Shown: positions 1-56,142 of the stretch, in pieces | How positions within the stretch are numbered: the first letter of the stretch is position 1 | Layout of the letters: every line of letters starts with the position of its first letter | Source: a virus | Lineage: Duplodnaviria; Caudoviricetes | Length of the DNA stretch: 56,142 bases | Direction: 5' to 3' (one strand) | IMG/VR virus record: IMGVR_UViG_3300017910_000401 | Coordinates: 1 to 56,142 of that record | Translations under genes and position numbers: made by a program | Notes under the pieces: model-generated | Database searches by the model: none | What the model saw: the letters and a program-made list of their open reading frames with translations, nothing else | Told to the model about the DNA's origin: nothing

Positions 1-17
1 AAAAAAATAATTCACCA

Positions 18-1394
18 GTGATAGGTTTTTCGTTTCAGGACTCTGGAAACACGATTGCAGTCAAATGGCGAACCGCAAATGGACAAAAGGATTTTTGGTG
101 GGATAACAACGCAACTAAGCTATGGGGAAGACAAATACACAACGACAGTCTGCCCTCGATAGACAAAACCATTGTCATAACTGAAGGAGAAATAGACCAA
201 TTAAGTATCAAAGAAGCTTTTCGTAATCATTCAAACATAGATGTTTACTCAGTTCCGAATGGAGCACCTAATAAAATCACAGATAGCAAGATAGACCCTA
301 GTGAAGATGGTAGATTCAAGTATGTTTGGGAAGAAAGAGACAAGTTCAGAGACGTAGAAAGGATAATTTTAGCGACAGATTCAGACGAAAACGGACAAAT
401 ACTAGCGGATGAATTGTCTCGTAGATTAAACAAAGCTAGATGCTATCTAGTAGATTACAAAGGATGTAAGGATGCCAATGAATTACTGACTAAAACTGAT
501 AGTCAAACTGTTAGAGAGCAAGTTCTCAATGCTGAACCTGTACCTTTACATGGTCTGAATAGCATTGACCATTACTCAGATGAATTTCAAAACCTTTATG
601 AACAGGGCAAACCAAGAGGAGTCAGCACAGGAATTGCTTCGGTTGATGAGTTATTTACCTTGCAAACAGGCTATCTAAACGTAGTCACAGGCTATCCGGG
701 AGACGGAAAATCAGCATTTATCGACCAAATAGTAGTAAATGTAGCTAAAACTCATGGATGGAAGACTTGTTTTTGTTCTTTTGAGAAACCGCCAACACTT
801 CACAGTGTGCAATTAGCACAATGTTTGGTGGGTAAACCCTTTTTTGAAGGGCAGAATCAACGTATGACACAGGAAGAGAAAGACTTTGCGGAAAATTGGA
901 TTACTGAACATATACTATTTCAAGATTATCAAGATGGTGGATTGCCAACAATTGAAAGCATTTTGGAAAAGGGAGCAAGTGCAGTAATGCGATATGGCAT
1001 AAGAATACTAGTTATAGACCCTTTCAACTTTATACAGACCGATTACAAAGGTTTAGAAACGGATATGGTCAGTGATATGCTCACTAAAGTTCAATTGTTT
1101 TGCAAACAGCATGACGTTTGTTGCTTTTTTGTCTCACATCCTACAAAACCTGCTGAACGTGGTAAAAAACAGATAGTCACAGGGGTTGATATAGCAAAAT
1201 CTATGGCTTGGTTTAGTAAAGCAGATATGGGATTGACAGTCTTTAGAGGAGAAGATAATGTTAGCATCAATGTTTGGAAAGCTAGGTGGGGATGGAGTGC
1301 AAAATGTGGCACAACAAATCTTACTTTTAACCCTGTAAATGGAAGATACAATGAAGCAGAAGAAGTCCAAGACGATTACGATTGGGAGTTCTGA
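18..1394 (+). CDS. Primase-helicase (Toprim plus SF4/DnaB-like helicase; T7 gp4/Twinkle-like), probably 5'-truncated by the window edge
   Basis: Toprim motifs ITEGEIDQLS and ATDSDENG, KDANE; Walker A GYPGDGKS; Walker B LVIDPFN; VSHPTK. The frame is open back to the window start. Confidence 0.9.
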   Translation: MIGFSFQDSGNTIAVKWRTANGQKDFWWDNNATKLWGRQIHNDSLPSIDKTIVITEGEIDQLSIKEAFRNHSNIDVYSVPNGAPNKITDSKIDPSEDGRFKYVWEERDKFRDVERIILATDSDENGQILADELSRRLNKARCYLVDYKGCKDANELLTKTDSQTVREQVLNAEPVPLHGLNSIDHYSDEFQNLYEQGKPRGVSTGIASVDELFTLQTGYLNVVTGYPGDGKSAFIDQIVVNVAKTHGWKTCFCSFEKPPTLHSVQLAQCLVGKPFFEGQNQRMTQEEKDFAENWITEHILFQDYQDGGLPTIESILEKGASAVMRYGIRILVIDPFNFIQTDYKGLETDMVSDMLTKVQLFCKQHDVCCFFVSHPTKPAERGKKQIVTGVDIAKSMAWFSKADMGLTVFRGEDNVSINVWKARWGWSAKCGTTNLTFNPVNGRYNEAEEVQDDYDWEF

Positions 1395-1890
1395 ACAGAA
1401 CCTACATCTTAACGACATAGGCAGTCCAAACTTACACAAAAATCATAAAGTTTGTGTTCGGTCAATCGATGACACCAAGCTAGGCAGAGCCATAGTCCTA
1501 GACCAACACATAATAGACGTTATGTTTCACGAAGACTATCTCAGTGCAAAACAACACAATGTTTGCAATAAATATCTAGGTATTATTTCACGTTCAGGTT
1601 GCTTCGCCAGTGCACCGGGGTTAGAAAAAATATTATTCGCTGGTGAGAGTAATTTCACCAAACCTGTTCCTAAAGCCTGTGTTTTATTAGGAGTTCAAAG
1701 ATTAATTAAGGAAGTTTGCGGTGGCGAAAAAGAAAAAATCTTCTGGAAAATCATGTCTGAGAATCCAAAAAAGGTAAATAGTGTACAGATTCACGTCACT
1801 TTGGAGTGTGCTGATGCCTTGCTAGATTTTTGGTATGTTAATCAGGAGAGTCCTGTATCTTTGTTTCAACAAGCCCTGACAAGCCCTTAG
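1339..1890 (+). CDS. Hypothetical phage protein
   Basis: 183-aa ORF overlapping the helicase stop; no recognised motif. Confidence 0.6.
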   Translation: MEDTMKQKKSKTITIGSSEQNLHLNDIGSPNLHKNHKVCVRSIDDTKLGRAIVLDQHIIDVMFHEDYLSAKQHNVCNKYLGIISRSGCFASAPGLEKILFAGESNFTKPVPKACVLLGVQRLIKEVCGGEKEKIFWKIMSENPKKVNSVQIHVTLECADALLDFWYVNQESPVSLFQQALTSP

Positions 1891-2095
1891 CAGGTTCAGA
1901 TAAACTGCCAGAATAAATCATTTTACCCTCTTCTTCAGCAGTATCTTCTTCTACTTCGAGACCTTTTAGGTCGGCTTCGTTGTGTATCATGTGGATAATT
2001 TGTTTGTTGAGAGAACGACTCTCTTTCTTTGCAAGTGCGTGAGCAAGTTCATAAGTTTCTTGCGAACACCTAATGAATAGATTCTTCATCTTCAA
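1838..2095 (-). CDS. Arc/ribbon-helix-helix-like DNA-binding protein
   Basis: N-terminus KNLFIRCSQETYELAHALAKKESRSLNKQIIHMI fits the RHH beta-strand plus two helices, with the RSLN signature. Confidence 0.7.
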   Translation of the reverse strand: MKMKNLFIRCSQETYELAHALAKKESRSLNKQIIHMIHNEADLKGLEVEEDTAEEEGKMIYSGSLSEPAKGLSGLVETKIQDSPD

Positions 2096-2396
2096 TTTCC
2101 TCGTCTAATTCTTTATAAATAATTACAGGAGATTCCTGTACCTCAGCAATAGCTACTGACTCTCTACCTAACTGATAAAATCTTTTCTTTTCTAATTGAT
2201 TGATAGCCGAGTCCAACATATATTCATTGGCTCTGATGAGTGGGTCATCTAACAATGATATAGCAAAGGTTATGGCATCAACCTCGTTCTTGAATATCCA
2301 AACCAAATGAACCCAATCTGCTTTGCTTTTAGTTGAATTGGGATTGTTAGGCTCAGGAATATCAATCTTATAAGTGTGTCTTACTACTGCAAACAT
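2070..2396 (-). CDS. Hypothetical phage protein, probably leaderless
   Basis: 108-aa ORF; TATAAT ends 7 nt upstream of the ATG and there is no SD. Confidence 0.65.
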   Translation of the reverse strand: MFAVVRHTYKIDIPEPNNPNSTKSKADWVHLVWIFKNEVDAITFAISLLDDPLIRANEYMLDSAINQLEKKRFYQLGRESVAIAEVQESPVIIYKELDEEIEDEESIH

Positions 2397-2435
2397 CTAA
2401 TTATTATAAGCAAAAAGCTATCACATTGAAAGCAA

Positions 2436-2451
2436 TGTTTCATGTGAAACC
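2436..2451. promoter_or_regulatory. parS-like palindrome
   Basis: TGTTTCATGTGAAACC, 14/16 match to the canonical parS TGTTTCACGTGAAACA. Confidence 0.5.
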
Positions 2452-2495
2452 AACACCACAGATTTCCATAGCTCCAAACGGAATCTGTAAAATAT

Positions 2496-2511
2496 TATTC
2501 ACTAGTGAATA
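2496..2511. promoter_or_regulatory. Perfect copy of a recurrent palindromic site, TATTCACTAGTGAATA
   Basis: 16-bp perfect palindrome; about 10 degenerate copies elsewhere in the window. Confidence 0.6.
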
Positions 2512-2582
2512 TAATTACATCTCAGAGCCTCTCTGGATTAATTAAGCTGTCTTGGAGCTTCGTACACCAGTGATAGATTAGG

Positions 2583-2618
2583 TGGACTATCATACTTCTG
2601 TGATGGACTATCACACTT
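2583..2618. repeat. Two 15-bp direct repeats, TGGACTATCAYACTT, with a 21-bp period
   Basis: Copies at 2583-2597 and 2604-2618. Confidence 0.6.
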
Positions 2619-2640
2619 TAGAAAAAAATTTGTGGATTTT

Positions 2641-2817
2641 TGGTCGAGGAGGATAGTAGTGCAGGTGGCTATTTCTCCTGCTTCTGTATACAACCAATCT
2701 TACTATCCCCCTTCGTTATATTGGTCAGGGAGGATAGATAGCTAAATATACAGTAATTCTATCCCCCCTTTCCTATGATATCTAACTTTTAGATATGGAG
2801 GTCTCTGTTAAGAGATT
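2641..2817 (-). ncRNA. Candidate structured small RNA with an anti-SD segment and two related stems ending in GACCA
   Basis: Sigma70-like promoter directly upstream; two 12-bp stems whose mismatches are G-U pairs only on the minus strand; no ORF. Confidence 0.5.
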
Positions 2818-2821
2818 CACT

Positions 2822-2851
2822 ACTCTATCATCAAATGATAGCAAATTGCAA
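2822..2851 (-). promoter_or_regulatory. Sigma70-like promoter for the candidate sRNA
   Basis: -35 TTGCAA, 18-nt spacer, extended -10 TGnTAGAGT. Confidence 0.45.
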
Positions 2852-2854
2852 GAG

Positions 2855-2886
2855 TTATTAACAATTTATCCACAGGTTTATCCACA
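2855..2886 (+). promoter_or_regulatory. DnaA-box cluster
   Basis: Perfect TTATCCACA at 2866-2874 and 2878-2886; degenerate TTATTAACA at 2855-2863; AT-rich DNA follows. Confidence 0.65.
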
Positions 2887-3041
2887 GATTTATTTACTGG
2901 TAAAAAATATTATTAACGCAGTGACATATATAAATTTTTACATTTTCTAGCTGTAAAAAAACACCCACGCTAGAACCCAGTAAATATATATCACTAGTGA
3001 ATATTTTTTTTCTATAAATCCTGGAGCCAGAAATTTCGACC

Positions 3042-3084
3042 AAAAAAAAAGGCGGTAGCTACCTGTAAAAGTAGCTACCGCCTT
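3042..3084 (-). terminator. Rho-independent terminator of the leftward early operon
   Basis: GGCGGTAGCTAC-8 nt loop-GTAGCTACCGCC followed by T9 on the minus strand, just after the stop at 3093. Confidence 0.9.
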
Positions 3085-3092
3085 AATTTTAT

Positions 3093-3842
3093 TTATTCCT
3101 CTTCTGGAATATAAATTATCTCTGATTCTCCACGACCATTAAGATATGCCAAAGCATCGTTCTTATTGATTGTTTTCTCAAAGAGATTTGTATTATGCCT
3201 TTTAGTCACGTTGGATTTGTCTCCTAAGTTGCCATTCATTAGCCACCTATCAGCAAACCAATTCGCCCTATCCTTATCTAGTGTCCAAGAAAACCCTTTA
3301 TCATCCATGCCACCACGAAAGATTGTTATCTCTTCAGGCAAAGAATCAAAAAAGGCTTTCTCTTTTTCATCCATCATTAGATGAGGATTTGCATATTGTT
3401 CTGTTAATAAACTTTTCCAAGAATATTTGTTTTGATATATATTCTCGGAGTCTATCCAAGCAGAAACAATAACATCCCAATATTCCTCATCGGAATCTGG
3501 AATCCACCAATCAGCATAAGCATTTAACAAAGCATCATGCCTGTAAGGTCTTTCATGCAAATAGATAAATCTATGAATATCGTTTTGTTCAATAGCATCT
3601 TGCACTTGAAGAACCTTAGCTTCATATTGCAAGTTGTATTGAGTTATATTCAAAGGATTATCTTCTGACATTGGCACGACAACCAACAAAGGATGATGAA
3701 TCATTTTTCCAAAAGAAGCTTCCTCGATTCTCTCTTTCAAGTCAGCATTCAATTCAACCTTCTTACTGAAGTCAAAATTAGTCATGCTTTCTAAAGAAAA
3801 GAGTTTACCAAGTTGTTCTTGTATTTCTCGCAGTCTATCCAT
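3093..3842 (-). CDS. Putative R-S-E-type ADP-ribosyltransferase-fold protein
   Basis: C-terminal ITIFRG ... GFSWT ... A..FA ... RGESEII resembles the ART catalytic R, S and ExE motifs. Confidence 0.5.
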   Translation of the reverse strand: MDRLREIQEQLGKLFSLESMTNFDFSKKVELNADLKERIEEASFGKMIHHPLLVVVPMSEDNPLNITQYNLQYEAKVLQVQDAIEQNDIHRFIYLHERPYRHDALLNAYADWWIPDSDEEYWDVIVSAWIDSENIYQNKYSWKSLLTEQYANPHLMMDEKEKAFFDSLPEEITIFRGGMDDKGFSWTLDKDRANWFADRWLMNGNLGDKSNVTKRHNTNLFEKTINKNDALAYLNGRGESEIIYIPEEE

Positions 3843-3846
3843 AACT

Positions 3847-4362
3847 CTATTTGATATCTGCTTTTCCGAACCATTTCATATACGTCTTTACGAGAAAATT
3901 CATAAGACGACTTGGATTATTTTTAAATCCAAAAGGCGGATAATAGCCTTTAGGATAAACCCATATATGATATTGGTTAGAAGTGTTTACAAGATGATGA
4001 GAAGGCGGAAATAATTCCACCCCCCATCTTTGCTTACCATCTGGCACTAGGGCATTTTTGATTTCGTATAAATCTTCCCAAGACCTTAGAGGTTTCTTAT
4101 CAAGTCTTTTGATAGATAGATAAGTCATACCTTCGGTCATTTCCCTAGAAAAAACATCGTTGCTTTCATGTACTAAAACTTGATAAGTATCGTTCATAAA
4201 AACAGGAGTTTTATCTTGGTCAGAAATTAATTTTTCCAATAACTTAGAATCAAAATTTATCCCTAGTTGAGTTTTCATAACTTTCTTTAAGTCTTTTACT
4301 CTTTCCTCCATTGGAAGATTGAGAGGATTAAAGTGTGCCTTTTCAAAGTTGTCAATACTCAT
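3847..4362 (-). CDS. Phage protein of unknown function
   Basis: Motif LSIKR...SWEDLYEIKN...VELFP....LVN..NQYHIW, recalled as a widespread phage family. Confidence 0.65.
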   Translation of the reverse strand: MSIDNFEKAHFNPLNLPMEERVKDLKKVMKTQLGINFDSKLLEKLISDQDKTPVFMNDTYQVLVHESNDVFSREMTEGMTYLSIKRLDKKPLRSWEDLYEIKNALVPDGKQRWGVELFPPSHHLVNTSNQYHIWVYPKGYYPPFGFKNNPSRLMNFLVKTYMKWFGKADIK

Positions 4363-4556
4363 GCTTCCTCCATGTTCGGATTATAAGCAACAATATCAAT
4401 CTTATATTTCAAAGTTTTTATTGTTTCCAAGTGGTATTTATTAAAAGTTTTTTGGTCAATTAACTTTGCGAATTTCTTTGCAGTGTTGCAAAAAGGATAG
4501 CAAAGGTCATTACCATAAACATTTTTATAGAATACCTTCATATTTAAATTATTCAT
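4359..4556 (-). CDS. Small hypothetical phage protein
   Basis: 65 aa, KNVYGNDLCYP motif, strong GGAGGT RBS. Confidence 0.75.
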   Translation of the reverse strand: MNNLNMKVFYKNVYGNDLCYPFCNTAKKFAKLIDQKTFNKYHLETIKTLKYKIDIVAYNPNMEEA

Positions 4557-4608
4557 AAGACCTCCATCTTATAAAAATTAGTTTAAAAAAGTTGGCTTGT
4601 AAGCCAAC

Positions 4609-4707
4609 ACCTAGACCAGAACAATCAGGTGAAAATTATTCGCTAGTGAATAATATTTTTTTATCTTGTTCTGGTTTCGATTGAATCTCACAATCTCCTC
4701 AGTAGGT
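4609..4707 (-). ncRNA. Hammerhead ribozyme HH-A (type I), predicted cut GUC between 4614 and 4613
   Basis: ACCUA-CUGAGGA-GAUUG(UGAGAUU)CAAUC-GAAA-CCAGAACAA...UUGUUCUGG-UC/UAGGU; complete core and three stems. Confidence 0.92.
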
Positions 4708-5343
4708 TTAAGTCTCTGTAAAAGTTATAGTTATACCATCACTTACAAGACCAGATACGTTTGCAAAAATACTCATAACAATTGTGTCAATTTCGTACTT
4801 TGCTTCGTAAAGTGTGTCGCATCTAAAATTTTTAGAAAAAGGCACAGCAGTTTCAAAATCATACCAAGCCATTTTGAAATTTGGATAAACGACATAATGT
4901 TTAAGATGATTATTTCTAGCAATAACAAAGTTTCGATAAAGATATTCTTTCCAATCTTTATTTTCTGATACTTTTGCTATTGCCATTTGATTACGAAGAA
5001 ACTCATAAGCTTCAGGAAAATCTTTATAAGCTTTTTGCACTTTGACTTTTGTCTTGTGCCAATCGCTTTCCTTTGGCTCTGCTTTCATTTTGTGATAAAA
5101 ATCTTTAAGACGTTTATTACACTTTTCAAAATCATCCATGAGCATAAGATATCTATGAGTTAGATTACCTTTTGCGATACAAACCTTATATTCAAAATCA
5201 AGTTTATTAAGAATATTTTTAATGGTATGTGACGTTGAATGATAACCGCTTTCATAGTAGCTTCGCATTGAATTAGGACAATTAGGATAACTGTCTAATT
5301 TTGTTTTGCTCATTTCTAAAGCATCTTTCAATAATTTTTCCAT
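4708..5343 (-). CDS. Hypothetical early protein
   Basis: 211 aa with GGAGGT RBS. Confidence 0.75.
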   Translation of the reverse strand: MEKLLKDALEMSKTKLDSYPNCPNSMRSYYESGYHSTSHTIKNILNKLDFEYKVCIAKGNLTHRYLMLMDDFEKCNKRLKDFYHKMKAEPKESDWHKTKVKVQKAYKDFPEAYEFLRNQMAIAKVSENKDWKEYLYRNFVIARNNHLKHYVVYPNFKMAWYDFETAVPFSKNFRCDTLYEAKYEIDTIVMSIFANVSGLVSDGITITFTET

Positions 5344-5370
5344 AAGACCTCCATCTTATAAAAGTTAATT

Positions 5371-5457
5371 AAACTGATTTCGGCTCTTTTGAGCCACCCT
5401 CCTAAAAGGGTACGTTTTCACGTTCATCAGGCAAAACACACATTTTGCTATCAGTTT
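5371..5457 (-). ncRNA. Hammerhead ribozyme HH-B (type III variant with extra hairpins), predicted cut AUA between 5449 and 5448
   Basis: AAACUGAUA/GCAAAA(UGUGUG)UUUUGC-CUGAUGA-[three hairpins]-GAAAUCAGUUU. Confidence 0.75.
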
Positions 5458-5500
5458 TTAAAATTAGACCTCCATACAGGCTCATAGAGGGCAAAACTAA

Positions 5501-5541
5501 TAGCAAGTGATATCTGAGTACCCCTCAAATATCACTCGCTA
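5501..5541 (-). other. 18-bp RNA hairpin after the VWA gene stop
   Basis: UAGCGAGUGAUAUUUGAG-GGGUA-CUCAGAUAUCACUUGCUA, with two G-U pairs on the minus strand. Confidence 0.7.
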
Positions 5542-5552
5542 ATAGAAAGTTT

Positions 5553-6893
5553 TTAGTCGTAGAATCTAGCAGTATCTACATAGACCACCTCGCCAAAGGC
5601 AAGACGTTCTGAATAACTGCTTTTTTCAGTACAACACCAAAACACAGGAACATCAGGCTCAACGTCTTCAGAAACGTCTCCCCAACCATCGGTAAAATAC
5701 ACTAAGGCTTGAACGTCTTCGGCATCATCAGTGTAGTCATTCAACAGATTAAATACAGGGTCAAACTCTGTACCGCCACCGCCACGAACTACTAACTCTA
5801 ATTCATCGCCTGAAGATAAATCATAGTAATCCCACCATTCCCCCTGTCCATTTTTACGAACAGTTGTGTCACAGTAGCAAACTCTGATTTTTTCAAGACC
5901 GCAGTCTTCCGCCATAGCTTGTATCTCAGTAGCAAATTTATTCAATTCGTATTGAGATACAGAACCTGAAGTATCGATTGCAACCGCTAACTCGCCACCT
6001 TGTGGAGACCTAGTTTTACTCGGCAAATTTAAACCTTGCCATGCAAACCTTTTATTCAGTCTCGACCATGAGTAATCGTTAGCAACAGAAGAACGTAAAA
6101 GGTCATTCAATTGTTCTTTCCAATCAATTGAAGTCTCTTTCAATTCTTCCATTCTGCCACCGCAAGACGAATTAGTACCGCTTCCAACAGCTACTTCTAG
6201 CTTGTCAGATAAGGCTACTGCTCTTTGAATCTCAGTTGAGATTTCTTGAATCTCAGCATCACTCAATGGCTTTCCTTCATCGTCAGTTGCATCCAACACC
6301 TCGCCAATAGTTGAAGGAATAGCATCTAAATCAATCGACTCAGATTCTTCGCCATCTTCGTCAGTTTCTTCATCAGAAATATTTCCTTCACTAGTGTCTG
6401 GTATTTCAGAATCTTGCGAATCATCCTCCATGTCCGCATTCTGATTTTGTTCCTTGACTTGCTCGATTGCTTCTTGCAGGTCATCTTCATTTTTAATTAA
6501 ATGTTGATAAACCTTTTCCGCAGACCAACCCTTGTATTTATGGTCAAGTAAACCGCCAAAAGGCAATTCAAAATTTAAATCCCAATACAAGTAAGCATTG
6601 ATAACGTAATCACAAGCAATATTCCATACTTTAGGATGACGTTTACCACGTCTTAGTGGATGTTCATAAACAACGTGCAATGCTTCGTGAACAAGTACAC
6701 CTCGCAATTCTGCTTCGGTTAATTTATCCACGAATGGCGGATAGTAAAAAATGTTTTTACCATCAGTCGCCATCGTATCGCACTTTGATTCTTCACATTC
6801 AACCAAGTCAAGATTAAGGAGCATACTAGCCATGCCAATATGCCCTTTCATCAATTTTGCTCTAGCCTTAATTATGGTTTCAAGAGTTTTCAT
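5553..6893 (-). CDS. DUF2201-type protein: HExxH metallopeptidase-like N-domain plus VWA domain
   Basis: TMATDG, LVHEALH, WNIACDYVIN, MIDAS motif DTSGS, GGGGTEF, YFTDG. The start is probably the ATG at 6893 (RBS GGAGGT upstream) rather than 6908. Confidence 0.88.
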   Translation of the reverse strand: MKTLETIIKARAKLMKGHIGMASMLLNLDLVECEESKCDTMATDGKNIFYYPPFVDKLTEAELRGVLVHEALHVVYEHPLRRGKRHPKVWNIACDYVINAYLYWDLNFELPFGGLLDHKYKGWSAEKVYQHLIKNEDDLQEAIEQVKEQNQNADMEDDSQDSEIPDTSEGNISDEETDEDGEESESIDLDAIPSTIGEVLDATDDEGKPLSDAEIQEISTEIQRAVALSDKLEVAVGSGTNSSCGGRMEELKETSIDWKEQLNDLLRSSVANDYSWSRLNKRFAWQGLNLPSKTRSPQGGELAVAIDTSGSVSQYELNKFATEIQAMAEDCGLEKIRVCYCDTTVRKNGQGEWWDYYDLSSGDELELVVRGGGGTEFDPVFNLLNDYTDDAEDVQALVYFTDGWGDVSEDVEPDVPVFWCCTEKSSYSERLAFGEVVYVDTARFYD

Positions 6894-7866
6894 CTTTCTT
6901 ACCTCCATAAATTTTGTCGAACAAATTGCCTTTCAATCCATCAATAGATTGTTCAAGACCTTCGGCAACCTGTTCACGTTTTTGCTTTCCTAAATCTGTT
7001 TCGTCTCTAAGAGAATCAACAGAATTTATTGTTGCAAGAACAGAACAAAGACTTTGATGAGCATCAGCAATATTTTTATTATTGCCTAGTACATCCTGAT
7101 TAATAGAAGGTAGCACTTCAACCGCTTGTCTCAATTTCTCGAAACTAGATTTGTTGAAGAATCCGCCCTTCTGCTTGTTGTCAGGGTCATACTCTTTGAG
7201 TTTAGTCGCAACGTGATTAACTTGTTCTAGTAAAGCATCAACAGTAATTGTCATTACGTTTTTGATGTTTTTGTTAGACCTGTTAATCGCATCCGCTTCT
7301 ATTCTCTGCCTTAACTTTTCTGAGACGTTAAGTCTAATATCGTTTCCGAAAGTAGGTACAGGAGTCATTTCAAATTGAAACAAAAACTTTTGTCTTAATT
7401 TGTCAAAATCAATGTAGTCACTTTCTCTGAAAGCATCGCCCAAGTTTCTCTTCGCCATTTCCATTTGTTTAGGATAGCTTCTGAGAAAGCCTTGAACTTC
7501 TTTATCCCAAACAAGAGTAGCTTGGTCTACTTCATACTGAAGTCGTTCAAGATTCGTGTTAGGGCAAAGTCGCCATTCCGATAAAACTTTTCCCTCGTCA
7601 TCAAGGGATGAAGAATCATCCCACGGCAAAGTTAAAGGTTTATAAAAGTCATTCCTAAACTTATCTAAAATTTGGCGAAACTCTTTATTGATATTTCGAC
7701 CAAAGATGTGTTTAGAAACACCTAACAATTTATCGTCTGATACTTTCGTATCTTCCGCTAAACCGCTTCTCAATTTCTTATCGACTTTAATGCCTGATGG
7801 ATGTCTTGCAGTAAGACGAACCAACATACAATTTTCCGATAAGGTATTTGTTAATTTTTTATCCAT
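6880..7866 (-). CDS. Helical partner of the AAA/VWA module (possibly DUF3150-like)
   Basis: 328 aa, TLPWDD...WRLCP motif; lies between the AAA and VWA genes. Confidence 0.55.
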   Translation of the reverse strand: MDKKLTNTLSENCMLVRLTARHPSGIKVDKKLRSGLAEDTKVSDDKLLGVSKHIFGRNINKEFRQILDKFRNDFYKPLTLPWDDSSSLDDEGKVLSEWRLCPNTNLERLQYEVDQATLVWDKEVQGFLRSYPKQMEMAKRNLGDAFRESDYIDFDKLRQKFLFQFEMTPVPTFGNDIRLNVSEKLRQRIEADAINRSNKNIKNVMTITVDALLEQVNHVATKLKEYDPDNKQKGGFFNKSSFEKLRQAVEVLPSINQDVLGNNKNIADAHQSLCSVLATINSVDSLRDETDLGKQKREQVAEGLEQSIDGLKGNLFDKIYGGKKDENS

Positions 7867-7896
7867 ATTAGAACCTCCATTCTGTTAGATAAAAGT

Positions 7897-7952
7897 TATC
7901 TGATTTCACAGTTTTCTGCTCGTCAGTTGGAATCACATTCCAATATCAGATA
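7897..7952 (-). ncRNA. Hammerhead ribozyme HH-C (compact type III), predicted cut AUA between 7944 and 7943
   Basis: UAUCUGAUA/UUGGAA(UGUGA)UUCCAA-CUGACGA-GCAG(AAAA)CUGU-GAAAUCAGAUA. Confidence 0.9.
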
Positions 7953-7958
7953 TTGAAG

Positions 7959-8013
7959 TGAGCAAGATGTAATTTTATTCACTAGCGAATAATATTTTTT
8001 TACATCTCGCCCA
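7959..8013 (-). other. Long RNA hairpin after the AAA gene stop, capped by the recurrent palindrome
   Basis: UGGGCGAGAUGUAA pairs with UUACAUCUUGCUCA (14 bp, two G-U pairs on the minus strand). Confidence 0.7.
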
Positions 8014-8027
8014 ATTCAGTTTTCAAC

Positions 8028-9077
8028 CTAGACTTCTAAGTCTTGATTCCTGATTTTAAAATCGGAATAAGTAGAAGTTTCTGCTAAGTCTGGAATTGCT
8101 CCAATCAAAGAACGAACATAGAAAATCGCAAATTCAGGAGTAGGTAATTTCTCAACATAGTTAAGACTATTTTGAAAATAATTAGCTACATTTGGATTAT
8201 CCATTTCCGATTTAAGAATCGAAACTAATGCACAAACTAGAGCATAAGATTTACCGCCCTCATCAATCATTTCTACGTCTTTGCCTTCACAAATATCTTG
8301 AACATTCGGCAAGTCATTTTTCAAAGACAAAAAGGTAAGAAATTCAATCGAAGCAGTCTCGCCAATATCCCCTTCACAAACTAGTTGCAAAATTTCTTTT
8401 GGCGGATTCGTTTTCAATGTATCAGAAAGACGAACCCAAGAACGTGGACTCGGCTGGGGAGTCGTAATTTTTGGGTCAAAGTCGCAAAGGTACTGAGGCT
8501 CATAACTAATGAATCCCAATACGTCAGGACTTACATCATTCTCAGTCGCCCAAGAAATCCAATCGTTAATGTTTTCATCTACATTCAACATTGTGCATCT
8601 GTCATTGACTTGCGTAGGAATTTTATTTGCTCCTGCTCTGTCAGTTGCCCTGTTTCCTGCACAAACAATTTTCCACCCATCAGGCAAAACGTACTCTCCG
8701 ATTTTTCTTTCATAGAGTAATTGTCCGCACACACACATGACCGAAGAATGAGCCTGAGCAAATTCATCAAAAAATAATATGCCCTCGCCACCAATTGGGA
8801 GATTACCTAAGAAGGCTCTCTTTTGTTGGTTATCTTCGTCTATGTAAGGCAAACCGCCTAAATCAACAGTCTCATAAAGTGACAGTCTAAAATCAATAAA
8901 TCCAAACTGTTTTTTAGTTGGATTGATTGAATTAACAATCTCTCTATCTTCTGCAAATTCTTCGGCTAGTTTCCTAACAATTGCACTTTTTCCAATCCCC
9001 GGTTTCCCTTGCAGGTAAGGGGTATTAGAACCCTTTAATATCGATTTCATCGATAATATAGCTTGACTCGGTTTCAT
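8028..9077 (-). CDS. MoxR/AAA_5-like AAA+ ATPase
   Basis: Walker A GKPGIGKS, Walker B LFFDE, AGNR, PSPRSW. Confidence 0.9.
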   Translation of the reverse strand: MKPSQAILSMKSILKGSNTPYLQGKPGIGKSAIVRKLAEEFAEDREIVNSINPTKKQFGFIDFRLSLYETVDLGGLPYIDEDNQQKRAFLGNLPIGGEGILFFDEFAQAHSSVMCVCGQLLYERKIGEYVLPDGWKIVCAGNRATDRAGANKIPTQVNDRCTMLNVDENINDWISWATENDVSPDVLGFISYEPQYLCDFDPKITTPQPSPRSWVRLSDTLKTNPPKEILQLVCEGDIGETASIEFLTFLSLKNDLPNVQDICEGKDVEMIDEGGKSYALVCALVSILKSEMDNPNVANYFQNSLNYVEKLPTPEFAIFYVRSLIGAIPDLAETSTYSDFKIRNQDLEV

Positions 9078-9130
9078 ATAAGACCTCCATCTTTTATACC
9101 AAGTTAGAATTCGTTAGCAGAATTGCTAAC

Positions 9131-9211
9131 ACCTAGAAGCAACCTTTTTACAGGCTAGACTTAAATCTATTTAATGCTTTTCGCTAGAGTTTCACTAGCA
9201 CGTCAGTAGGT
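9131..9211 (-). ncRNA. Hammerhead ribozyme HH-D (type I, A9U core variant), predicted cut UUC between 9136 and 9135
   Basis: ACCUA-CUGACGU-GCUAG(UGAAACU)CUAGC-GAAA-AGCA...UGCU-UC/UAGGU; overlaps the stop codon of the upstream ORF. Confidence 0.8.
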
Positions 9212-9625
9212 TTCTCTAAGAACTTCTTTTCCTAAAGTTAAATCGTAATGAATCTCCCTCGTTAGTTTAGGACTTTTAGTCTTGTCAATCCTAATCCAAT
9301 TATTAGATTCTTTGTCCTGATAAAGTCTAGGCTCAAAGTAAATATGAGTCTCGTTATCGTTCATTTGATATTTTTCAAATGAGGGAATCCAATCATCAGA
9401 TTCCATTCTCCAATCGATAAAATCATACCTAGTCATTACGTTGTCTTTTTTAATTAATTTAATTAAAGGCAAAATCTCTTTTACCAATTCAAGACTTTCA
9501 CTTGAAGAAATATCCTCAATTACGAACTCAGTTAATCCTTTAGGCTTCCAATAATCATTACCTTCCGCAGGATTTTCTACGTTGTAATTTGCAAATGTCT
9601 GAAAAGTTAATACTAATTTGCTCAT
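9203..9625 (-). CDS. Hypothetical early protein
   Basis: 140 aa, QTFANY...YWKPKG motif, GGAGG RBS. Confidence 0.75.
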   Translation of the reverse strand: MSKLVLTFQTFANYNVENPAEGNDYWKPKGLTEFVIEDISSSESLELVKEILPLIKLIKKDNVMTRYDFIDWRMESDDWIPSFEKYQMNDNETHIYFEPRLYQDKESNNWIRIDKTKSPKLTREIHYDLTLGKEVLRETY

Positions 9626-9680
9626 TTTTTTCTAACCCTCCATTAGTTAGTTATTAAAATAGTTGGCATTATTGCCAACC

Positions 9681-9743
9681 ACCTAGACCAACCCAAATTA
9701 ATTGAGTTGGTTTCGCCTGAATTTCACAGGCTCTTCAGTAGGT
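9681..9743 (-). ncRNA. Hammerhead ribozyme HH-E (canonical type I), predicted cut GUC between 9686 and 9685
   Basis: ACCUA-CUGAAGA-GCCUG(UGAAAUU)CAGGC-GAAA-CCAACUCAA(UUAAU)UUGGGUUGG-UC/UAGGU. Confidence 0.95.
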
Positions 9744-10049
9744 TTAGAATTGTTGAATAACATATCCTCCGCAATCAGTTTCTAAAACTGTGGTCACATC
9801 TTTTATGCTCTCCAATGTTGAATAAATTGTGCTTGTTCCATTGATTGAATAATCAGCAATCAATTCATCAACATTTTTATATTCCGCATAATCACAACAA
9901 ATGGCAATCACATCTAATTCTAAATTTTCCAATTCAGACAAATGCTCGTACAAAGCCTTTAACCCTTCTCTTGAAAAGTTGTTGGCATATTGTCCTGAGT
10001 TTCCAAATTCATTAATGAATTGATTTTCGTTTAAAGTTTTATATATCAT
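9744..10049 (-). CDS. Hypothetical early phage protein
   Basis: 101 aa, NFSREGLKALYE...ELDVIAICCDYAEY motif, GGAGG RBS. Confidence 0.75.
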   Translation of the reverse strand: MIYKTLNENQFINEFGNSGQYANNFSREGLKALYEHLSELENLELDVIAICCDYAEYKNVDELIADYSINGTSTIYSTLESIKDVTTVLETDCGGYVIQQF

Positions 10050-10093
10050 TTTCTATCCTCCACGATAGTTAGATAAGAGACTTAATTGTCTCT

Positions 10094-10159
10094 CCTCCTG
10101 AGTTTCTTGAATCCAATTAAGGATTCTCATTCAGCACGTTAATTCGTGGACTCTGGAGG
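10094..10159 (-). ncRNA. Hammerhead ribozyme HH-F (type III variant with kissing loops), predicted cut GUC between 10149 and 10148
   Basis: CCUCC-A-GAGUC/CACG(AAUUAA)CGUG-CUGAAUGA-GAAUCC(UUAAUU)GGAUUC-AA-GAAACUC-A-GGAGG. Confidence 0.8.
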
Positions 10160-10408
10160 GAGTCTCCCAATCGCAGTAATTATTCCAAACGTCACTACTA
10201 AACCGCAAAAGGGATTACAGGCTTCATGGCTTATGCTCGACCTGTATTGTTCATCGTACCCTGCACGTTGCAGACCTAGAGAACCCTCACTGTTTTAGGA
10301 CAATCGCTGTGAGCCGACCTGCAACAAATGACACTTTAATTCGCATATTGCATGACGAAAGACCCTTAAAAAAGGGAGGGTCAAAAGTCGCTGTTGTCTG
10401 TCCATGCA
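10160..10408 (-). ncRNA. Structured 5' leader or candidate ncRNA of the early operon
   Basis: No credible ORF on this strand; stems UGCAUG/CAUGCA, GACCCU/AGGGUC, GUUGCAGGUC/GGUCUGCAAC (G-U pairs), CUCAC/GUGAG and UACAGG/CCUGUA. Confidence 0.5.
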
Positions 10409-10411
10409 GTA

Positions 10412-10441
10412 ATTATAAACACAAGACACACCAGAACACAA
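10412..10441 (-). promoter_or_regulatory. Candidate early promoter
   Basis: Perfect -10 TATAAT at 10417-10412; weak -35 TTGTGT at 18-nt spacing. Confidence 0.5.
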
Positions 10442-10514
10442 CATCAAGAGCATATTATTTGATAGCACTTTGTGAGCATAGTATTTATTTCACTAGTGAC
10501 AGATAATATCTTGC

Positions 10515-11006
10515 ATGACGCAATCAAAAAAACCTGAACTCAAAATCGTAAAAAAAGAACGTGAACTTACCGCCAAACAAAGAGCCTTTGTACATGAAAT
10601 AGTAAAGGGCAAGTTGGACACTCATATTGACTGCTATATGAAAGTGTATGACGTGGCTAGAACCAAGACAGGAGCAATTCCAAAACACGCCCACGTGGAC
10701 TGCAGTAGGTTAATGAGCAACCCTAAAGTTATCCTAGCAATTAGGAAGGGATTAGAGAGAAAAGAAGCATCAACAGTGGCTTCATCTGTACGAACAAGGA
10801 ACTATGTTCTAGAAAGACTTATGAAGGAGAGCCAAGAAGCAGAATCAGACTCGGCAAGGATATCCGCATTGTCTCTATTAGGTAAAACAGTAAACCTATT
10901 CAGTGACACAGTAGAGATAAAGGACACTAGACCAAGCGAAGACATAGCGGAGGAGATAGAAGAGAAGATACTGAGCCTATTGCAGAAGGAAGAGCCTAAA
11001 ACCTAG
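10515..11006 (+). CDS. terS: Terminase small subunit
   Basis: LTAKQRAFV N-terminus, SRLMSNPKV, RISALSLLGK; lies upstream of terL. Confidence 0.8.
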   Translation: MTQSKKPELKIVKKERELTAKQRAFVHEIVKGKLDTHIDCYMKVYDVARTKTGAIPKHAHVDCSRLMSNPKVILAIRKGLERKEASTVASSVRTRNYVLERLMKESQEAESDSARISALSLLGKTVNLFSDTVEIKDTRPSEDIAEEIEEKILSLLQKEEPKT

Positions 11007-11407
11007 AAAGAACCCCCCTTTTCCGCAACCAAACCACAGGACTACTAAGACCCCATACCCCCCTTTCTACTGTCAAGTACCTAACTATCTATATATACAT
11101 AGTGATTTGCTCACTATAACCCCTATTTTTTCAATACCCCCCCCTATTTTATAGCGTTTTGCTAGCATTTTTGCACTAAATATAGGTTTTTTGTAGAAAA
11201 AGGCTTAGGAATCCTAGTACCCCCCATAATATTTTATAATTTTTTGTTGCTTTTTTTGTGAAGAGGGTGCAATATTGTAAAGTCTGTAGATATATATACC
11301 TAGTACATACCAAATAGGTAGTAAATACTCATTGGGTGCCAACCATTAGGTACTGAGTAAGTTTTTAAATTTATATGGTATTTACTTATTAAGTATATAA
11401 ACGGCTT

Positions 11408-11584
11408 ATGCAAGAATATATTGATTTAATTTTTGATATCTGTGTTTATATTTTACAGGTTATCGGAAATGTAACAGGTATGGGGTATAACCTAGCGAAT
11501 TTAGTGATATTTGTGGTTATTCAGCCTGCTTTAATCTTGCTTTTCTTCGTTTTATGGCGAAGAGCCTTGAAAAAACATGGATAA
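11408..11584 (+). CDS. Small membrane protein (58 aa; not in the ORF track)
   Basis: MQEYIDLIFDICVYILQVIGNVTGMGYNLANLVIFVVIQPALILLFFVLWRRALKKHG; overlaps the terL start. Confidence 0.6.
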   Translation: MQEYIDLIFDICVYILQVIGNVTGMGYNLANLVIFVVIQPALILLFFVLWRRALKKHG

Positions 11585-13073
11585 ATCTATTTTAAGCCAA
11601 GTAAAAAACTTATCTGGCGACCAACAACAAGAATTATTAGCTCTGTTAGAAGAATTAGAGCAAGCCAAAGCCAGAGAAAACTGCCAAAAAGACTTTTTAA
11701 ACTTTGTTGGCGAGATGTGGTCGGCTTTTATACATGGTCATCACCATGAAATAATGGCTAATGCCTTTGAGAGGGTCGCTAAGGGCGATTTAAAGCGTTT
11801 AATTATCAATATGCCTCCTAGACATACCAAGAGTGAGTTCGCCTCTTATTTGCTTCCTGCGTGGTTCTTAGGTAAATATCCAGATAAGAAGATTATTCAG
11901 ACTGCTCACACTGCTGAATTAGCAGTAGGATTTGGTCGAAAGGTCAGAAACCTAGTAAATAGCGATGATTTCAAACAAGTATTTCCTAATGTTAGCTTGC
12001 AATCTGATAGCAAAGCAGCAGGTCGTTGGAATACCAATCAAGGTGGCGATTACTTTGCGATAGGGGTTGGTGGTGCTGTAACTGGTAAAGGTGCGGATTT
12101 ATTGATAATCGATGACCCACATTCTGAACAAGAAGGTGCTAGTGCTGATATCAACGTTTTTAACAGGACTTACGAATGGTATACCTCTGGTCCTAGACAG
12201 CGTTTGCAACCGAATGGTGCCATCGTAGTTGTGATGACAAGGTGGCATAATAAAGATTTAACTGGACAAGTAGTCGATGCTAGCATAAAGCGAGGTGGTG
12301 CAGACCAATGGGAAGTTATAGAACTGCCTGCTATTTTGCCCTCTGGTAAGCCTTTATGGGGTGAGTTCTGGAAAATGGATGAACTCGAAGCGTTACGAGC
12401 TGAATTACCCAATAGCAAATGGATGGCTCAATACCAGCAAGACCCTACTTCTGAAGAAGGTGCTTTAGTCAAAAGGGATTGGTGGCAGGTTTGGGAAGGT
12501 AAAGAACCCCCACAATGCGAGTTTGTTATTCAATCTTGGGATACAGCCTTTATGAAAAATCAAAGAGCTGACTTTTCTGCTTGTACTACATGGGGTGTGT
12601 TCTACAAAGAAGATGACGAGGGTATGGTTGTACCCAATGTAATACTGCTAGATGCCTATCAAGAACGTCTAGAGTTTCCAGAATTAAAGAAAATGGCGAT
12701 GGAAAAGTATAAAGCTTATTCGCCTGATGCTTTCATTGTTGAAGCAAAAGCAGCTGGAATGCCATTAATCTTTGAATTAAGAGCTATGGGTATTCCTGTG
12801 CAAGAATATACTCCAAGCAGGGGTAACGACAAGATATCAAGAGTAAACGCAGTTTCAGACCTATTTGCTTCTGGAGTGGTACACGCACCAGAAACCAGAT
12901 GGGCAGAAGAAGTTGTTGAACAATTCGCAGGTTTTCCTAATATGGAACATGACGATTTAGTTGATAGCACTACGCAAGCTCTGTTAAGATTTAGACAAGG
13001 AGGTTTTATTCCTTTGCACTCAGATGAAGAAGATGAGCCTTTGGAACACAACCGCACCGCAAATTATTACTAA
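11577..13073 (+). CDS. terL: Terminase large subunit
   Basis: NMPPRHTKS Walker A, LIIDDPH Walker B, VMTRWH, SWDTA nuclease motif, HDDLVD. Confidence 0.95.
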   Translation: MDKSILSQVKNLSGDQQQELLALLEELEQAKARENCQKDFLNFVGEMWSAFIHGHHHEIMANAFERVAKGDLKRLIINMPPRHTKSEFASYLLPAWFLGKYPDKKIIQTAHTAELAVGFGRKVRNLVNSDDFKQVFPNVSLQSDSKAAGRWNTNQGGDYFAIGVGGAVTGKGADLLIIDDPHSEQEGASADINVFNRTYEWYTSGPRQRLQPNGAIVVVMTRWHNKDLTGQVVDASIKRGGADQWEVIELPAILPSGKPLWGEFWKMDELEALRAELPNSKWMAQYQQDPTSEEGALVKRDWWQVWEGKEPPQCEFVIQSWDTAFMKNQRADFSACTTWGVFYKEDDEGMVVPNVILLDAYQERLEFPELKKMAMEKYKAYSPDAFIVEAKAAGMPLIFELRAMGIPVQEYTPSRGNDKISRVNAVSDLFASGVVHAPETRWAEEVVEQFAGFPNMEHDDLVDSTTQALLRFRQGGFIPLHSDEEDEPLEHNRTANYY

Positions 13074-13079
13074 TATATT

Positions 13080-15560
13080 ATGGCAATAGAACGCAGACCA
13101 GCTACCCCAGTAGATGGACTTATTGAACAAGATACAGACGAAGAATTATCAATCTCCATTGAAAATCCTGATTCGGTAGCAATAGCTACCGATGACGGAG
13201 GTATGATTATTGATTTTGACCCTGATTCTATGCCAATAGGCGATGAAGGTTTCAATTCAAACTTAGCTGAGTTCATGGATGAAGACAAACTTCAAACACT
13301 TGGCAATGATTTAATAAGTGCTTTTAATGGCGATAAAGAGTCTCGTTCAGAGTGGGAAGAAACCTACACGAAAGGCTTAGACCAGTTAGGATTAAAAATT
13401 GAAGAACGTACAACTCCTTGGGCAGGAGCGTGTGGTGTTTTTCATCCCATGCTAAGTGAAGCTGTTATCAGATTTCAGTCACAGGCAATAACTGAAATAT
13501 TTCCTGCTCAAGGTCCAGTTAGAACTAAAATAGTTGGTAAAATAACTAGTGATAAGGAAAAACAATCACAACGAGTACAGGATTATTTAAATTATTTATT
13601 AACACATGAAATGTCTGAGTATCGCACTGAGACAGAAAAGATGTTGTTTTCTTTACCTTTGGCAGGCTCTGCTTTTCGTAAAGTTTATTTTGACCCAAGC
13701 CTAGATAGACCTAGCTCTATCTTTGTACCAGCTGAAGATGTAGTAGTTAACTATGGCGCAAGTGACTTAGAAACTTGCCAAAGAGCTACTCATGTGATGC
13801 GTAAATCATCTAATGAAGTCAGAAAAATGCAAGTAAATGGCTTTTATAGAGATATAGAATTACCACAACCTTCACAGAATATTTCTGATATTACTAAGAA
13901 ATACAATGACATTACAGGTGAACAAGATACCTACAACTACGATAGCAGTCATACAATCTTAGAAATGCAAGTAGATTTAGATTTAGAAGGTTTTGAAGAC
14001 ACTGATGCTACAGGTAAAAATACAGGAATAGCTATTCCTTATGTAGTCACAATTGACCATCCTAGCGGTAATATTTTAAGTATTCGTAGAAACTATTACG
14101 AAGATGACCCCAAAAAAATTAGACGTATGCACTTTGTGCATTACCAATACTTACCCGGTTTAGGGTTTTATGGGTTCGGTTTAATACATATGGTAGGTGG
14201 ATTAGCTAAATCTGCTACCTCAATTCTCAGACAATTAGTTGATTCAGGAACTCTCTCCAATCTTCCTGGCGGCTTGAAGGCAAGAGGTTTACGCATTAAA
14301 GGCGATGATACCCCCATCATGCCTGGTGAGTTTCGAGATGTTGATGTACCTGGTGGTGCTATAAGAGACAACATTACTTTCTTACCTTACAAAGAGCCGT
14401 CAGGAACCCTGTATCAACTATTGCAAAACATAGTAGAAGAAGGCAGGCGTTTCGCTAGTATTTCAGATATGAAGATATCTGATATGAATAATCAAGCTCC
14501 AGTAGGCACTACGCTAGCTTTGTTAGAAAGGAATCAAAAAGTTATGTCTGCAGTACAAGCAAGGCTTCATGCAGCCATGAAAAAAGAATTAAATATATTA
14601 GTTGGCATAGTTACAGACTTTACTGACCCAAGTTATCCTTATGAAACGGATGAAGAAGAATTTATTAAAAAGTCTGACTTTGATGAAAGAGTAGATGTTA
14701 TACCTGTTTCTGACCCCAATGCTGCAACGATGGCACAAAGAATCATGCAGTATCAAGCAGCTATGCAATTAGCTCAAGGTTCGCCTGATATGTATAACTT
14801 GCCAGAACTACACAGACAAATGTTAGAAGTTTTAGGTATTGATAATGTCGATGAAATCATTCCTGATAATGAAGATATCAAACCAGTTGACCCAGTGACT
14901 GCAGTACAGAATTTAATTAATGGCACACCAGTTAAAGCATTTATACAACAAGACCACGAAGCTCATATAGAAACAGTGGCAGCAGCACAACAAAATCCTG
15001 AGATTATGGCTACTGTACAACAGAGTCCTAATGCTGCAGGAATATTAGCTGCAGCTTCTGCATACGTTAATGAACATCTAACCATGAAGTTCAGAAAAGA
15101 AATAGAAAGAGAGATGGGTATAGAGTTGCCTCCAGAAGGAGAGCCTTTACCTGCTGATATTGAAAAACGTATTTCAAGTCTTGTAGCTGAAGCAGCTAAA
15201 CGAGTTCTTGGTACTTCACAACAAAGAGCAGAACAAGAACGAATTGAAGCACAACAGCAAGACCCTCTAATACAATTAAAAGAAAGAGAAATAGCTGTCA
15301 AAGAAGCTGAAGTACAACGTAAAGCTGAAGATGATAGAAATAGATTACAGTTAGATTCTGCTAAAGCTGCTAACAGAGATGCAATCGAAAGAGAGAGAAT
15401 ATCCAATCAAACAGAAGTTGCAGGTGCAAAAATAGGACAGCAGATTGCTAGCGATTTGCTAGAAAATGAACAGCTACAAAATAAACAAGCTGTAGAAGAT
15501 TTTATGAAAGGTGTTGACATGGCTAAAGATATAGTCAAAGATAGCACCATAGATGAATAA
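13080..15560 (+). CDS. Portal protein
   Basis: 826 aa directly after terL; GSAFRKVYFD, GFYGFGLIH; C-terminal coiled coil as in P22-type portals. Confidence 0.85.
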   Translation: MAIERRPATPVDGLIEQDTDEELSISIENPDSVAIATDDGGMIIDFDPDSMPIGDEGFNSNLAEFMDEDKLQTLGNDLISAFNGDKESRSEWEETYTKGLDQLGLKIEERTTPWAGACGVFHPMLSEAVIRFQSQAITEIFPAQGPVRTKIVGKITSDKEKQSQRVQDYLNYLLTHEMSEYRTETEKMLFSLPLAGSAFRKVYFDPSLDRPSSIFVPAEDVVVNYGASDLETCQRATHVMRKSSNEVRKMQVNGFYRDIELPQPSQNISDITKKYNDITGEQDTYNYDSSHTILEMQVDLDLEGFEDTDATGKNTGIAIPYVVTIDHPSGNILSIRRNYYEDDPKKIRRMHFVHYQYLPGLGFYGFGLIHMVGGLAKSATSILRQLVDSGTLSNLPGGLKARGLRIKGDDTPIMPGEFRDVDVPGGAIRDNITFLPYKEPSGTLYQLLQNIVEEGRRFASISDMKISDMNNQAPVGTTLALLERNQKVMSAVQARLHAAMKKELNILVGIVTDFTDPSYPYETDEEEFIKKSDFDERVDVIPVSDPNAATMAQRIMQYQAAMQLAQGSPDMYNLPELHRQMLEVLGIDNVDEIIPDNEDIKPVDPVTAVQNLINGTPVKAFIQQDHEAHIETVAAAQQNPEIMATVQQSPNAAGILAAASAYVNEHLTMKFRKEIEREMGIELPPEGEPLPADIEKRISSLVAEAAKRVLGTSQQRAEQERIEAQQQDPLIQLKEREIAVKEAEVQRKAEDDRNRLQLDSAKAANRDAIERERISNQTEVAGAKIGQQIASDLLENEQLQNKQAVEDFMKGVDMAKDIVKDSTIDE

Positions 15561-15756
15561 TGAAATCACTGAGCTATCACTTTCAGAACATCTGAAAGTT
15601 AAGTTTAATGAAATCAGAAAAGATTATACTAATCATTTAGGTTCAGGAGCTTGTAGAGATTTTTCTGAATATCAAAAAATGGTTGGTATTATCGAGGGTA
15701 TAAACCTCGCAGAACGAGAACTTGCTGATTATATCGATAGGTTCTTGGAGAAATAG
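15553..15756 (+). CDS. Small hypothetical protein
   Basis: 67 aa, coupled to the portal stop. Confidence 0.65.
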   Translation: MNNEITELSLSEHLKVKFNEIRKDYTNHLGSGACRDFSEYQKMVGIIEGINLAERELADYIDRFLEK

Positions 15757-15784
15757 GAACTCGACTCCTAAAGTCGTGCAACAT

Positions 15785-16192
15785 ATGAGTAAAGAAGCAA
15801 AATTAAAAGACATACCAGAACCAGAAAGTGTCAAAACTCCAAAGCTAGACAAAGAAGTTAAAAGTCAACTACCAGCTCCTACTGGCTGGAAGATTTTAAT
15901 TGCTATGCCTAAAGCAGACGAGAAAACAGAAGGTGGCATAATTAAAGCTACTTCAACTGTACAAGACGAAGAGGTTAGTAATATTTGTGGATATGTCTTG
16001 AAATTAGGACCTGAATGCTACAACGACACAAAAAGGTTTCCAAACGGAGCTTGGTGTAAAGAAGGCGATTGGGTCGTGTTTAGGGCTTATTCTGGCACTC
16101 GCATGAAAATGTATGGACAAGAGTTTCGTTTAATCAATGATGATACTGTGGAAGCAGTAGTAGACGACCCTACAGGAGTAGTTAGAGCATGA
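15785..16192 (+). CDS. groES: GroES/Cpn10-like co-chaperonin
   Basis: PTGWKILI, EKTEGGII mobile loop, VLKLGP, KEGDWVVF, YSG, RLINDD.VEAVV; ATG at 15785 preferred. Confidence 0.85.
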   Translation: MSKEAKLKDIPEPESVKTPKLDKEVKSQLPAPTGWKILIAMPKADEKTEGGIIKATSTVQDEEVSNICGYVLKLGPECYNDTKRFPNGAWCKEGDWVVFRAYSGTRMKMYGQEFRLINDDTVEAVVDDPTGVVRA

Positions 16193-17208
16193 GTGAAACA
16201 CAAATAATAAATGAAGAACCTAATATTCCTGAGACTCCTCCTCAGTCTCAAGAAGAAAAGTTTTTTGGTCAAAGCACTGAAATAAGCAATGAAATGCCAG
16301 AAGGTTTAGAAGTCGAGGTAGTTGACGATACTCCAGAAGAAGACCGCAGACCAAAAAAAGCTGAAGATGCTACACCTGATGTTGATGATGAAACATTAGA
16401 TAAAGAAATAGCAGATTACAGCAAAAGAGCTGGCGATAGAATTGCAAAAATTAAATACGAATATCACGAGGAACGTAGAGCAAAAGAAGCTGCTACGAGA
16501 GAATCTCAAGAAGCTGTAAAAAGATTACAATCTTTAATGTCTGAAAATCAAAGGCTACAAGCCATGATTGACCAAGGCGGAGAGGTTCTTAATAAACAAG
16601 CATACAATAATGCTTTATGGGCAAAACAGAACGCTCAAGCAGCATTTAAAAAAGCCTATGAAGAAGGCAATGCTGACGAAATGACAAAAGCACAGGAAAT
16701 GCTTGCAAAAGCTACTCTTGCAGAACAACAGTCATCTCAAGTTGCTGCATCTGTACAACAACAAATTGTTAATCAGATGCCTGAACCAGAACCAGCACAG
16801 CAACAAGTTGACCCTGAAATGCAAGCATGGGCACAGAAAAACCCTTGGTTTATGGGTTCAGAACCTGTGCACAAAGAAATGACTTCTTATGCTATGTATG
16901 TAGACCAGTCTTTACAAGCAAGAGGTATAGACCCTGCAACGAAGTCACAAGAATATTATGAATCAGTAGACAGCGAAATGCGTCAACGATTCCCAGATTT
17001 TTTTGGTGTCCAACCTCAACAACAAGAAATTGTTGAAGAAGTTGAGCCAACTAAACGACAACCATCAACAGTTGTTGCATCCGCAACGAGGGATAGCGGA
17101 AACAAAAAACCCACGCAAATACGTCTGACTCAGACTCAAGTTAAGCTAGCTCGCCAACTTGGTATAACGCCTGAGCAGTATGCAAATCAATTATTAAAGG
17201 AGACTTAA
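16189..17208 (+). CDS. Probable capsid scaffolding protein
   Basis: Acidic, coiled-coil-rich protein between portal and capsid; C-terminal ARQLGITPEQYA. Confidence 0.65.
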   Translation: MSETQIINEEPNIPETPPQSQEEKFFGQSTEISNEMPEGLEVEVVDDTPEEDRRPKKAEDATPDVDDETLDKEIADYSKRAGDRIAKIKYEYHEERRAKEAATRESQEAVKRLQSLMSENQRLQAMIDQGGEVLNKQAYNNALWAKQNAQAAFKKAYEEGNADEMTKAQEMLAKATLAEQQSSQVAASVQQQIVNQMPEPEPAQQQVDPEMQAWAQKNPWFMGSEPVHKEMTSYAMYVDQSLQARGIDPATKSQEYYESVDSEMRQRFPDFFGVQPQQQEIVEEVEPTKRQPSTVVASATRDSGNKKPTQIRLTQTQVKLARQLGITPEQYANQLLKET

Positions 17209-17730
17209 ATGTCAGAAGAAAATAACACTACAAACGTGGAGGAAGTTTCGACTGATACTTCTCCTGAAAACCAAGAGCGTACTCCTAGAGAGAACGATAG
17301 TCGAGAGACTACTCAGCATACAGAGAGCTGGGAAAACTCTGCTAATTTACCAACACCTAATCCACAAGATGGCTGGGTATTCAGATATATTAGAACTGCC
17401 TTGTTAGGGCAAGCTGATAATCCGAATGTATCTAGACGTTTTAGAGAAGGGTGGCAACCTTGTCGATTAGAAGACCATCCAGAATTACAAATACATATGA
17501 TGGACCATGCTTCTGAATGGGCAGCTAAAGGAAACATAGAAATTGGCGGACAATTGTTATGCAAAATGCCTGCAGAAAAAGCGAAAGCAAGAGACGAACA
17601 CTTTGCTAATTTAGCTCAGTCTCAAATGGAATCTGTAGACAATGTGTATTTCAAAGAACAAGATAGTCGAATGGCGACCAAACAAGTGTTTGAACGCAAA
17701 TCGAAAACTACTTTTGGTAAAGATTCTTAG
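17209..17730 (+). CDS. Head-module protein of unknown function
   Basis: GWVFRYIR, REGWQP, GGQLLCKMP motifs; position in the head module. Confidence 0.6.
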   Translation: MSEENNTTNVEEVSTDTSPENQERTPRENDSRETTQHTESWENSANLPTPNPQDGWVFRYIRTALLGQADNPNVSRRFREGWQPCRLEDHPELQIHMMDHASEWAAKGNIEIGGQLLCKMPAEKAKARDEHFANLAQSQMESVDNVYFKEQDSRMATKQVFERKSKTTFGKDS

Positions 17731-17789
17731 GAATTTTTTTTAAATTAATTGATATTGAGTTAATTCTCAATGTATAAAAGGAGACAATT

Positions 17790-18377
17790 ATGTCATCAAG
17801 TGCTACTCCACACGGAGCGAGACCTATTGGTACGATTGTTGGAAGTCCTTACCAAGGAAAAGTTACTCATTACAAAATTAAAAATGCTTATGGCACATCA
17901 ATATTTTTTGGTGATTTTGTAAAATGGGGTGACGACAACCCTAATACCACTATCCAAAAAGATACTGGTACGACTTCATTAACACCTATTGGTGTTTTTC
18001 TTGGTTGTGCTTACACCGACCCTACTACAGGTCAATTTACAACAAATCAATATTATCCAGCCTCTACAGCTGCAGATGATATTGTCGCATATGTTGCTAG
18101 CGACCCTTTCATACTAATGCAAATGCAATCAGACGAAGCTCTTACTCAAGACGACCTTGGTAAGAATTTTGCGGTGGTTCAAACTGCAGGAAGTACAGCA
18201 ATCGGAACTAGTAAAAATGCTGTCGATGGGAGCACGGCTGCTACCACAAACACACTACCTTTAAAACTCGTTGACTTTGTTGACGGACCAGATAGTGCTG
18301 TAGGTGATAGTTTTACAGACGTGCTAGTTATGTTTAATGTTGGACATCAGTTGTTGAATACAACTGGTATAGGTTAA
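17790..18377 (+). CDS. Putative head decoration/minor capsid protein
   Basis: Beta-rich 195 aa directly before the major capsid gene; AAGGAG RBS. Confidence 0.55.
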   Translation: MSSSATPHGARPIGTIVGSPYQGKVTHYKIKNAYGTSIFFGDFVKWGDDNPNTTIQKDTGTTSLTPIGVFLGCAYTDPTTGQFTTNQYYPASTAADDIVAYVASDPFILMQMQSDEALTQDDLGKNFAVVQTAGSTAIGTSKNAVDGSTAATTNTLPLKLVDFVDGPDSAVGDSFTDVLVMFNVGHQLLNTTGIG

Positions 18378-18388
18378 GGAGGCTTATT

Positions 18389-19303
18389 ATGGCTGCTATA
18401 TCAAGAGCACAAGAGCTTAAACAACTCCTTCCAGGATTAAATGCGTTGTTTGGCGAAGAATACGCTACATATGAAAATGAGCATGAAGAAATTTATGTAA
18501 CAGAAAACTCTGAAAGAAGTTTTGAAGAAGAGTTGAAGTTATCTGGTTTCGGAGCTGCTCCAGTCAAAGATGAAGGTTCAGCAATCAGTTATGATACTGC
18601 ACAAGAGTCTTTTGTAGCTCGTTACACTCACGAAACTATTGCTATGGGATATTCTATTACTGAAGAAGCTATGGAAGATAATCTGTATGTTTCTTTATCA
18701 GGTAGATACACTAAAGCACTAGCTCGTGCAATGGCTTACACAAAGCAAGTTAAAGCTGCTTTTCCATTAAATAATGGATTCAGCACTACTTTTTCAAGTG
18801 GTGATGGCGTGGCTTTATTCAGTACAGCTCATCCGTTAGTAAACGGAGGAACTAACAGTAACAGACCTTCTTCAGGTGCTGACTTGAATGAAACATCTCT
18901 AGAAGATGCAATTATTCAGATTGGCAAATACACTGATGAAAGAGGTCTTAAAATTGCTGCTAGACCTAGAAAGTTAATAGTACCATCTGACCTTCAGTTT
19001 GTTGCTACTAGACTTTTACAGAGTGACTACAGAGTAGGAACTGCTGATAACGATGTGAATGCTATCAAAACTAATGGAGTGATTCCTGAAGGTTACACAG
19101 TTAATCATTATTTAACTGATACTAATGCCTTCTTCATCACTACTGACGTACCTGATGGTATGAAGCATTTTGTTAGAAGTCCTATGACTACATCTATGGA
19201 TGGAGACTTCGACACTGGAAATGTCAGATATAAAGCTAGAGAAAGATACTCTTTTGGAGTTTCTGACCCTCTAGGTATATTTGGTTCGCCAGGTTCAAGC
19301 TAA
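18389..19303 (+). CDS. Major capsid protein (HK97 fold, Mu gpT-like family)
   Basis: ISRAQELKQLLPGLNALFG, GDGVALFSTAHP, LIVPSDL, DFDTGNVRYKARERYSFG; strong RBS; terminator follows. Confidence 0.88.
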   Translation: MAAISRAQELKQLLPGLNALFGEEYATYENEHEEIYVTENSERSFEEELKLSGFGAAPVKDEGSAISYDTAQESFVARYTHETIAMGYSITEEAMEDNLYVSLSGRYTKALARAMAYTKQVKAAFPLNNGFSTTFSSGDGVALFSTAHPLVNGGTNSNRPSSGADLNETSLEDAIIQIGKYTDERGLKIAARPRKLIVPSDLQFVATRLLQSDYRVGTADNDVNAIKTNGVIPEGYTVNHYLTDTNAFFITTDVPDGMKHFVRSPMTTSMDGDFDTGNVRYKARERYSFGVSDPLGIFGSPGSS

Positions 19304-19310
19304 AGAAATT

Positions 19311-19334
19311 AGGGCAGCTTCGGCTGCCCTTTTT
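19311..19334 (+). terminator. Intrinsic terminator after the capsid gene
   Basis: AGGGCAGC-TTCG-GCTGCCCT-TTTT. Confidence 0.85.
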
Positions 19335-19340
19335 CTCATT

Positions 19341-19395
19341 CTAGGAATACATAATTGTTTATCGACTGACCTAGCAGACTCGCCAAGACGATAAA
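19341..19395 (+). ncRNA. Pseudoknotted RNA element downstream of the capsid gene (possibly the Mu-gpT-DE motif)
   Basis: CUAGG/CCUAG interleaved with UUUAUCG/CGAUAAA, plus CUG/CAG. Confidence 0.5.
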
Positions 19396-19415
19396 TGTAA
19401 TTAAGGAGACTTAAT

Positions 19416-19922
19416 ATGGGCAAAACAACTTTTAGTGGACCAATTAAATCACTAGCAGGTTTTATATCTGCTGGTAATGCTAATGTGGTCAGTTTAACCG
19501 CAGATACTACTTTGACAGTAGCTGCACACGCAGGAAAAATTTTAACTTGTAATGATGCTGATGGTAAATTCACTTTACCAACAATTGATGCGTCAACACC
19601 TACAAGAGACGATGAACCTGACCAAACTAATAATTTAGGTGCTACTTTTACTTTTGTAGTTGAAACAGCAGCTACAGATATGGACATCTTAACTGATGGC
19701 ACTGACAAATTTGTCGGTGGTTTATACACAGGTAAAGATGATGCCACTGGTAAAACATTTATTTCTGGTGCATCGAATGATGTCATCACTATGAATGGTT
19801 CAACCAAAGGTGGATTAGCAGGAAGTATTGTAAAAGTAACTGCTATTGCTGATAACAAATATGCTGTTGAAGGTATAATTTTAGGCTCAGGCACTATAGT
19901 TACACCATTTGCTGACGCATAA
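19416..19922 (+). CDS. Virion structural protein
   Basis: MGKTTFSGPI N-terminus; G/T/A-rich beta protein; AAGGAG RBS. Confidence 0.6.
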   Translation: MGKTTFSGPIKSLAGFISAGNANVVSLTADTTLTVAAHAGKILTCNDADGKFTLPTIDASTPTRDDEPDQTNNLGATFTFVVETAATDMDILTDGTDKFVGGLYTGKDDATGKTFISGASNDVITMNGSTKGGLAGSIVKVTAIADNKYAVEGIILGSGTIVTPFADA

Positions 19923-19935
19923 TCAGGAGTAAAAA

Positions 19936-20343
19936 ATGGCTGATGCAGTAACTTCACAAACCATAATTGATGGTGAAAGAAATTGCGTTATGAAATTTAC
20001 AAATGTCAGTGATGGCACTGGCGAATCCGCTGTTGCTAAAGTAGATGTTTCTGCTTTAAGTTCTAACTCTGCAGGTAAAGCTTGTTCAGAAGTTAGAATA
20101 ATGCGAGTAAGTCATGCCATCGTTGGTATGTCCGTGCAAATATTTTTTAATGCTTCTACTAATGTTTTAGCTATGGAGCTAGCAGAAAGTAGTAATGGAC
20201 ATATGGATTTTAAATCTTTTGGCGGTATGCCAAATAACGCAGGGAGTGGTAAAAATGGTGATATCCTTTTTACTACAAAAGGACATAGTTCAGGTGACAC
20301 CTACTCTATTGTTTTAGAGATGGTAAAAGTTTATTCTGACTAA
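19936..20343 (+). CDS. Virion structural protein
   Basis: MADAVTSQTI N-terminus; beta-rich; AGGAG RBS. Confidence 0.6.
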   Translation: MADAVTSQTIIDGERNCVMKFTNVSDGTGESAVAKVDVSALSSNSAGKACSEVRIMRVSHAIVGMSVQIFFNASTNVLAMELAESSNGHMDFKSFGGMPNNAGSGKNGDILFTTKGHSSGDTYSIVLEMVKVYSD

Positions 20344-20357
20344 TAACGAGAAAAATT

Positions 20358-20672
20358 ATGGCAAAAATTAAAGATTACATAATATCTGAAACAGGTGAAT
20401 TTCCGCCACAATACAAAGTATTGCATATTGAAGAAGATGGTATTTGGAGACCAGTTTTTGGTCCAGACCCTGACCTACAAGATGCTGAACGTAAGTGTGC
20501 AGAAATGAACGGAGAAAGAGCAAGAAATGCTAAAGGACAACTTGTAGCTGACGACCCTTCGACTCCAGATATAAATGAAGCTTATGTTGGTGGGAAAAAA
20601 CCGCCAAAGAAAAAAACAAAAAAACCAGCAGCTAAAAAAAAGGCAAAACCTAAAAAAGCTGCGTCTAACTAA
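20358..20672 (+). CDS. Hypothetical protein with a histone-like lysine-rich tail
   Basis: ADDPSTPDINEAY motif; KKPAAKKKAKPKK tail. Confidence 0.6.
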   Translation: MAKIKDYIISETGEFPPQYKVLHIEEDGIWRPVFGPDPDLQDAERKCAEMNGERARNAKGQLVADDPSTPDINEAYVGGKKPPKKKTKKPAAKKKAKPKKAASN

Positions 20673-20674
20673 AG

Positions 20675-20902
20675 GTGAATAAAATGGCAGGAAAAAAAAC
20701 TAAATACATGGCAGGCGGTGGTAAATCCACTAAGTATATGGCTGGTGGCGGTAAGTCTACTAAATATATGGCTGGTGGAGGAAAAACTCCTAAAGTAGAA
20801 ATGTATAAAGACTACGTTCAAAGAATGTTTGGTGGCGGTGCGACTCCAAGAACCAAAGGCAAGTCTATGGGCGGTGGTCCAGCTATGAAAAAAAATAAAT
20901 AA
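20675..20902 (+). CDS. Small basic protein with TKYMAGGGK repeats
   Basis: Three tandem 10-aa (30-bp) repeats with synonymous divergence. Confidence 0.6.
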   Translation: MNKMAGKKTKYMAGGGKSTKYMAGGGKSTKYMAGGGKTPKVEMYKDYVQRMFGGGATPRTKGKSMGGGPAMKKNK

Positions 20903-20932
20903 CTAGTGAATAGTATTTACTAAATATTTTTT

Positions 20933-21235
20933 GTGACCAAAAGGAAACGAGAAACACCGATACCTAGAACCACTAAAGGTAAAAGTGCTAACTACAGACC
21001 TACTAAATCTGGTGCTGGGATGACCAAGAAAGGAGTTGCTGCATATCGAAGAGCAAATCCTGGGTCTAAATTACAAACAGCAGTTACAGGTAAAGTAAAA
21101 AAAGGCAGTAAAGCTGCAAAACGCAGAAAGTCTTTCTGTGCTCGTTCCTTGGGTCAATTGAAAAAGAGTTCAGCTAAAACTAGAAATGACCCAAATTCTA
21201 GAATTAGACAAGCTCGCAGAAGATGGAAGTGTTAA
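20933..21235 (+). CDS. Small basic phage protein
   Basis: GMTKKGVAAYRRANPGSKL...RRKSFCARS...RRRWKC. Confidence 0.7.
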   Translation: MTKRKRETPIPRTTKGKSANYRPTKSGAGMTKKGVAAYRRANPGSKLQTAVTGKVKKGSKAAKRRKSFCARSLGQLKKSSAKTRNDPNSRIRQARRRWKC

Positions 21236-21352
21236 ATGGTAATGTCTAGAGCAACGATGCAAAATCAAATTACAAAAGCTCCTGCATCAAAAAAGAAAAA
21301 TATCAAAACAACCCCTTCAGGTATTAAAATAACAAGAATAAAAAAAATATAA
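21236..21352 (+). CDS. Small basic protein (38 aa; not in the ORF track)
   Basis: MVMSRATMQNQITKAP...; fills the gap between the flanking genes exactly. Confidence 0.5.
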   Translation: MVMSRATMQNQITKAPASKKKNIKTTPSGIKITRIKKI

Positions 21353-21355
21353 TTT

Positions 21356-22051
21356 ATGGCAACAAGCGGTACGCATACATTTAATTTAGATTTAAGCGAT
21401 ATTATGGAAGAGGCTTATGACTTAGCTGGCGTTGAATTACGTTCAGGTTATAGTTATATGGGTGCTAAACGTGCTCTAAATTTAATTTTTTTAGAATGGC
21501 AAAACAAAGGTTTAAATCTTTGGACAATAGAGCAAGGCACAGTTAGTTTGTCTGCAGGTACAAATACCTATAGCTTAGATAGTTCTGCATTAGAAGTAGT
21601 AGATGCTTTTATAAGAACAGATTCTGGAGATGTAAATAAACAATTTGACCAAAGACTAAATAGAATATCTAGAACAGAATACAATCATCAAGCAAATAAA
21701 TTGAATCAAGCAAAACCTACACAGTTTTTTATTGATAAAAATACAGGCACTTTGCAAATAACTTTATGGTCAACACCAGATGATGCTGATACATATACTC
21801 TGGTTTACGACTACATACAAAAAATAGAAGATGCTGGTTCAGTGGCTAGTAACAATGCCGATGTTCCTGCTAGATATTTGCCATGCTTAACTTATGCTTT
21901 AGCATACAATTTAGCTTCTAAATATCCAGAAACACAACAAAGAGTGCCTTTGATAAAGCAAAGGTACGATGAACTTTGGAATGAAGTAAGTAACTCTGAT
22001 AGAGAAAGAGCAGCTGTAAAATTTGTTCCTGACTTAGCTACTTATAGATAA
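21356..22051 (+). CDS. Probable head-tail adaptor
   Basis: MATSGT, EWQNKGLNLW, RYLPCLTYALAY; position after the capsid genes. Confidence 0.55.
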   Translation: MATSGTHTFNLDLSDIMEEAYDLAGVELRSGYSYMGAKRALNLIFLEWQNKGLNLWTIEQGTVSLSAGTNTYSLDSSALEVVDAFIRTDSGDVNKQFDQRLNRISRTEYNHQANKLNQAKPTQFFIDKNTGTLQITLWSTPDDADTYTLVYDYIQKIEDAGSVASNNADVPARYLPCLTYALAYNLASKYPETQQRVPLIKQRYDELWNEVSNSDRERAAVKFVPDLATYR

Positions 22052-22392
22052 TGGCATATGCAAGAGGTAAGAAAGCTTTAGGTCAATGTGACCGATGTGG
22101 CTTTACTTATAAATTAACAGAACTCAAGTATGAGATATTTGACAGCAAAAGAAATGGTTTAAGAGTCTGCCATGATTGTTTAGATGAAGACCATCCACAA
22201 CTTAAAATAGGTGAATTAAATATAGTTGACCCTCAAAATTTATACAATCCAAGAGTAGATACTGGAGAGCAAGAATCAACAACGTATTTTTCTTTTAATC
22301 CTGTAGGAGGTGGAGTTACTGAGTTTGGTTCAAGTACAATGGGTTTAGATATAAAAGCAGAATTAGGAAAAATTAAGGTAGTAATAACATGA
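22051..22392 (+). CDS. Hypothetical protein with two CxxC motifs
   Basis: CDRC and CHDC. Confidence 0.6.
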   Translation: MAYARGKKALGQCDRCGFTYKLTELKYEIFDSKRNGLRVCHDCLDEDHPQLKIGELNIVDPQNLYNPRVDTGEQESTTYFSFNPVGGGVTEFGSSTMGLDIKAELGKIKVVIT

Positions 22393-23033
22393 GTTGGACA
22401 TTTACAACATTAAAATCAGCTATACAAGATTATACACAAAACACAGAGTCTACTTTTGTAAGCAACTTGCCAACTCTTATAGTACAAGCTGAAAATAGGA
22501 TAATAAAATCTCTAGAGCTACCAAACTTTAGAAAAAATGTAACAGGAACTTTAACAGCAAGCAATCCTTATTTATCTGCACCTTCAGACTATTTATATCC
22601 TTTTTCTCTTGCAGTGTTAGATGGCAGTAATAATTACGAATATTTATTAAATAAAGATGTTAGTTTTATTAGACAAGCTTATCCTTCTGCTAGTACAACA
22701 GGTACGCCAAAGTTTTATGCTCAATTTGATGACGATACTTTTATAGTGGCACCAACTCCTAGCACAGGATTTACTGTAGAATTACATTATTTTTATAAAC
22801 CAGAATCTATTACAGTGGCATCGAGTGGTACAACTTGGTTAGGAACAAATGCAACAGAAGCTTTATTGTATGGTTCACTTGTAGAAGCTTATACTTTTAT
22901 GAAAGGTGAGCCAGATATTTTGGCTAATTACGAAAATAGATTTAAAGAAGCACTAGGTAAATTAACATTAGAATCAGATGGTTATAATCGTAAAGATGCC
23001 TTCAGAGACGGACAAAGAAAAGTAAATGTTTGA
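22389..23033 (+). CDS. Probable head-tail adaptor / tail tubular A-like protein
   Basis: GTPKFYA, LLYGSLVEAYTFMK. Confidence 0.55.
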   Translation: MSWTFTTLKSAIQDYTQNTESTFVSNLPTLIVQAENRIIKSLELPNFRKNVTGTLTASNPYLSAPSDYLYPFSLAVLDGSNNYEYLLNKDVSFIRQAYPSASTTGTPKFYAQFDDDTFIVAPTPSTGFTVELHYFYKPESITVASSGTTWLGTNATEALLYGSLVEAYTFMKGEPDILANYENRFKEALGKLTLESDGYNRKDAFRDGQRKVNV

Positions 23034-23316
23034 TGTAGATATTAAAAGCACAATAGGAGAAGTTGGTGTTAAAACTACAAAAAATACTGGTTTAACTCCA
23101 GAATATTGGACAGAAAGAATAATGGAACGCTTAGTTCAAATCAGCGATAATGCTGACCCTTTAGTACAAGCTCAAGCAAGAGCTTTTAAAGAAAATATAC
23201 AGAAAGTAGTTTTATTATATATGAAACAAGCTATTGCCAGCGACAGAAGCACAGTAGCAGGTTTATTAGAAAAACAAGGTCATTGCAAAATGGCTGACAT
23301 CATAAGGAGGCTGTAA
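23026..23316 (+). CDS. Hypothetical protein
   Basis: 96 aa, translationally coupled. Confidence 0.6.
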   Translation: MFDVDIKSTIGEVGVKTTKNTGLTPEYWTERIMERLVQISDNADPLVQAQARAFKENIQKVVLLYMKQAIASDRSTVAGLLEKQGHCKMADIIRRL

Positions 23317-23747
23317 TGGCAATTTCACAAGCAATGTGTACCTCTTTTAAAAAAGAACTTTTAGAGGGTGTGCATAATTTCAAAAACTCAGGCGGTAATG
23401 ATTTCAAACTAGCTTTATATACTAGTTCTGCGTCTTTAGGTGCTGATACAACAGCATACACTACTTCTAATGAAGCTAGTGGTACTAACTATACAGCTAA
23501 AGGTTCTAGCTTAACTAGAGTAGACCCAACAACATCAAGCACAACAGCATTTACTGATTTTGCTGATTTAACTTTTAGTAGTGCTACTATTACTGCTAAT
23601 GGTGCATTAATATTTAATGATACTGCTTCAGGCGACCCAGCAGTATGTGTACTAGCTTTTGGTGGTGATAAAACTTCTACAAATGGAGATTTTACTATTC
23701 AATTTCCTACTGCCGATGCAAGTAACGCTATTATAAGAATAGCTTAA
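23316..23747 (+). CDS. Virion structural protein
   Basis: MAISQAMCTSFKKELL, FKLALYTS, FGGDKTST. Confidence 0.6.
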   Translation: MAISQAMCTSFKKELLEGVHNFKNSGGNDFKLALYTSSASLGADTTAYTTSNEASGTNYTAKGSSLTRVDPTTSSTTAFTDFADLTFSSATITANGALIFNDTASGDPAVCVLAFGGDKTSTNGDFTIQFPTADASNAIIRIA

Positions 23748-23752
23748 ATTAA

Positions 23753-24415
23753 ATGTCTAATATAACTGGCTGGGGTAGAGGCTCTTGGGATGAAGGCTCA
23801 TGGGGTCAACCAGTACCAGTTGTAGTCACAGGAGTTAGTGCTACTTCTAGTTTAGGCACAGTAACACAAGCCACTTCAAATACTGTACAAGTTACAGGCT
23901 TAGCAGCAACTAGTGCTTTAGGTAGTGAAACTGTAGTTGCACAAGCTACACAAGCAATTACAGGAAATGCAGGTACTTCTGCTCTAGGTGATGAAACAGT
24001 TACAGCTGCAGCTTTAATTGCAGAAACAGGCTTAGAAGCAACTTCTGCACTAGGTAATGCTATAACTGCTGGAGCAGCAGTCACAGGAGTTTCTGCAGTA
24101 GCTTCTACTTCTAATCTAGGTGATGAAGTTGTAGTTGCACAAGCTGTATTAACAACCACAGGAACAAGTGCAACTTCTGCTTTAGGAACTATAAGTTTAG
24201 TAACTATTAATAATTTATCGCCTACTGGGTTAGAAGGTACAACTGGTTTAGGCGAAGAAACAACAATTGCTAAGGCTGTTGTTTTACCTACAGGTAATGT
24301 CGGTACATTTGGAGACTTTTTTGTTAATGTTTGGAGTCTAGTAGACAAAAGTCAAACACCAAATTATTCAGAAGTATCTACTTCACAAACCCCTGATTGG
24401 GAAGAAGTAGCTTAA
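23753..24415 (+). CDS. Virion structural protein with A/T/G-rich repeats
   Basis: GWGRGSW..GSWG N-terminus; about 22-aa repeats of TG..ATSALG.ETV. Confidence 0.6.
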   Translation: MSNITGWGRGSWDEGSWGQPVPVVVTGVSATSSLGTVTQATSNTVQVTGLAATSALGSETVVAQATQAITGNAGTSALGDETVTAAALIAETGLEATSALGNAITAGAAVTGVSAVASTSNLGDEVVVAQAVLTTTGTSATSALGTISLVTINNLSPTGLEGTTGLGEETTIAKAVVLPTGNVGTFGDFFVNVWSLVDKSQTPNYSEVSTSQTPDWEEVA

Positions 24416-24437
24416 TAAAATTTTATGAGGAAAAAAT

Positions 24438-26120
24438 ATGGCAACATATGTAAATGATTTAAGACTTAAAGAAATCACTACTGGTGATGAGTCTGGAACG
24501 TGGGGAACGTCTACAAATACTAATTTAGAATTAATTGCAGAAGCATTCAGTTATGGTACTGAAGCTATAACTACTAATGCAGATACTCATACTACTACTA
24601 TCGCTGATGGCGCTACTGACCCAGGCAGGTCATTATTTCTTAAATATACAGGCACATTAGATTCTGCTTGTACTATTACTATTGGTCCTAATACTGTTTC
24701 CAAGCTATGGGTAATAGAAAACGCAACTTCTGGCTCACAAAATATAATAATTAAACAGGGTTCAGGTGCTACTGTAACTATCCCTAATGGTGAAGTTAAA
24801 GCTATTTATTCTGATGGTGCTGGTGCTGGTGGTGCTATGGTAGATGCCTTTGCTAATTTAAAAGTATCAGATGCAGCACAAACTAATATAACTAGCTTAG
24901 GAACTTTAACTACTTTAACAGTTGATGACATTACAATTGATGGTTCTACTATTTCTGATGCTGCTGATTTAACTGTAGACGTTGGAGGCGATATTGTTCT
25001 AGATGCTGATGGTGGTAATGTCACATTCAAAGATGGTGGTACTGCGATTGGAGATTTTGTAAATTCATCATCTGATTTTGTTATTGAGTCTAAAGTACAA
25101 GACAAGGATATTATTTTTAAAGGCGATGATGGTGGTTCAGGAATTACTGCATTAACACTTGATATGTCAGAAGCTGGTAATGCAAGTTTCAATGGCACAG
25201 TAACAGCTAATGCTGGTCTGATTGCTGACAACATAACTATAGATGGCACTGAAATAGATTTAAGTTCAGGAGACTTATCAATAGATGTTGCTGGAAATTT
25301 ACAAATAGATGCTGATGATAATGGTGAAGTTAGATTTCTTGATGGCGGAACTCAATATGCAACTATAAAAAAAGATGGTAATAATGCTCTTTTTCAATCT
25401 ATTGTAGCTGACGGAGATTTTGTAATCCAAGGTATTGATGGTTCATCAACTATTTCTGCTGTTACTTTTGATATGTCAGAAGAAGGAAGTGCAACTTTTA
25501 ACAAAAATATTTTATTTGCAGATAATGGCAAAGCTCTATTTGGTAATGGTATAGATTTAGCTTTATTTAGTGATGGCACTCATGGATTAGTACAAACACA
25601 AAACGGAAATTTTTCTGTTGATTGTGCAAATACAATAATACTTGATGCTGATGATGGTGAAATACAATTTAAAGATGCTGGTACAGAAGTTGGTGGTATC
25701 AATATGGCAAGTTCAAATTTTGCATTTGAATCTAAAGTTTCAGACAAAGACATACTATTTAAAGGCAATGATGGTGGTAGTGAAATTACTGCCCTTACGC
25801 TTGATATGTCAGAGGCTGGAGCTGCAACTTTCAATAATAACGTCACAGCTTTTTCAGATGAAAGACTGAAAGATAATATTGAAACTCTAGAAGATAGTTT
25901 AGACAAAGTCGAACAACTTAGAGGTGTAACTTATACCAGAGATGGCAGGGAAAATATTGGTGTTATTGCTCAAGAAGTAGAAAAAATATTACCAGAAATA
26001 GTATTAACTGCTGATGATGAAATGGGTACTAAATCTGTAGATTATAGTAGAATAACTGCTGTATTAATCGAAGCTGTAAAAGATTTATCAGCTAAGGTTA
26101 AAGAGCTGGAGAATAAATAA
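24438..26120 (+). CDS. Tail fibre with C-terminal intramolecular chaperone (peptidase S74)
   Basis: TWGTSTNTNL anchor; internal repeats; SDERLKDNI...LRGVTY...GVIAQEVE...VDYSRITAVLIEAVK. Confidence 0.85.
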   Translation: MATYVNDLRLKEITTGDESGTWGTSTNTNLELIAEAFSYGTEAITTNADTHTTTIADGATDPGRSLFLKYTGTLDSACTITIGPNTVSKLWVIENATSGSQNIIIKQGSGATVTIPNGEVKAIYSDGAGAGGAMVDAFANLKVSDAAQTNITSLGTLTTLTVDDITIDGSTISDAADLTVDVGGDIVLDADGGNVTFKDGGTAIGDFVNSSSDFVIESKVQDKDIIFKGDDGGSGITALTLDMSEAGNASFNGTVTANAGLIADNITIDGTEIDLSSGDLSIDVAGNLQIDADDNGEVRFLDGGTQYATIKKDGNNALFQSIVADGDFVIQGIDGSSTISAVTFDMSEEGSATFNKNILFADNGKALFGNGIDLALFSDGTHGLVQTQNGNFSVDCANTIILDADDGEIQFKDAGTEVGGINMASSNFAFESKVSDKDILFKGNDGGSEITALTLDMSEAGAATFNNNVTAFSDERLKDNIETLEDSLDKVEQLRGVTYTRDGRENIGVIAQEVEKILPEIVLTADDEMGTKSVDYSRITAVLIEAVKDLSAKVKELENK

Positions 26121-26761
26121 TGGCATTACCTACAAGCGGAGCATTAACTTTAGACGCTATTCATGTCGAAGCTGGTGGTACAACTGGCACTACTTGTTCT
26201 TTAAACGATACTGATATAAGAGGATTGACTCCAGGTTCTGGAAAAACTATTAATAGCACTCAAGGAACAACTGTAGATTTTGACGATTTTTATGGTGCTT
26301 CATCAGGCAATAGCTTGTCTATGACAGTTGGTCATAGTGTAGTTACTACGTCTGACCAATATACTACTACAACTACATCAAGAAGAGGTTTCGTAGCAAA
26401 CAGTTTTGGAAGTATCTCTCCTACTAGCTTTAGTGGTGTTATGGGAGGTGCAACTATAACTAACTGTTTTGTTTTTGGTTCAACCATAGCGACCACTCCG
26501 ACATTACAATTATCAAGTTTTCTTGCGGGCAGCTCTATACCAAATACTAATAGTTCATTTACAAGCATGACAGTAGACGGAAGCACTGTACAAAGGTCTA
26601 ATGCAACTTACACATCATCTCAAGTTAGCACTACACATTTTGCAGTTTGGACTTGGCAAGGCTCACCTGTAGCTTCTTCTGTTAACTTGAACGCTTCTGG
26701 TGCAGGAGACTACGACCCTTTTCCAGCTAGTGGTAATACTATAACAGTAACATTTCAATAA
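26120..26761 (+). CDS. Tail fibre tip / adhesin-like protein
   Basis: MALPTSGALTLDAIHVEAGG...DFYGAS N-terminus; S/T-rich. Confidence 0.55.
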   Translation: MALPTSGALTLDAIHVEAGGTTGTTCSLNDTDIRGLTPGSGKTINSTQGTTVDFDDFYGASSGNSLSMTVGHSVVTTSDQYTTTTTSRRGFVANSFGSISPTSFSGVMGGATITNCFVFGSTIATTPTLQLSSFLAGSSIPNTNSSFTSMTVDGSTVQRSNATYTSSQVSTTHFAVWTWQGSPVASSVNLNASGAGDYDPFPASGNTITVTFQ

Positions 26762-27801
26762 TGAGTGAGATTAAATTAAAAGAAGAAGAATATTTTAGTG
26801 ATAACACAGGCATTGTCTCTGATGTTGATGAAAACAATAATAGTTTTAATAGACTGTCTTTTAGTTTTAATAATAACAAGAATGAAAAACAATATTATCA
26901 ACTTAATAAAACTGATAGCGAAAATCTTTTAATACAAAAATCCGATGGAATATATGTTGAAGAAGACGATGTAACCTATTTAATTGAGGCAAATAATGTT
27001 GATGAGTATGTAACTAGATTAAGTTTTGCTTGGAGAAATGCAACTGAAACTATTGATGTGCCTAGCGAATGGTGGGATGACGTAAAAATAGTACCAAAAA
27101 ATAGTGCTATGTGGGATGAAGTATACGTTGATAAGGAAATAGTAAAAATTGATTATTCAGCTGGTGTTACAACTCCAGAAAAAACAGAAATGGAAGCATT
27201 AACAACTAAAGTAAATGATAAGTTTCCTGGCGAGGTAGATTTTTACGACCACCCTTATAATATTATTGGAAAATATGTAGATAATCATACGATTAGACCG
27301 CCATACAAATCTAATAATACAATTACTGTTTACCATATGTATTATAAAAAAAGTTGGTTTCAAGAATTATTAACAGAATATAAGTGCCCTAACTATGACT
27401 ATAAATACTGTTTTTGGTTTGGTTTTAAATACGATTTAGATGCTGGTGAAAGATATTTTAAAGTGGTTATAAGAGATAATGATATGACCAGTAATTATCA
27501 AACTAATCCAGATTCTTTTATACCTAGACCACAATTACCACATTGCAATGAACCTTACTTTGCAAAAATATATTCTCAAGATGGCACCGAAGCAGATGAA
27601 TACGATGTTTTCTTTTCTACTACTCCAGCCATTATGAAAGAGTATTGTGAAAAAAATAGTTTAAGTTTTCCTTTTCCAGAAGATAAAGAAACAGATTGGA
27701 TTTGGACTTATGGTTTGGTTTACGATAAAAAAACTCTTGAAATAAAACAAGTAAAAGGTTACATCAAAAAAGCACAAGATGCTTCAGACTGGGTAGTATG
27801 A
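26761..27801 (+). CDS. Hypothetical protein
   Basis: 346 aa, acidic and aromatic; no motif recognised. Confidence 0.65.
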   Translation: MSEIKLKEEEYFSDNTGIVSDVDENNNSFNRLSFSFNNNKNEKQYYQLNKTDSENLLIQKSDGIYVEEDDVTYLIEANNVDEYVTRLSFAWRNATETIDVPSEWWDDVKIVPKNSAMWDEVYVDKEIVKIDYSAGVTTPEKTEMEALTTKVNDKFPGEVDFYDHPYNIIGKYVDNHTIRPPYKSNNTITVYHMYYKKSWFQELLTEYKCPNYDYKYCFWFGFKYDLDAGERYFKVVIRDNDMTSNYQTNPDSFIPRPQLPHCNEPYFAKIYSQDGTEADEYDVFFSTTPAIMKEYCEKNSLSFPFPEDKETDWIWTYGLVYDKKTLEIKQVKGYIKKAQDASDWVV

Positions 27802-28024
27802 AAACACTAGATTCTGAACTTAAAGAAATTAATAAAAAATTTAACGAAAGAATTAAAGAAGAAAAAAAATTAAGAAAAGAATACAAAAAAAAGTTTAAAA
27901 GCAAAATAAATTAATTTTAAAAATGAGGAAAAATTAATGATAAAAAAATTAAAAACATTCTTAAAAAAAATTATTGATAGCATAATTACATGGATTAATA
28001 GTTTTAGAAAAAAGGATAAAAAAG

Positions 28025-28210
28025 ATGGCAACGATTAAAGATGCTTTAAATGCAATTGAGTCACATGAAAAAGAATGCAAGGCTCTTTACAAAAGTATAG
28101 ACACAAGATTAGAGTCAGGTTCAAAAAGATTTGATAAAATAGAAACTATGCTGTGGGCAGTATATCCATTTATACTAGCTACAGTGATAACAGCAAAATT
28201 TATAGGATGA
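28025..28210 (+). CDS. Small coiled-coil protein with a C-terminal TM helix
   Basis: HEKEC..Y..I..RL.SG.KRFD motif followed by a hydrophobic tail. Confidence 0.65.
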   Translation: MATIKDALNAIESHEKECKALYKSIDTRLESGSKRFDKIETMLWAVYPFILATVITAKFIG

Positions 28211-28392
28211 GTAGACAAAAAAAATCAACAGTAAATAAAGCAGGTAACTACACAAAACCTACCATGCGTAAAAATTTATTTAATAGAATTAAAGCAGGTA
28301 GTAAAGGTGGTAAACCTGGTCAATGGTCGGCAAGAAAAGCACAGATGTTAGCTAAACAATATAAAGCAAAAGGCGGTGGCTATAAGAGTTAA
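28207..28392 (+). CDS. Small basic phage protein
   Basis: AGSKGGKPGQWSARKAQMLAKQYKAKGGGY; ATG at 28207 overlaps the previous stop. Confidence 0.65.
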   Translation: MSRQKKSTVNKAGNYTKPTMRKNLFNRIKAGSKGGKPGQWSARKAQMLAKQYKAKGGGYKS

Positions 28393-29099
28393 TGCCTTAT
28401 TTAATAAGCAACATACCCCAATTTAAATGTTGGGTAAGAAAAGAATTTACAGCTAATCATCAGAAGTATCATGGTGAGTTTATTCATGCTATTGCTATAG
28501 CAGTAAATACAATCCCTGATAGGTCGTTAAGTTTTCAAGTGGTCTTTACAGGTTGTGAGATAGATAACCACGAAGATATGCCAAATGTACATGGTGGTGC
28601 AATGTGGGCAAGAATGCCTATTCAAGCTTTAGTAGCTGACATTCCTGTTGAAGAATGGGCACTACCGATGGAAGACCATTTAGCTCAACCTTGGGATTGT
28701 GAGTCAAGACATCATTCTGTAATTACTATGGACCGAGTAAGTTCTAGTCCTTGGATAGCAAAAATAAATAATCAGTTTTATCAAGCTAAATATTTATTTA
28801 CAGTTGATTACACTGACCATCCGATAGCTGATGACCCTGCTCAACATAAACAATCTCATGTTATGTATATAACAGAAGATTGTGAGTGGAAAGGAAATAT
28901 AGTGGCTCTGCCTAATAATAGAGTTAGAGCAACTAGTCCTGCTTTATGGCGTACTGGTGAAGGTGCTCCAGACTTTATGCCTTCTCAACATTTACATTCT
29001 GCTGAAGGACACGAAAGCTACCTTGACCCATTAATTACTTTTAATAATTTATATAGCGAGGGTTTTGAAGAAGAAGATGAAGAGGAAGAGAGACCCTAA
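28392..29099 (+). CDS. Phage protein of unknown function
   Basis: GGAMWARMPI, QPWDC, YLFTVDY, QHKQSH, ALPNNR motifs. Confidence 0.7.
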   Translation: MPYLISNIPQFKCWVRKEFTANHQKYHGEFIHAIAIAVNTIPDRSLSFQVVFTGCEIDNHEDMPNVHGGAMWARMPIQALVADIPVEEWALPMEDHLAQPWDCESRHHSVITMDRVSSSPWIAKINNQFYQAKYLFTVDYTDHPIADDPAQHKQSHVMYITEDCEWKGNIVALPNNRVRATSPALWRTGEGAPDFMPSQHLHSAEGHESYLDPLITFNNLYSEGFEEEDEEEERP

Positions 29100-29364
29100 A
29101 GTAGGAACTGGAAAAAAACCCAAAGGCAGTTCTAGAAGACTATATACAGACGAAAATCCCAAAGATACAGTAAGTATTAAATATGCTACACCTGCAGATG
29201 CAAGAAAAACTGTAGCCAAAGTAAAAAAAATTAACAAACCTTTTGCTAGAAAAATACAAATTCTAACTGTCCTAGAACAGAGAGCAAAAGTACAAGGTAA
29301 AAAACAACAAGCAGCTATTGCTAAAAAAGGTAAAGAAGCTATAAGAAAAAAAGAGGGTAAATAA
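29065..29364 (+). CDS. Small basic phage protein
   Basis: LYTDENPKDTVSIKYAT motif. Confidence 0.6.
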   Translation: MKKKMKRKRDPKVGTGKKPKGSSRRLYTDENPKDTVSIKYATPADARKTVAKVKKINKPFARKIQILTVLEQRAKVQGKKQQAAIAKKGKEAIRKKEGK

Positions 29365-29606
29365 TGCCATTAAAAAAGTCACAAAGAAGTTTGAAAAAAT
29401 GGACTGGACAAGATTGGACTACACCAAGTGGTAAAAAATCTTCTGAAACTGGTGAGGTATATGCACCAAAAGCACAAATTAACAGATTAAAGTCTACCCC
29501 TAGCGGTAGAAGAAAACTTGCAGCAGCTAATAAAAAGAAAAGAGAAGCTACAAGAAAAGGTAAACAACACGCAAGACACGGCTTGCATAAAGGTAAAAGT
29601 AGATAA
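29364..29606 (+). CDS. Small basic phage protein
   Basis: SQRSLKKWTGQDWTTPSGKKS motif. Confidence 0.6.
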   Translation: MPLKKSQRSLKKWTGQDWTTPSGKKSSETGEVYAPKAQINRLKSTPSGRRKLAAANKKKREATRKGKQHARHGLHKGKSR

Positions 29607-30034
29607 TGTACGAATATGGTTGCGAAGTAGATAGAGTAGTTGATGGTGATACCATTGATGTAACTCTAGATTTAGGTTTTGATATTTTATTTAAAACTAG
29701 AGTACGTCTTTATGGCATAGATACTCCTGAATCTAGAACTAGAAATAAAGATGAAAAAGCTAGAGGAAAGTTATCTGCTAAGTTTTTACAAGATGCAATT
29801 AATACAGCAGAACAAGTTGTAATAAGAACAAAACTCAAAGATTCGAGAGGTAAATTTGGTCGTGTACTTGGAATTGTAGTATGTGATGGCAAAGATATTA
29901 ATGAAGCTATGATAGATAATTTTATGGCTGCTAAATATTTTGGACAAAGCAAATCTGCTATAGAAGCAGTACATATGGCTAATAGAACAAAACTAATAGA
30001 ATCAGGAATTTTTGTTCCTATAACAAATGAGTGA
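29606..30034 (+). CDS. Thermonuclease (SNase-like)
   Basis: VVDGDTI, RVRLYGIDTPES, GKFGRVLG. Confidence 0.88.
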   Translation: MYEYGCEVDRVVDGDTIDVTLDLGFDILFKTRVRLYGIDTPESRTRNKDEKARGKLSAKFLQDAINTAEQVVIRTKLKDSRGKFGRVLGIVVCDGKDINEAMIDNFMAAKYFGQSKSAIEAVHMANRTKLIESGIFVPITNE

Positions 30035-30377
30035 GGCAGTACAATTAATAACAGAACTAGGATTTCCAATAGCTGCAGCTTTGGGTCTTGGTATATTTGT
30101 TTGGAAACTAATAAATAGAATTATAGATGGTATGGAATCTAAAATAGATGTAGTTGATGACAAGGTAAACGAACAGTTAAAAGCTATGGAAGATAGATTA
30201 CAAACTAAATTAGATGCACAGCAAGGTATTTTAGTTGCTTTGATAGATAGAGTTAGAAGTGTAGATAATGAAATAATTAGGCAAGATACATTGTTAAAAA
30301 CAATGTTAGGTGTGCCACAACTAGTTCAAAAGGATAAAATTGCAAAAGCAGAAAGAGATGACCAGAGAAAAGACTAA
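30027..30377 (+). CDS. Membrane protein, holin candidate
   Basis: N-terminal TM helix LGFPIAAALGLGIFVW followed by a coiled coil. Confidence 0.5.
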   Translation: MSEAVQLITELGFPIAAALGLGIFVWKLINRIIDGMESKIDVVDDKVNEQLKAMEDRLQTKLDAQQGILVALIDRVRSVDNEIIRQDTLLKTMLGVPQLVQKDKIAKAERDDQRKD

Positions 30378-30840
30378 AGATATTTTAGGTAAAGTTTTGA
30401 TTTATGGATTTTTAATAACTTGTATTTTTGTTTTTGCAGATAATATTTTTGCAGACCAAATTACCCATAAATTTAAATCTCCTAGTTTTAGTGGTAATGG
30501 TACTTCTAGTCACTATCTAACTATAGAAAATCAAGAATTTAGTAGAAAGATGACTATTAAAGAAGAGCTGCAAGCTTTGCAAGATGAAATTGAAAGAGAT
30601 GCAGAGAATACAACTTTAGCTAGATGTGTAAGAAATTTAGAATCTAGAATATATGCACAATTATCAAGACAACTTGTTGATAATTTATTTGGCGAAACAC
30701 CAATGACAGAAGGTACTTTCGCATTAGAAGGCAGCACAATCTCTTATGTAAGTGATGGCATAACTATAACTTTAAATGTAACAGACGAAAATGGAACAAC
30801 GACTACTATTACTATTCCTGTCGGCTCTTTTACTTTCTAG
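30358..30840 (+). CDS. csgF: Curli assembly protein CsgF-like
   Basis: Signal peptide, then ADQITHKFKSPSFSG; LESRIYAQLSRQL; TTTITIP C-terminus. Confidence 0.8.
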   Translation: MTREKTKDILGKVLIYGFLITCIFVFADNIFADQITHKFKSPSFSGNGTSSHYLTIENQEFSRKMTIKEELQALQDEIERDAENTTLARCVRNLESRIYAQLSRQLVDNLFGETPMTEGTFALEGSTISYVSDGITITLNVTDENGTTTTITIPVGSFTF

Positions 30841-31591
30841 TTGTAGTGTATTTAAAGTAATAGAAGATACTAAAAATCAAAGATTTCTAGAAAAACAAGA
30901 TGCTAGTATTTTAGGTTTATTTTCAGAAGAATTACTAAACGTAAAGCGACCTAAAGTTAAACCTGTAATAGCTGTTTATCCAAACAGTTTTACTGACCAG
31001 ACAGGACAAAGAAAAAGTAATAGTGAGTTTGCCTTATTTTCAACAGCATTAACACAAGCTCCACAAGCATTGTTGATAAGAGCTTTAAAACATACGGCTA
31101 GAGGAGATTTTTTTATAGTAGTTGAAAGAGTTGGTTTAGATAATTTAACAAAAGAAAGACAACTAATAAGGTCAACTAGAGAAGCTGAAAACGAAAAAAA
31201 ATTAAAACCTTTATTATTTGCAGGAGTAATTATAGAGGGTGCGGTTTTAGCTTACGATAATAATTTAAAAACTGGCGGTGCTGGTGCAAGATATTTAGGT
31301 ATTGGTGCTAGCACAGAATATAGACAAGATGCAGTCACTGTCAGTTTAAGACTGGTATCTGTTTTGACAGGTGAAATATTAATTGAAGTTTTATCAGAAA
31401 AAACTATATACAGTTATGGACAATCACAGGATGTGTTTAAATTTTATGAGCTGAATACTGAATTAGTTGAAATAGAATTTGGTAATGCAGCAAATGAAAG
31501 TCCTACAATAGCACTTCAAAAAGCTATAGAAAGTGCTGTTTTAGAAATAGTGAATATTGGATATGAAAGGAGGTTTTGGTCCTATGAGTAA
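30791..31591 (+). CDS. csgG: Curli secretion channel CsgG-like lipoprotein
   Basis: Lipobox LSSC; AVY..FTDQTGQRK; VVERVGLDNLTKERQLIRSTR; GGAGARYLGIG. Confidence 0.9.
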   Translation: MEQRLLLLFLSALLLSSCSVFKVIEDTKNQRFLEKQDASILGLFSEELLNVKRPKVKPVIAVYPNSFTDQTGQRKSNSEFALFSTALTQAPQALLIRALKHTARGDFFIVVERVGLDNLTKERQLIRSTREAENEKKLKPLLFAGVIIEGAVLAYDNNLKTGGAGARYLGIGASTEYRQDAVTVSLRLVSVLTGEILIEVLSEKTIYSYGQSQDVFKFYELNTELVEIEFGNAANESPTIALQKAIESAVLEIVNIGYERRFWSYE

Positions 31592-32306
31592 CTTTTTAAA
31601 AATATTAATTTTATTTTTCACAACAGTAATTGTTGCTGATAACGAAATTTATATAGACCAGTCAGGTGCAACTGCAAACTTAGATATAGAACAGCAAGGA
31701 GGTTCTAACTTAATTGGCGGATTGCTTTCTACTGCTAATTCTTTGACTCCATTAGATTTAGATGGAAGTCTTATGACTTTAGATATAAATCAAATAGGCT
31801 CTAACAATAAATTTTTAGGAGATATTTGGGCAGATAATTACACAGGTTTTTTTTTTTTTTTTGGAGATGGCAATATCTTTACTATGCAAACTGACCCATC
31901 AAATACTTTTGGAGCAGATAATTCCAATGTAAATGTACAAGTTACAGGTAGTACAAATAATTTAACATTTAATCAAGCCACCGCAGCATTGGCTTCAAAC
32001 CTTGATTTAGATTGGATAATTCAAGGTACAGGTAACAATATTACAGCATCATTAGATATTGATGGAGCTACCAACTATATGAATATAGATGGTAATGATA
32101 ATACGATAACTTATGATGGAGATGGTACAAATGCTAGTTCAGCTGGATATTTTAATTTAGTCCACAGTGGCGGTAATCAGAGAACTTTTAATGTTACACA
32201 ACAAAGCACGCTCAATAACGACTGGCTACGCATCATTAGTAGTGGTTCTAGTGGTACTTTCTGTATCAACCAAAACGACCAAGGCACAACCACTGGATGT
32301 CAGTAG
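31584..32306 (+). CDS. Curlin-like (CsgA/CsgB-type) repeat protein
   Basis: Signal peptide; DNEIYIDQSG; repeated Q-x-G-x-x-N motifs (INQIGSNN, IIQGTGNN); AGGAGG RBS. Confidence 0.65.
   Translation: MSNFLKILILFFTTVIVADNEIYIDQSGATANLDIEQQGGSNLIGGLLSTANSLTPLDLDGSLMTLDINQIGSNNKFLGDIWADNYTGFFFFFGDGNIFTMQTDPSNTFGADNSNVNVQVTGSTNNLTFNQATAALASNLDLDWIIQGTGNNITASLDIDGATNYMNIDGNDNTITYDGDGTNASSAGYFNLVHSGGNQRTFNVTQQSTLNNDWLRIISSGSSGTFCINQNDQGTTTGCQ
31847..31862 (+). repeat. T16 homopolymer inside the curlin-like gene
   Basis: Encodes GFFFFFG, in frame. Confidence 0.85.
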
Positions 32307-33330
32307 TATAGGCGATATATCAGAATTAAATGGCAATGCACAAATAGTAAGAGATAAAACTTACGATGCAAAATTAAAATTTGCCATACAACAAAACGAT
32401 GAAGCAGTTACCAAGAATGGTCGTTTAGCTATTAAATTTTTAGATGATTCACAGGTTAAGTTAACAGAATATTCTGAATTAGTTATAAACGAATATATCT
32501 TTGACCCAAATCCTAGTAAATCTAAAATGGCATTAAAATTTACTTTAGGCACAGCTAGATTTATAACAGGAAGTTTTAATAAAATTGATAAACAAAACAT
32601 AAAGTTATCAACTCCTACAGCCAACATAGCCATAAGAGGTACGGACTTTACAGCTACTGTAGATGAATTAGGCAGAAGTTTAATAATATTATTGCCTGAT
32701 AGATTAGGATTATCTAGTGGAGAAATAGAAGTAGTCACAGCCACAGGTAGTGTTTTATTAAACAAACCTTTTCAAGCTACTACTGTTTCTGTTTTTGAAT
32801 CTGCACCGACAAAGCCTATTATTTTAGATTTATCTTTGGATGCAATAGACAATATGTTAATTGTAAATCCTCCAAAAAAAGATGAAAAATTTGTAGAAGA
32901 AGAGCAGATAAAAAAAGATACAGTTCTAGATTTTAATGATTTAGATATAGATTATTTAGATGAAGATTTTTTAGATAATGAAGAAGAATTAGAATTTACT
33001 GAATTAGATATAAATTTTTTAGATGTCAATTTTTTAGAAGATTTGTTAGATATAGTTGATGCTTTAGCTATAGAAGAAGAAGAAGATAAACTTAGTCAAG
33101 TGACAGGTATAAATTTAGTTGGTACTGAGTTGGGTCAGGACAAAGACACACAGATTACAACTTTAGTCACAGGTCAAATAATAAGTTTTAGACGTAATGT
33201 AAATCAAAATTTAAGATTAGATATTGATGGTAGTAACGCTTACACGATAATTTTTGTACAAGATGGGGTTAGCAGAACAATAAAAGTAAATGGAGGTGGT
33301 GATTCAACCATAAGCTTGAGTCAACAATAA
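32191..33330 (+). CDS. FecR-domain periplasmic protein with an acidic tail
   Basis: FLDDSQVKLTEYS, GTARF, TPTANIAIRGTDF; the start codon is uncertain and overlaps the curlin gene. Confidence 0.8.
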   Translation: MLHNKARSITTGYASLVVVLVVLSVSTKTTKAQPLDVSSIGDISELNGNAQIVRDKTYDAKLKFAIQQNDEAVTKNGRLAIKFLDDSQVKLTEYSELVINEYIFDPNPSKSKMALKFTLGTARFITGSFNKIDKQNIKLSTPTANIAIRGTDFTATVDELGRSLIILLPDRLGLSSGEIEVVTATGSVLLNKPFQATTVSVFESAPTKPIILDLSLDAIDNMLIVNPPKKDEKFVEEEQIKKDTVLDFNDLDIDYLDEDFLDNEEELEFTELDINFLDVNFLEDLLDIVDALAIEEEEDKLSQVTGINLVGTELGQDKDTQITTLVTGQIISFRRNVNQNLRLDIDGSNAYTIIFVQDGVSRTIKVNGGGDSTISLSQQ

Positions 33331-33331
33331 T

Positions 33332-35098
33332 ATGAAAAAAATTATTTTGCCTTTGCTTTTAATTTTGCTTATACCTGTTTTTTTTAATATTTTTTTTATA
33401 GAGATTTTAAAATTAAAAACTTTTGACCTGACAGTAAAAAAACAAGAACCATCAGGTAATTTTGTAATCTTGAATATTACTGAAAAGAATGTGACAGATA
33501 GAGGGGGTTATCCTTTTCCTCGACAAGACTATGCAGATATTCATGTTGAGTTATTAAATAAAGGAGCACTAGGTGTCGGTTGGGTTTTCTCATTTAGTGA
33601 AAAAGATAGGTTTAATGGCGATGAAAAATTTTCAAAGGCTTTAGCACTATCACCCTCTATCCTAGCTATGTTTGAAAACAACAGTGGTAATTTTCCTAAA
33701 ACATCTGGCACTGTTTATTTAGGTGACGGCATACCGCAGTCAATAAAATCTCAAGGTGTAGTAGAAAACATAAGTATACTTAAACAGAATGCAAATCAAG
33801 GCATAGCCATTGCACCTACAGATATAGATAATTTAGTAAGACGTATACCTTTATTAGTGCAAACACCAGATGGATTTGTAAGTGCATTTGGAACTGAGGT
33901 TTTAAAATCTTTAACAGGTGCTAAAACTTACATAATTAAAAGCAATCAGAATGGTATTGAAGAAATTACTGTACAAGGTTTGCCACCAGTTAAAACAGAT
34001 AGATTAGGTAGAAAATGGATTAGTTGGGTTGATACCCCACAAACAAATTTAGATGAAATGGAAGTTTTTGGTAAATTTGTATTTATAGGTGTAACAGCTA
34101 ATGGTGTAATGCCACAAATAGCAACTCCTGTAGGTTTATTAGAACCACATAAAATACAAGCTGCTTTATCAGAATCTTTATTAATACAAAATAGTCCTTA
34201 TATTCCTGATTGGAGTAAGTTAGCAGAAACAACAATTTTAGTAATTTCTTGTTTAGCCATTTGGTTTGTTTTGTTTTATTTAGGAATTACAACAGGAATA
34301 CTATTCACTAGTGTAATATTTTTTGCTACAGCTATATCAGGGTTTTTTCTTATACAAAAAGGTCTGTTAGTAGATGTAACATGGAGTTTAATTTCACAAT
34401 TTATAGTAGCTGCAGTAGCTTTTTATTTAAGATTTAGAGAACAATTCAAATTACGTTTACAAATAAAAAAACAATTTGAACATTATTTAGACCCAAAACA
34501 AGTAAAACGTCTACAAGACAATCCTAGTTTATTAAAATTAGGTGGTGAAACTAGAACAGCAACATTTCTTTTTACTGATGTCATAGGCTTTACAGCTATG
34601 TCAGAAAAACTAAAACCTGAAGATGTTACTTATATTATGAATAAAGTTCTGACTGCTCAACAAAAAGCAGTACAAAATCATGGAGGAATGGTAGATAAAT
34701 ACATAGGTGATGCAATGATGGCTATATTCAATGCACCTCTAGATTTGAAAGACCATGCCAAAGCTTCAGTTGATTGTGCTCTAGAGATTATAGAAAACAT
34801 AAAAGAATTAGCAACAGAGCTGCAACTAGAAAGATTGCCTAAAATAGCAATAGGTATAGGAATAAATACAGGTCCTGCTGCAATAGGTAATATGGGTTCA
34901 GAAACTAGATTTGATTACACAGCTATAGGTGATGCAGTCAATGTTGCAGCTAGGCTAGAAAGTGCAACAAAAGAAAGAAAAGTAGATTTACTTATAAGTG
35001 AAACTACAGAAAGTTTGTGTGGTTATAATTTAAAAGAATTAGAACCAGTTTCAGTAAAAGGAAAAGTATTTCCATTAAAAATTTATACATATGAGTAA
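33332..35098 (+). CDS. CHASE2-domain class III adenylate/guanylate cyclase
   Basis: YPFPR and DNLVRRIPL (CHASE2), three TM helices, LFTDVIGFT, DKYIGDAMM, DYTAIGDAVNVAARLES; the K and D residues suggest ATP specificity. Confidence 0.92.
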   Translation: MKKIILPLLLILLIPVFFNIFFIEILKLKTFDLTVKKQEPSGNFVILNITEKNVTDRGGYPFPRQDYADIHVELLNKGALGVGWVFSFSEKDRFNGDEKFSKALALSPSILAMFENNSGNFPKTSGTVYLGDGIPQSIKSQGVVENISILKQNANQGIAIAPTDIDNLVRRIPLLVQTPDGFVSAFGTEVLKSLTGAKTYIIKSNQNGIEEITVQGLPPVKTDRLGRKWISWVDTPQTNLDEMEVFGKFVFIGVTANGVMPQIATPVGLLEPHKIQAALSESLLIQNSPYIPDWSKLAETTILVISCLAIWFVLFYLGITTGILFTSVIFFATAISGFFLIQKGLLVDVTWSLISQFIVAAVAFYLRFREQFKLRLQIKKQFEHYLDPKQVKRLQDNPSLLKLGGETRTATFLFTDVIGFTAMSEKLKPEDVTYIMNKVLTAQQKAVQNHGGMVDKYIGDAMMAIFNAPLDLKDHAKASVDCALEIIENIKELATELQLERLPKIAIGIGINTGPAAIGNMGSETRFDYTAIGDAVNVAARLESATKERKVDLLISETTESLCGYNLKELEPVSVKGKVFPLKIYTYE

Positions 35099-35486
35099 AA
35101 TATTATTAGGTGTAGTAGGTATATTGTTTTTAGCTTGTACCTTTCTATATTGGCAAAATTCAAGATTAGCAGAAATTAATCAGGCTTTTGAACTAAGAGA
35201 TAAAGAACAAAAAGCAGCAATAGAAAACTTGCAAAATGATTTCAAATTACAAACAGAAGGTTTGTTAGAATTACAATCAAAGAATCAACAATATGAAGCA
35301 GAAATGCAAAGATATTTAGATGTTTTTAAAAGACATGATTTGAGTAAATTAGCTTTTGCCAAACCAGGTTTAATAGAACCAAGAGTAAATAAAGGAACTA
35401 AAAATGTATTTGAGAGTATTGAAGAAATCAGTCGTAATATTGACGTGCTTGATGATGGTCTACAGTTGCAGTCTGCTGCCGACTAA
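35091..35486 (+). CDS. Probable i-spanin (Rz-like)
   Basis: N-terminal TM helix plus coiled coil, overlapping a lipoprotein gene, next to lysozyme. Confidence 0.6.
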   Translation: MSKILLGVVGILFLACTFLYWQNSRLAEINQAFELRDKEQKAAIENLQNDFKLQTEGLLELQSKNQQYEAEMQRYLDVFKRHDLSKLAFAKPGLIEPRVNKGTKNVFESIEEISRNIDVLDDGLQLQSAAD

Positions 35487-35775
35487 ACAAGTAGAAGTAA
35501 TAACAAAACCATTAGAAAAAACTATTGTTCAGCCAGTATTACCTAGAGAGATAGATTTAAAGGAACCTTATTGGTATGTAGTATCAACTAAAAACTTAGA
35601 AGATTTTTTAGCTCAAATTGAGAAAGACCAAGGTAAAGTTGTTTTTTTAGCAATGTCTGTACCTGACTATGAATTGATGGCTTACAATACACAAGAGCTA
35701 AAGAGGTATATAAATGAACTTAAAGAAGTTGTGGTTTACTATCGAAAAGTTACTACAAACGACAAAGGGGAATAA
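35404..35775 (+). CDS. Probable o-spanin (Rz1-like lipoprotein)
   Basis: Lipobox-like VYSC, proline-rich segment, overlaps the i-spanin gene. Confidence 0.6.
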   Translation: MYLRVLKKSVVILTCLMMVYSCSLLPTKQVEVITKPLEKTIVQPVLPREIDLKEPYWYVVSTKNLEDFLAQIEKDQGKVVFLAMSVPDYELMAYNTQELKRYINELKEVVVYYRKVTTNDKGE

Positions 35776-35776
35776 A

Positions 35777-36220
35777 ATGAAAATATCTGAAGAAGGCAAA
35801 GCTCTAATTAAAAAATTTGAAGGTTGTAAATTAGAAGCATATTTATGCCCTGCTAATAAATGGACAATAGCTTACGGCAGAATCAAAGATGTAAAAGAGG
35901 GTGATACTTGTACACAAGAACAAGCAGAAAAATGGTTAGACGAAGAACTAGAAGAATATGAAGGTTATGTAGAAAATGCAGTTGAATTGCCTTTATCACA
36001 ATGTCAATTTGACGCACTTGTTGCATGGACATATAACTTAGGTCCTACAAATTTATCTTCATCTACGATGTTAAAATGTCTGAACAAAGCAGAATTTGAC
36101 AGAGTTCCATCAGAAATAAAAAGATGGAATAAAGCAGGCGGTGAAGTTTTAGATGGTCTTATTAGAAGAAGAGAAGCTGAAGCTTTATTATTTCAAGGTA
36201 AAGACTGGCATGAGGTGTAG
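35777..36220 (+). CDS. Endolysin, GH24 phage lysozyme
   Basis: IKKFEGCKLEAYLCP..KWTIAYG, QFDALV, RWNKAGG.VL.GL.RRREAE. Confidence 0.93.
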   Translation: MKISEEGKALIKKFEGCKLEAYLCPANKWTIAYGRIKDVKEGDTCTQEQAEKWLDEELEEYEGYVENAVELPLSQCQFDALVAWTYNLGPTNLSSSTMLKCLNKAEFDRVPSEIKRWNKAGGEVLDGLIRRREAEALLFQGKDWHEV

Positions 36221-36223
36221 TTA

Positions 36224-38089
36224 ATGCCATTAGCTAAATATATTTTTAAACCAGGAATAAACAAAGAAGCTACTAATTATAGTAATGAAGGTGGTTGGTT
36301 TGATGCTGATAAAGTTAGATTTAGAAAAGGTAGACCTGAACGTATAGGAGGTTGGGTAAAAAATACAACTGCAAGTTTTATAGGAACTTGTAGAAAACTT
36401 TATAACTACAAAGCTTCTAGTGGTACAAATCTAACAATATTAGGTACACATCAAAAACTTTATGTAAAAAGTGGTAATGCAATACATGATGTAACTCCTA
36501 TAAGAAAAACTAGTACCAATACTTTAAGTTTTGCTGCAACTAATGGTTCTAACATAGTTACAGTTACTGATTCTAATCATGGTGCTGCTGCAGGAGATTT
36601 TGTCACAATATCAGGTGCATCAAGTTTAGGTGGCAATATAAACTCTGCTGTTTTAAATCAAGAGTATCAAGTAGCTTCTGTTGTAAGTTCAAACAGTTAC
36701 ACTATAGAAGCTAAAAATACTTCAGGTAATTCTGTTACTGCTAATGCAAGTGATAGTGGTAATGGTGGCGTAAGCGTAAGTGGTGTTTATCAAATAAATT
36801 CAGGACTAGATGTTTATTTACCAGGTACAGGTTGGGGAATAGATAGTTGGGGTGCAGGTGCTTGGGGTTCAGCTTCAGACCTTTCTCCATTAAATCAATT
36901 GAGATTATGGTCAATAGATAACTTTGGTGACGACACAATAGCTGCAGTAAGAGCAGGTGGAGTGTATTACTGGGATGAATCAGATAGCACAGGAGTAAGA
37001 GCAATAAACGCTACGAGTTTACCTAACGCTAGTAATGTACCTACAGCTGTATTACAAATTATGATGTCAGATGTAGATAAACACGTCATAGCTTTTGGAT
37101 GTAATCCCATAGGCGGTACTGCAATTGACCCATTGTTAGTAAGATTTTCTGATACTGAGAATGCTGCTAATTGGACACCTACTGCTACAAACCAAGCTGG
37201 AGGGGTACAACTTTCATTAGGCTCTACGATAATTGCTGCATTAAGAACTAGACAAGAAATACTTATTTGGACAGATGGCGGTATAGTTTCTATGCGTTTT
37301 GTAGGCGAACCTTTTGTATTTTCTTTTACAGAAGTAGCTACAGGTCCATCTTTGATATCTCCAAATGCCATGATAAATGCTAACAACAGAGTATTTTTTA
37401 TGGACCGAGGTGGTTTTTATGTTTATACAGGTGTTGCTGAAAGATTACCTTGCACTGTATTAGATTACATTTTGTCAGATATTAATATGACACAAGCATT
37501 TAAAATCTTCGCTGGCACTAATGAAAATGTAAATGAAGTAATATGGTTTTATCCATCAAGTTCTAGTTCTGAAATAGATAGGTATGTTATCTATAATTAC
37601 TTAGAAGGCGTTTGGTCTATAGGCACAACAGCTGACGATTTTGTTAGAACAGCTTGGAATGATTCATCTACTTTGAAATTTCCATTAGCTGCAAGTAAAA
37701 ATGATGATACTAACAATAATTATCTCTTTGACCATGAATCAGGTCATAGCAATGATGGTAGTAATTTTGCCTCTTTTATAGAATCTAGTGATTTTGATTT
37801 AGCACCAGATGGTGAAAAATATACATTTATTTCAAAACTGATACCTGATTTAGAATTTAGAAATCAACAATCCAATGAAGACACTGTAACTTTTACAATA
37901 AAGGGTAGAGATTTTCCCTTAGAAAGTTTAAATACCTTGCAAACAGTTGATGTTACACCTAGTTCTACTTTTGCTAATACTAGAGCTAGAAGCAGACAGG
38001 CTGCACTAAGAGTCTCTAACAATGCTAGTGATTTTGGATGGAGATTAGGCGACATAAGATTAGAAATTAAACCTGATGGAAAACGCTAA
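36224..38089 (+). CDS. Tail hub/nozzle-like virion protein
   Basis: KPGINK, DKVRFRKG, VRFSD.E, EVIWFYPS, RARSRQ, WRLG; precedes the ejection proteins. Confidence 0.65.
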   Translation: MPLAKYIFKPGINKEATNYSNEGGWFDADKVRFRKGRPERIGGWVKNTTASFIGTCRKLYNYKASSGTNLTILGTHQKLYVKSGNAIHDVTPIRKTSTNTLSFAATNGSNIVTVTDSNHGAAAGDFVTISGASSLGGNINSAVLNQEYQVASVVSSNSYTIEAKNTSGNSVTANASDSGNGGVSVSGVYQINSGLDVYLPGTGWGIDSWGAGAWGSASDLSPLNQLRLWSIDNFGDDTIAAVRAGGVYYWDESDSTGVRAINATSLPNASNVPTAVLQIMMSDVDKHVIAFGCNPIGGTAIDPLLVRFSDTENAANWTPTATNQAGGVQLSLGSTIIAALRTRQEILIWTDGGIVSMRFVGEPFVFSFTEVATGPSLISPNAMINANNRVFFMDRGGFYVYTGVAERLPCTVLDYILSDINMTQAFKIFAGTNENVNEVIWFYPSSSSSEIDRYVIYNYLEGVWSIGTTADDFVRTAWNDSSTLKFPLAASKNDDTNNNYLFDHESGHSNDGSNFASFIESSDFDLAPDGEKYTFISKLIPDLEFRNQQSNEDTVTFTIKGRDFPLESLNTLQTVDVTPSSTFANTRARSRQAALRVSNNASDFGWRLGDIRLEIKPDGKR

Positions 38090-38292
38090 TGGCTGATATA
38101 AAAAATATTGCTTTACCTATACCAAGCTTAGAATATGATAATAATAATGAAGCGGTTACTAGAAGAACTTTAGAACAAGCTATTCAGGATTTAAATAATA
38201 AAATAATTACTGTGCAAAAAATGCAGTCACCAGTGACTAGTAAAGCTTCAAAAAAACATCAGTTTTTATTAATGGGTATGAAACATGGCTGA
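38089..38292 (+). CDS. Small hypothetical virion protein
   Basis: 67 aa, translationally coupled. Confidence 0.55.
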   Translation: MADIKNIALPIPSLEYDNNNEAVTRRTLEQAIQDLNNKIITVQKMQSPVTSKASKKHQFLLMGMKHG

Positions 38293-38623
38293 CGATTTAA
38301 AAGTATTAGGTCAAGTTGACCCAGCAGCTACGACAACTACAGTTTTATATACTGTGCCAGATATGACACAAACTACTGTAAGTTCAATTGTTGCAGCTAA
38401 TCGTACAGGTTCTCCAATTACATTTAGACTTAGTGTTCATGTAGCAGGAGCAAGTGCAGACGATAAACAATTTATTTTTTATAACAAATCAGTCGCAGCT
38501 AACGATTCGTTTGCCATAGTTTTAGGAATAACTCTAAATCAAACAGATGTATTAAAAGTTTATACCAGTGCAGTAGATATGAGTTTTAATGTGTTTGGTT
38601 GTGAAACTAAAGAGGAAAGATAA
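38285..38623 (+). CDS. Small virion structural protein
   Basis: KVLGQ, LYTVP, LGITL, SFNVFG.E beta-sandwich pattern. Confidence 0.6.
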   Translation: MADDLKVLGQVDPAATTTTVLYTVPDMTQTTVSSIVAANRTGSPITFRLSVHVAGASADDKQFIFYNKSVAANDSFAIVLGITLNQTDVLKVYTSAVDMSFNVFGCETKEER

Positions 38624-41600
38624 TGGTATTCATGCCTACAGAAATAAAAATTAGAAAAGGCGATACTTTAAGTCAGATAGCTCAAACCTTTGGCACAACT
38701 GTATCTGAATTAGCTAGATTAAATAAAATAGAAAATGTAGATTTTATTAAAGCAGGTGATACTTTAAAACTTCCTAAACCTAAAAAAAAATATAAAAAAA
38801 GTAAAAGCAGTAAAAAAATAGATGGTTCTATACCTATAGATACAGGAACAAAACCACCTGCTAGAGATAAATCATTAAGTAGACAATCTAAAGATTCTGA
38901 AGCTTTGTTGCCTATAAATGTAAGACAATTTTTTAATCCTGAACAAGATAGAACAGCAGCAGATTTATCTGAACAAGAGTTAGATGCTTTAAAAAAAGTC
39001 GTAGACTATAGTCAACGAGAAGATGTAAGACAAGCTAAAATTGAAGCAGGTATAAATCCAAATACAATTAGATATTCTGATTACAATGCTTTAGGTGCTG
39101 GAGATTTGTCACAAAAAAATACAAAAGGCAGTCTTATAAGCAAAGTTACAGACCCCTTAACTATTATGAAATCTACTTTAGGTAGAGCAGCTGTAGAAAA
39201 AACAGACGATGATAAATATGTTGTAAGAGATGTTTTTGACTTTGCACCAAAAACAGCAGAAACAGGTTTAGGAAAATTAGTTGATTATTTAAGCAGCATT
39301 CCAAGTTATGGATTGAATCCTTACAGTCAATTAAGAAATTATATGGGTTATTATGGACCGCAAGAAGGCACAGGAGCAGGTGGTAAATTTAACATTGCTT
39401 TAGCAAGTGGTGGTCAAATACACAATTTTAATAAAGGTGGAAGTATGAATGAAACGCAAAAACAAGTAAAAAATATAGCTTCAAAAGGTCGCTATGGCGA
39501 TACCATGTTGATGCACGTCAATCCTATGGAAGTTAATGCGATAGCACAACAAGTGCCATTAACAATAAATCCTGAAACAGGACAACCAGAAGCCTTTTTA
39601 CCTTTTTTAGCTCCCATAGCAGGTTCATTAATAGGTGGTAGTCTATTAGGTGGTACAGCTTTAGGAGCACTAGGAGCTTCTGCTTTGGGTTCAGGTTTAG
39701 CTCAATATGCAGTTACAGGAGACCTTAAAAAAGGATTATTAGCTGGTTTAACAGGATATGGTATAGGAACAGCCTTACAAGGTGCAGGAGCTGCAGCAAA
39801 AGGTGCAGAAGCAGCACAAGCAGCCACAGATGCTGCTACAAATATTGCTAATACTGATGCTTTAACAACAGCATTAGCTGACCCAAATTTAACTAAAGCA
39901 GGAGTTGCATTACCTGAAACTTTAGCTACTGGTGCTTATCCAGGTGACCCAACAAATTTATTAAATCCAGCTGGTGTAGAACAAGTTACTACACAAAATG
40001 TTGCTGCACAACCTCAAATATCTGCTATTGGAGACCAAGCAGCAATTTCAGGTTTTGGAGATTTAGTTGGTGAAGCAGGTTACTTAGCTGACGCTCCTGA
40101 CAGTATATTACAATCTGGTAAAGATGCTTTTTCTGGAGGATTCAAAGAGGGAGTTGGAAATCTCACAACAGGATTAATGAAACCTGCTGCATACTTGCCT
40201 GCAGGTATAGGCATGGGTGGTACAGCTATAATGGAATCACAAGAAGCTTTTGAACAAGACTTGTTAGATGCAAAAAGAAAAAGAGAAGAGGAGAGAGCAG
40301 AAATGCTAAGGAATACTCCAGAACCTGTTTTATATAGTGCAACTGGTGGATTAACTCAGTTTGATGGTGGAGGTGACACTGACTTACCTCAAATTTTTGC
40401 ACCTGATAGAACAACCTATGCAGTAAATCCAAATTTTATGCCAGGTTTTTCTCCTGAAACTATGTATTTTAATCCTTCTACTGTATCTGCACCTGCAGCA
40501 CAGTTATCACCTGCAGGAGCAACACCTCCTCCAATTACAGATACTTATACAGGTTCTAAAGGTGGTTACGGAGGTTTACAAGCATCAATAGCTCCACAAG
40601 GAGTAATAAATCCTTTTGAGGTTTATACAGGTGCTGCTCCACAAGGACTAGTATTTCAAGATACTCCAATACCTATGGCTATGAATACAAATTCTGGCAT
40701 GACTCCATATACTCCACCTACTAGCACAACACCTAATCCTGCAATGATGACTAAAGATGAATTCAGAGCAAAATACGAACAAGAACATGGAAAACCAATA
40801 AAAGGTGGAAAAGCAGGCGGAGCTAAAGCTAGAGAAGCATATGAAAAAAAGTTTAATGAAGCATATGATGATTTTAGAAATTCAGGTGTACCTGTAATAA
40901 CTACTTCACCTAGTATTCAATATTCTAATATGCCAACTACTACTCCTCTGAGTGGTTTTGCACCAGAACAAATAAATCAATCTGTATCAATGGCACCTAT
41001 AAGTCCAATGCCAATGTATGATATTGGTCCTATAGATAATAGTGATTATATTGATATTGGAGGATTTGAAGCTGGATTCAACCAAGGTGGTGATACAGAA
41101 AAAAATTTAAAACCTATACCACCAGATAACAAAGGATTACCTAAATTACCAAAAAGTGTAAGAAACGAAATGGGTTATATGCAAGCAGGTGGTGATACAG
41201 ATTTAGCTCCTGAAATGCAAACTGACCCATTAATCAATGAAGTCACTAAATTTATATTAGGAGAATCTGATAACAATGAAGTTTTAAATGCCTTTATAGC
41301 AAAATATGGAAATGAAGCTTTCATGGATTTAAGACAAAGAGTTCTTGAAAGTATTGTGCCAGGTGCACAAACTGAAGGCTTGATAGCTGGAGAAGGTAAT
41401 GGTGGCATGGATGATGACCTTAGAGGTATGATTGGTGCTAAAGAAAGAATAGCGGTATCGCAAGATGAGTTTATAGTGCCTGCAGATGTTGTCTCCATGT
41501 TAGGAGATGGTAGTTCTGATGCTGGCTCTAAAAAATTATACGAAATGATGGATAGAGTCAGAAATGAAAAAACAGGTAAAACAGAACAAGCACCTATGAT

Positions 41601-41628
41601 AGACACACAAAAAGTATTACCAGCATGA
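38623..41628 (+). CDS. Internal virion/ejection protein with an N-terminal LysM domain
   Basis: IRKGDTLSQIAQTFGTTVSELARLNKI...IKAGDTLKLP; GRYGDTMLMHV, TINPETGQPEAF; DEFIVPADVV. Confidence 0.75.
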   Translation: MVFMPTEIKIRKGDTLSQIAQTFGTTVSELARLNKIENVDFIKAGDTLKLPKPKKKYKKSKSSKKIDGSIPIDTGTKPPARDKSLSRQSKDSEALLPINVRQFFNPEQDRTAADLSEQELDALKKVVDYSQREDVRQAKIEAGINPNTIRYSDYNALGAGDLSQKNTKGSLISKVTDPLTIMKSTLGRAAVEKTDDDKYVVRDVFDFAPKTAETGLGKLVDYLSSIPSYGLNPYSQLRNYMGYYGPQEGTGAGGKFNIALASGGQIHNFNKGGSMNETQKQVKNIASKGRYGDTMLMHVNPMEVNAIAQQVPLTINPETGQPEAFLPFLAPIAGSLIGGSLLGGTALGALGASALGSGLAQYAVTGDLKKGLLAGLTGYGIGTALQGAGAAAKGAEAAQAATDAATNIANTDALTTALADPNLTKAGVALPETLATGAYPGDPTNLLNPAGVEQVTTQNVAAQPQISAIGDQAAISGFGDLVGEAGYLADAPDSILQSGKDAFSGGFKEGVGNLTTGLMKPAAYLPAGIGMGGTAIMESQEAFEQDLLDAKRKREEERAEMLRNTPEPVLYSATGGLTQFDGGGDTDLPQIFAPDRTTYAVNPNFMPGFSPETMYFNPSTVSAPAAQLSPAGATPPPITDTYTGSKGGYGGLQASIAPQGVINPFEVYTGAAPQGLVFQDTPIPMAMNTNSGMTPYTPPTSTTPNPAMMTKDEFRAKYEQEHGKPIKGGKAGGAKAREAYEKKFNEAYDDFRNSGVPVITTSPSIQYSNMPTTTPLSGFAPEQINQSVSMAPISPMPMYDIGPIDNSDYIDIGGFEAGFNQGGDTEKNLKPIPPDNKGLPKLPKSVRNEMGYMQAGGDTDLAPEMQTDPLINEVTKFILGESDNNEVLNAFIAKYGNEAFMDLRQRVLESIVPGAQTEGLIAGEGNGGMDDDLRGMIGAKERIAVSQDEFIVPADVVSMLGDGSSDAGSKKLYEMMDRVRNEKTGKTEQAPMIDTQKVLPA

Positions 41629-42098
41629 ATCAACCAGCAATAGAAACAACAGAATCAGGCGAATATGAAATATCTTTAGTGCCTAAAGACCAAGTAATAT
41701 TAATCTGGAATGTTGTAGAAAAATTTATACAGAAATCATCTAATCGTTCAAATGGTAGAATAAGACCACAAGATGTTTTAAATGATTTATTAAATAATGG
41801 TTCACAGTTGTGGATAATTTTTGATACAGGTAGTTTTGATATTATTGGTGTGCAAATAACTTTATTTAATTATTATCCAACAGGTAAAAAAATGTTAAAT
41901 CTAGAGCATACATCAGGTAAGAAAATGCAAGAGTGGATTGAAAAAGGTTTAGAAGTAGTTACTAAATATGCGAAAGATACAGGCTGTCATGGTTTAGAAG
42001 GTATGGGCAGGCATGGACAATGGAATTGGGTTAAAAATAAAAAGGGTTGGAAAAAACCAGCTACATTTTATGAATATAATTTCGAGGATGACGTATGA
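41625..42098 (+). CDS. Hypothetical protein (acetyltransferase-like fold possible)
   Basis: 157 aa between ejection genes; AKDTGC..LEG.GR.GQW. Confidence 0.55.
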   Translation: MNQPAIETTESGEYEISLVPKDQVILIWNVVEKFIQKSSNRSNGRIRPQDVLNDLLNNGSQLWIIFDTGSFDIIGVQITLFNYYPTGKKMLNLEHTSGKKMQEWIEKGLEVVTKYAKDTGCHGLEGMGRHGQWNWVKNKKGWKKPATFYEYNFEDDV

Positions 42099-43198
42099 GA
42101 AGATATAAAGGCGGAGGAGGCTCTGCACCTACAGAAACTACAGTTACTCAAACTGATTTACCAGAATATGTAGAACCTTATTTTAAAAGACTTTTACAAA
42201 GAGGTGAGGCAGAAAGTATACAAGGTTATGACCCTTATGGTGGTCAAAGACTAGCCTATTTTTCTCCTGATGAATTAACTTCACAAGCTATGACCAGAGG
42301 TTTTGCAACATCAGGTACACCTCAACAATTTCAAGATGCAACAAACCGATACAATATGCAAGGTGTTATAGGTTCTGGATATTTAGCACAACAAGCACAA
42401 CCTAGTTATCAAGCAGGTGTGGCAGGTCCAGCGTATACACCTATGAACTACGAGCAAAATATAAGTAGGTTCATGTCACCTTATCAACAAAATGTTATAG
42501 ATATTCAAAAAAGAGAGGCAACAAGAGCTTCTGACATTATGGGTAAAGGTATTGAAGACCAAGCTACAGCAGCAGGTAGTTTAGGCGGATATCGAGAAGC
42601 AATTTTACAAGCAGAACGTCAACGTAATTTAGGACAACAATTAGCTGATATACAAGCTGCAGGTTCACAAAGAGCATTTGAATCAGCACAACAACAACTC
42701 GCTAGAGAAAGAGCTGCAGGTCTTGGTGCTTCGCAATTAGATTTACAAAGATTTCAACAGCAAGAATTAGCCAGACAAAGACAAGCTCAATTAGGTTTAT
42801 CTGCTGCAAGACAAAATGAAGCTGCTAGACAAGCTCAAGAAAAATTAGGTCAATCAGCTTATGATTTATCTAGTCGTTTTAATCTACAAGCAGCTCAAGG
42901 ATTATTAGGTGCAGGTGAAGCTACGCAACAGGATGTAGTATCTAGAATTCAAGCCTTACAAGGAATTGGTTCGCAACAAAGAGCATTAGAACAAGCTAGC
43001 TTAGACATGGGATATCAAGACTTCTTAAGACAAAGAGATTATGCAAAACGACAATTAGCCGACTTTGGAGGTTTGTTAAGAGGTGTTCCTGTAAGACCTG
43101 AACAAACTATTAGTACATATCAACAACAACCAGGATTGTTTCAAACTGCAGTAGGTGCAGGTTTAACTGGTCTGGGTTTATATAGAGGTTTAAACTAA
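42095..43198 (+). CDS. Internal virion/DNA-ejection protein
   Basis: KGGGGS N-terminus, LPEYVEPY, MSPYQQNVID; Q/A-rich helical; glycine-rich hydrophobic C-terminus. Confidence 0.65.
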   Translation: MRRYKGGGGSAPTETTVTQTDLPEYVEPYFKRLLQRGEAESIQGYDPYGGQRLAYFSPDELTSQAMTRGFATSGTPQQFQDATNRYNMQGVIGSGYLAQQAQPSYQAGVAGPAYTPMNYEQNISRFMSPYQQNVIDIQKREATRASDIMGKGIEDQATAAGSLGGYREAILQAERQRNLGQQLADIQAAGSQRAFESAQQQLARERAAGLGASQLDLQRFQQQELARQRQAQLGLSAARQNEAARQAQEKLGQSAYDLSSRFNLQAAQGLLGAGEATQQDVVSRIQALQGIGSQQRALEQASLDMGYQDFLRQRDYAKRQLADFGGLLRGVPVRPEQTISTYQQQPGLFQTAVGAGLTGLGLYRGLN

Positions 43199-45021
43199 TG
43201 AATTTAGTAGAATTATCTGAAGAATTAGAATTCATGCCAAAAGATGCTTTGATACAATTATCACAAAATCCTAATTCTAATTATCCACCTTATTTGGTTT
43301 TAGCTGAAATACAAAGGCGTACTCAAATGGAAAAAATGTATGCAGCAGCTAGACCTAAACCACAGAATACAGTAGCAGAAGAAGTAGTAACGGATTTTGC
43401 TATGTCTACTCCCAATGCAGGTATATCCATGATGGATGGTTCAGCTCCAACTGAAAGATTCTCCCCTAAGTCCAGCGATATACCTGCTCCAGTATTAATG
43501 CAAACTGCAGCTAGTGGTGGTCTGACTGCCTATGCTAATAAAGGAAAAACTGAAACCACTGGTTCTAAAATAAAAAACTTTTTGACTGCACCTATAAGAG
43601 CTATTTCAGAGTTAGGTAGACTACGATATGAAGCAGGTAGAGATATGTCAAATCAACTTAGAGAGAATGCTTCTATGAGAGCTGACATCAGAAATGACTT
43701 AATAACAAAGTCTTTGCCAGTTATAAAAGGAGAAAAAACCTTAGAAGAATTTAAAAATGAAATGAGAGAACTTTATAATAATGATTTTATTAAAGATGAT
43801 AAGGGTTATAGAAATTCAATTAAAAATTATTATTACAATTTTGAACAAAAATTTCTACCTAGGTTTCAGAAAGAGATAGCAGAAACAGGTAAAATGCCAA
43901 AAGATGTTATAAAGCATTACGATGATTATGAAAATTTTAGAAATAGTAAGCAATACCTAAACAAATTTGATACAGGATATGAAAGACCTGACTTAACATT
44001 ACCATCAAAAGCTGGTGGTGGTATAACAGGTTATCAAAATAGAGGTCAAACTATGATAGAACAGTCTCTATCAAATCCTCAAGAAAGAGGATTTTTTGGT
44101 AAAACTTTTGACTACATAAAAGAAAACCCAGGTACTACAGCATTAAATGTAGCTAGTGCAGGTCTGATGTTTGTACCAGGTATAGGATTAGTATCTTTAG
44201 GTTTGAGAGGACTGCAAGCTGCAAGAGCATTAAACTATGCACAAGGAGCAAAAAAAGCTTACGATGTTGCAAAAAGAGGAACTATAGCTACAGGTAAAGC
44301 ATTAAATCCTAAAGTATTATATTCAAGACCTAATCCTATTTTTAGTAATTTACAACAAGGCACAAGAAGAGTGCTTCAAAAAGATGGAACATATAAAGTT
44401 ATAGATACTGCTACAGGTAAAGCGATAAAACCTAGAGTATTTTCTATGAAAAGAGCAGCACCTACTTCAATAGCTGGAGCAGCAGGTTTGCAAGCAATAA
44501 ATTATATGAATCAAGATGATAAAGTTATTAATCAAATGCCACCTCCTGAAAGAGAATTGTCTGCTGAAGATTTAGAAATTTTACGTTTACAAAATGAAGC
44601 TGCTATGGCAGAAACAGAAACTAAACCTAAAGGATTTGATGACCAAGCTTTAAATTTAATTAGTTTAGGTGGCACAATTATGGGTGCTCGTAATATGTCT
44701 GAATTAGGTCAAGGCTTAACTAGTTTTGCAACTGCTAAACAAGCAGCTAAAGGTGATGAAGCACAACAAGCTTATTACGCAGCTAGTGCAGCCAAAGCTC
44801 AGGCAGAAGTTGAAAATATGCCACTCGATAGAGTTATTTCTAGTATTGAAGCAATAACTGAGCAGCAAGAAGCAGCTTTAGAAAATAATGATACAGAAAC
44901 AGCAACAGCACTTGGATTACAACTACAAATTCTAAATCAAAGAGCTTTAGAATTACAAGGCATAGATGTGCAAACACAAGCTAGTATAGACAAAAACTTA
45001 ATTGCATCTTTTGGAACTTAA
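43198..45021 (+). CDS. Internal virion protein
   Basis: PPYLVLAEIQRR; helical; position in the ejection module. Confidence 0.55.
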   Translation: MNLVELSEELEFMPKDALIQLSQNPNSNYPPYLVLAEIQRRTQMEKMYAAARPKPQNTVAEEVVTDFAMSTPNAGISMMDGSAPTERFSPKSSDIPAPVLMQTAASGGLTAYANKGKTETTGSKIKNFLTAPIRAISELGRLRYEAGRDMSNQLRENASMRADIRNDLITKSLPVIKGEKTLEEFKNEMRELYNNDFIKDDKGYRNSIKNYYYNFEQKFLPRFQKEIAETGKMPKDVIKHYDDYENFRNSKQYLNKFDTGYERPDLTLPSKAGGGITGYQNRGQTMIEQSLSNPQERGFFGKTFDYIKENPGTTALNVASAGLMFVPGIGLVSLGLRGLQAARALNYAQGAKKAYDVAKRGTIATGKALNPKVLYSRPNPIFSNLQQGTRRVLQKDGTYKVIDTATGKAIKPRVFSMKRAAPTSIAGAAGLQAINYMNQDDKVINQMPPPERELSAEDLEILRLQNEAAMAETETKPKGFDDQALNLISLGGTIMGARNMSELGQGLTSFATAKQAAKGDEAQQAYYAASAAKAQAEVENMPLDRVISSIEAITEQQEAALENNDTETATALGLQLQILNQRALELQGIDVQTQASIDKNLIASFGT

Positions 45022-48000
45022 TGGAAAAAATAAATTTACCTGATGGACAGGTAATAAATATACCAGACAATATAGACCCAATAAAAAGGTCTGAATTAGC
45101 TGGTGCTATAAAAAGACAATATGACATAGATATAGATAAAGTATCTATTTTAGATAGAGTTGTAGATGCTCCTAAATCAGTAGCTAGAGGTACTATAAGC
45201 ACAGTAGCTAATGTACCATTGGGTTTGGCATCACTATTTGATATAGGCAACGATAGTGAAGTTGTAAAAGGTTTGCAAGGTTTTCGTGATTATCTTAGAG
45301 AAGATTCTATATTTGCTTCTGACCCATCATTAAGAAATAAATATTCTACTAAACTAGCTGAAGGTTTTGGTTCATTTGGACCATTTTTGGGTGCAGGTTT
45401 AGCAGGTCGTGCTTTAGCTAGGAGAGGTGTAGTAAGTCCTGCAGTAGGTACATTCGGACTACCAGCTGCATTAGCTGTACCAACAGGTATTTCTGAACAA
45501 GTAGACCGATTAGAAATAGCTAGAGATATGGGCGAAGAAGCTAATGCTGGTCAGGAAATATTATCTGAACTTATTGGTGGTGCTATTGGTTTATCTGAAA
45601 TTGCACCAATAGCTGCTTTTCTTAAAAGAGTACCTAAGTCTGCTGCTCGTAATCCTGAAATAAATGCTCGTATAACACAAATAGCTAAAGACTTTACAAC
45701 AGGTTTTGCATTTGAAGGTGCACAAGAATCTATTGCAAGTTTAACTCAAGATTTAGTTGCTAGAGGTTTATACAGTGATACTTTGCCAATTGGAGAAAGT
45801 TTCTTTGATGAGTTAACTATAGGGGGTATTGTTGGTGGTACTGCAAAAGCTGTAATAAATAGTCTTGGTCGTAAACAAGGAATTAAAAGTGAATATGCAG
45901 AAGAAAAAATAAGGCGTGAACAAGAAAATAAAAAAGATTTATTACGAGCTAAAAAATTCCAACAAGCACAAGAACAAGGAACACTTACAGAAGTGCAAGA
46001 TGTACCACAAGTTGTTAAGCCAGAGCTTGTTGTACCTGAAGCAACTCTACCAGAACCTGATTTAACAGTTGTTAGTTTGCCTAACAACACCTTTTCTATT
46101 GTTGATAACAACAATACGACACAACCAATAGTTGAAACTTTTACTAGTGAAGCTGATGCTTTATCTAAAAAAGAAGAGTTACTAACTGACTTTAATAATC
46201 AACGTCTTACCCAAGAATTAAACAAACAATTATATTTACAAGGCAATATAAATAGTGCGACTGCTTTTGAAATAGGGCAATCGTTACTTGACCCTATAGC
46301 AACTACAGTAACGCCTAATGATATTATTGCTTTTAAAACTAAAATATCCGACAAAGCTAAACAAAGTTTTTTAGAAAACAATACAAAACCTCTAACTCTT
46401 GAGGAGGCTAAAAATAATTTAACTAAAAAAGAATTCAATGATTTAGCTAGTTCTTTAGCTAGAGCACAGTTAAAAGCTAATGAAAAAAATGGACAACCAT
46501 CTATAACTGCAGGTAAAGACACCATAAACACTACTCCCAAATATATTAAAGAATTAGCTGAATCTAAAAATATAGATAACTTTAATCCTAATTCACCAGC
46601 TATAGCTCATGCACTAAAAATTTATACAGGCTCTAATGATTTAAAAGGCATGAGTAAAGGTCAAAAAGATTTATTAGTTGCTAGATTACACGCCCTTCCT
46701 AAATTTAATCAAAAACAAGAATTTCCTGATTTTAGACCTAAAGAATATTCTGCTAAAGATATGGCAGATTTTATTTCTAAAATAGACAAAGCTTCATTTA
46801 CTTTAAAAGATGTTGAAAATAATTTTGATGGCGATAAAGGTAAAGCTGCAATGTTTATCAGTCAATTACAAAAAAGTGGCAGAGCAGAGTTTTTAAAAGA
46901 AGAAGGTGCTTATCGAATAAAAGATAATTTTGAGTTTGAAATTGCAAGAAGAGCAGAAGCTTTTGACCAGACACCAGAAGAGTTTGGTGCATCCCTTAGA
47001 GAGCAAGGCACTTTATCTGAAGATGTAATAGCTAAATTAGTAGAAGAAGAAACTGTAAGACAAGAAAAAGTTTTACCTCCAGAAGAAATAGAACCTAAAT
47101 TAATTAACTTTGCTGAAGCTATTGAAGAAGGTAGAACTAATAAGTTTGCTAAAGAAATAAGAAAACAATTAGATAAGTTTGGTCTATCAGATACAGGTGT
47201 GGTTGTAAGTGATGATATTTTATCAACCACAACTCTTAGACAAACTACAGATGGTGTAGCTTTTGACCCTAGAGAAGTTAGAGAAGAAAGAATTGAAGGA
47301 GAATACGATAGAAATACAGACATAATCTTTTTATCTTTGAATGCTGTAAATCCTGATGGTAATGCGACAGATTTTGAAATAGAACAAAGATTAAGAAACA
47401 TAGTTAATCACGAAGTAATTCATGCTTTACGAGCAAAAGATTTATTAACAGAACCAGAATATAACTATTTACGAAAATTAGTTAAACAAAGAAAAGTGCC
47501 TAAAGATTTTGATGAAAATTATGCTAATAGAACTTTTTATGACCGAGCAGTTGATATAAATAGAGGAACAATAGAAGCTCGTAGACAAGCAGGTTTAAAT
47601 ATAAGTGATGAAAGAGCAGAAGAACTCTACATTGAAGAAGCTATAGCAGAAATGTATCGTGCTAAAGATATTGGACCAACCATGCCAAACAAAGTGGATG
47701 GCATCTTTAATAAATTTATAGAGTTTTTTAAAGGCATAGGACAAGCCATGCGTACATCAGGTTATAAAAATGTAGCTAATGTATTTGCTGAAATAGAACA
47801 AGGTCGTGTTGGTCGTAGAGCTAGAGGTGAATTAAGAACCACTAGAGAGCTTGATAGAGGAGCAGCCATAAGTCAGTTACCTCCAGATTTGCAAGCAGAA
47901 AAAGACCGCAGAGATAGAGCTGCTGCTGAAGCACAATTAAAACCAGATGAAATAGAAAGAGGTGCAGTTATAAAAACTGAATTATCACCACAAGAACTTT

Positions 48001-51000
48001 CTAGATTAGAGCCTGTTGCACCTACAAGACCAACACCTCCACCTCCGCCTCCACCACCCCCACCTGTAGTTGAAGAACCAACTATTGAGCCAGAAGTAAA
48101 ACCTGAAGTTCCAGATGCTAGACCTCCTGTAAAACCTGAAGAGCCAGCTATAGAAACTACATCTATTCCTAATACTATTTATGATTCTACAAAAAGAACG
48201 CTAGAAGAAAAAATTATAGAAGAGGCTTATATTGCACATGGATTAGCTGCTGCAGGAGTAATTACTGTAGAACAAGCTGACAGAATAGGTAGAGGTCAAG
48301 GTGTAAGGACTAAAGGCGATACTATAAAAATGTTGAAATGGTTTACTAAAAATTCTCCTAGTGAAGATTATAGAATTTTAGCTACTAAAGCTTTAGAAAC
48401 ATTAAACAAGTTAAAAAAATATGGAGTTACACTACCTTTTTCTATAAGTTCAGTTCAAGCTCAAGGTCGAGTTGCATTTCAATATAGTCTGAATTTAACA
48501 GACTCTATTAGTAATTTTGAACTTGGAACGAAGGACATGAAAATGACTATAAATTCCAAAACTGGTTTAGATTTTGAAACTATTTTGCATGAAACTTTAC
48601 ATTCTTCTTCTCTCTTACAATTAAAACTATTTGAAGTTTTAGAAAAACAAAATCTTGCTAGAAAGAGAAAAGGTTCTACAAAACCATCAGAAATAAGTAA
48701 AGTTCCAGAAAAGATACTTTCTACTAAAACTATAAAAGCATTTAGAAATTTAAATGAACAAAGACAAAGAGTTTTAAATTATATTGAAAATCAAAAAGTT
48801 GTTCTTCTTCAAGATTATAAAAATTTTGAAAGAAACAAAAAAACAGGCGACCGATATTATCGTAAAGATTTAGATAATAATCCTATTTTAAAACAATTGG
48901 CATTTGCTATAGCTGAAAAAGAAATGACTGGTCGTTCAACTTCATTACAGCAATGGGATAGAGTATATGTAGATTATTATCTTAAAGGTAGGCAAGCAAC
49001 AAGAAGTAGAGAAAATGATTCTTCTGAATTTATTACATTTGGTTTTACAAATAGACCATTTCAAAATTTTTTAGAAAACATACCATATGATGATAAAGGT
49101 AAAAAAACTGTTTGGAATAAATTTGTTGAAGCCATTAGAGATATTTTAAATTTACCAGCTAAATTAGATACAGAATTTGCAGCTTTTTTAAATAATGCAG
49201 CAGATATATTTTACAACCCTGAAGTAACACAAGAAAAATTAAGAGCACCTCCTACTAGTATTGATTCAAGACGTGCAGAGATAGAAGAAAAAATATTTGC
49301 TGCTGAAGATATGATTTATCGTTTAGAACGAGAAGAATATTTAGAGGGAGATGTAATGACTGTTGGTAGTTTGAATAGATTACAAGGCAGGATTAGACAA
49401 CAAAAAAGAAATTTAGCTTTTTTTAAAAATGAATTAGCTAATCTATCAGAAGAAATAGTAGAGCCTGAACAATTACCTTTATTTTCTAAAGGAGTTAGAT
49501 ATAACAAAAACAAAAATTCATCAGAAAGTAGACAGCTACAAGAGGCTGTTACAAAGGCTGAAGAACAGGCAAAGTCACAACCTAGAGGGGGTATACCTAG
49601 ATACAATACAAATGCCTCTGATATAGCTCTAAAAACAGCTATAGATTTTGAAAATGACCCTACTATGTCTGTACCTGATGACATACCTAATTGGTCAAAA
49701 CCAACACTAGATGGTGTAGACAACGATATTAGAGCAGGTATTAATCGTACAGGTGGTCAAAAAGCTCCAGAAAAATCTTTTGGTGCTAGATTATTAGAAA
49801 CATTAAAAGACCCTGTAACTAATATTGGTTTTTATTTTAGAGATTTTCGTCAAAATTATGTTGATAAATTAGATAAAACAGATAAAAAAATATTAAAAGG
49901 TATTCAAAAAAATGAACAAGTAAGAGCTTTTAACAATACTGCAGACACAGCTACTATGGCAGCTTTACGTCTGGCTGATAGAGCTAGAGGTTTATTTCAA
50001 GGTTTACTTACAACTGGCACCATTTCAGACAAAATAGATGGTGTAGCTGCTTTAGCAAATGTAGTTAAAAGTGAAGATGGTGGACTAATACAAATACTAG
50101 CACCACTTTATAGTAGACCAGAAGTAGACCAAGAATCTATATTTAAATTTTATGCTAGTTTAAAACGTACCGAACAATTTCAGAAAGATGGTCGTGTGGT
50201 TAAATCTCCTATTAAAGAAGAAGATTTAGCTTTAATAAAAAAAATAGAAGTTCAATATCCTGATGTAAAAAATGTTTTTGAAGCTTATCAACGTTGGAAT
50301 AATACTTTAATTACCTTTGCAGAAAATAAAGGATTGTTAAGTAAATTTAAATCTAACAATAAAATAATAGAAGAGTTAGAAAAAAAAGGTATTGACCAAG
50401 CTACTTTAGATAGATTAGCTCAACTATCAAAAGAAAATGGTGGCAGAAGCGTTCAAGAAATAAGAGAATTTGCTGTACAAAATGATATAGATATCAGAGG
50501 ACAAGCAGACCTTTGGCGAGAACATTCTAGTTATTATCCTTTTTATCGTGACATGGTAGATGATACAGGTATTACTGCTCCTACTGTAGCTGGTGGGTCT
50601 TTGCCTAATAATCCATTAAGTATTTCTTTAGAAGGTTCAGAAGACCCTTTAAATATAAATCCTTTAGAAGCTATATCTAGAAACTCTTTATCAATACTTA
50701 CTGCATCATTAAAAAATGATGGATTAGCAAAACTTATAAGAGACTTAGAACTTATGGGAGAAGCTAAAGAAGTAACACCAAAAGAGTCTGCTAAATTAAA
50801 TACTATATTTGTTTTTGATGAAGGTATTAAAAGACACTACGAAGTAGATGTAGAGTTGGTAAACGCTTTGCAATCTGTAGGTGGTACACAAAGAGGCATG
50901 ATAGAAAAAGTATTAGCTATGCCTGCAGGATTTTTACGAGAAACTGTTACTAGAGACCCAGGTTTCGTTGTGGTAAACATTTTAAGAGATACCTTTTCTA

Positions 51001-52538
51001 CTATGGTTACTTCAGGTGCAGACTTCGTGCCTGTTATAGATTCGTTTAAAAATCTAGTAGGCGACATGGAAAACCTTAAAAAGTTTGGTGTGCTAGGTGG
51101 TTATGACTTTTCTAATGATGAAGGTAGTGTCAAAGAATATATCACTCGAACTATGCGTAGAGAGGGATTAACACCAGATAACGGAATGTCGGCACAAAAA
51201 CTATTTTTTAAACTTTGGGATGGTTTGGGTGAATTAACTACAAGGTCAGATGGTGCAACAAGACAAGCAGTCTATGATGGAGTTTATAAAAAATTAATTA
51301 AAGAAGGTTATAACGAAGCACAGGCACAATCAGAAGCAGCTTATCAAGCTCTAGAAATAATTAACTTTGGTCGTAGAGGATTAAATCCTACGTTTAAAAT
51401 AATTACTGCAGCAATACCTTTTTTCAATGCCAGAATACAAGGTTTAGATATTATTTATCGTGCAGGTAGTGGTAAATATTCTGCTGTAGAAAAACTGCAA
51501 CAAGGTGAAACTTTAAAAGATGTACAAGGTCGTATCTTAAAAAATGTTGCATTAAAATCTGGAGTTTTATCGGCTATCACTCTTATATATTATTTATTAG
51601 TACATGATAGTGATGAATATAAAAATCTTAAACGAGAAGTAAGAGATGATAATTGGGTAGTTCCAGTAGGATTTAATCATGCAGTAAAAATACCAATACC
51701 TTTTGAAGTAGGATTTTTATTTAAAGTAGTTCCTGAAAGATTTTTTGATATGACTTTAGGAGATGAAGCTTTTACTAGAAGTTCAGTAAACGAAGCAGGA
51801 ACCTCTATATCTAGAGGTTTAGGTACTTCTCTTGCAATACCTTTCTTTGATGCTGGGGGTGTACAAGCATTAAAACCAATAGTAGAAGCATTAATAAATA
51901 AAAACTCTTTTACCAAACAAGACATTGTTCCTTACTATCAACTACAAAAAGAACCTGCATTGCAATTTAGAGAAGGTACAAGCCAACTAGCAAAAGAAAT
52001 AGGAGAACAACTAAACATTTCTCCTGCTAAAGTAGAGCACGTTTTTAGAGGGTACACAGGCACTCTAGGAGGCTATGTGGTGGCTTTGTCAGACACAATC
52101 ACTAGATTGGTCACAGGTGAACCTTTAATGCCTAAAAATGCTAGTTTCTTGCAGAATACTCCACTTAGAAGATTGCTTTTAGATTATGATAAATCTGGTG
52201 GTTTGCAACAACAATTTTATGAATTACGAGGAGAGGTGGATAGAGCAGTAGCAACTATCAACTCATTAAAAAAAGAAAAAAGATTTGATGAACTATCAGC
52301 TTATAGGACTAACAGAAAAGGTGTATTGGATATCAAAGGTCAAATTAGAGCCTTAGAAAAATATCTAGCAAACTTTAGAGAAAGACGTAATAGACTATTA
52401 CTAAATGAGAATATATCCGTTGCAGAGAAATCTGAACGACTCAGACAAATGGAAATAGAACGTGATAAACGACTAGCTTTTGTACCAGAGTTAAGAAAGA
52501 GAGCCAATCTCCCTGTTATTAATATGAACCCTTTCTAG
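45021..52538 (+). CDS. Giant internal virion / large polyvalent protein with a C-terminal LPD38-like domain
   Basis: 2505 aa; two HExxH motifs (NHEVIHAL, LHETLHS); INFGRRG, IPFFNARIQG, KIPIPFEVG, ISPAKVEHVFRGYTGTLG. Confidence 0.75.
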   Translation: MEKINLPDGQVINIPDNIDPIKRSELAGAIKRQYDIDIDKVSILDRVVDAPKSVARGTISTVANVPLGLASLFDIGNDSEVVKGLQGFRDYLREDSIFASDPSLRNKYSTKLAEGFGSFGPFLGAGLAGRALARRGVVSPAVGTFGLPAALAVPTGISEQVDRLEIARDMGEEANAGQEILSELIGGAIGLSEIAPIAAFLKRVPKSAARNPEINARITQIAKDFTTGFAFEGAQESIASLTQDLVARGLYSDTLPIGESFFDELTIGGIVGGTAKAVINSLGRKQGIKSEYAEEKIRREQENKKDLLRAKKFQQAQEQGTLTEVQDVPQVVKPELVVPEATLPEPDLTVVSLPNNTFSIVDNNNTTQPIVETFTSEADALSKKEELLTDFNNQRLTQELNKQLYLQGNINSATAFEIGQSLLDPIATTVTPNDIIAFKTKISDKAKQSFLENNTKPLTLEEAKNNLTKKEFNDLASSLARAQLKANEKNGQPSITAGKDTINTTPKYIKELAESKNIDNFNPNSPAIAHALKIYTGSNDLKGMSKGQKDLLVARLHALPKFNQKQEFPDFRPKEYSAKDMADFISKIDKASFTLKDVENNFDGDKGKAAMFISQLQKSGRAEFLKEEGAYRIKDNFEFEIARRAEAFDQTPEEFGASLREQGTLSEDVIAKLVEEETVRQEKVLPPEEIEPKLINFAEAIEEGRTNKFAKEIRKQLDKFGLSDTGVVVSDDILSTTTLRQTTDGVAFDPREVREERIEGEYDRNTDIIFLSLNAVNPDGNATDFEIEQRLRNIVNHEVIHALRAKDLLTEPEYNYLRKLVKQRKVPKDFDENYANRTFYDRAVDINRGTIEARRQAGLNISDERAEELYIEEAIAEMYRAKDIGPTMPNKVDGIFNKFIEFFKGIGQAMRTSGYKNVANVFAEIEQGRVGRRARGELRTTRELDRGAAISQLPPDLQAEKDRRDRAAAEAQLKPDEIERGAVIKTELSPQELSRLEPVAPTRPTPPPPPPPPPPVVEEPTIEPEVKPEVPDARPPVKPEEPAIETTSIPNTIYDSTKRTLEEKIIEEAYIAHGLAAAGVITVEQADRIGRGQGVRTKGDTIKMLKWFTKNSPSEDYRILATKALETLNKLKKYGVTLPFSISSVQAQGRVAFQYSLNLTDSISNFELGTKDMKMTINSKTGLDFETILHETLHSSSLLQLKLFEVLEKQNLARKRKGSTKPSEISKVPEKILSTKTIKAFRNLNEQRQRVLNYIENQKVVLLQDYKNFERNKKTGDRYYRKDLDNNPILKQLAFAIAEKEMTGRSTSLQQWDRVYVDYYLKGRQATRSRENDSSEFITFGFTNRPFQNFLENIPYDDKGKKTVWNKFVEAIRDILNLPAKLDTEFAAFLNNAADIFYNPEVTQEKLRAPPTSIDSRRAEIEEKIFAAEDMIYRLEREEYLEGDVMTVGSLNRLQGRIRQQKRNLAFFKNELANLSEEIVEPEQLPLFSKGVRYNKNKNSSESRQLQEAVTKAEEQAKSQPRGGIPRYNTNASDIALKTAIDFENDPTMSVPDDIPNWSKPTLDGVDNDIRAGINRTGGQKAPEKSFGARLLETLKDPVTNIGFYFRDFRQNYVDKLDKTDKKILKGIQKNEQVRAFNNTADTATMAALRLADRARGLFQGLLTTGTISDKIDGVAALANVVKSEDGGLIQILAPLYSRPEVDQESIFKFYASLKRTEQFQKDGRVVKSPIKEEDLALIKKIEVQYPDVKNVFEAYQRWNNTLITFAENKGLLSKFKSNNKIIEELEKKGIDQATLDRLAQLSKENGGRSVQEIREFAVQNDIDIRGQADLWREHSSYYPFYRDMVDDTGITAPTVAGGSLPNNPLSISLEGSEDPLNINPLEAISRNSLSILTASLKNDGLAKLIRDLELMGEAKEVTPKESAKLNTIFVFDEGIKRHYEVDVELVNALQSVGGTQRGMIEKVLAMPAGFLRETVTRDPGFVVVNILRDTFSTMVTSGADFVPVIDSFKNLVGDMENLKKFGVLGGYDFSNDEGSVKEYITRTMRREGLTPDNGMSAQKLFFKLWDGLGELTTRSDGATRQAVYDGVYKKLIKEGYNEAQAQSEAAYQALEIINFGRRGLNPTFKIITAAIPFFNARIQGLDIIYRAGSGKYSAVEKLQQGETLKDVQGRILKNVALKSGVLSAITLIYYLLVHDSDEYKNLKREVRDDNWVVPVGFNHAVKIPIPFEVGFLFKVVPERFFDMTLGDEAFTRSSVNEAGTSISRGLGTSLAIPFFDAGGVQALKPIVEALINKNSFTKQDIVPYYQLQKEPALQFREGTSQLAKEIGEQLNISPAKVEHVFRGYTGTLGGYVVALSDTITRLVTGEPLMPKNASFLQNTPLRRLLLDYDKSGGLQQQFYELRGEVDRAVATINSLKKEKRFDELSAYRTNRKGVLDIKGQIRALEKYLANFRERRNRLLLNENISVAEKSERLRQMEIERDKRLAFVPELRKRANLPVINMNPF

Positions 52539-52862
52539 GTCTGCTATTCTTTTTTCTTCCTTAAAAGGCTTTAATCTAAAGAAATCAGAATGTTCAGGAT
52601 AACGAGCATGAAATAACCTAGCATAAAAACTAATGTAATTATTACTGATTTTAAACTCCCCACTCTTGGTTTCTATTTCACTATGCCAACGTATTCTGTT
52701 GATAATCGCCCATTGGGAATAGTGCTTACGACCAGAAGCAATAGCCTCTAAGGTGTACTCTTCAAACTTATCCCACACTTTGGGATTGGCTTTGTGCCAC
52801 TCCCACCATTCTTCTTTTCTTTCCTGCAAATCTCTTTGCAATTGTTCAACTAACATATTCAT
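52491..52862 (-). CDS. Hypothetical phage protein
   Basis: WHKANPKVW..FE...RIRW...FKISNNY..FYARLF. Confidence 0.7.
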   Translation of the reverse strand: MNMLVEQLQRDLQERKEEWWEWHKANPKVWDKFEEYTLEAIASGRKHYSQWAIINRIRWHSEIETKSGEFKISNNYISFYARLFHARYPEHSDFFRLKPFKEEKRIADLERVHINNREIGSLS

Positions 52863-53290
52863 ATATCGGCATCTCCTTGTGCGACAATATTTGTCACCAG
52901 TGAATAATATTTTTTTGGCGTAATAACAAGCTCACATCTAGCGTCACTTTTATCCACACCCCCAAACTTATAGACTATTTTATCTATCTCGTTATAGCTA
53001 TCATCTGCTAACACACCTGCTTTTACTAAAGCATCACAGGTAAATTTGTCTATTATGGAACAAGGATTGCTCACATCTAAACGTCTCTTGCTCTTGGCAA
53101 AATAAGTGTATTCCAAGATAACAGGCTCAGTAAAAGGCTTTATGCCCTTTAAACTAGCTTGTAGGTTCTCTGAGTACAACTTTTTAGCAGTAGCTAACAC
53201 CCTGTAATGTGCGTTGCGATAATTATTTAAGTTCAAGATAAACTTCTTATTCTTTGAATAATAAACTTCTAGCGGTAATTTAATCTGCAT
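52859..53290 (-). CDS. rusA: RusA-like Holliday junction resolvase
   Basis: RRLDVSN...DALVKAGVLADDS acidic catalytic pattern. Confidence 0.7.
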   Translation of the reverse strand: MQIKLPLEVYYSKNKKFILNLNNYRNAHYRVLATAKKLYSENLQASLKGIKPFTEPVILEYTYFAKSKRRLDVSNPCSIIDKFTCDALVKAGVLADDSYNEIDKIVYKFGGVDKSDARCELVITPKKYYSLVTNIVAQGDADI

Positions 53291-53879
53291 CGTGTTCTTC
53301 TACTATGGATTTTCTATAATCTAGTAAAGCTTTGCCTCGCAACATACTATTTTGTGTCTTATCTTTCTTTCTTTTCCGCCAAATACTAGCATCCTTTTCC
53401 TTCTTGCTAGGCTCTAAAGATTCAAAACCAAACATATCTTTTTCTAATTCTTTATACCAAACATTGATATCTCGCATCCTTCTAACTCCGCCTTGTTGAA
53501 TATCAATACATCTAAAGTCCATTAATTGCCAAAATCTATTTGCAGATATATCACTGCCACATCTTAGAGATATGCCTTTCTTAAAATTAATTTTACACAT
53601 ATCCTCTAAAGTATTTACTAGTCCTGCTCCATACCAATTCCCTCTAAGGTCATACTCAATACAAGCTTGATGTATTTTTAGATTCACTGAAGAAAAACTA
53701 CCATGATATAAATAACCTGCGTGTTGATTATTGACCAAAGCTAATAAAATTCTTTGTTTATCCAACTCTCTCTCGAACACTTGCTTGGGATAAAATGACA
53801 AATCTTCTGCATTTTTCTTTTGCAAATAATCTATAAACTTTAAATCGTTTTGGTTTGCATATCTAATGTCTAGTTTCAT
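53280..53879 (-). CDS. GNAT-family acetyltransferase
   Basis: IRYA..DL, QACIEYDLRGNWYGAGLV (motif A-like), ANRFWQLMDF. Confidence 0.75.
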   Translation of the reverse strand: MKLDIRYANQNDLKFIDYLQKKNAEDLSFYPKQVFERELDKQRILLALVNNQHAGYLYHGSFSSVNLKIHQACIEYDLRGNWYGAGLVNTLEDMCKINFKKGISLRCGSDISANRFWQLMDFRCIDIQQGGVRRMRDINVWYKELEKDMFGFESLEPSKKEKDASIWRKRKKDKTQNSMLRGKALLDYRKSIVEEHDAD

Positions 53880-53943
53880 GGCTCTGATAGATTGATTTTA
53901 CAGTCACTGGTGAATATTATTTCGCAGCCAGGCTCTCCAGGCT

Positions 53944-54255
53944 TTATTTAATAAAAAAATCATCATCTTTTTCTAATAACTCTTCGACTTGTTTTAATAG
54001 TTCTGCTTCTGTTCCGTAGGCTTCTTCAAACCTTTTTTTATTTGGGTGTCTGCTTATGGGGTGTCTGTGACTGCCGTTTCTGTGATGATAGGAACACAAA
54101 GGCAAAACCTTCATGTGACTACGTTTTCCATCTATTATGTGGTGTATTTCAGCAGGGGTAGAAAGATAGCCATTATTACGACAAACAATACATCCTAACT
54201 CTCTAACTTTGTTCATGTGAGCAAGTTCCTTTTTGGTAGGAGGTTTACCCTTCAT
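53944..54255 (-). CDS. Ref-like (recombination enhancement) HNH nuclease
   Basis: LGCIVC, AEIHH, VLPLC..HH, FEEAYGTEAELL. Confidence 0.75.
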   Translation of the reverse strand: MKGKPPTKKELAHMNKVRELGCIVCRNNGYLSTPAEIHHIIDGKRSHMKVLPLCSYHHRNGSHRHPISRHPNKKRFEEAYGTEAELLKQVEELLEKDDDFFIK

Positions 54256-54587
54256 GCTCCGTATCTAGCTTGTTCTTTCCTCGCTGATACTTGTTCGGTT
54301 CGCCATTGTTCAAAACCAATCTCTAAAGCCTTCAATTGTACTTTTAAGGCACTTAAACCACTCTTAAAACGTGCAATTTTCAGTCTAGCTTCAAACAATT
54401 CTTCTTTGGATTCAGCATAAGTGTCTTGTGCAGATGAAGTTTTAATGCCTTCGCCTAATGCTTTTACCTTTAAGATGGCTTGTAGTTTCTTCACTTCGGC
54501 TTCAGATTTAAGAACATCATACTCAGTCTTTTCTATTAACACAGCAAGTTCTCTGATTTTGTGCATCCAATTCTCAACTTCAATCAT
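54252..54587 (-). CDS. Coiled-coil hypothetical protein
   Basis: 111 aa, helical; C-terminal FEQWRT. Confidence 0.6.
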   Translation of the reverse strand: MIEVENWMHKIRELAVLIEKTEYDVLKSEAEVKKLQAILKVKALGEGIKTSSAQDTYAESKEELFEARLKIARFKSGLSALKVQLKALEIGFEQWRTEQVSARKEQARYGA

Positions 54588-54748
54588 TAGCTTTTCTCCG
54601 TCATTGCATTTTCTTCGTTCTCTATATCACTAAGCCATTCATCAAAAGGTTGTCTAACCCATTCTGGCATATCATTCATAAGAACAACTAACTTTGGGTT
54701 ATCATTCCATTCAACAGCTATTTGACTAGCTACTATTCTTCTCTTCAT
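54587..54748 (-). CDS. Small hypothetical protein (53 aa; not in the ORF track)
   Basis: MKRRIVASQIAVEWNDNP...; start and stop both overlap the neighbouring genes. Confidence 0.55.
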   Translation of the reverse strand: MKRRIVASQIAVEWNDNPKLVVLMNDMPEWVRQPFDEWLSDIENEENAMTEKS

Positions 54749-54996
54749 GCTTCCCCCTTTTTTATATCATGCTTCACATTTTTTAATCTTTCAGATAAAT
54801 CATGTTCATTTGTTTTGATTTTTTTGTGACCAAACATTTCATTAAATACCTGTTGAGCCATACTTCTTGAGTACGGCTCTTCGTTATGACCCAACTTTTC
54901 TTTCGTGTTCATAAAAAACCATCTAGTAAAATTAGCTTCGTATGGTTCGCTGTCTTCAAATTCAAACTTCATCTGTGCCTCCAAAATATTATTCAC
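54745..54996 (-). CDS. Hypothetical protein
   Basis: 83-aa ORF; the internal ATG after GGAGG may be the true start. Confidence 0.55.
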   Translation of the reverse strand: MNNILEAQMKFEFEDSEPYEANFTRWFFMNTKEKLGHNEEPYSRSMAQQVFNEMFGHKKIKTNEHDLSERLKNVKHDIKKGEA

Positions 54997-55204
54997 TAGT
55001 TAAGAGATTTTTTGTCATTTCACTCAGTTCATACAAAACCATTTTATAACTATGCACAGGTATCTCTTGGTTATTGTCATTAGCTGACTCGAAATGATTA
55101 ATACAATACTCAATATGATTGTGTATTTTTTCTAAACCCTCTTTTAACTGACGTTTTTCTACGTCTCCCAATTTCTTGATAGACTTAGAACGGAATGTCG
55201 TCAT
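54989..55204 (-). CDS. Hypothetical protein
   Basis: 71-aa ORF in the leftward operon. Confidence 0.5.
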   Translation of the reverse strand: MTTFRSKSIKKLGDVEKRQLKEGLEKIHNHIEYCINHFESANDNNQEIPVHSYKMVLYELSEMTKNLLTSE

Positions 55205-55487
55205 CGCTAATCTCAGGTTTAGGTTGAGCCACAGGTGTAGCAGGTTCTACTTTTCGTTGTGGTTGTGGAATATCTAAACGAGCATACTTGTAGTCATTCC
55301 CATTTTTACTTCTTCTATCCCATAAAGCTACTCGCATTTCTGCTTCTTCGCCATTCTTAACCTTCTCTACTAAAGCTTTTAGTAGTTCCTTATCCAAAGC
55401 AACTTTACCTGTCCAATCAGGTTGTTTGTCGTTTTGTTTGTAATTATTAGTGTAGATTGCTCCGTCACTTTGCATACGTTCTTCCAT
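55185..55487 (-). CDS. Single-stranded DNA-binding protein-like (DUF736-type)
   Basis: KQPDWTG, RVALW, acidic C-terminal DDDIPF tail typical of SSBs. Confidence 0.7.
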   Translation of the reverse strand: MEERMQSDGAIYTNNYKQNDKQPDWTGKVALDKELLKALVEKVKNGEEAEMRVALWDRRSKNGNDYKYARLDIPQPQRKVEPATPVAQPKPEISDDDIPF

Positions 55488-56137
55488 TATTCATCCTCCT
55501 TTGGTGGTAGTTTATTAACGTGGTGTTGTATGTTCGCATCTAGTAAGTCTTTGTAGTCTGGAAATTTATCTTTGAGTATGCCAATAGATTCACTATTAGC
55601 TTTATATAAATCAACTACGTCTTGTCTAGTTTTAAAAGCTTCTATAACTTTTGTTGTACCTTCTACGAAAGTTTTCGCCCATCCTTCGTCATGTTCAACA
55701 CTTCTATCAATGATAGTTTCAGGCTCTAACTCTTCTACTTTTGGTTCTGGTTCTTTCTTGCCTTTCGGTTGTTTATCCTTTTCGGCATCAGGCAAAGTAT
55801 CATCCGACATACCTGCAAATACTGAAATGCCTAAACCAAACATAGCGACATTCTTAACTAAACATCGCATCGCATTATCAGATACTTGCCTAGCATGAGG
55901 ATTGACCACAGGATTATTCTTATAATCCATTACAGGTAATCGCATTTCCCTGACTAGGTTATCGATAGTTATTCTAGTAGCAACTTCGGTACTACCATCT
56001 GGTAGAGTTTTATAAGGTACTCCGTCAAACTCAATAAATTCATATTGTGCTTGTGGATATTGACTCATTAAAAGCATCCACATTCTGCTCCAAGATAAAT
56101 AAGTAAGTTTCATCTTCTCCTCTGTGTACTCTGACAC
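55487..56137 (-). CDS. Sak/Rad52-like single-strand annealing protein (DUF1071); may start beyond the window edge
   Basis: LTYLSWS, LPVMDYKN, MRCLVKNVAMFGLG. Confidence 0.8.
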   Translation of the reverse strand: MSEYTEEKMKLTYLSWSRMWMLLMSQYPQAQYEFIEFDGVPYKTLPDGSTEVATRITIDNLVREMRLPVMDYKNNPVVNPHARQVSDNAMRCLVKNVAMFGLGISVFAGMSDDTLPDAEKDKQPKGKKEPEPKVEELEPETIIDRSVEHDEGWAKTFVEGTTKVIEAFKTRQDVVDLYKANSESIGILKDKFPDYKDLLDANIQHHVNKLPPKEDE

Positions 56138-56142
56138 ATCCA

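Follow-up and report, generated by a model that had tools for sequence, protein, structure and literature searches.

A type III hammerhead ribozyme from a marine phage with two hairpins inserted between A9 and G10.1

Background

For almost 40 years, work on hammerhead ribozymes has rested on one premise: the strands of the conserved core continue directly into stems I, II and III. In the block model paper by Eckert, Friedrich, Weinberg and Weinberg (2023, PMC10085705), which analysed all known alignments, this premise takes the form that Block C (stem I strand, CUGAnGA and stem II strand) is uninterruptible, and it defines which hammerhead permutations can exist. The same paper states that in no known hammerhead alignment are more than 1–2 nt inserted between A9 and G10.1 (Eckert et al. 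2023, PMC10085705), and the passages of Forgia 2023 that were examined contain nothing relevant to an insert at this position. A survey of the literature full text yielded no natural hammerhead with a large A9/G10.1 insert or a four- or five-way junction, with the qualification that unremarked ones might occur in the alignments supplementing Perreault 2011 and Eckert 2023. Arrays of several hammerheads flanking phage genes have been described to cleave polycistronic RNA (PMC3088659; PMC6765202).

Here we describe HH-B, a hammerhead on the minus strand of the virus record IMGVR_UViG_3300017910_000401 (Caudoviricetes), the full 56,142 nt of which form the window analysed. As judged by sequence comparison, HH-B is a member of a recurrent, structurally conserved type III subclass of marine phages that carries a two-hairpin, four-way-junction insertion.

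Structure of the HH-B hammerhead

Folding of the minus-strand segment 5465–5365 with RNAfold gave a five-branch multiloop as both the minimum free energy (MFE) and the centroid structure, at -32.1 kcal/mol against a mean of -16.6 kcal/mol for shuffles of the same segment (z -4.55, 0/200 shuffles as stable as HH-B), and this fold persisted within the 231-nt intergenic context. A covariance model (R1), which was built from alignment A1 of 20 distinct extended sequences and agrees with a simple hammerhead finder, matched positions 5455–5373 with 87.9 bits (E 1.4e-19 in the window), a score that is partly by construction since HH-B is itself among the 20 training sequences.

HH-B (5371..5457, minus strand) is a genuine type III hammerhead, with the full conserved core consisting of C3–A9 (CUGAUGA, 5424..5430) and G12 A13 A14 (GAA, 5379..5381), both read directly from the sequence. 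Core position and fold place the 5′ strand of the open stem III, AAACUGAU, at 5450..5457 and its 3′ strand, AUCAGUUU, at 5371..5378, with A5378 (A15.1) pairing with U5450 (U16.1). The H17 nucleotide is A5449, the non-G residue of a type III cleavage site, and from its position relative to the core cleavage is predicted 3′ of A5449, between 5449 and 5448 (AUA/G). AUA is listed as a natural hammerhead triplet, and as a slow one (PMC1636495). Stem I (5431..5448) folds as 7 bp, GCAAAAU-GUGU-GUUUUGC, with GUGU as loop 1. Changes on both sides of a pair were found for 5/6 modelled pairs of stem III (helix 1 of the model), 6/7 of stem I (helix 2) and 3/5 of stem II (helix 5), and the A15.1–U16.1 and G10.1–C11.1 pairs were each invariant in 29/29 distinct extended sequences.

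A first-pass annotation had noted three abutting hairpins between CUGAUGA and GAAA with no enclosing helix, and the MFE fold bears this out as a five-way junction. The first of these, H1 (5412..5423, minus strand), is ACGU-GAAA-ACGU, a 4-bp stem with a GNRA tetraloop; the second, H2 (5396..5411, minus strand), was initially read as 5 bp with a UUUAGG loop, but is in the fold more likely ACCCUU-UUAG-GAGGGU, with 6 bp including a U.G pair and a UUAG loop. The third (GGCUC-AAAA-GAGCC, 5382..5395, minus strand) had been counted with the other two as a replacement of stem II; it is instead the normal stem II, since it abuts G12 and is letter-for-letter identical to the stem II of a compact orthologue (locus L004) that is without H1 and H2. 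Where CUGAnGA would otherwise adjoin stem II with at most 1–2 nt between them, HH-B has the 27 nt of H1 and H2. Since none of the four strand crossings has an unpaired linker, a perfect four-way junction is made up by H1, H2, stem II and the core helix (A9.G12); in formal terms, the modelled fold of HH-B combines this four-way junction with the three-way junction of the hammerhead.

Genomic context

The window represents a virus record that is about 95% complete and encodes terminase, portal protein, structural proteins and a primase-helicase. No DNA match to deposited phages was found for it in either near or distant similarity mode, and the 451-aa protein encoded upstream of HH-B has relatives in deposited phages at about 30% identity or less only. 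HH-B is located in a 209-nt gap, on the coding strand, between the gene for this protein (5553..6908, minus strand), a putative metallopeptidase with a DUF2201_N domain (PF13203, 4e-39) and a VWA-like domain (PF09967, 4.4e-16; PHROG 1314), and an open reading frame of 211 aa (4708..5343, minus strand) for which no PHROG or Pfam family match was found. The gap contains, in this order, the stop codon of the upstream gene, a long hairpin of about 21 bp directly after it (5497..5545, minus strand; flagged as terminator-like at 5541–5501), a second hairpin of 8 bp (5469..5490, minus strand), the hammerhead, and a hairpin (5338..5363, minus strand) with the Shine-Dalgarno sequence GGAGG at its top, which also holds the AUG (5343–5341) of the downstream gene. 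The first two hairpins are taken from the fold of the intergenic region, and the last from the fold and the start of the reading frame. In an attempt at a consensus fold, the MAFFT alignment of the region upstream of the hammerhead was poor. One RNA run contained 6% of the sampled words, and gave two 151-nt contigs at 6867–7217, outside HH-B.

The same minus-strand region contains three other hammerhead-like elements. HH-C (7950–7899, minus strand) is a compact type III hammerhead that scores 37 bits with R1, and the other two are type I hammerhead motifs with a GUC triplet. Each of the two has a hairpin after it: for the motif at 9743–9681 (minus strand) this was recognised by sequence inspection only, and for that at 4707–4609 (minus strand) it is flagged as terminator-like at 4608–4591.

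Comparison with orthologous loci

A set of 58 related loci was retrieved from viral contigs via the flanking 451-aa protein. All 47 close-kin loci that keep enough downstream sequence have a hammerhead approximately 85–130 nt after the stop codon, and most of these orthologous hammerheads are compact, with the arrangement CUGAUGA-U-GAYUC AAAA GARUC-GAAA. Among the compact forms the nearest is L004, which has 92% protein identity and the same downstream gene as L003, and reads CUGAUGA-U-GGCUC AAAA GAGCC-GAAA. The L003 hammerhead equals the L004 sequence plus a 27-nt insert, and the two otherwise differ by one letter of loop 1 and by H17 (A vs C). The same clean indel separates the compact L013 from the extended L017, with a different insert of 36 nt and identical stems I–III. 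Hairpins H1 and H2 thus constitute a precise 27-nt insertion between A9 and G10.1, at which position the compact orthologues have one bulged U, and the compact relatives of HH-B a single U or A.

The alignment with orthologous gaps in related phages, which the first-pass annotation had proposed as a check, separated compact and extended states by a clean indel at A9/G10.1. The annotation had further put forward HH-C as a matching sibling and natural control. The match holds for the architecture and for the CUGAU/AUCAG stem III, and fails for stem I (UUGGAAU vs GCAAAAU) and loop 1 (GUG in HH-C); as a control, HH-C is surpassed by L004, which has the flanking genes, stem II and stem III of HH-B, a near-identical stem I that is one loop letter off, and no insert.

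Compact and extended forms alike keep loop 1 (AUGUGU-like) and loop 2 (AAAA, with a C-G closing pair), the two loops that may engage in a tertiary contact. Fourteen distinct compact forms have an A9-to-G12 segment of 15 nt, which where read is made up of a single bulged nucleotide and then stem II, with 5 bp and the loop AAAA, and the extended forms appear to derive from this compact subclass.

Distribution of extended hammerheads

Searching the 58 loci and the window (59 sources) with R1 at E ≤0.001 gave 116 matches, consisting of 23 complete extended copies (72.4–98.2 bits), one copy cut by the end of its locus, and compact forms for the rest (≤55 bits). Overall, 30 distinct extended hammerheads were found in marine phage contigs, a tally of distinct sequences and not of contigs, as many contigs are duplicated across collections. 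Two paralogous sites carry extended forms: the HH-B site downstream of the 451-aa gene (13/49 scored) and the HH-C site upstream of the preceding 328-aa gene (9/46 scored), with L043 and L054 also extended at the upstream site but outside the 46 scored. When plotted on the tree of the flanking protein, the extended and compact states require at least six changes at the HH-B site and at least five at the upstream site, and in L008, L019 and L032–L034 extended forms occur at both sites, flanking a two-gene cassette.

The module is present in two hammerhead subfamilies, one with AUGUGU as loop 1 and AAAA as loop 2, the other with a U-rich loop 1 and AUUAA or GUAA as loop 2. Moreover, a near-identical H1–H2 module was found in hammerheads with differing stems I and II (L017, L020, L032 and L008), which together with the repeated changes of state shows the module to be mobile. 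Sequence comparison is most simply explained by spread of the module through recombination in the conserved core and stem II, and a nearly neutral or mildly harmful passenger spreading by recombination would also fit the patchy distribution and minority status of the extended forms.

Pattern scans extended this survey beyond the protein-anchored loci, with the sequences so obtained required to have an intact core, and with both the pattern and a foldability filter favouring foldable inserts. Further variants on viral contigs were L112, L151, L169, L211 and L262. A second viral scan returned, among the matches listed, 111 pattern matches that were mostly chance matches in coding sequence; 24 of those listed had at least 3/4 H1 pairs (16 distinct), and 3/16 were hammerheads. 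R1 detected no additional kinds in the viral loci of the pattern scans, of which the last 25 (L268–L292) were screened by the finder only. In metagenome contigs, 28/32 stretches were extended hammerheads and four were chance matches. The scan of the genomes of 185,579 species gave a single match, which was a chance one, and no bacterial host or prophage was found in these genomes.

Detection by existing models was also examined. Rfam at gathering score gave no hits in the whole window or in 14 related loci, an E-value search of 4800–6200 gave no hammerhead at E up to 10 and only a chance miRNA-like hit, and HH-C alone gave no hammerhead at E up to 10. RF00008 alone, searched over the window, reached only 16.5 bits (cut-off 48.5) at 9711–9748, which is another element. 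Compact canonical relatives also miss the Rfam hammerhead thresholds, and since these are clearly canonical, the failure of Rfam reflects the models more than the RNA.

Covariation and regularity of the inserted hairpins

The inserted module is 27–40 nt overall (27 nt in HH-B), and its pairing was assessed in three alignments. In alignment A4 (29 distinct sequences), 98.1% of cells were paired and the covariation score was 0.786, compared with 0.263 for shuffles (0/500 reaching the observed value) and at most 0.116 for slid partners. All 4/4 pairs of H1 (helix 3) and 6/6 modelled pairs of H2 (helix 4) had changes on both sides with 100% of cells paired, in A4 as well as in A3 (21 distinct sequences), in which 24/28 modelled pairs vary. 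As A3 and A4 were fitted to the covariance model, we also scored the MAFFT alignment A1, which was not model-fitted: here 95.2% of cells pair, with the unpaired cells mostly due to four rows in which MAFFT was off by one column, 4/4 pairs of H1 and 5/6 of H2 covary, and the covariation score was 0.616 vs 0.224 for shuffles (0/500) and at most 0.097 for slid partners. The first-pass annotation had made its reading depend on conservation of the inserted hairpins, and these are indeed kept as structure, with 10/10 inserted pairs covarying.

Hairpins are inverted repeats, and the clean indel and patchy distribution are features that could also be expected of an element acting at the DNA level, for instance a miniature mobile insertion or protein sites in the form of inverted repeats, that landed in the hammerhead and has no role as RNA. 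We consider this highly improbable. G.U pairs are common in H2 (in A4, seven UG at columns 51/73, four GU at 48/76, and six UG plus two GU at 53/71), and in the opposite strand the same positions would form C.A mismatches; the structure therefore exists at the RNA level, on this strand, and not in DNA. Furthermore, the insertion point is always exactly A9/G10.1 with 0-nt linkers, the sequences of the variants are unrelated while the structure is kept, and no copies of the module are present outside hammerheads in the window.

The dimensions of the module follow strict rules in some respects and are free in others. In all 19 distinct viral variants the linkers between A9 and H1, H1 and H2, H2 and stem II, and stem II and G12 are 0 nt. 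The H1 stem is 4 bp in 24/29 and 3 bp in 5/29 distinct sequences, and is capped by GAAA (19), GCAA (5), GAGA (3) or GAAAAA (2), so that 27/29 loops are GNRA. A second copy in L307, which fell below the E cut-off and hence outside A4, has the non-GNRA loop UAUAU on H1, and GUAA on H2. In contrast to H1, the H2 hairpins have stems and loops that are unrelated to one another, and measure 14–28 nt in the 29 aligned sequences and 17 nt in the thirtieth. Viral loci gave 152 distinct hammerhead-like sequences, in which the A9-to-G12 segment was either 8–22 nt with one hairpin or 40–54 nt with three hairpins, the remaining cases being chance matches with weak stems and one hammerhead with a long branched stem II; no genuine two-hairpin form, with a single inserted hairpin, was found among these 152.

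Core integrity and folding

The minority, patchy distribution of the extended forms raises the alternative that HH-B is an attenuated or dead copy, in which stem II or the A9/G10.1 metal site is pushed out of place by the insert and HH-B consequently cleaves poorly or never, and persists because the loss of cutting is tolerated or slower cutting is useful, with the module recombining via the core and stem II. The changes of state at the HH-B site and the occurrence of near-identical modules on differing stems I and II, as given above, are in line with this. Core decay does occur within the family, as the upstream-site hammerhead of L002 reads CUGAAUGA, with an insertion after A6, and Perreault et al. 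2011 found an insertion after A6 to be weakly active (PMC3088659).

Against this alternative, 23/23 protein-anchored extended copies have a perfect CUGANGA, GAAA, A15.1–U16.1 pair and non-G H17, and since these copies were found through the neighbouring protein, they were not selected for an intact core. A dead ribozyme is also hard to reconcile with the compensatory changes in 10/10 inserted pairs, as these imply long-term selection for a folded insert. The strict 0-nt linkers, the lack of one-hairpin inserts and the extended forms at both cassette-flanking sites in the five loci named above point the same way, and we regard an attenuated or dead HH-B as unlikely. The option of a disabled copy, raised in the first-pass annotation, is thus disfavoured by sequence comparison, and its other option of a new active topology is favoured, given the recurrence, the covariation of all inserted pairs, the absence of linkers and the intact core.

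By nearest-neighbour thermodynamics, the insert is no hindrance to folding of the hammerhead: the stems of the ribozyme had a partition-function probability of 0.19–0.58 in 7 extended vs 0.08–0.64 in 9 compact natural sequences, and this comparison likewise showed no consistent folding gain from the insert. Within the clade with the CUGAU/AUCAG stem III, the values were 0.39–0.41 for extended vs 0.08–0.19 for compact forms, and the compact L004 prefers a predicted misfold in which the core CUGAU is paired with the 3′ strand of stem III. This gives a hint that the insert might suppress the misfold in this clade.

Two features count against activity: the insert presumably adjoins the metal site formed by the A9 phosphate and G10.1, and the AUA triplet is a slow one. 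The hammerhead of CChMVd(+) has an extra A between A9 and G10.1, and this is associated with a moderate rate loss only (PMC1636495), which indicates that the backbone at this position tolerates an extruded residue.

Proposed function

We propose that HH-B is probably a maintained, active type III hammerhead with a two-hairpin A9/G10.1 insertion, and comparison with its relatives likewise makes it reasonably likely that HH-B is catalytically competent. Perfect four-way junctions fold by pairwise coaxial stacking, and perfect three-way junctions without spare nucleotides stack poorly. In HH-B, stem II would accordingly stay coaxially stacked on the core, as catalysis requires, with H1 stacked on H2 alongside, which would place the short, GNRA-capped H1 next to stem III and the core, and the variable H2 next to stem II. 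If stem II can keep its place on the core only through four-way stacking, it would follow that the insert is always two hairpins and never one. Selection would maintain the pairing of both inserted hairpins because an unfolded insert would presumably wreck the core, and a positive contribution of the module may lie in tertiary bracing by the GNRA loop or in suppression of misfolding.

The ribozyme would still cut itself after A5449, and this cut would divide the polycistronic transcript shortly before the hairpin that carries the ribosome-binding site of the downstream gene, leaving the upstream mRNA with two 3′ hairpins and the downstream mRNA with a 5′-OH and a structured leader. Cleavage at HH-B would fit the proposal that bacterial and phage hammerheads process polycistronic transcripts (PMC3088659; PMC6765202).

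The first-pass annotation had also listed an allosteric ribozyme, for which we found no positive support: the insert is purely helical, its only conserved loop or bulge is the GNRA cap, H2 varies freely, and the two plain hairpins have no aptamer-like pocket as in ligand-responsive ribozymes. A related possibility is that cleavage is conditional. Perfect four-way junctions exchange between two stacking conformers, and the junction might stack either stem II (active) or H1 (inactive) on the core, with a GNRA-binding protein, ions or temperature selecting the conformer. The perfect junction with its 0-nt linkers, the constrained length of H1 with a GNRA cap in 27/29 sequences, and the alternation of compact and extended forms in otherwise identical contexts, as expected for a regulatory difference, are all consistent with such gating. 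However, apart from GNRA, no internal loop, bulge or loop sequence is conserved from which a ligand pocket could be formed, the length and loop of H2 are unconstrained, the GNRA loop may merely stabilise a stem of 3–4 bp, and the second L307 copy dispenses with it. In addition, the sequence of H1 recurs in the window no more than by chance (4 matches at ≤2 mismatches vs 2.9 expected), and a dedicated H1-binding protein with other targets is therefore not indicated. We find a gated ribozyme rather doubtful, and hold it equally improbable that the junction acts as a conformational gate with the balance of stacking under control of the GNRA hairpin or of a factor bound to it. If such a gate did exist, extended hammerheads would cut later or conditionally, timing the separation of early-gene cassettes, and HH-B would be the first case of a natural hammerhead whose regulation relies on the topology of its junction.

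Should HH-B be active, as we consider probable, the natural isogenic pairs (L003 vs L004, and L017 vs L013) would allow the effect of a four-way junction on folding and metal binding to be probed, and the insertion would offer a new scaffold for engineered switches. A recurrent, covarying natural insertion at A9/G10.1 also means that the premise of uninterrupted core strands is not absolute, and it explains why such forms escape search patterns and Rfam models, with the Rfam threshold reached by none of the hammerheads of this phage group.

Comparison with known systems

In terms of the block model, HH-B has the blocks S, C and G in the type III order (SCG), as the model describes, but unlike in the model, HH-B and its kin interrupt Block C. 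With the canonical type III hammerhead (Hammerhead_3, RF00008), as described by Perreault et al. 2011 (PMC3088659), HH-B shares the core, the A15.1–U16.1 pair, a non-G H17, and stems I–III with stem III open. The canonical form is a three-way junction, whereas HH-B is a five-way junction with 27 nt folded as two hairpins between A9 and G10.1. The insertion point is the same as that in the CChMVd(+) hammerhead, but the latter has one nucleotide where the phage module has 27–40 nt, and occurs in a viroid rather than a DNA phage (PMC1636495).

The phage and prophage hammerheads reported by Perreault et al. (PMC3088659) are, like HH-B, intergenic, on the coding strand of phage genes, and present several per region. 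The prophage multi-hammerhead arrays of that study (Perreault et al. 2011) likewise have several ribozymes delimiting gene cassettes per transcript, but these are compact. From its position, we infer that HH-B may have a similar role in delimiting cassettes, which would make it a further instance of hammerheads that mark the borders of exchangeable gene cassettes, here in uncultivated marine phages. The synthetic insulator RiboJ resembles HH-B in that the ribozyme immediately precedes a ribosome-binding hairpin and a gene, but is compact.

A natural small self-cleaving RNA with a perfect four-way junction is the hairpin ribozyme, in which the junction holds the functional helices and two of the arms are structural only. 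The hairpin ribozyme has a different catalytic fold, and its junction is the ancestral scaffold, whereas the junction of HH-B is an optional add-on that is absent from most of its relatives.

Hammerheads at the borders of gene cassettes

Among close relatives (loci L001-L052), the first gene 3′ of the site-2 hammerhead is widely different, and some loci carry an additional hammerhead-plus-gene cassette (for instance L013-L016, at ~4839-4889); the hammerheads mark the borders of exchangeable cassettes. In the window, HH-C (7897-7952, minus strand) is a compact type III hammerhead, which on its sequence has a CUGACGA core, stem II GCAG-AAAA-CUGU and an AUA triplet, with the 328-aa gene downstream of it. 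At the HH-C site, which is paralogous to that of HH-B, some relatives have the extended form, which carries the two-hairpin insert.

Variant and compact hammerheads in related loci

In L004:4453-4512, the compact orthologue of HH-B, and in other compact forms with the CUGAU/AUCAG stem III, the CUGAU of the core is repeated in the 5′ strand of stem III. In the predicted minimum free energy structure of the L004 hammerhead, an inactive fold, the core is base-paired to the stem III 3′ strand; this misfold was absent from the predicted folds of the extended orthologues. Another compact hammerhead (L002:1964-2015; core CUGAAUGA) has an additional A after A6, a kind of variant reported as weakly active by Perreault et al. 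2011 (PMC3088659), and this copy may be in decay. In the viral locus L148 (~9167-9252 in reverse-strand coordinates, minus strand), a hammerhead belonging to the 'AAUUAA loop 1' kind has a long, branched stem II of 43 nt, which is another route to a larger stem II.

Two type I hammerhead-like motifs were also located on the minus strand of the window, at 9681-9743 and 4609-4707, sharing the layout ACCUA-CUGARGA-stem II-GAAA-stem III hairpin-GUC|UAGGU. The latter has a long stem III and begins directly 3′ of a stop codon (4708-4710), and on the 3′ side of each motif stands a GC-rich hairpin that has a run of U (~9679-9660 and 4608-4591, respectively, minus strand). RF00008 matched only the motif at 9681-9743, weakly (16.5 bits), with no match to that at 4609-4707.

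Neighbouring hairpins and a giant open reading frame

On the minus strand, the stop codon that ends the 451-aa gene is followed by a nearly perfect hairpin of ~21 bp (5497-5545) and then, ahead of HH-B, by an 8-bp hairpin (5469-5490); these could serve as a leaky terminator, RNase III site or 3′ stabiliser. Relatives have comparable long hairpins of differing sequence at the position equivalent to 5497-5545, and an alignment-based fold of this hairpin region was uninformative.

Distant relatives of the 451-aa protein occur in N4-like phages such as Acinetobacter phage Presley and Vibrio virus SBP1, and for this reason the giant protein of the 2505-aa ORF (45021-52538, plus strand) might be a virion RNA polymerase.

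A small hairpin with the Shine-Dalgarno sequence GGAGG in or beside its loop is present just 3′ of HH-B (5338-5363, minus strand), and similar GGAGG-presenting hairpins were found downstream of HH-C and in loci L005, L013 and L040, each just 3′ of a hammerhead. This natural order of hammerhead followed by Shine-Dalgarno hairpin is similar to that of RiboJ, a synthetic ribozyme insulator.

Follow-up and report, generated by a model that had tools for sequence, protein, structure and literature searches.

Type I hammerhead ribozymes have been described at the flanks of genes in phage and prophage transcripts, and they have been proposed to cut long phage transcripts into mRNAs of gene length (Perreault et al. 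2011, PMC3088659). The main text of that paper names a number of natural core variants, i.e. U3-A8, A6C, an insertion after A6, U13a, U15.1-A16.1 and U10.1-U11.1, some of them active and some inactive, and a passage of a 2019 review (PMC6765202) calls the role of self-cleaving ribozymes in phage operons open. Here we analysed a 56,142-nt stretch of phage DNA (IMG/VR record IMGVR_UViG_3300017910_000401; hereafter the window), in which a type I hammerhead-like motif, HH-D, lies on the minus strand at 9131-9211. Upstream of it is an ORF of 140 amino acids (orf140; 9203-9625, minus strand) without a family match, for which, besides an identical cluster entry, the homologue search gave a single truncated relative of 86% identity. 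Downstream is the gene of a MoxR-like AAA ATPase (8028-9077, minus strand; phrog_1297, E 2.9e-73; the AAA_5/AAA Pfam matches are weak and under the cut-off), with its ribosome binding site (RBS) GGAGG at 9088-9084 and its ATG at 9077-9075. We argue that HH-D is a real and selectively maintained member of a family of ribozyme cassettes, that the U at its core position 9 (U9) is a lineage-specific variant which most likely still cleaves, and that the stop codon inside its core is incidental; to this reading as a whole we assign a probability of roughly 0.6.

The assignment of HH-D draws on its sequence, a descriptor match, the minimum free energy (MFE) fold and covariation in 19 homologous sequences. 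All of its parts are given here on the minus strand. The 5-bp stem I pairs ACCUA (9211-9207), rightly named as the stem I arm in the preliminary description, with UAGGU (9135-9131); all five pairs are kept in 19 of 19 aligned sequences and two of them vary on both sides. The core strand C3-U9 follows as CUGACGU (9206-9200), with U9 at 9200, and fits the hammerhead consensus C3-U4-G5-A6-N7-G8-A9 at six of seven positions, the deviation being at position 9. Next comes stem-loop II (9199-9183), in which GCUAG and CUAGC close the 7-nt loop UGAAACU, and then G12-A13-A14 (9180-9182), which border A15.1 (9179) and are invariant across nine U9 rows recovered by a pattern that leaves these positions unspecified. 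Stem III (AAGC/GCUU, 9137-9179) contains a three-way junction: it encloses the AUUAAA junction (9175-9170), hairpin IIIa (UAGAU/GUCUA, 9169-9156) and hairpin IIIb (GCCU/AGGU, 9155-9142). The pairs A15.1-U16.1 and G10.1-C11.1 are present and invariant in 19 of 19 rows. From hammerhead geometry the scissile bond is predicted between C17 (9136) and the U at 9135, and the triplet U-U-C fits the N-U-H rule, in which H is not G. Stem I is adjoined on its 3' side by an 18-nt hairpin without a U run (GUUAGC, 6-nt loop, GCUAAC; 9130-9113), which would come to lie near the 5' end of the downstream RNA once HH-D has cut. The MFE fold of 9109-9211 (RNAfold) gives all of the HH-D helices at -26 kcal/mol (z -2.29; equalled by 4 of 200 shuffles) and in addition pairs U9 with G12; fold and covariation together place the three helices I, II and III around a central core. 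The 3' end of orf140 reads GAA-ACC-TAC-TGA, its last eight bases being the start of the type I layout, and its TGA (9205-9203) is U4-G5-A6 of the core. Thus the embedded stop codon, the CUGACGU core with its A9U change, the UUC triplet and the two additional stem III hairpins, all of them put forward in the preliminary description, were borne out by the sequence and, for the hairpins, by the MFE fold as well.

With position 9 left free, a type I descriptor found three sites in the window, HH-A (4609-4707), HH-D (9131-9211) and HH-E (9681-9743), which share their stem I and all lie in gaps between the genes of a single minus-strand operon. On 200 dinucleotide-preserving shuffles the same descriptor gave no site in 196 and one site in four, and a strict hammerhead pattern matched once in the window against none in 100 shuffles. 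Both HH-A, which has a long stem III insert, and HH-E are paralogues with A at position 9 (A9) that adjoin stop codons, as had been noted earlier: HH-A abuts TAA 4708-4710 of ORF 4708-5343 and HH-E abuts TAA 9744-9746 of ORF 9744-10049. An Rfam scan of the whole window returned no match at gathering thresholds; at E<=10 HH-D was still absent and only HH-E was reported, below threshold, as a RAGATH-1 hammerhead (35.5 bits against a gathering score of 56.3). In a blastn search against cultured phage records there was no match for the 8-kb operon and none for HH-D. Beyond the missing Rfam match nothing favours the view that HH-D is a chance resemblance or a sequencing error private to the window, whereas the U9 motif recurs in 13 IMG/VR loci, 21 metagenome loci and one genome-collection contig, and both the shuffle controls and the covariation described below count against such an origin. 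We therefore treat it as ruled out, its probability being practically nil, and U9 is not a private mutation of the window phage.

To place HH-D among its relatives we collected homologues of the ATPase (779 at E<=1e-10, 27 of them aligned) and took the best 80 of 416 IMG/VR loci; these 80 comprised 57 distinct upstream regions, nearly all of them with a type I hammerhead in the matching slot. Run over all collected loci, the descriptor gave 203 sites, which comprise 97 distinct type I sequences. Of these, 90 have A and seven have U at position 9, 95 have U and two have C at position 4, and 75 have C and 22 have A at position 17; the sample is biased, since two of the searches targeted the three-way-junction subtype and one of these required U9, and the U9 copy at locus L130 was missed by the descriptor owing to a mismatch at 15.2. 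The usual cassette consists of UAA, a 5-bp stem I, a CUGANGA core, stem-loop II with a UGARAYU loop, GAAA, a stem III that is either plain or a three-way junction, the cleavage site, a hairpin and an RBS, the hairpin beginning at most 2 nt from stem I in 91 of 111 contexts. HH-D has the same parts, namely a 5-bp stem I of the ACCWA/UWGGU type, a UGARAYU loop II and a 3' hairpin followed by an RBS, between co-oriented genes, and when it was aligned with 18 relatives (10 of them with A9) the mean column identity was 80%. Hence HH-D is, as judged from sequence, a member of a large family of intercistronic type I hammerhead cassettes placed between early genes of pelagiphage-like marine phages.

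With regard to a tertiary contact between stems I and II, conservation in the family extends to loop II, which is kept as UGARAYU, and to the AA on the 5' side of stem I. A kissing contact of loop II with the 3' hairpin loop was considered but found no support, as loop II stays UGARAYU whatever the hairpin loop and no covariation of the two was seen. The genes upstream and downstream of U9 copies differ among phages, and at L130 (1122-1224) a chimera is found in which the body of a U9 motif continues from stem I into the 3' hairpin and leader that HH-E has in the window; the cassettes seem to serve as places where gene modules are joined by recombination. Other natural core variants were also seen. 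Loci L197, L200, L201, L225 and L208 have C in place of U4 (CCGAUGA) in an otherwise canonical type I hammerhead, accounting for 2 of the 97 distinct sequences and lying about 140-160 nt upstream of the ATPase start (1501 in L197, L200, L201 and L208), and many family members, among them L163, L159 and L167, combine A17 with a U-U mismatch at 10.1-11.1 upstream of the ATPase, a mismatch already known in nature from Perreault et al. 2011 (PMC3088659, as named there).

We then asked how the U9 form has been maintained. A pattern for the three-way-junction subtype with position 9 left free recovered 35 IMG/VR loci and 19 distinct 103-nt sequences, nine with U9 and ten with A9. Across these 19 sequences 96.4% of the cells in the proposed helices are paired, against 32-48% with slid partners, and 13 pairs vary on both sides; among 500 shuffles none attained the observed value on four of five measures, and nine did so on the fifth. 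Stem III (helix 3) has three of its four pairs varying on both sides and IIIa (helix 4) four of five, IIIb (helix 5), which belonged to the search pattern, is without variation, and the 3' hairpin (helix 6) is paired in 98.2% of cells with three of six pairs varying on both sides. Stem II seems broken in eight A9 rows, but only through an alignment shift caused by a shorter loop. The U9 form is represented by nine distinct sequences at 13 loci in IMG/VR, and a metagenome scan requiring U9 gave 44 loci, 21 of which (15 distinct rows) were judged on inspection to be the motif and 23 to be chance matches. The U9 copies have five versions of stem I, always with matched arms (e.g. AACUA/UAGUU and ACCAA/UUGGU), C or U at N7, three versions of IIIa with compensatory changes, differing 3' hairpins and flanking genes, and at least five different downstream genes; stem II, by contrast, has a single sequence in all of them, and 15.2-16.2 is always an A-U pair. 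At the essential core positions other than 9 no change was found in U9 copies. The other searches used patterns that fix the core; free of this bias is a pattern of the 3' half only, which leaves the core free yet demands a similar 3' half. The U9 core was intact at every one of the 13 loci that it recovered, and of the 36 columns left free by it 10 vary, none of them among the 10 essential core positions (P about 0.02, a rough value). These observations argue that the U9 form has been kept by selection as a hammerhead and not as a mere cluster of hairpins. On the other hand, all U9 copies have one stem II sequence, so the lineage may be young, and their conservation may then partly reflect a lack of time to decay. 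U9 and A9 copies evidently swap in one slot: locus L137, whose ATPase is 99% identical, has an A9 hammerhead where the window has U9, and in L250 and L267 a U9 copy upstream of an ATPase start (ATGAAACCA) is followed by the same 3' hairpin and leader that follow canonical copies in L139-L146.

In the hammerhead core, position 9 lies in the part responsible for placing the general base. The classic mutational study of the hammerhead is reportedly that of Ruffner et al. from 1990. In the literature that we searched, including the accessible part of PMC9901934, published per-base rates for A9U were not found. In the L-platform scheme, as outlined in PMC6961537, a base anchors the general-base guanine via its Hoogsteen edge, and in the wild-type hairpin ribozyme this base is a uracil; if this uracil is equated with A9 of the hammerhead, a mapping which is our own, the comparison favours a chemistry retained with U9. 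We consider that the U9 core is probably still catalytic, perhaps slower than an A9 core. HH-D RNA would then cut itself after C17 (9136), leaving the orf140 message with its stop codon and, at the 3' end, the folded ribozyme; the message of the ATPase would begin with a 5'-OH, five nucleotides and the hairpin. The U9 variant has spread into several gene contexts. Several observations do not sit easily with this reading. A9 is found in 90 of the 97 distinct members, hammerhead cores fit the consensus almost always and some core variants are inactive (Perreault et al. 2011, PMC3088659, in its main text), the predicted U9-G12 pair would take up the Watson-Crick face of G12, the presumed general base, and no Rfam hammerhead model reports HH-D.

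Much the same observations can be read to mean that U9 abolishes cleavage and that HH-D is a catalytically dead, hammerhead-shaped RNA which persists for some other reason, be it as a structured spacer against Rho or exonucleases, a protein-binding site or a homologous linker through which gene modules recombine. The near-invariance of A9, in our family as in the cores discussed in PMC3088659, and the predicted U9-G12 wobble would both be expected of such an RNA, and the L130 chimera shows that cassettes recombine. Nevertheless, a structural element would not need the ten unpaired or essential core bases, and these are invariant in U9 copies while N7, loop II and the stems vary; nor would a dead element be expected to exchange with A9 copies in one slot. 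We therefore regard a dead HH-D as unlikely, though it deserves to be kept in mind. A bolder reading, to which we likewise give a low probability, is that U9 defines a natural active class with altered kinetics, slower or conditional, in which U would replace the A9-G12 anchor and the U9-G12 wobble would serve as an off state; such a class could set a partial processing of the orf140-ATPase message, and stops placed at the 5' edge of the ribozyme throughout the family would allow terminating ribosomes to time the cut.

The preliminary description had also proposed that a ribosome terminating at the stop of orf140 would unfold the HH-D core, which would couple both the cut and the freeing of the ATPase mRNA to the translation of orf140. 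To see where stops lie in general, each of 111 distinct type I contexts was assigned the longest stop-to-stop frame (50 codons or more) that ends nearby. In 52 contexts the stop is a TAA directly adjoining stem I; in 13 it is the core UGA, 12 of them with A9; in 10 it is a TAA or TAG overlapping the first base of stem I (-7), and in seven it lies deeper inside the ribozyme (+8 to +12). Twenty-three further frames stop 8 to 54 nt upstream of the first core base, adjoining TAA excluded, and six are unclear. The trinucleotide UGA is present in every hammerhead core. Ten distinct U9 rows could be compared, and eight have TAA directly before stem I; GAA is found only in the window, where it stands in the place of the usual TAA, and the ORF therefore continues for three codons to the in-frame UGA. 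The stop inside the HH-D core is, on these counts, an incidental and commonplace side effect and not a special switch.

It may be noted that U at -8 is conserved in 86 of 111 contexts, A at -7 in 95 and A at -6 in 109, even where they do not form the stop in use, and that UAA at -8 is kept in 74 contexts and is the called ORF stop in only 52; since it is conserved even where it is not used, UAA looks like one of the elements of the cassette. In nearly all ribozymes of the family the 5' half would lie under a terminating ribosome, and a transient occlusion of this half is plausible for the family as a whole and not as a property of HH-D. In favour of gating by translation are the closeness of stops to the ribozyme family-wide (52 of 111 adjoining stem I, 13 at the core UGA and 17 at -7 or +8 to +12), the conservation of U at -8 and A at -6, and the finding, as described in PMC4824070, that a ribosome represses a terminator placed a few base pairs after a gene. 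However, a stop in the core is not special to HH-D, eight of the 10 U9 rows are built differently, the UAA seems to belong to the cassette, and occlusion would presumably be limited to the duration of termination. Furthermore, the cut lies 3' of the ribozyme body, because of which the stop codon always remains on the upstream product, and no coupling is required to avoid a non-stop mRNA. We thus consider a translation-gated HH-D quite improbable.

HH-D is one of six hammerhead-like sites within about 5.6 kb of the window, three of type I and three of type III layout. HH-B (5371-5457, minus strand; type III, CUGAUGA core) has two additional hairpins between A9 and the stem II hairpin ahead of GAAA; among its relatives L260 is plain, with one U followed by the same stem II, and L197 and L176 have similar inserts of one or two hairpins with differing sequence, which makes the insert recurrent in this phage group. 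HH-C (7898-7951, minus strand) is a compact type III site with a CUGACGA core, A at position 17 and a G-U pair at 10.1-11.1, located between the ATPase gene and ORF 6880-7866; close variants lie downstream of the ATPase in L137 and L138. The sixth site (10100-10153, minus strand; type III layout) belongs to the leader that precedes the operon's first gene; its 4-bp stem I is closed by an AAUUAA loop, and two additional A stand ahead of G12. In the window its core has one additional base (CUGAAUGA); its relatives have CUGANGA, and L137 has C at position 4.

Other elements were noticed in the same operon. The 3' hairpin after HH-A (4591-4608, minus strand) is followed by six U and fits the consensus of an intrinsic terminator. 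A palindrome of about 20 nt, TATTCACTAG-GAATA, occurs in four intergenic regions of the minus-strand operon, at about 2492-2512, 2985-3005, 4635-4656 (inside stem III of HH-A) and 7975-7996, and is possibly an operator or promoter element. The leader AAGAUGGAGGUCUUAUG precedes several genes (4570-4590, 5355-5375 and 9078-9095) and has similar counterparts in many loci; in its predicted fold the Shine-Dalgarno bases lie in or beside the loop of a small hairpin.

As regards the phage itself, its TerL has 55% identity with the TerL of Pelagibacter phage HTVC027P, and we therefore take it for a pelagiphage-like marine phage; in the first 22 kb of HTVC027P a scan for a hammerhead core together with stem II gave no match, and our literature search found no paper linking hammerheads with pelagiphages. 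Scanning a genome collection gave seven loci, and the one examined, L291, is a 3.6-kb contig identical over 201 nt which carries no evidence of a host. Two marine metatranscriptome runs with small shares of matching sequence yielded four contigs of 151-189 nt, all inside the ATPase gene and none over a ribozyme, and were uninformative on RNA ends, cleavage and expression.

Up to six hammerhead-like sites stand in one early operon of these abundant marine phages, each as part of a cassette that also comprises a stop codon, a 3' hairpin and an RBS. A U9 kept naturally across many phages and gene contexts would show that the contact at position 9 is replaceable, and U9 hammerheads would provide ribozyme chemists with a natural test case. 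The cassette family would likewise offer a sequence-defined system in which the role of ribozymes in phage operons could be studied, and natural variants differing only in stop position could serve to probe translation coupling.

By its sequence HH-D belongs to a known class of ribozymes, within which its core variant is new and conserved; its context, several hammerheads between phage genes, is of a known kind too. In synthetic insulators of the RiboJ type a self-cleaving hammerhead is followed by a hairpin, placed at the new 5' end, and by an RBS; the order of parts equals that of the HH-D cassette, which is natural and is repeated between genes of one operon. With the RAGATH-1 hammerhead (RF03152) the family shares the type I layout and a 5-bp stem I, and HH-E aligns over the whole of that model, but the RAGATH-1 model has a 5' hairpin whereas our family has a 3' hairpin. 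The hairpin ribozyme belongs to a different class; its natural and fastest anchor of the general-base guanine, in the account given in PMC6961537, is a U, which would correspond to position 9 of HH-D if our own mapping holds. Like the phage hammerheads described in the main text of Perreault et al. (2011), those of the window have a three-helix core and stand close together, several of them between the genes of one transcription unit. In contrast to the variants named in that main text, HH-D has A9U, although the figures or supplements of that paper might list an A9 variant, and in contrast to the arrangements described there, the motif here belongs to a fixed cassette, in which a UAA stands on its 5' side and a hairpin on its 3' side, and the operon has six sites in about 5.6 kb.

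Follow-up and report, generated by a model that had tools for sequence, protein, structure and literature searches.

The window analysed here is a stretch of 56,142 nt from a virus of the Caudoviricetes (IMG/VR record IMGVR_UViG_3300017910_000401). On its minus strand, at 10159-10076 and directly ahead of a leftward operon, it carries an element, HH-F, which resembles a hammerhead ribozyme and departs from it in the catalytic core. The question raised by this locus is whether such an RNA cleaves itself, and what it would do in front of a gene. On the whole, our analysis indicates that HH-F is probably a working copy, with a cut predicted at 10149/10148, of a large and uncatalogued type III hammerhead-like subclass found in marine phages related to pelagiphages. 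A preliminary description had listed the parts of HH-F, and re-reading the sequence locates all of them on that strand and in that interval; to these we add two features, a CCUCC/GGAGG continuation of stem III and a competing hairpin, P0. The features are given below in the order of the transcript.

10164-10149, minus strand: P0, an alternative hairpin (GACUC-CCUCCA-GAGUC) which buries the stem III 5' strand and C17, with CCUCC in its loop
10159-10155, minus strand: anti-Shine-Dalgarno (anti-SD) CCUCC, which here pairs with the pseudo-SD at 10098-10094 and lengthens stem III, according to the MFE fold and the energies
10153-10150, minus strand: stem III 5' strand GAGU, U16.1 being 10150 (pairing and covariation)
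10149/10148, minus strand: C17 and the predicted cut between 10149 and 10148 (C1.1 = 10148), placed relative to the core by the hammerhead rule
10148-10135, minus strand: stem-loop I, CACG-AAUUAA-CGUG, 100% paired and with three covarying pairs in 31 sequences
10134-10127, minus strand: core strand CUGAAUGA, with C3 U4 G5 A6, one extra base, G8 A9, thus 8 nt and not 7
10126-10109, minus strand: stem-loop II, GAAUCC-UUAAUU-GGAUUC, 100% paired and with one covarying pair
10108-10107, minus strand: AA insert between C11.1, the last base of stem II, and G12, invariant in alignments A2 and A3
10106-10103, minus strand: GAAA (G12 A13 A14 A15.1), A15.1 being 10103
10103-10100, minus strand: stem III 3' strand ACUC (pairing and covariation)
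10098-10094, minus strand: pseudo-SD GGAGG, which pairs with the anti-SD; it is 44 nt away from the start codon and does not serve the gene as ribosome site
10093-10076, minus strand: extra ("decoy") hairpin, AGAGAC-AAUUAA-GUCUCU, read from the sequence and present in four distinct sequences
10068-10053, minus strand: SD hairpin, CUAUC-GUGGAG-GAUAG, with the true SD in and beside its loop
9744-10049, minus strand: downstream gene of 101 aa, the first gene of the leftward operon

The true SD of the downstream gene is GGAGG at 10061-10057, 7 nt ahead of the start codon. The 101-aa protein has no match in Pfam or PHROG, and a search with it returned only two loci, of which one is identical and the other differs in its upstream region.

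Fold, covariation and core residues

HH-F is not a chance resemblance, because a type III hammerhead descriptor matches the window at two sites (10134 and 7926, both on the minus strand) while it matches none of 300 first-order Markov random sequences of the window length. Folded as a 116-nt RNA, the element gives the three-way junction and the extra hairpin at -37.2 kcal/mol (z = -3.67), and 0 of 200 shuffles are as stable. Within the 465-nt intergenic region, the hammerhead stretch is the only part kept in distant relatives. Over 31 distinct sequences from terminase-linked loci, 95.9% of the cells for the 14 helix pairs are paired, against 81.8% in shuffles, and the covariation score of 0.367 is reached by 0 of 500 shuffles, with slid controls at or below 0.091. 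Six of the 14 pairs have changes on both sides and all three stems covary; for example, stem I has three compensatory pairs, and pair 3 of stem III is AU or UA in a ratio of 16:14. In stem II, a U-G wobble in 28 of the 31 sequences is consistent with a minus-strand RNA only. Stem III is short, with 2-5 bp in the 31 terminase-linked relatives and 2-10 bp in 106 pooled copies (among the matches listed), and it appears in the MFE fold of only 14 of 105 members.

As to the core, the hammerhead residues C3 U4 G5 A6 N7 G8 A9 are all found in the core strand of HH-F, and the A15.1-U16.1 pair and an unpaired H17 are there as well. The cleavage-site triplet is GUC in 31 of 31 sequences of alignment A3, and GUU in three further copies. 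G12 A13 A14, however, do not come straight after stem II, for AA always intervenes before the invariant GAAA. Because the AA always separates GAAA from C11.1, we regard HH-F as a variant of the hammerhead class and not as a canonical member.

An uncatalogued family with an insert beside G12

Relatives were gathered via the neighbouring small-terminase gene, giving 74 loci, among which 35 have a BLAST match (23 distinct sequences), and a family regular expression matched 52 of 77 terminase-linked loci, giving the 31 distinct sequences used above. A pattern scan of viral contigs returned at least 119 stretches, and pooling brought the set to at least 106 distinct copies, which, as for all family counts in this work, are related sequences and not independent events. 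In this pooled set the invariance of loop 1, CUGA..GAG and CAAGAAAC is imposed by the search pattern, while 11 types of stem I and 12 types of stem II are present in 106 distinct copies among the matches listed. Elements of the HH-F type are also located past rho-independent-type terminators, past ORF ends, and in tandem ahead of successive genes. Two other scans were discarded as sources of members: one covering one genome per prokaryote species yielded two stretches, both chance matches without stem I and GUC, and one with a bare 15-mer yielded chance matches among the matches listed and no gain in members. In HTVC027P, the isolate whose large terminase is closest, the corresponding region contains no such hammerhead, and isolated phages gave no match in a BLAST search with 9600-10600.

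Six Rfam hammerhead models (RF00008, RF00163, RF02275, RF02276, RF02277 and RF03152) give no match at the gathering threshold, none on HH-F at E <= 10 with either 701 nt or 81 nt, and, at E <= 1, none in 12 relatives at the corresponding sites. A large subclass from marine phages, with an apparently obligatory 2-nt insert beside G12, escapes the standard hammerhead models, which is of relevance to ribozyme structure and mechanism and to the annotation of pelagiphage-like genomes. With the type III hammerhead (RF00008, Hammerhead_3), HH-F shares an open stem III, loop-capped stems I and II, the order GUC, stem I, CUGA-N-GA, stem II, GAAA, stem III, and the A15.1-U16.1 pair with H17; it differs in the invariant AA, the optional base after A6 and the fixed loop 1 AAUUAA. 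As judged from the sequences gathered, the subclass is defined by an AA that always stands between stem II and G12, a 4-bp stem I, a 6-bp stem II, and a loop 1 which is almost always AAUUAA (in the pooled set loop 1 is fixed by the search pattern). RAGATH-1 is a type I hammerhead, with stem I open and a standard GAAA junction. It is a phage-associated variant whose Rfam consensus likewise has a hairpin displaying AGGAG, and a sub-threshold match to its model (RF03152) is located in the HH-F operon, one gene further downstream, at 9763-9681, with 35.5 bits against a gathering threshold of 56.3. Similar sub-threshold matches are seen in relatives, whereas HH-F itself does not match the RAGATH-1 model.

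The earlier designation of HH-F as an unusual core variant is supported and was even understated, as the AA does not vary in a large family. Four stretches, but no true AA-less member, came from a scan for a non-A base before GAAAC, a scan for a single-A version before GAAA found none, and the AA before GAAA is, so far as these sequences tell, obligatory in the family. The extra core base is a polymorphism: the core has 8 nt in 32 and 7 nt in 74 of 106 copies among the matches listed, and the two forms alternate between near-identical flanks. The one-base insertion after A6 apparently comes and goes inside the subclass and is tolerated. The text of Perreault et al. 2011 (PMC3088659) reports rare natural insertions in phage and metagenome hammerheads, namely A6a, U13a and near C3, and the extra base of HH-F (CUGA-A-UGA) is at or adjoining the A6a position. 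While the variants in that text are rare individuals, in the HH-F family the AA insert marks the whole family. Within the text of that paper no insertion is mentioned at the junction of stem II and G12, and our literature search found no tested precedent for a 2-nt insert beside G12, the general base. An invariant AA at this place may mark a new hammerhead core architecture.

The two departures from the canonical core could also mean that the fold is hammerhead-derived but catalytically dead or very slow, and serves as a structural element of the 5' UTR, such as a protein site, an mRNA stabiliser, or an anti-SD/SD translational operator. According to the text of PMC3088659, an insertion after A6 gave low activity in another natural hammerhead which was tested. 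In addition, HH-F is scored by no hammerhead model, and sequence conservation extends over loop 1 and much of stem II, as for a protein or tertiary-contact site. We nevertheless consider a dead fold unlikely, because C3, U4, G5, A6, G8, A9, G12, A13, A14, A15.1-U16.1 and H17 are invariant or nearly so in the terminase-linked set, where the only exception is L007 with C at position 4, and a merely structural junction is hard to reconcile with such conservation of catalytic residues. Moreover, the canonical 7-nt core is the majority form by the counts above, and other hammerheads with a standard core are present in the operon at 9763-9681, 7951-7898 and 4707-4609. A hammerhead-like RNA that probably cleaves is the reading which we carry forward.

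Loop contacts and competing hairpins

The preliminary description had further called loops 1 and 2 Watson-Crick kissing loops. This holds for HH-F, where the two loops are exact reverse complements, but not as a rule of the family: in the 31 distinct terminase-linked relatives the longest Watson-Crick run between the loops is six in one, five in eight, four in three and three in 19. In some members loop 2 is a tetraloop, GCAA or UUUC, and therefore a loop kiss seems not to be required family-wide. The complementarity is modestly above that of shuffles, with a mean of 3.30 across 37 loop 2 types against 2.92 (reached by 7 of 2000 shuffles), and with seven types having a run of at least five against 2.5 expected (reached by 12 of 2000). 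A pseudoknot between loops I and II is given in the text of PMC3088659 as typical of type III hammerheads when the stems differ by 2 bp; HH-F appears to share this type of Watson-Crick contact, and its stems of 4 and 6 bp show just such a difference. Unlike in the loop-pseudoknot hammerheads, the full 6-bp match occurs only in the HH-F lineage, most other members having 3-5 nt or none, and the six-base match is by all appearance lineage-specific.

On these loops a switch had been proposed, in which the 6-bp kiss is needed and the AAUUAA hairpin downstream acts as a decoy capturing loop 2, so that cleavage is turned off or on. The loop of this second hairpin is indeed identical to loop 1, as had been noticed, and loop-loop pseudoknots are a known tertiary contact, in about 40% of hammerheads. 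In its favour are also the perfect complementarity within HH-F, the modest excess over shuffles, and the fact that the module of hammerhead, pseudo-SD and hairpin stands ahead of three different genes and behind two upstream contexts. However, the extra hairpin is present in only four distinct sequences (scans for it gave two viral stretches and, among seven metagenome stretches, five true matches), and the pseudo-SD is confined to this sublineage. The four sequences support the switch weakly and inconsistently. A double change in one of them, shared by L169, L314 and L319 (loop 2 UUUAUU with extra loop AAUAAA), keeps 6/6 pairs and leaves loop 1 AAUUAA centrally mismatched, which speaks for a decoy; the extra loop AAUCAA of L317, on the other hand, mismatches loop 2, and the remaining two do not discriminate. 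The stem of the extra hairpin has one compensatory change, from GAGAC/GUCUC to GAAAC/GUUUC. Besides the 3-nt matches in 19 of the 31 relatives and the tetraloops mentioned above, most relatives are able to lengthen stem II to 8 bp, the loop being then 3-4 nt. Stems II and III of hammerheads are known to stack end to end, and for this reason an extra hairpin beginning right after a stem III of about 10 bp would stand well away from loop 2 when the fold is active; the 3' arm of this hairpin can moreover pair at long range with another partner upstream. Taken together, we hold a decoy loop to be quite improbable.

The idea of a competing element is retained in another form, for the conserved competitor is the upstream hairpin P0, which ties up the 5' strand of stem III together with the cleavage site, and not the downstream loop. 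P0, with at least 4 bp, is found in 30 of the 31 distinct terminase-linked relatives and in 90 of 106 pooled copies among the matches listed, 16 of these being without it. In the terminase-linked set CUCC is present upstream in 30 of 31 and an SD downstream in 31 of 31. Among the matches listed for the pooled set, 76 of 106 have CUCC within 20 nt upstream of the cut site and 30 have no upstream CUCC, and 102 of 106 have an SD in the 30 nt downstream. The P0 loop contains CUCC in 62 of 63 cases. Position 16.3 shows a three-way covariation, with (U,A,U) in 42, (A,U,A) in 19 and two exceptions. Equivalents of the SD hairpin with covarying stems are found across relatives, and in other relatives, where a different hammerhead variant occupies the same genomic position, the P0/anti-SD and SD hairpins are kept.

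For HH-F the hammerhead with the anti-SD:pseudo-SD extension has a computed energy of -35.9 kcal/mol, against -29.6 for the P0 state and -25.7 with the 4-bp stem III alone; over 69 members the median difference between the two states is 1.1 kcal/mol, with 34 members within 2 kcal/mol. The anti-SD and SD have a complementary consensus, CCUCCAA with UUGGAGG, which gives 6-7 nt in 74 of 104 flank combinations. Partner-specific covariation between them was not detected, the mean run being 6.84 against 6.77 with shuffled partners (reached by 275 of 1000); since shuffled partners give the same run length, the pairing rests on the consensus. In HH-F the partner of the anti-SD is the pseudo-SD and not the true SD.

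A possible role ahead of the ribosome site

Returning to a cleaving HH-F, the element most likely cuts the leftward transcript between C10149 and C10148. That HH-F is catalytic, in which order it folds, and how it might affect translation or the stability of the mRNA are inferred from what is observed, namely the sequence anatomy, the conservation of the family, the covariation of stems I-III and P0, and the place before the ribosome site. The predicted cut would part the upstream leader from an mRNA starting with stem-loop I, and the ribosome-binding site would be about 90 nt beyond the new 5' end. P0 and stem III would vie for one strand, with the anti-SD in the P0 loop and the SD placed downstream, in a loop of a separate hairpin. 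When paired with an SD-like sequence, the anti-SD would make stem III longer and favour the active fold; in HH-F the inserted pseudo-SD and the extra hairpin would take over this pairing role of the SD, so that the true SD would be left free. After the cut the fragments may refold into P0 and the SD hairpin, which, as we propose, would keep the two parts from rejoining and lay the ribosome site open.

It is possible, though rather doubtful at present, that P0 with its anti-SD, the hammerhead and the SD hairpin together form a natural self-cleaving ON switch of translation which works in one direction. In the uncut leader the anti-SD would pair with the SD (here the pseudo-SD), and the same helix would complete stem III and arm the ribozyme. 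Cutting and refolding into the two hairpins would then leave the ribosome site permanently free, and the remaining mRNA would have a 5'-OH and a terminal hairpin.

Self-cleaving RNAs in a bacterial 5' UTR, whose cut alters expression, are represented by the engineered hammerhead/ribosome-site switches and by glmS. In the switches of Ogawa and Maeda and of Wieland and Hartig, from about 2008, the ribosome site is reportedly hidden in a lengthened stem of the ribozyme until cleavage sets it free. Such hammerhead devices are artificial, while glmS folds differently and the mRNA decays after its cleavage. According to a 2019 review (PMC6765202), glmS is the only well-understood bacterial case, and the roles of hammerheads in bacteria and phages are described as still largely elusive. 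Our literature search found no natural hammerhead with a conserved anti-SD/SD arrangement. The present family offers more than 100 natural variants at a fixed place directly ahead of a ribosome site, and with two competing helices, both supported by covariation, the coupling of leader removal to exposure of the ribosome site becomes a testable function; if the ON-switch reading is true, phage hammerheads would at last gain a defined function.

A DNA-level or terminator-type element beside the terminase genes (packaging site, origin or operator) that only looks like a hammerhead is very improbable, for although HH-F is located in a divergent intergenic region, 366 nt away from the start of the small-terminase gene, the compensatory changes preserve RNA helices, the stem II wobble would be an A-C mismatch on the other strand, the element occurs in the other contexts described above, and no U-run comes after it.

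Two further candidates were considered. The 251 nt upstream, taken as a structured RNA freed by the cut, have z = 0.22 with 112 of 200 shuffles as stable, and nhmmer with this stretch returned close relatives only, so that this idea has no support in the window; a leader peptide after the pseudo-SD was dismissed, as the short frame is not kept in L169 on a by-eye reading. The only RNA run found, a seawater metatranscriptome in which 0.04 of the sampled words occurred, matches the window in one 217-nt contig, at 9805-10021 in the downstream gene, and contains no sequence over the element; it bears neither way on the ribozyme. Among individual relatives, the SD of L194 lies within a 10-bp stem III, and isolated cases of compensatory change between anti-SD and SD are seen in L083 and L064.

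Anatomy and distribution of HH-F

HH-F, a variant hammerhead candidate ahead of the gene for a 101-aa protein, comprises the following parts and surroundings, all read from the sequence except the last, which is an ORF call.

Features of HH-F and its surroundings
10164-10160, minus: 5' arm of the P0 hairpin, GACUC
10159-10155, minus: CCUCC, with a single A next
10153-10150, minus: GAGU
10149, minus: C17
10148-10135, minus: stem-loop I, CACG-AAUUAA-CGUG
10134-10127, minus: core strand, CUGAAUGA
10126-10109, minus: stem-loop II, GAAUCC-UUAAUU-GGAUUC
10108-10107, minus: AA insert
10106-10103, minus: GAAA
10103-10100, minus: stem III 3' strand, ACUC (CUC completes it), with a single A next
10098-10094, minus: pseudo-SD (pseudo-Shine-Dalgarno), GGAGG
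10093-10076, minus: extra hairpin, AGAGAC-AAUUAA-GUCUCU, with a spacer next
10068-10053, minus: SD hairpin, CUAUC-GUGGAG-GAUAG
10049-9744, minus: 101-aa ORF, AUG at 10049

The minus-strand sequence at these positions bears out the preliminary description in that loop 1 is the exact complement of loop 2, the core has one extra base, AA precedes GAAA, and a downstream hairpin carries the loop 1 sequence. Folding of the 116-nt RNA gives exactly the three-way junction plus the extra hairpin at -37.2 kcal/mol (z = -3.67), and none of 200 shuffles is equally stable. A type III descriptor (UH, a hairpin for stem I with 4 bp or more and CUGA-N1-2-GA, then 4 bp or more for stem II, 0-2 inserted bases, GAAA and 3 bp or more for stem III) detects two minus-strand sites in the window, with cores at 10134 and 7926, and none in 300 equal-length first-order Markov random sequences. 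Rfam 15 gives no match anywhere in the window at gathering thresholds, and at E <= 10 no hammerhead family on 9800-10500 or on the 81 nt of HH-F alone; with the limit set at E <= 1, the window shows a single hammerhead-like signal, a RAGATH-1 hammerhead below threshold at 9763-9681. Judged by its sequence, HH-F is type III hammerhead-like and is filed as a variant, departing from the class in that G12 does not adjoin stem II and that the Rfam score is not reached. In the literature searched, with most subscription papers outside its scope, we found no description of a variant of this type, of hammerheads in pelagiphages, or of a natural hammerhead with an anti-SD.

The window spans an entire viral contig, its completeness estimated at 95%, and the large terminase that it encodes shares 53-57% identity with those of some uncultured marine phages and of Pelagibacter phages HTVC027P and HTVC023P. 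A small-terminase gene (10515-11006; PHROG 51) is divergently transcribed relative to HH-F, and its relatives led to 74 viral-contig loci with upstream sequence. Outside four close relatives, BLAST against these 74 loci finds only 10166-10101, namely the hammerhead, conserved within the 465-nt intergenic region, with matches in 35 loci and 23 distinct sequences. A family regular expression matches 52 of 77 loci (31 distinct sequences), including 50 of the 74 terminase-linked loci; among the remaining 24, 10 have a different hammerhead variant in the same place, 12 are covered for less than about 510 nt upstream, and L012 and L013 contain no family match in 2000 nt upstream. The viral-contig pattern scan yields at least 119 stretches. 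Pooled with the terminase-linked relatives, 195 listed loci give 172 matches and at least 106 distinct copies with full flanks, under a search pattern in which loop 1, CAAGAAAC and a portion of the core are set in advance; all family counts refer to related sequences, not independent events. In one genome per prokaryote species the family pattern finds just 2 stretches, and since both are chance matches, the AA-type family is confined to viral and metagenomic contigs in the collections scanned. We infer a marine origin of the family solely from its relatives and the record names. Three contigs (L089, L141, L150) carry two AA-type hammerheads each, 300-410 nt apart, each with its own ribosome site. 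The closest isolate, HTVC027P (L322, MN698241.1), has no hammerhead of the HH-F family in its corresponding divergent intergenic region; an Rfam Flavobacterium-1 RNA (1280-1400, minus strand; 90.2 bits vs 58.9) lies there, embedded in some 450 nt of GC-rich sequence.

Conservation of the junction, core and loops

The predicted hammerhead secondary structure is strongly supported by the 31 terminase-linked sequences. Paired cells make up 95.9% of 434 against 81.8% in shuffles, and the covariation score is 0.367 against 0.116, with 0 of 500 shuffles reaching the observed value and slid controls at or below 0.091. Stems I and II are both 100% paired, with three compensatory pairs in the former and one in the latter, where a U-G wobble in 28 of 31 sequences fixes the strand as minus-strand RNA; pair 3 of stem III is A-U or U-A (16:14, one exception), and the fourth pair is formed in 14 of 31. 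The covariance model from this alignment finds one window site at 77.3 bits, a match by construction because the window belongs to the seed. In BLAST-derived alignments GUC, CUGA, GA, AAGAAAC and GAAUUAAC, at positions not forced by the search, are invariant or nearly so, as is the G...C closing pair of stem II. Comparison of sequences establishes that HH-F has every catalytic residue and a hammerhead junction that is conserved and covaries.

The core had been called an unusual variant, and this holds, with the AA insert constant and the extra base polymorphic. The listed pooled copies have 7-nt cores (CUGAUGA 39, CUGAAGA 29, CUGACGA 5, CCGAAGA 1) or 8-nt cores (CUGAAUGA 28, CUGAACGA 4), and both lengths occur in otherwise near-identical neighbours such as L017 and L020. 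Dedicated scans yield no AA-less or single-A members: a single A before GAAAC gives 0 stretches, and a non-A base there gives 4, one by chance and three being ordinary AA members, caught because their stem II happens to end GGGAAAC, with GUU at the cut site. Rare natural insertions include A6a (low activity), U13a and insertions near C3 in halophiles (Perreault et al. 2011, PMC3088659); unlike the AA of HH-F, none described in that text lies between stem II and G12. Two sister variants are found in related phages (together at L008, L009, L022, L023, L024, L030, L054, L055, L059 and L074). The first shares loop 1 (AAUUAA) and has a 5-bp stem I, a GUA site and a standard junction, with an AU bulge in stem II two pairs above its base, while the second, which occupies the HH-F position, combines a 7-bp stem I with a mini stem II (A-GC-GAAA-GC-A) and the 7/8-nt core polymorphism of the AA family. 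Together with the AA insert, these features make irregularity at the base of stem II a theme of the phage group.

The Watson-Crick complementarity behind the proposed kissing loops stands for the window copy and is no rule of the family. The six-base match is peculiar to the lineage of the window, the longest run among the 31 terminase-linked sequences being 6 in 1 (the window), 5 in 8, 4 in 3 and 3 in 19. The mean run for the 37 distinct loop 2 types is 3.30 against 2.92 shuffled (7 of 2000 shuffles reach 3.30), and seven types have runs of at least 5 against 2.5 expected; loop 2 is a GCAA or UUUC tetraloop in some listed pooled copies, and stem II is extendable to 8 bp in most members. According to PMC3088659, loop-loop pseudoknots are a known hammerhead contact, occurring in type III with a 2-bp stem length difference, and stems I and II of HH-F likewise differ by 2 bp. 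A kiss is plausible in the window copy and some relatives, and is not the defining contact of the family.

The P0 hairpin and the ribosome site

In P0, an alternative upstream hairpin, the 5' strand of stem III together with C17 is paired with an upstream GAC-type arm. P0 of at least 4 bp is found in 30 of 31 terminase-linked sequences and 90 of the 106 listed pooled copies; a strict form (ending at C17, loop of at most 9 nt) occurs in 63 of 90 flank combinations, with CUCC in 62 of the 63 loops. At position 16.3 changes are matched by the partner in P0 as well as by the one in stem III, the triplets being (U,A,U) in 42 and (A,U,A) in 19 with 2 exceptions, which argues that both mutually exclusive helices are under selection; at sequence level, two helices compete for the cleavage-site strand. 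The place directly 5' of the ribosome site is likewise fixed: 102 of the 106 listed pooled copies have an SD within 30 nt downstream, which is usually displayed by the loop of a short hairpin whose stem covaries, with 5-11 nt left to the start codon.

In consensus, the P0 loop (CCUCCAA) and the SD loop (UUGGAGG) are reverse complements of each other, the match running two bases past what pairing with the 16S rRNA 3' end needs. Partner specificity is hardly visible, with a run of 6.84 against 6.77 when partners are shuffled (275 of 1000 shuffles match or exceed 6.84) and isolated compensatory cases only (UCUCCGU/ACGGAGG in L083, UCUCC/GGAGA in L064), while 30 of the 106 listed pooled copies, located after terminator-like hairpins or ORF ends, have no upstream CUCC. 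The shuffled-partner run length and the CUCC-less copies count against specific anti-SD:SD pairing. A link between the cassette and cleavage is suggested by the second sister variant, with the same P0/anti-SD and SD hairpins, by L194, in which CCUCCUC, 5' of the cut site, pairs with the SD (GAGGAGG) as part of a 10-bp stem III, and by the canonical type III hammerhead at 7951-7898, also with an SD hairpin downstream. L194 is a GC-richer family member on a viral contig. Motifs recurring 150-250 nt upstream of the ribozyme (GCGUACC...hairpin...GGCGU and GUGAGAG...ACUCAYAA; in L011, L015, L017, L025, L049, L060, L083, L163 and others) could point to a leader RNA conserved among relatives; in the window, the 251 nt upstream of the element have no excess stability (z = 0.22).

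Considering secondary structure only, the window gives -25.7 kcal/mol for the hammerhead fold with a 4-bp stem III, -29.6 kcal/mol for the P0 state, and -35.9 kcal/mol for the hammerhead fold extended by CCUCC:GGAGG (pseudo-SD). In constrained ensembles of 69 members the median hammerhead minus P0 energy is +1.1 kcal/mol; 34 are within 2 kcal/mol, and larger differences favour the hammerhead in 7 and P0 in 28, the window (-2.3) and L169 (-2.4) being among the most hammerhead-favoured. Unconstrained MFEs of 105 members have the SD paired with the 5' fragment in 53 and unpaired in 41, and stem III in 14. By nearest-neighbour energies, which ignore tertiary contacts, the family looks like a near-balanced two-state element.

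In the mechanism we propose, the leftward RNA would cleave itself at 10149/10148, the anti-SD pairing with the SD (in the window, the pseudo-SD) so as to extend stem III and draw the element from the P0 state to its active fold. Following cleavage, the 5' fragment would close into P0, the mRNA would close its SD hairpin and the fragments would separate, giving an mRNA with a 5'-OH and stem-loop I at its start and the ribosome site displayed in a loop. In the window the inserted pseudo-SD and extra hairpin would assume the stem III-extending role, so that the true SD (10061-10057) would be unmasked and the ribozyme should be biased to "on".

The extra hairpin and the leftward operon

Dedicated scans for the extra hairpin return 2 viral and 7 metagenome stretches (5 true), giving four distinct sequences.

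Loop 2 and extra loop in the four distinct sequences
Window: loop 2 UUAAUU, extra loop AAUUAA, pairing 6/6
L313, L316: loop 2 UAAUUAU, extra loop AAUUAA, pairing 5
L317: loop 2 UUAAUU, extra loop AAUCAA, central mismatch
L169, L314, L319: loop 2 UUUAUU, extra loop AAUAAA, pairing 6/6; loop 1 still AAUUAA, now mismatched

In the L169 group the stem changes in a compensatory manner from GAGAC/GUCUC to GAAAC/GUUUC, and the hairpin is therefore real. The suggested switching by a competing loop fares unevenly, since pairing between loop 2 and the extra loop speaks for it in one variant, against it in one, and neither way in two. In all four sequences the module comes with a pseudo-SD (AGGAG) directly 3' of stem III, and it is kept ahead of three different genes and behind two upstream contexts, which argues for a probable function. 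The 3' arm of the hairpin could also pair at long range with an alternative partner upstream of P0.

The leftward operon and its further hammerhead-like elements
Opening products, minus: 101-aa protein, 140-aa protein
8028-9077, minus: MoxR-like AAA ATPase (PHROG 1297)
Listed after the ATPase: 328-aa protein
5553-6908, minus: DUF2201 metallopeptidase/VWA protein (Pfam PF13203, PF09967), with further genes next
9763-9681, minus: type I hammerhead-like element (RAGATH-1, 35.5 bits vs gathering 56.3, E 0.031)
7951-7898, minus: canonical-core type III hammerhead candidate (AUCUGAU-A, 7-bp stem I, CUGACGA)
4707-4609, minus: type I hammerhead-like element, starting at the stop codon of ORF 4708-5343

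An operon punctuated in this way fits two published accounts, in which several hammerheads flank genes in prophage regions (PMC3088659) and hammerheads are suggested to process polycistronic mRNAs (PMC6765202). The 9763-9681 element is directly 3' of the stop codon of the 101-aa gene, and L011, L015 and L017 have similar sub-threshold RAGATH-1 matches one gene downstream of an HH-F-type element. The 7951-7898 candidate, between the ATPase gene and the next gene, has a stem II of 4 bp capped by an AAAA loop and followed by GAAA-UCAGAU, and a predicted cut at 7944/7943; the SD hairpin after it displays GGAGG at 7878-7874, with ATG at 7866. The 4707-4609 element, not reported by Rfam at E <= 1, has stem I ACCUA/UAGGU, core CUGAGGA, stem II GAUUG/CAAUC, a long stem III with an insert, and GUC at 4616-4614. 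A hairpin-forming motif of about 30 nt (an A-run, then UAUUAUUC-N-CUAG-N-GAAUAA) occurs twice on the minus strand, at 7971-8001 just upstream of the 7951 hammerhead and at 4632-4662 within stem III of the 4707 hammerhead. A terminator-like hairpin with a weak U-tail (10363-10376, minus) lies in the stretch that separates the terminase gene from the ribozyme.
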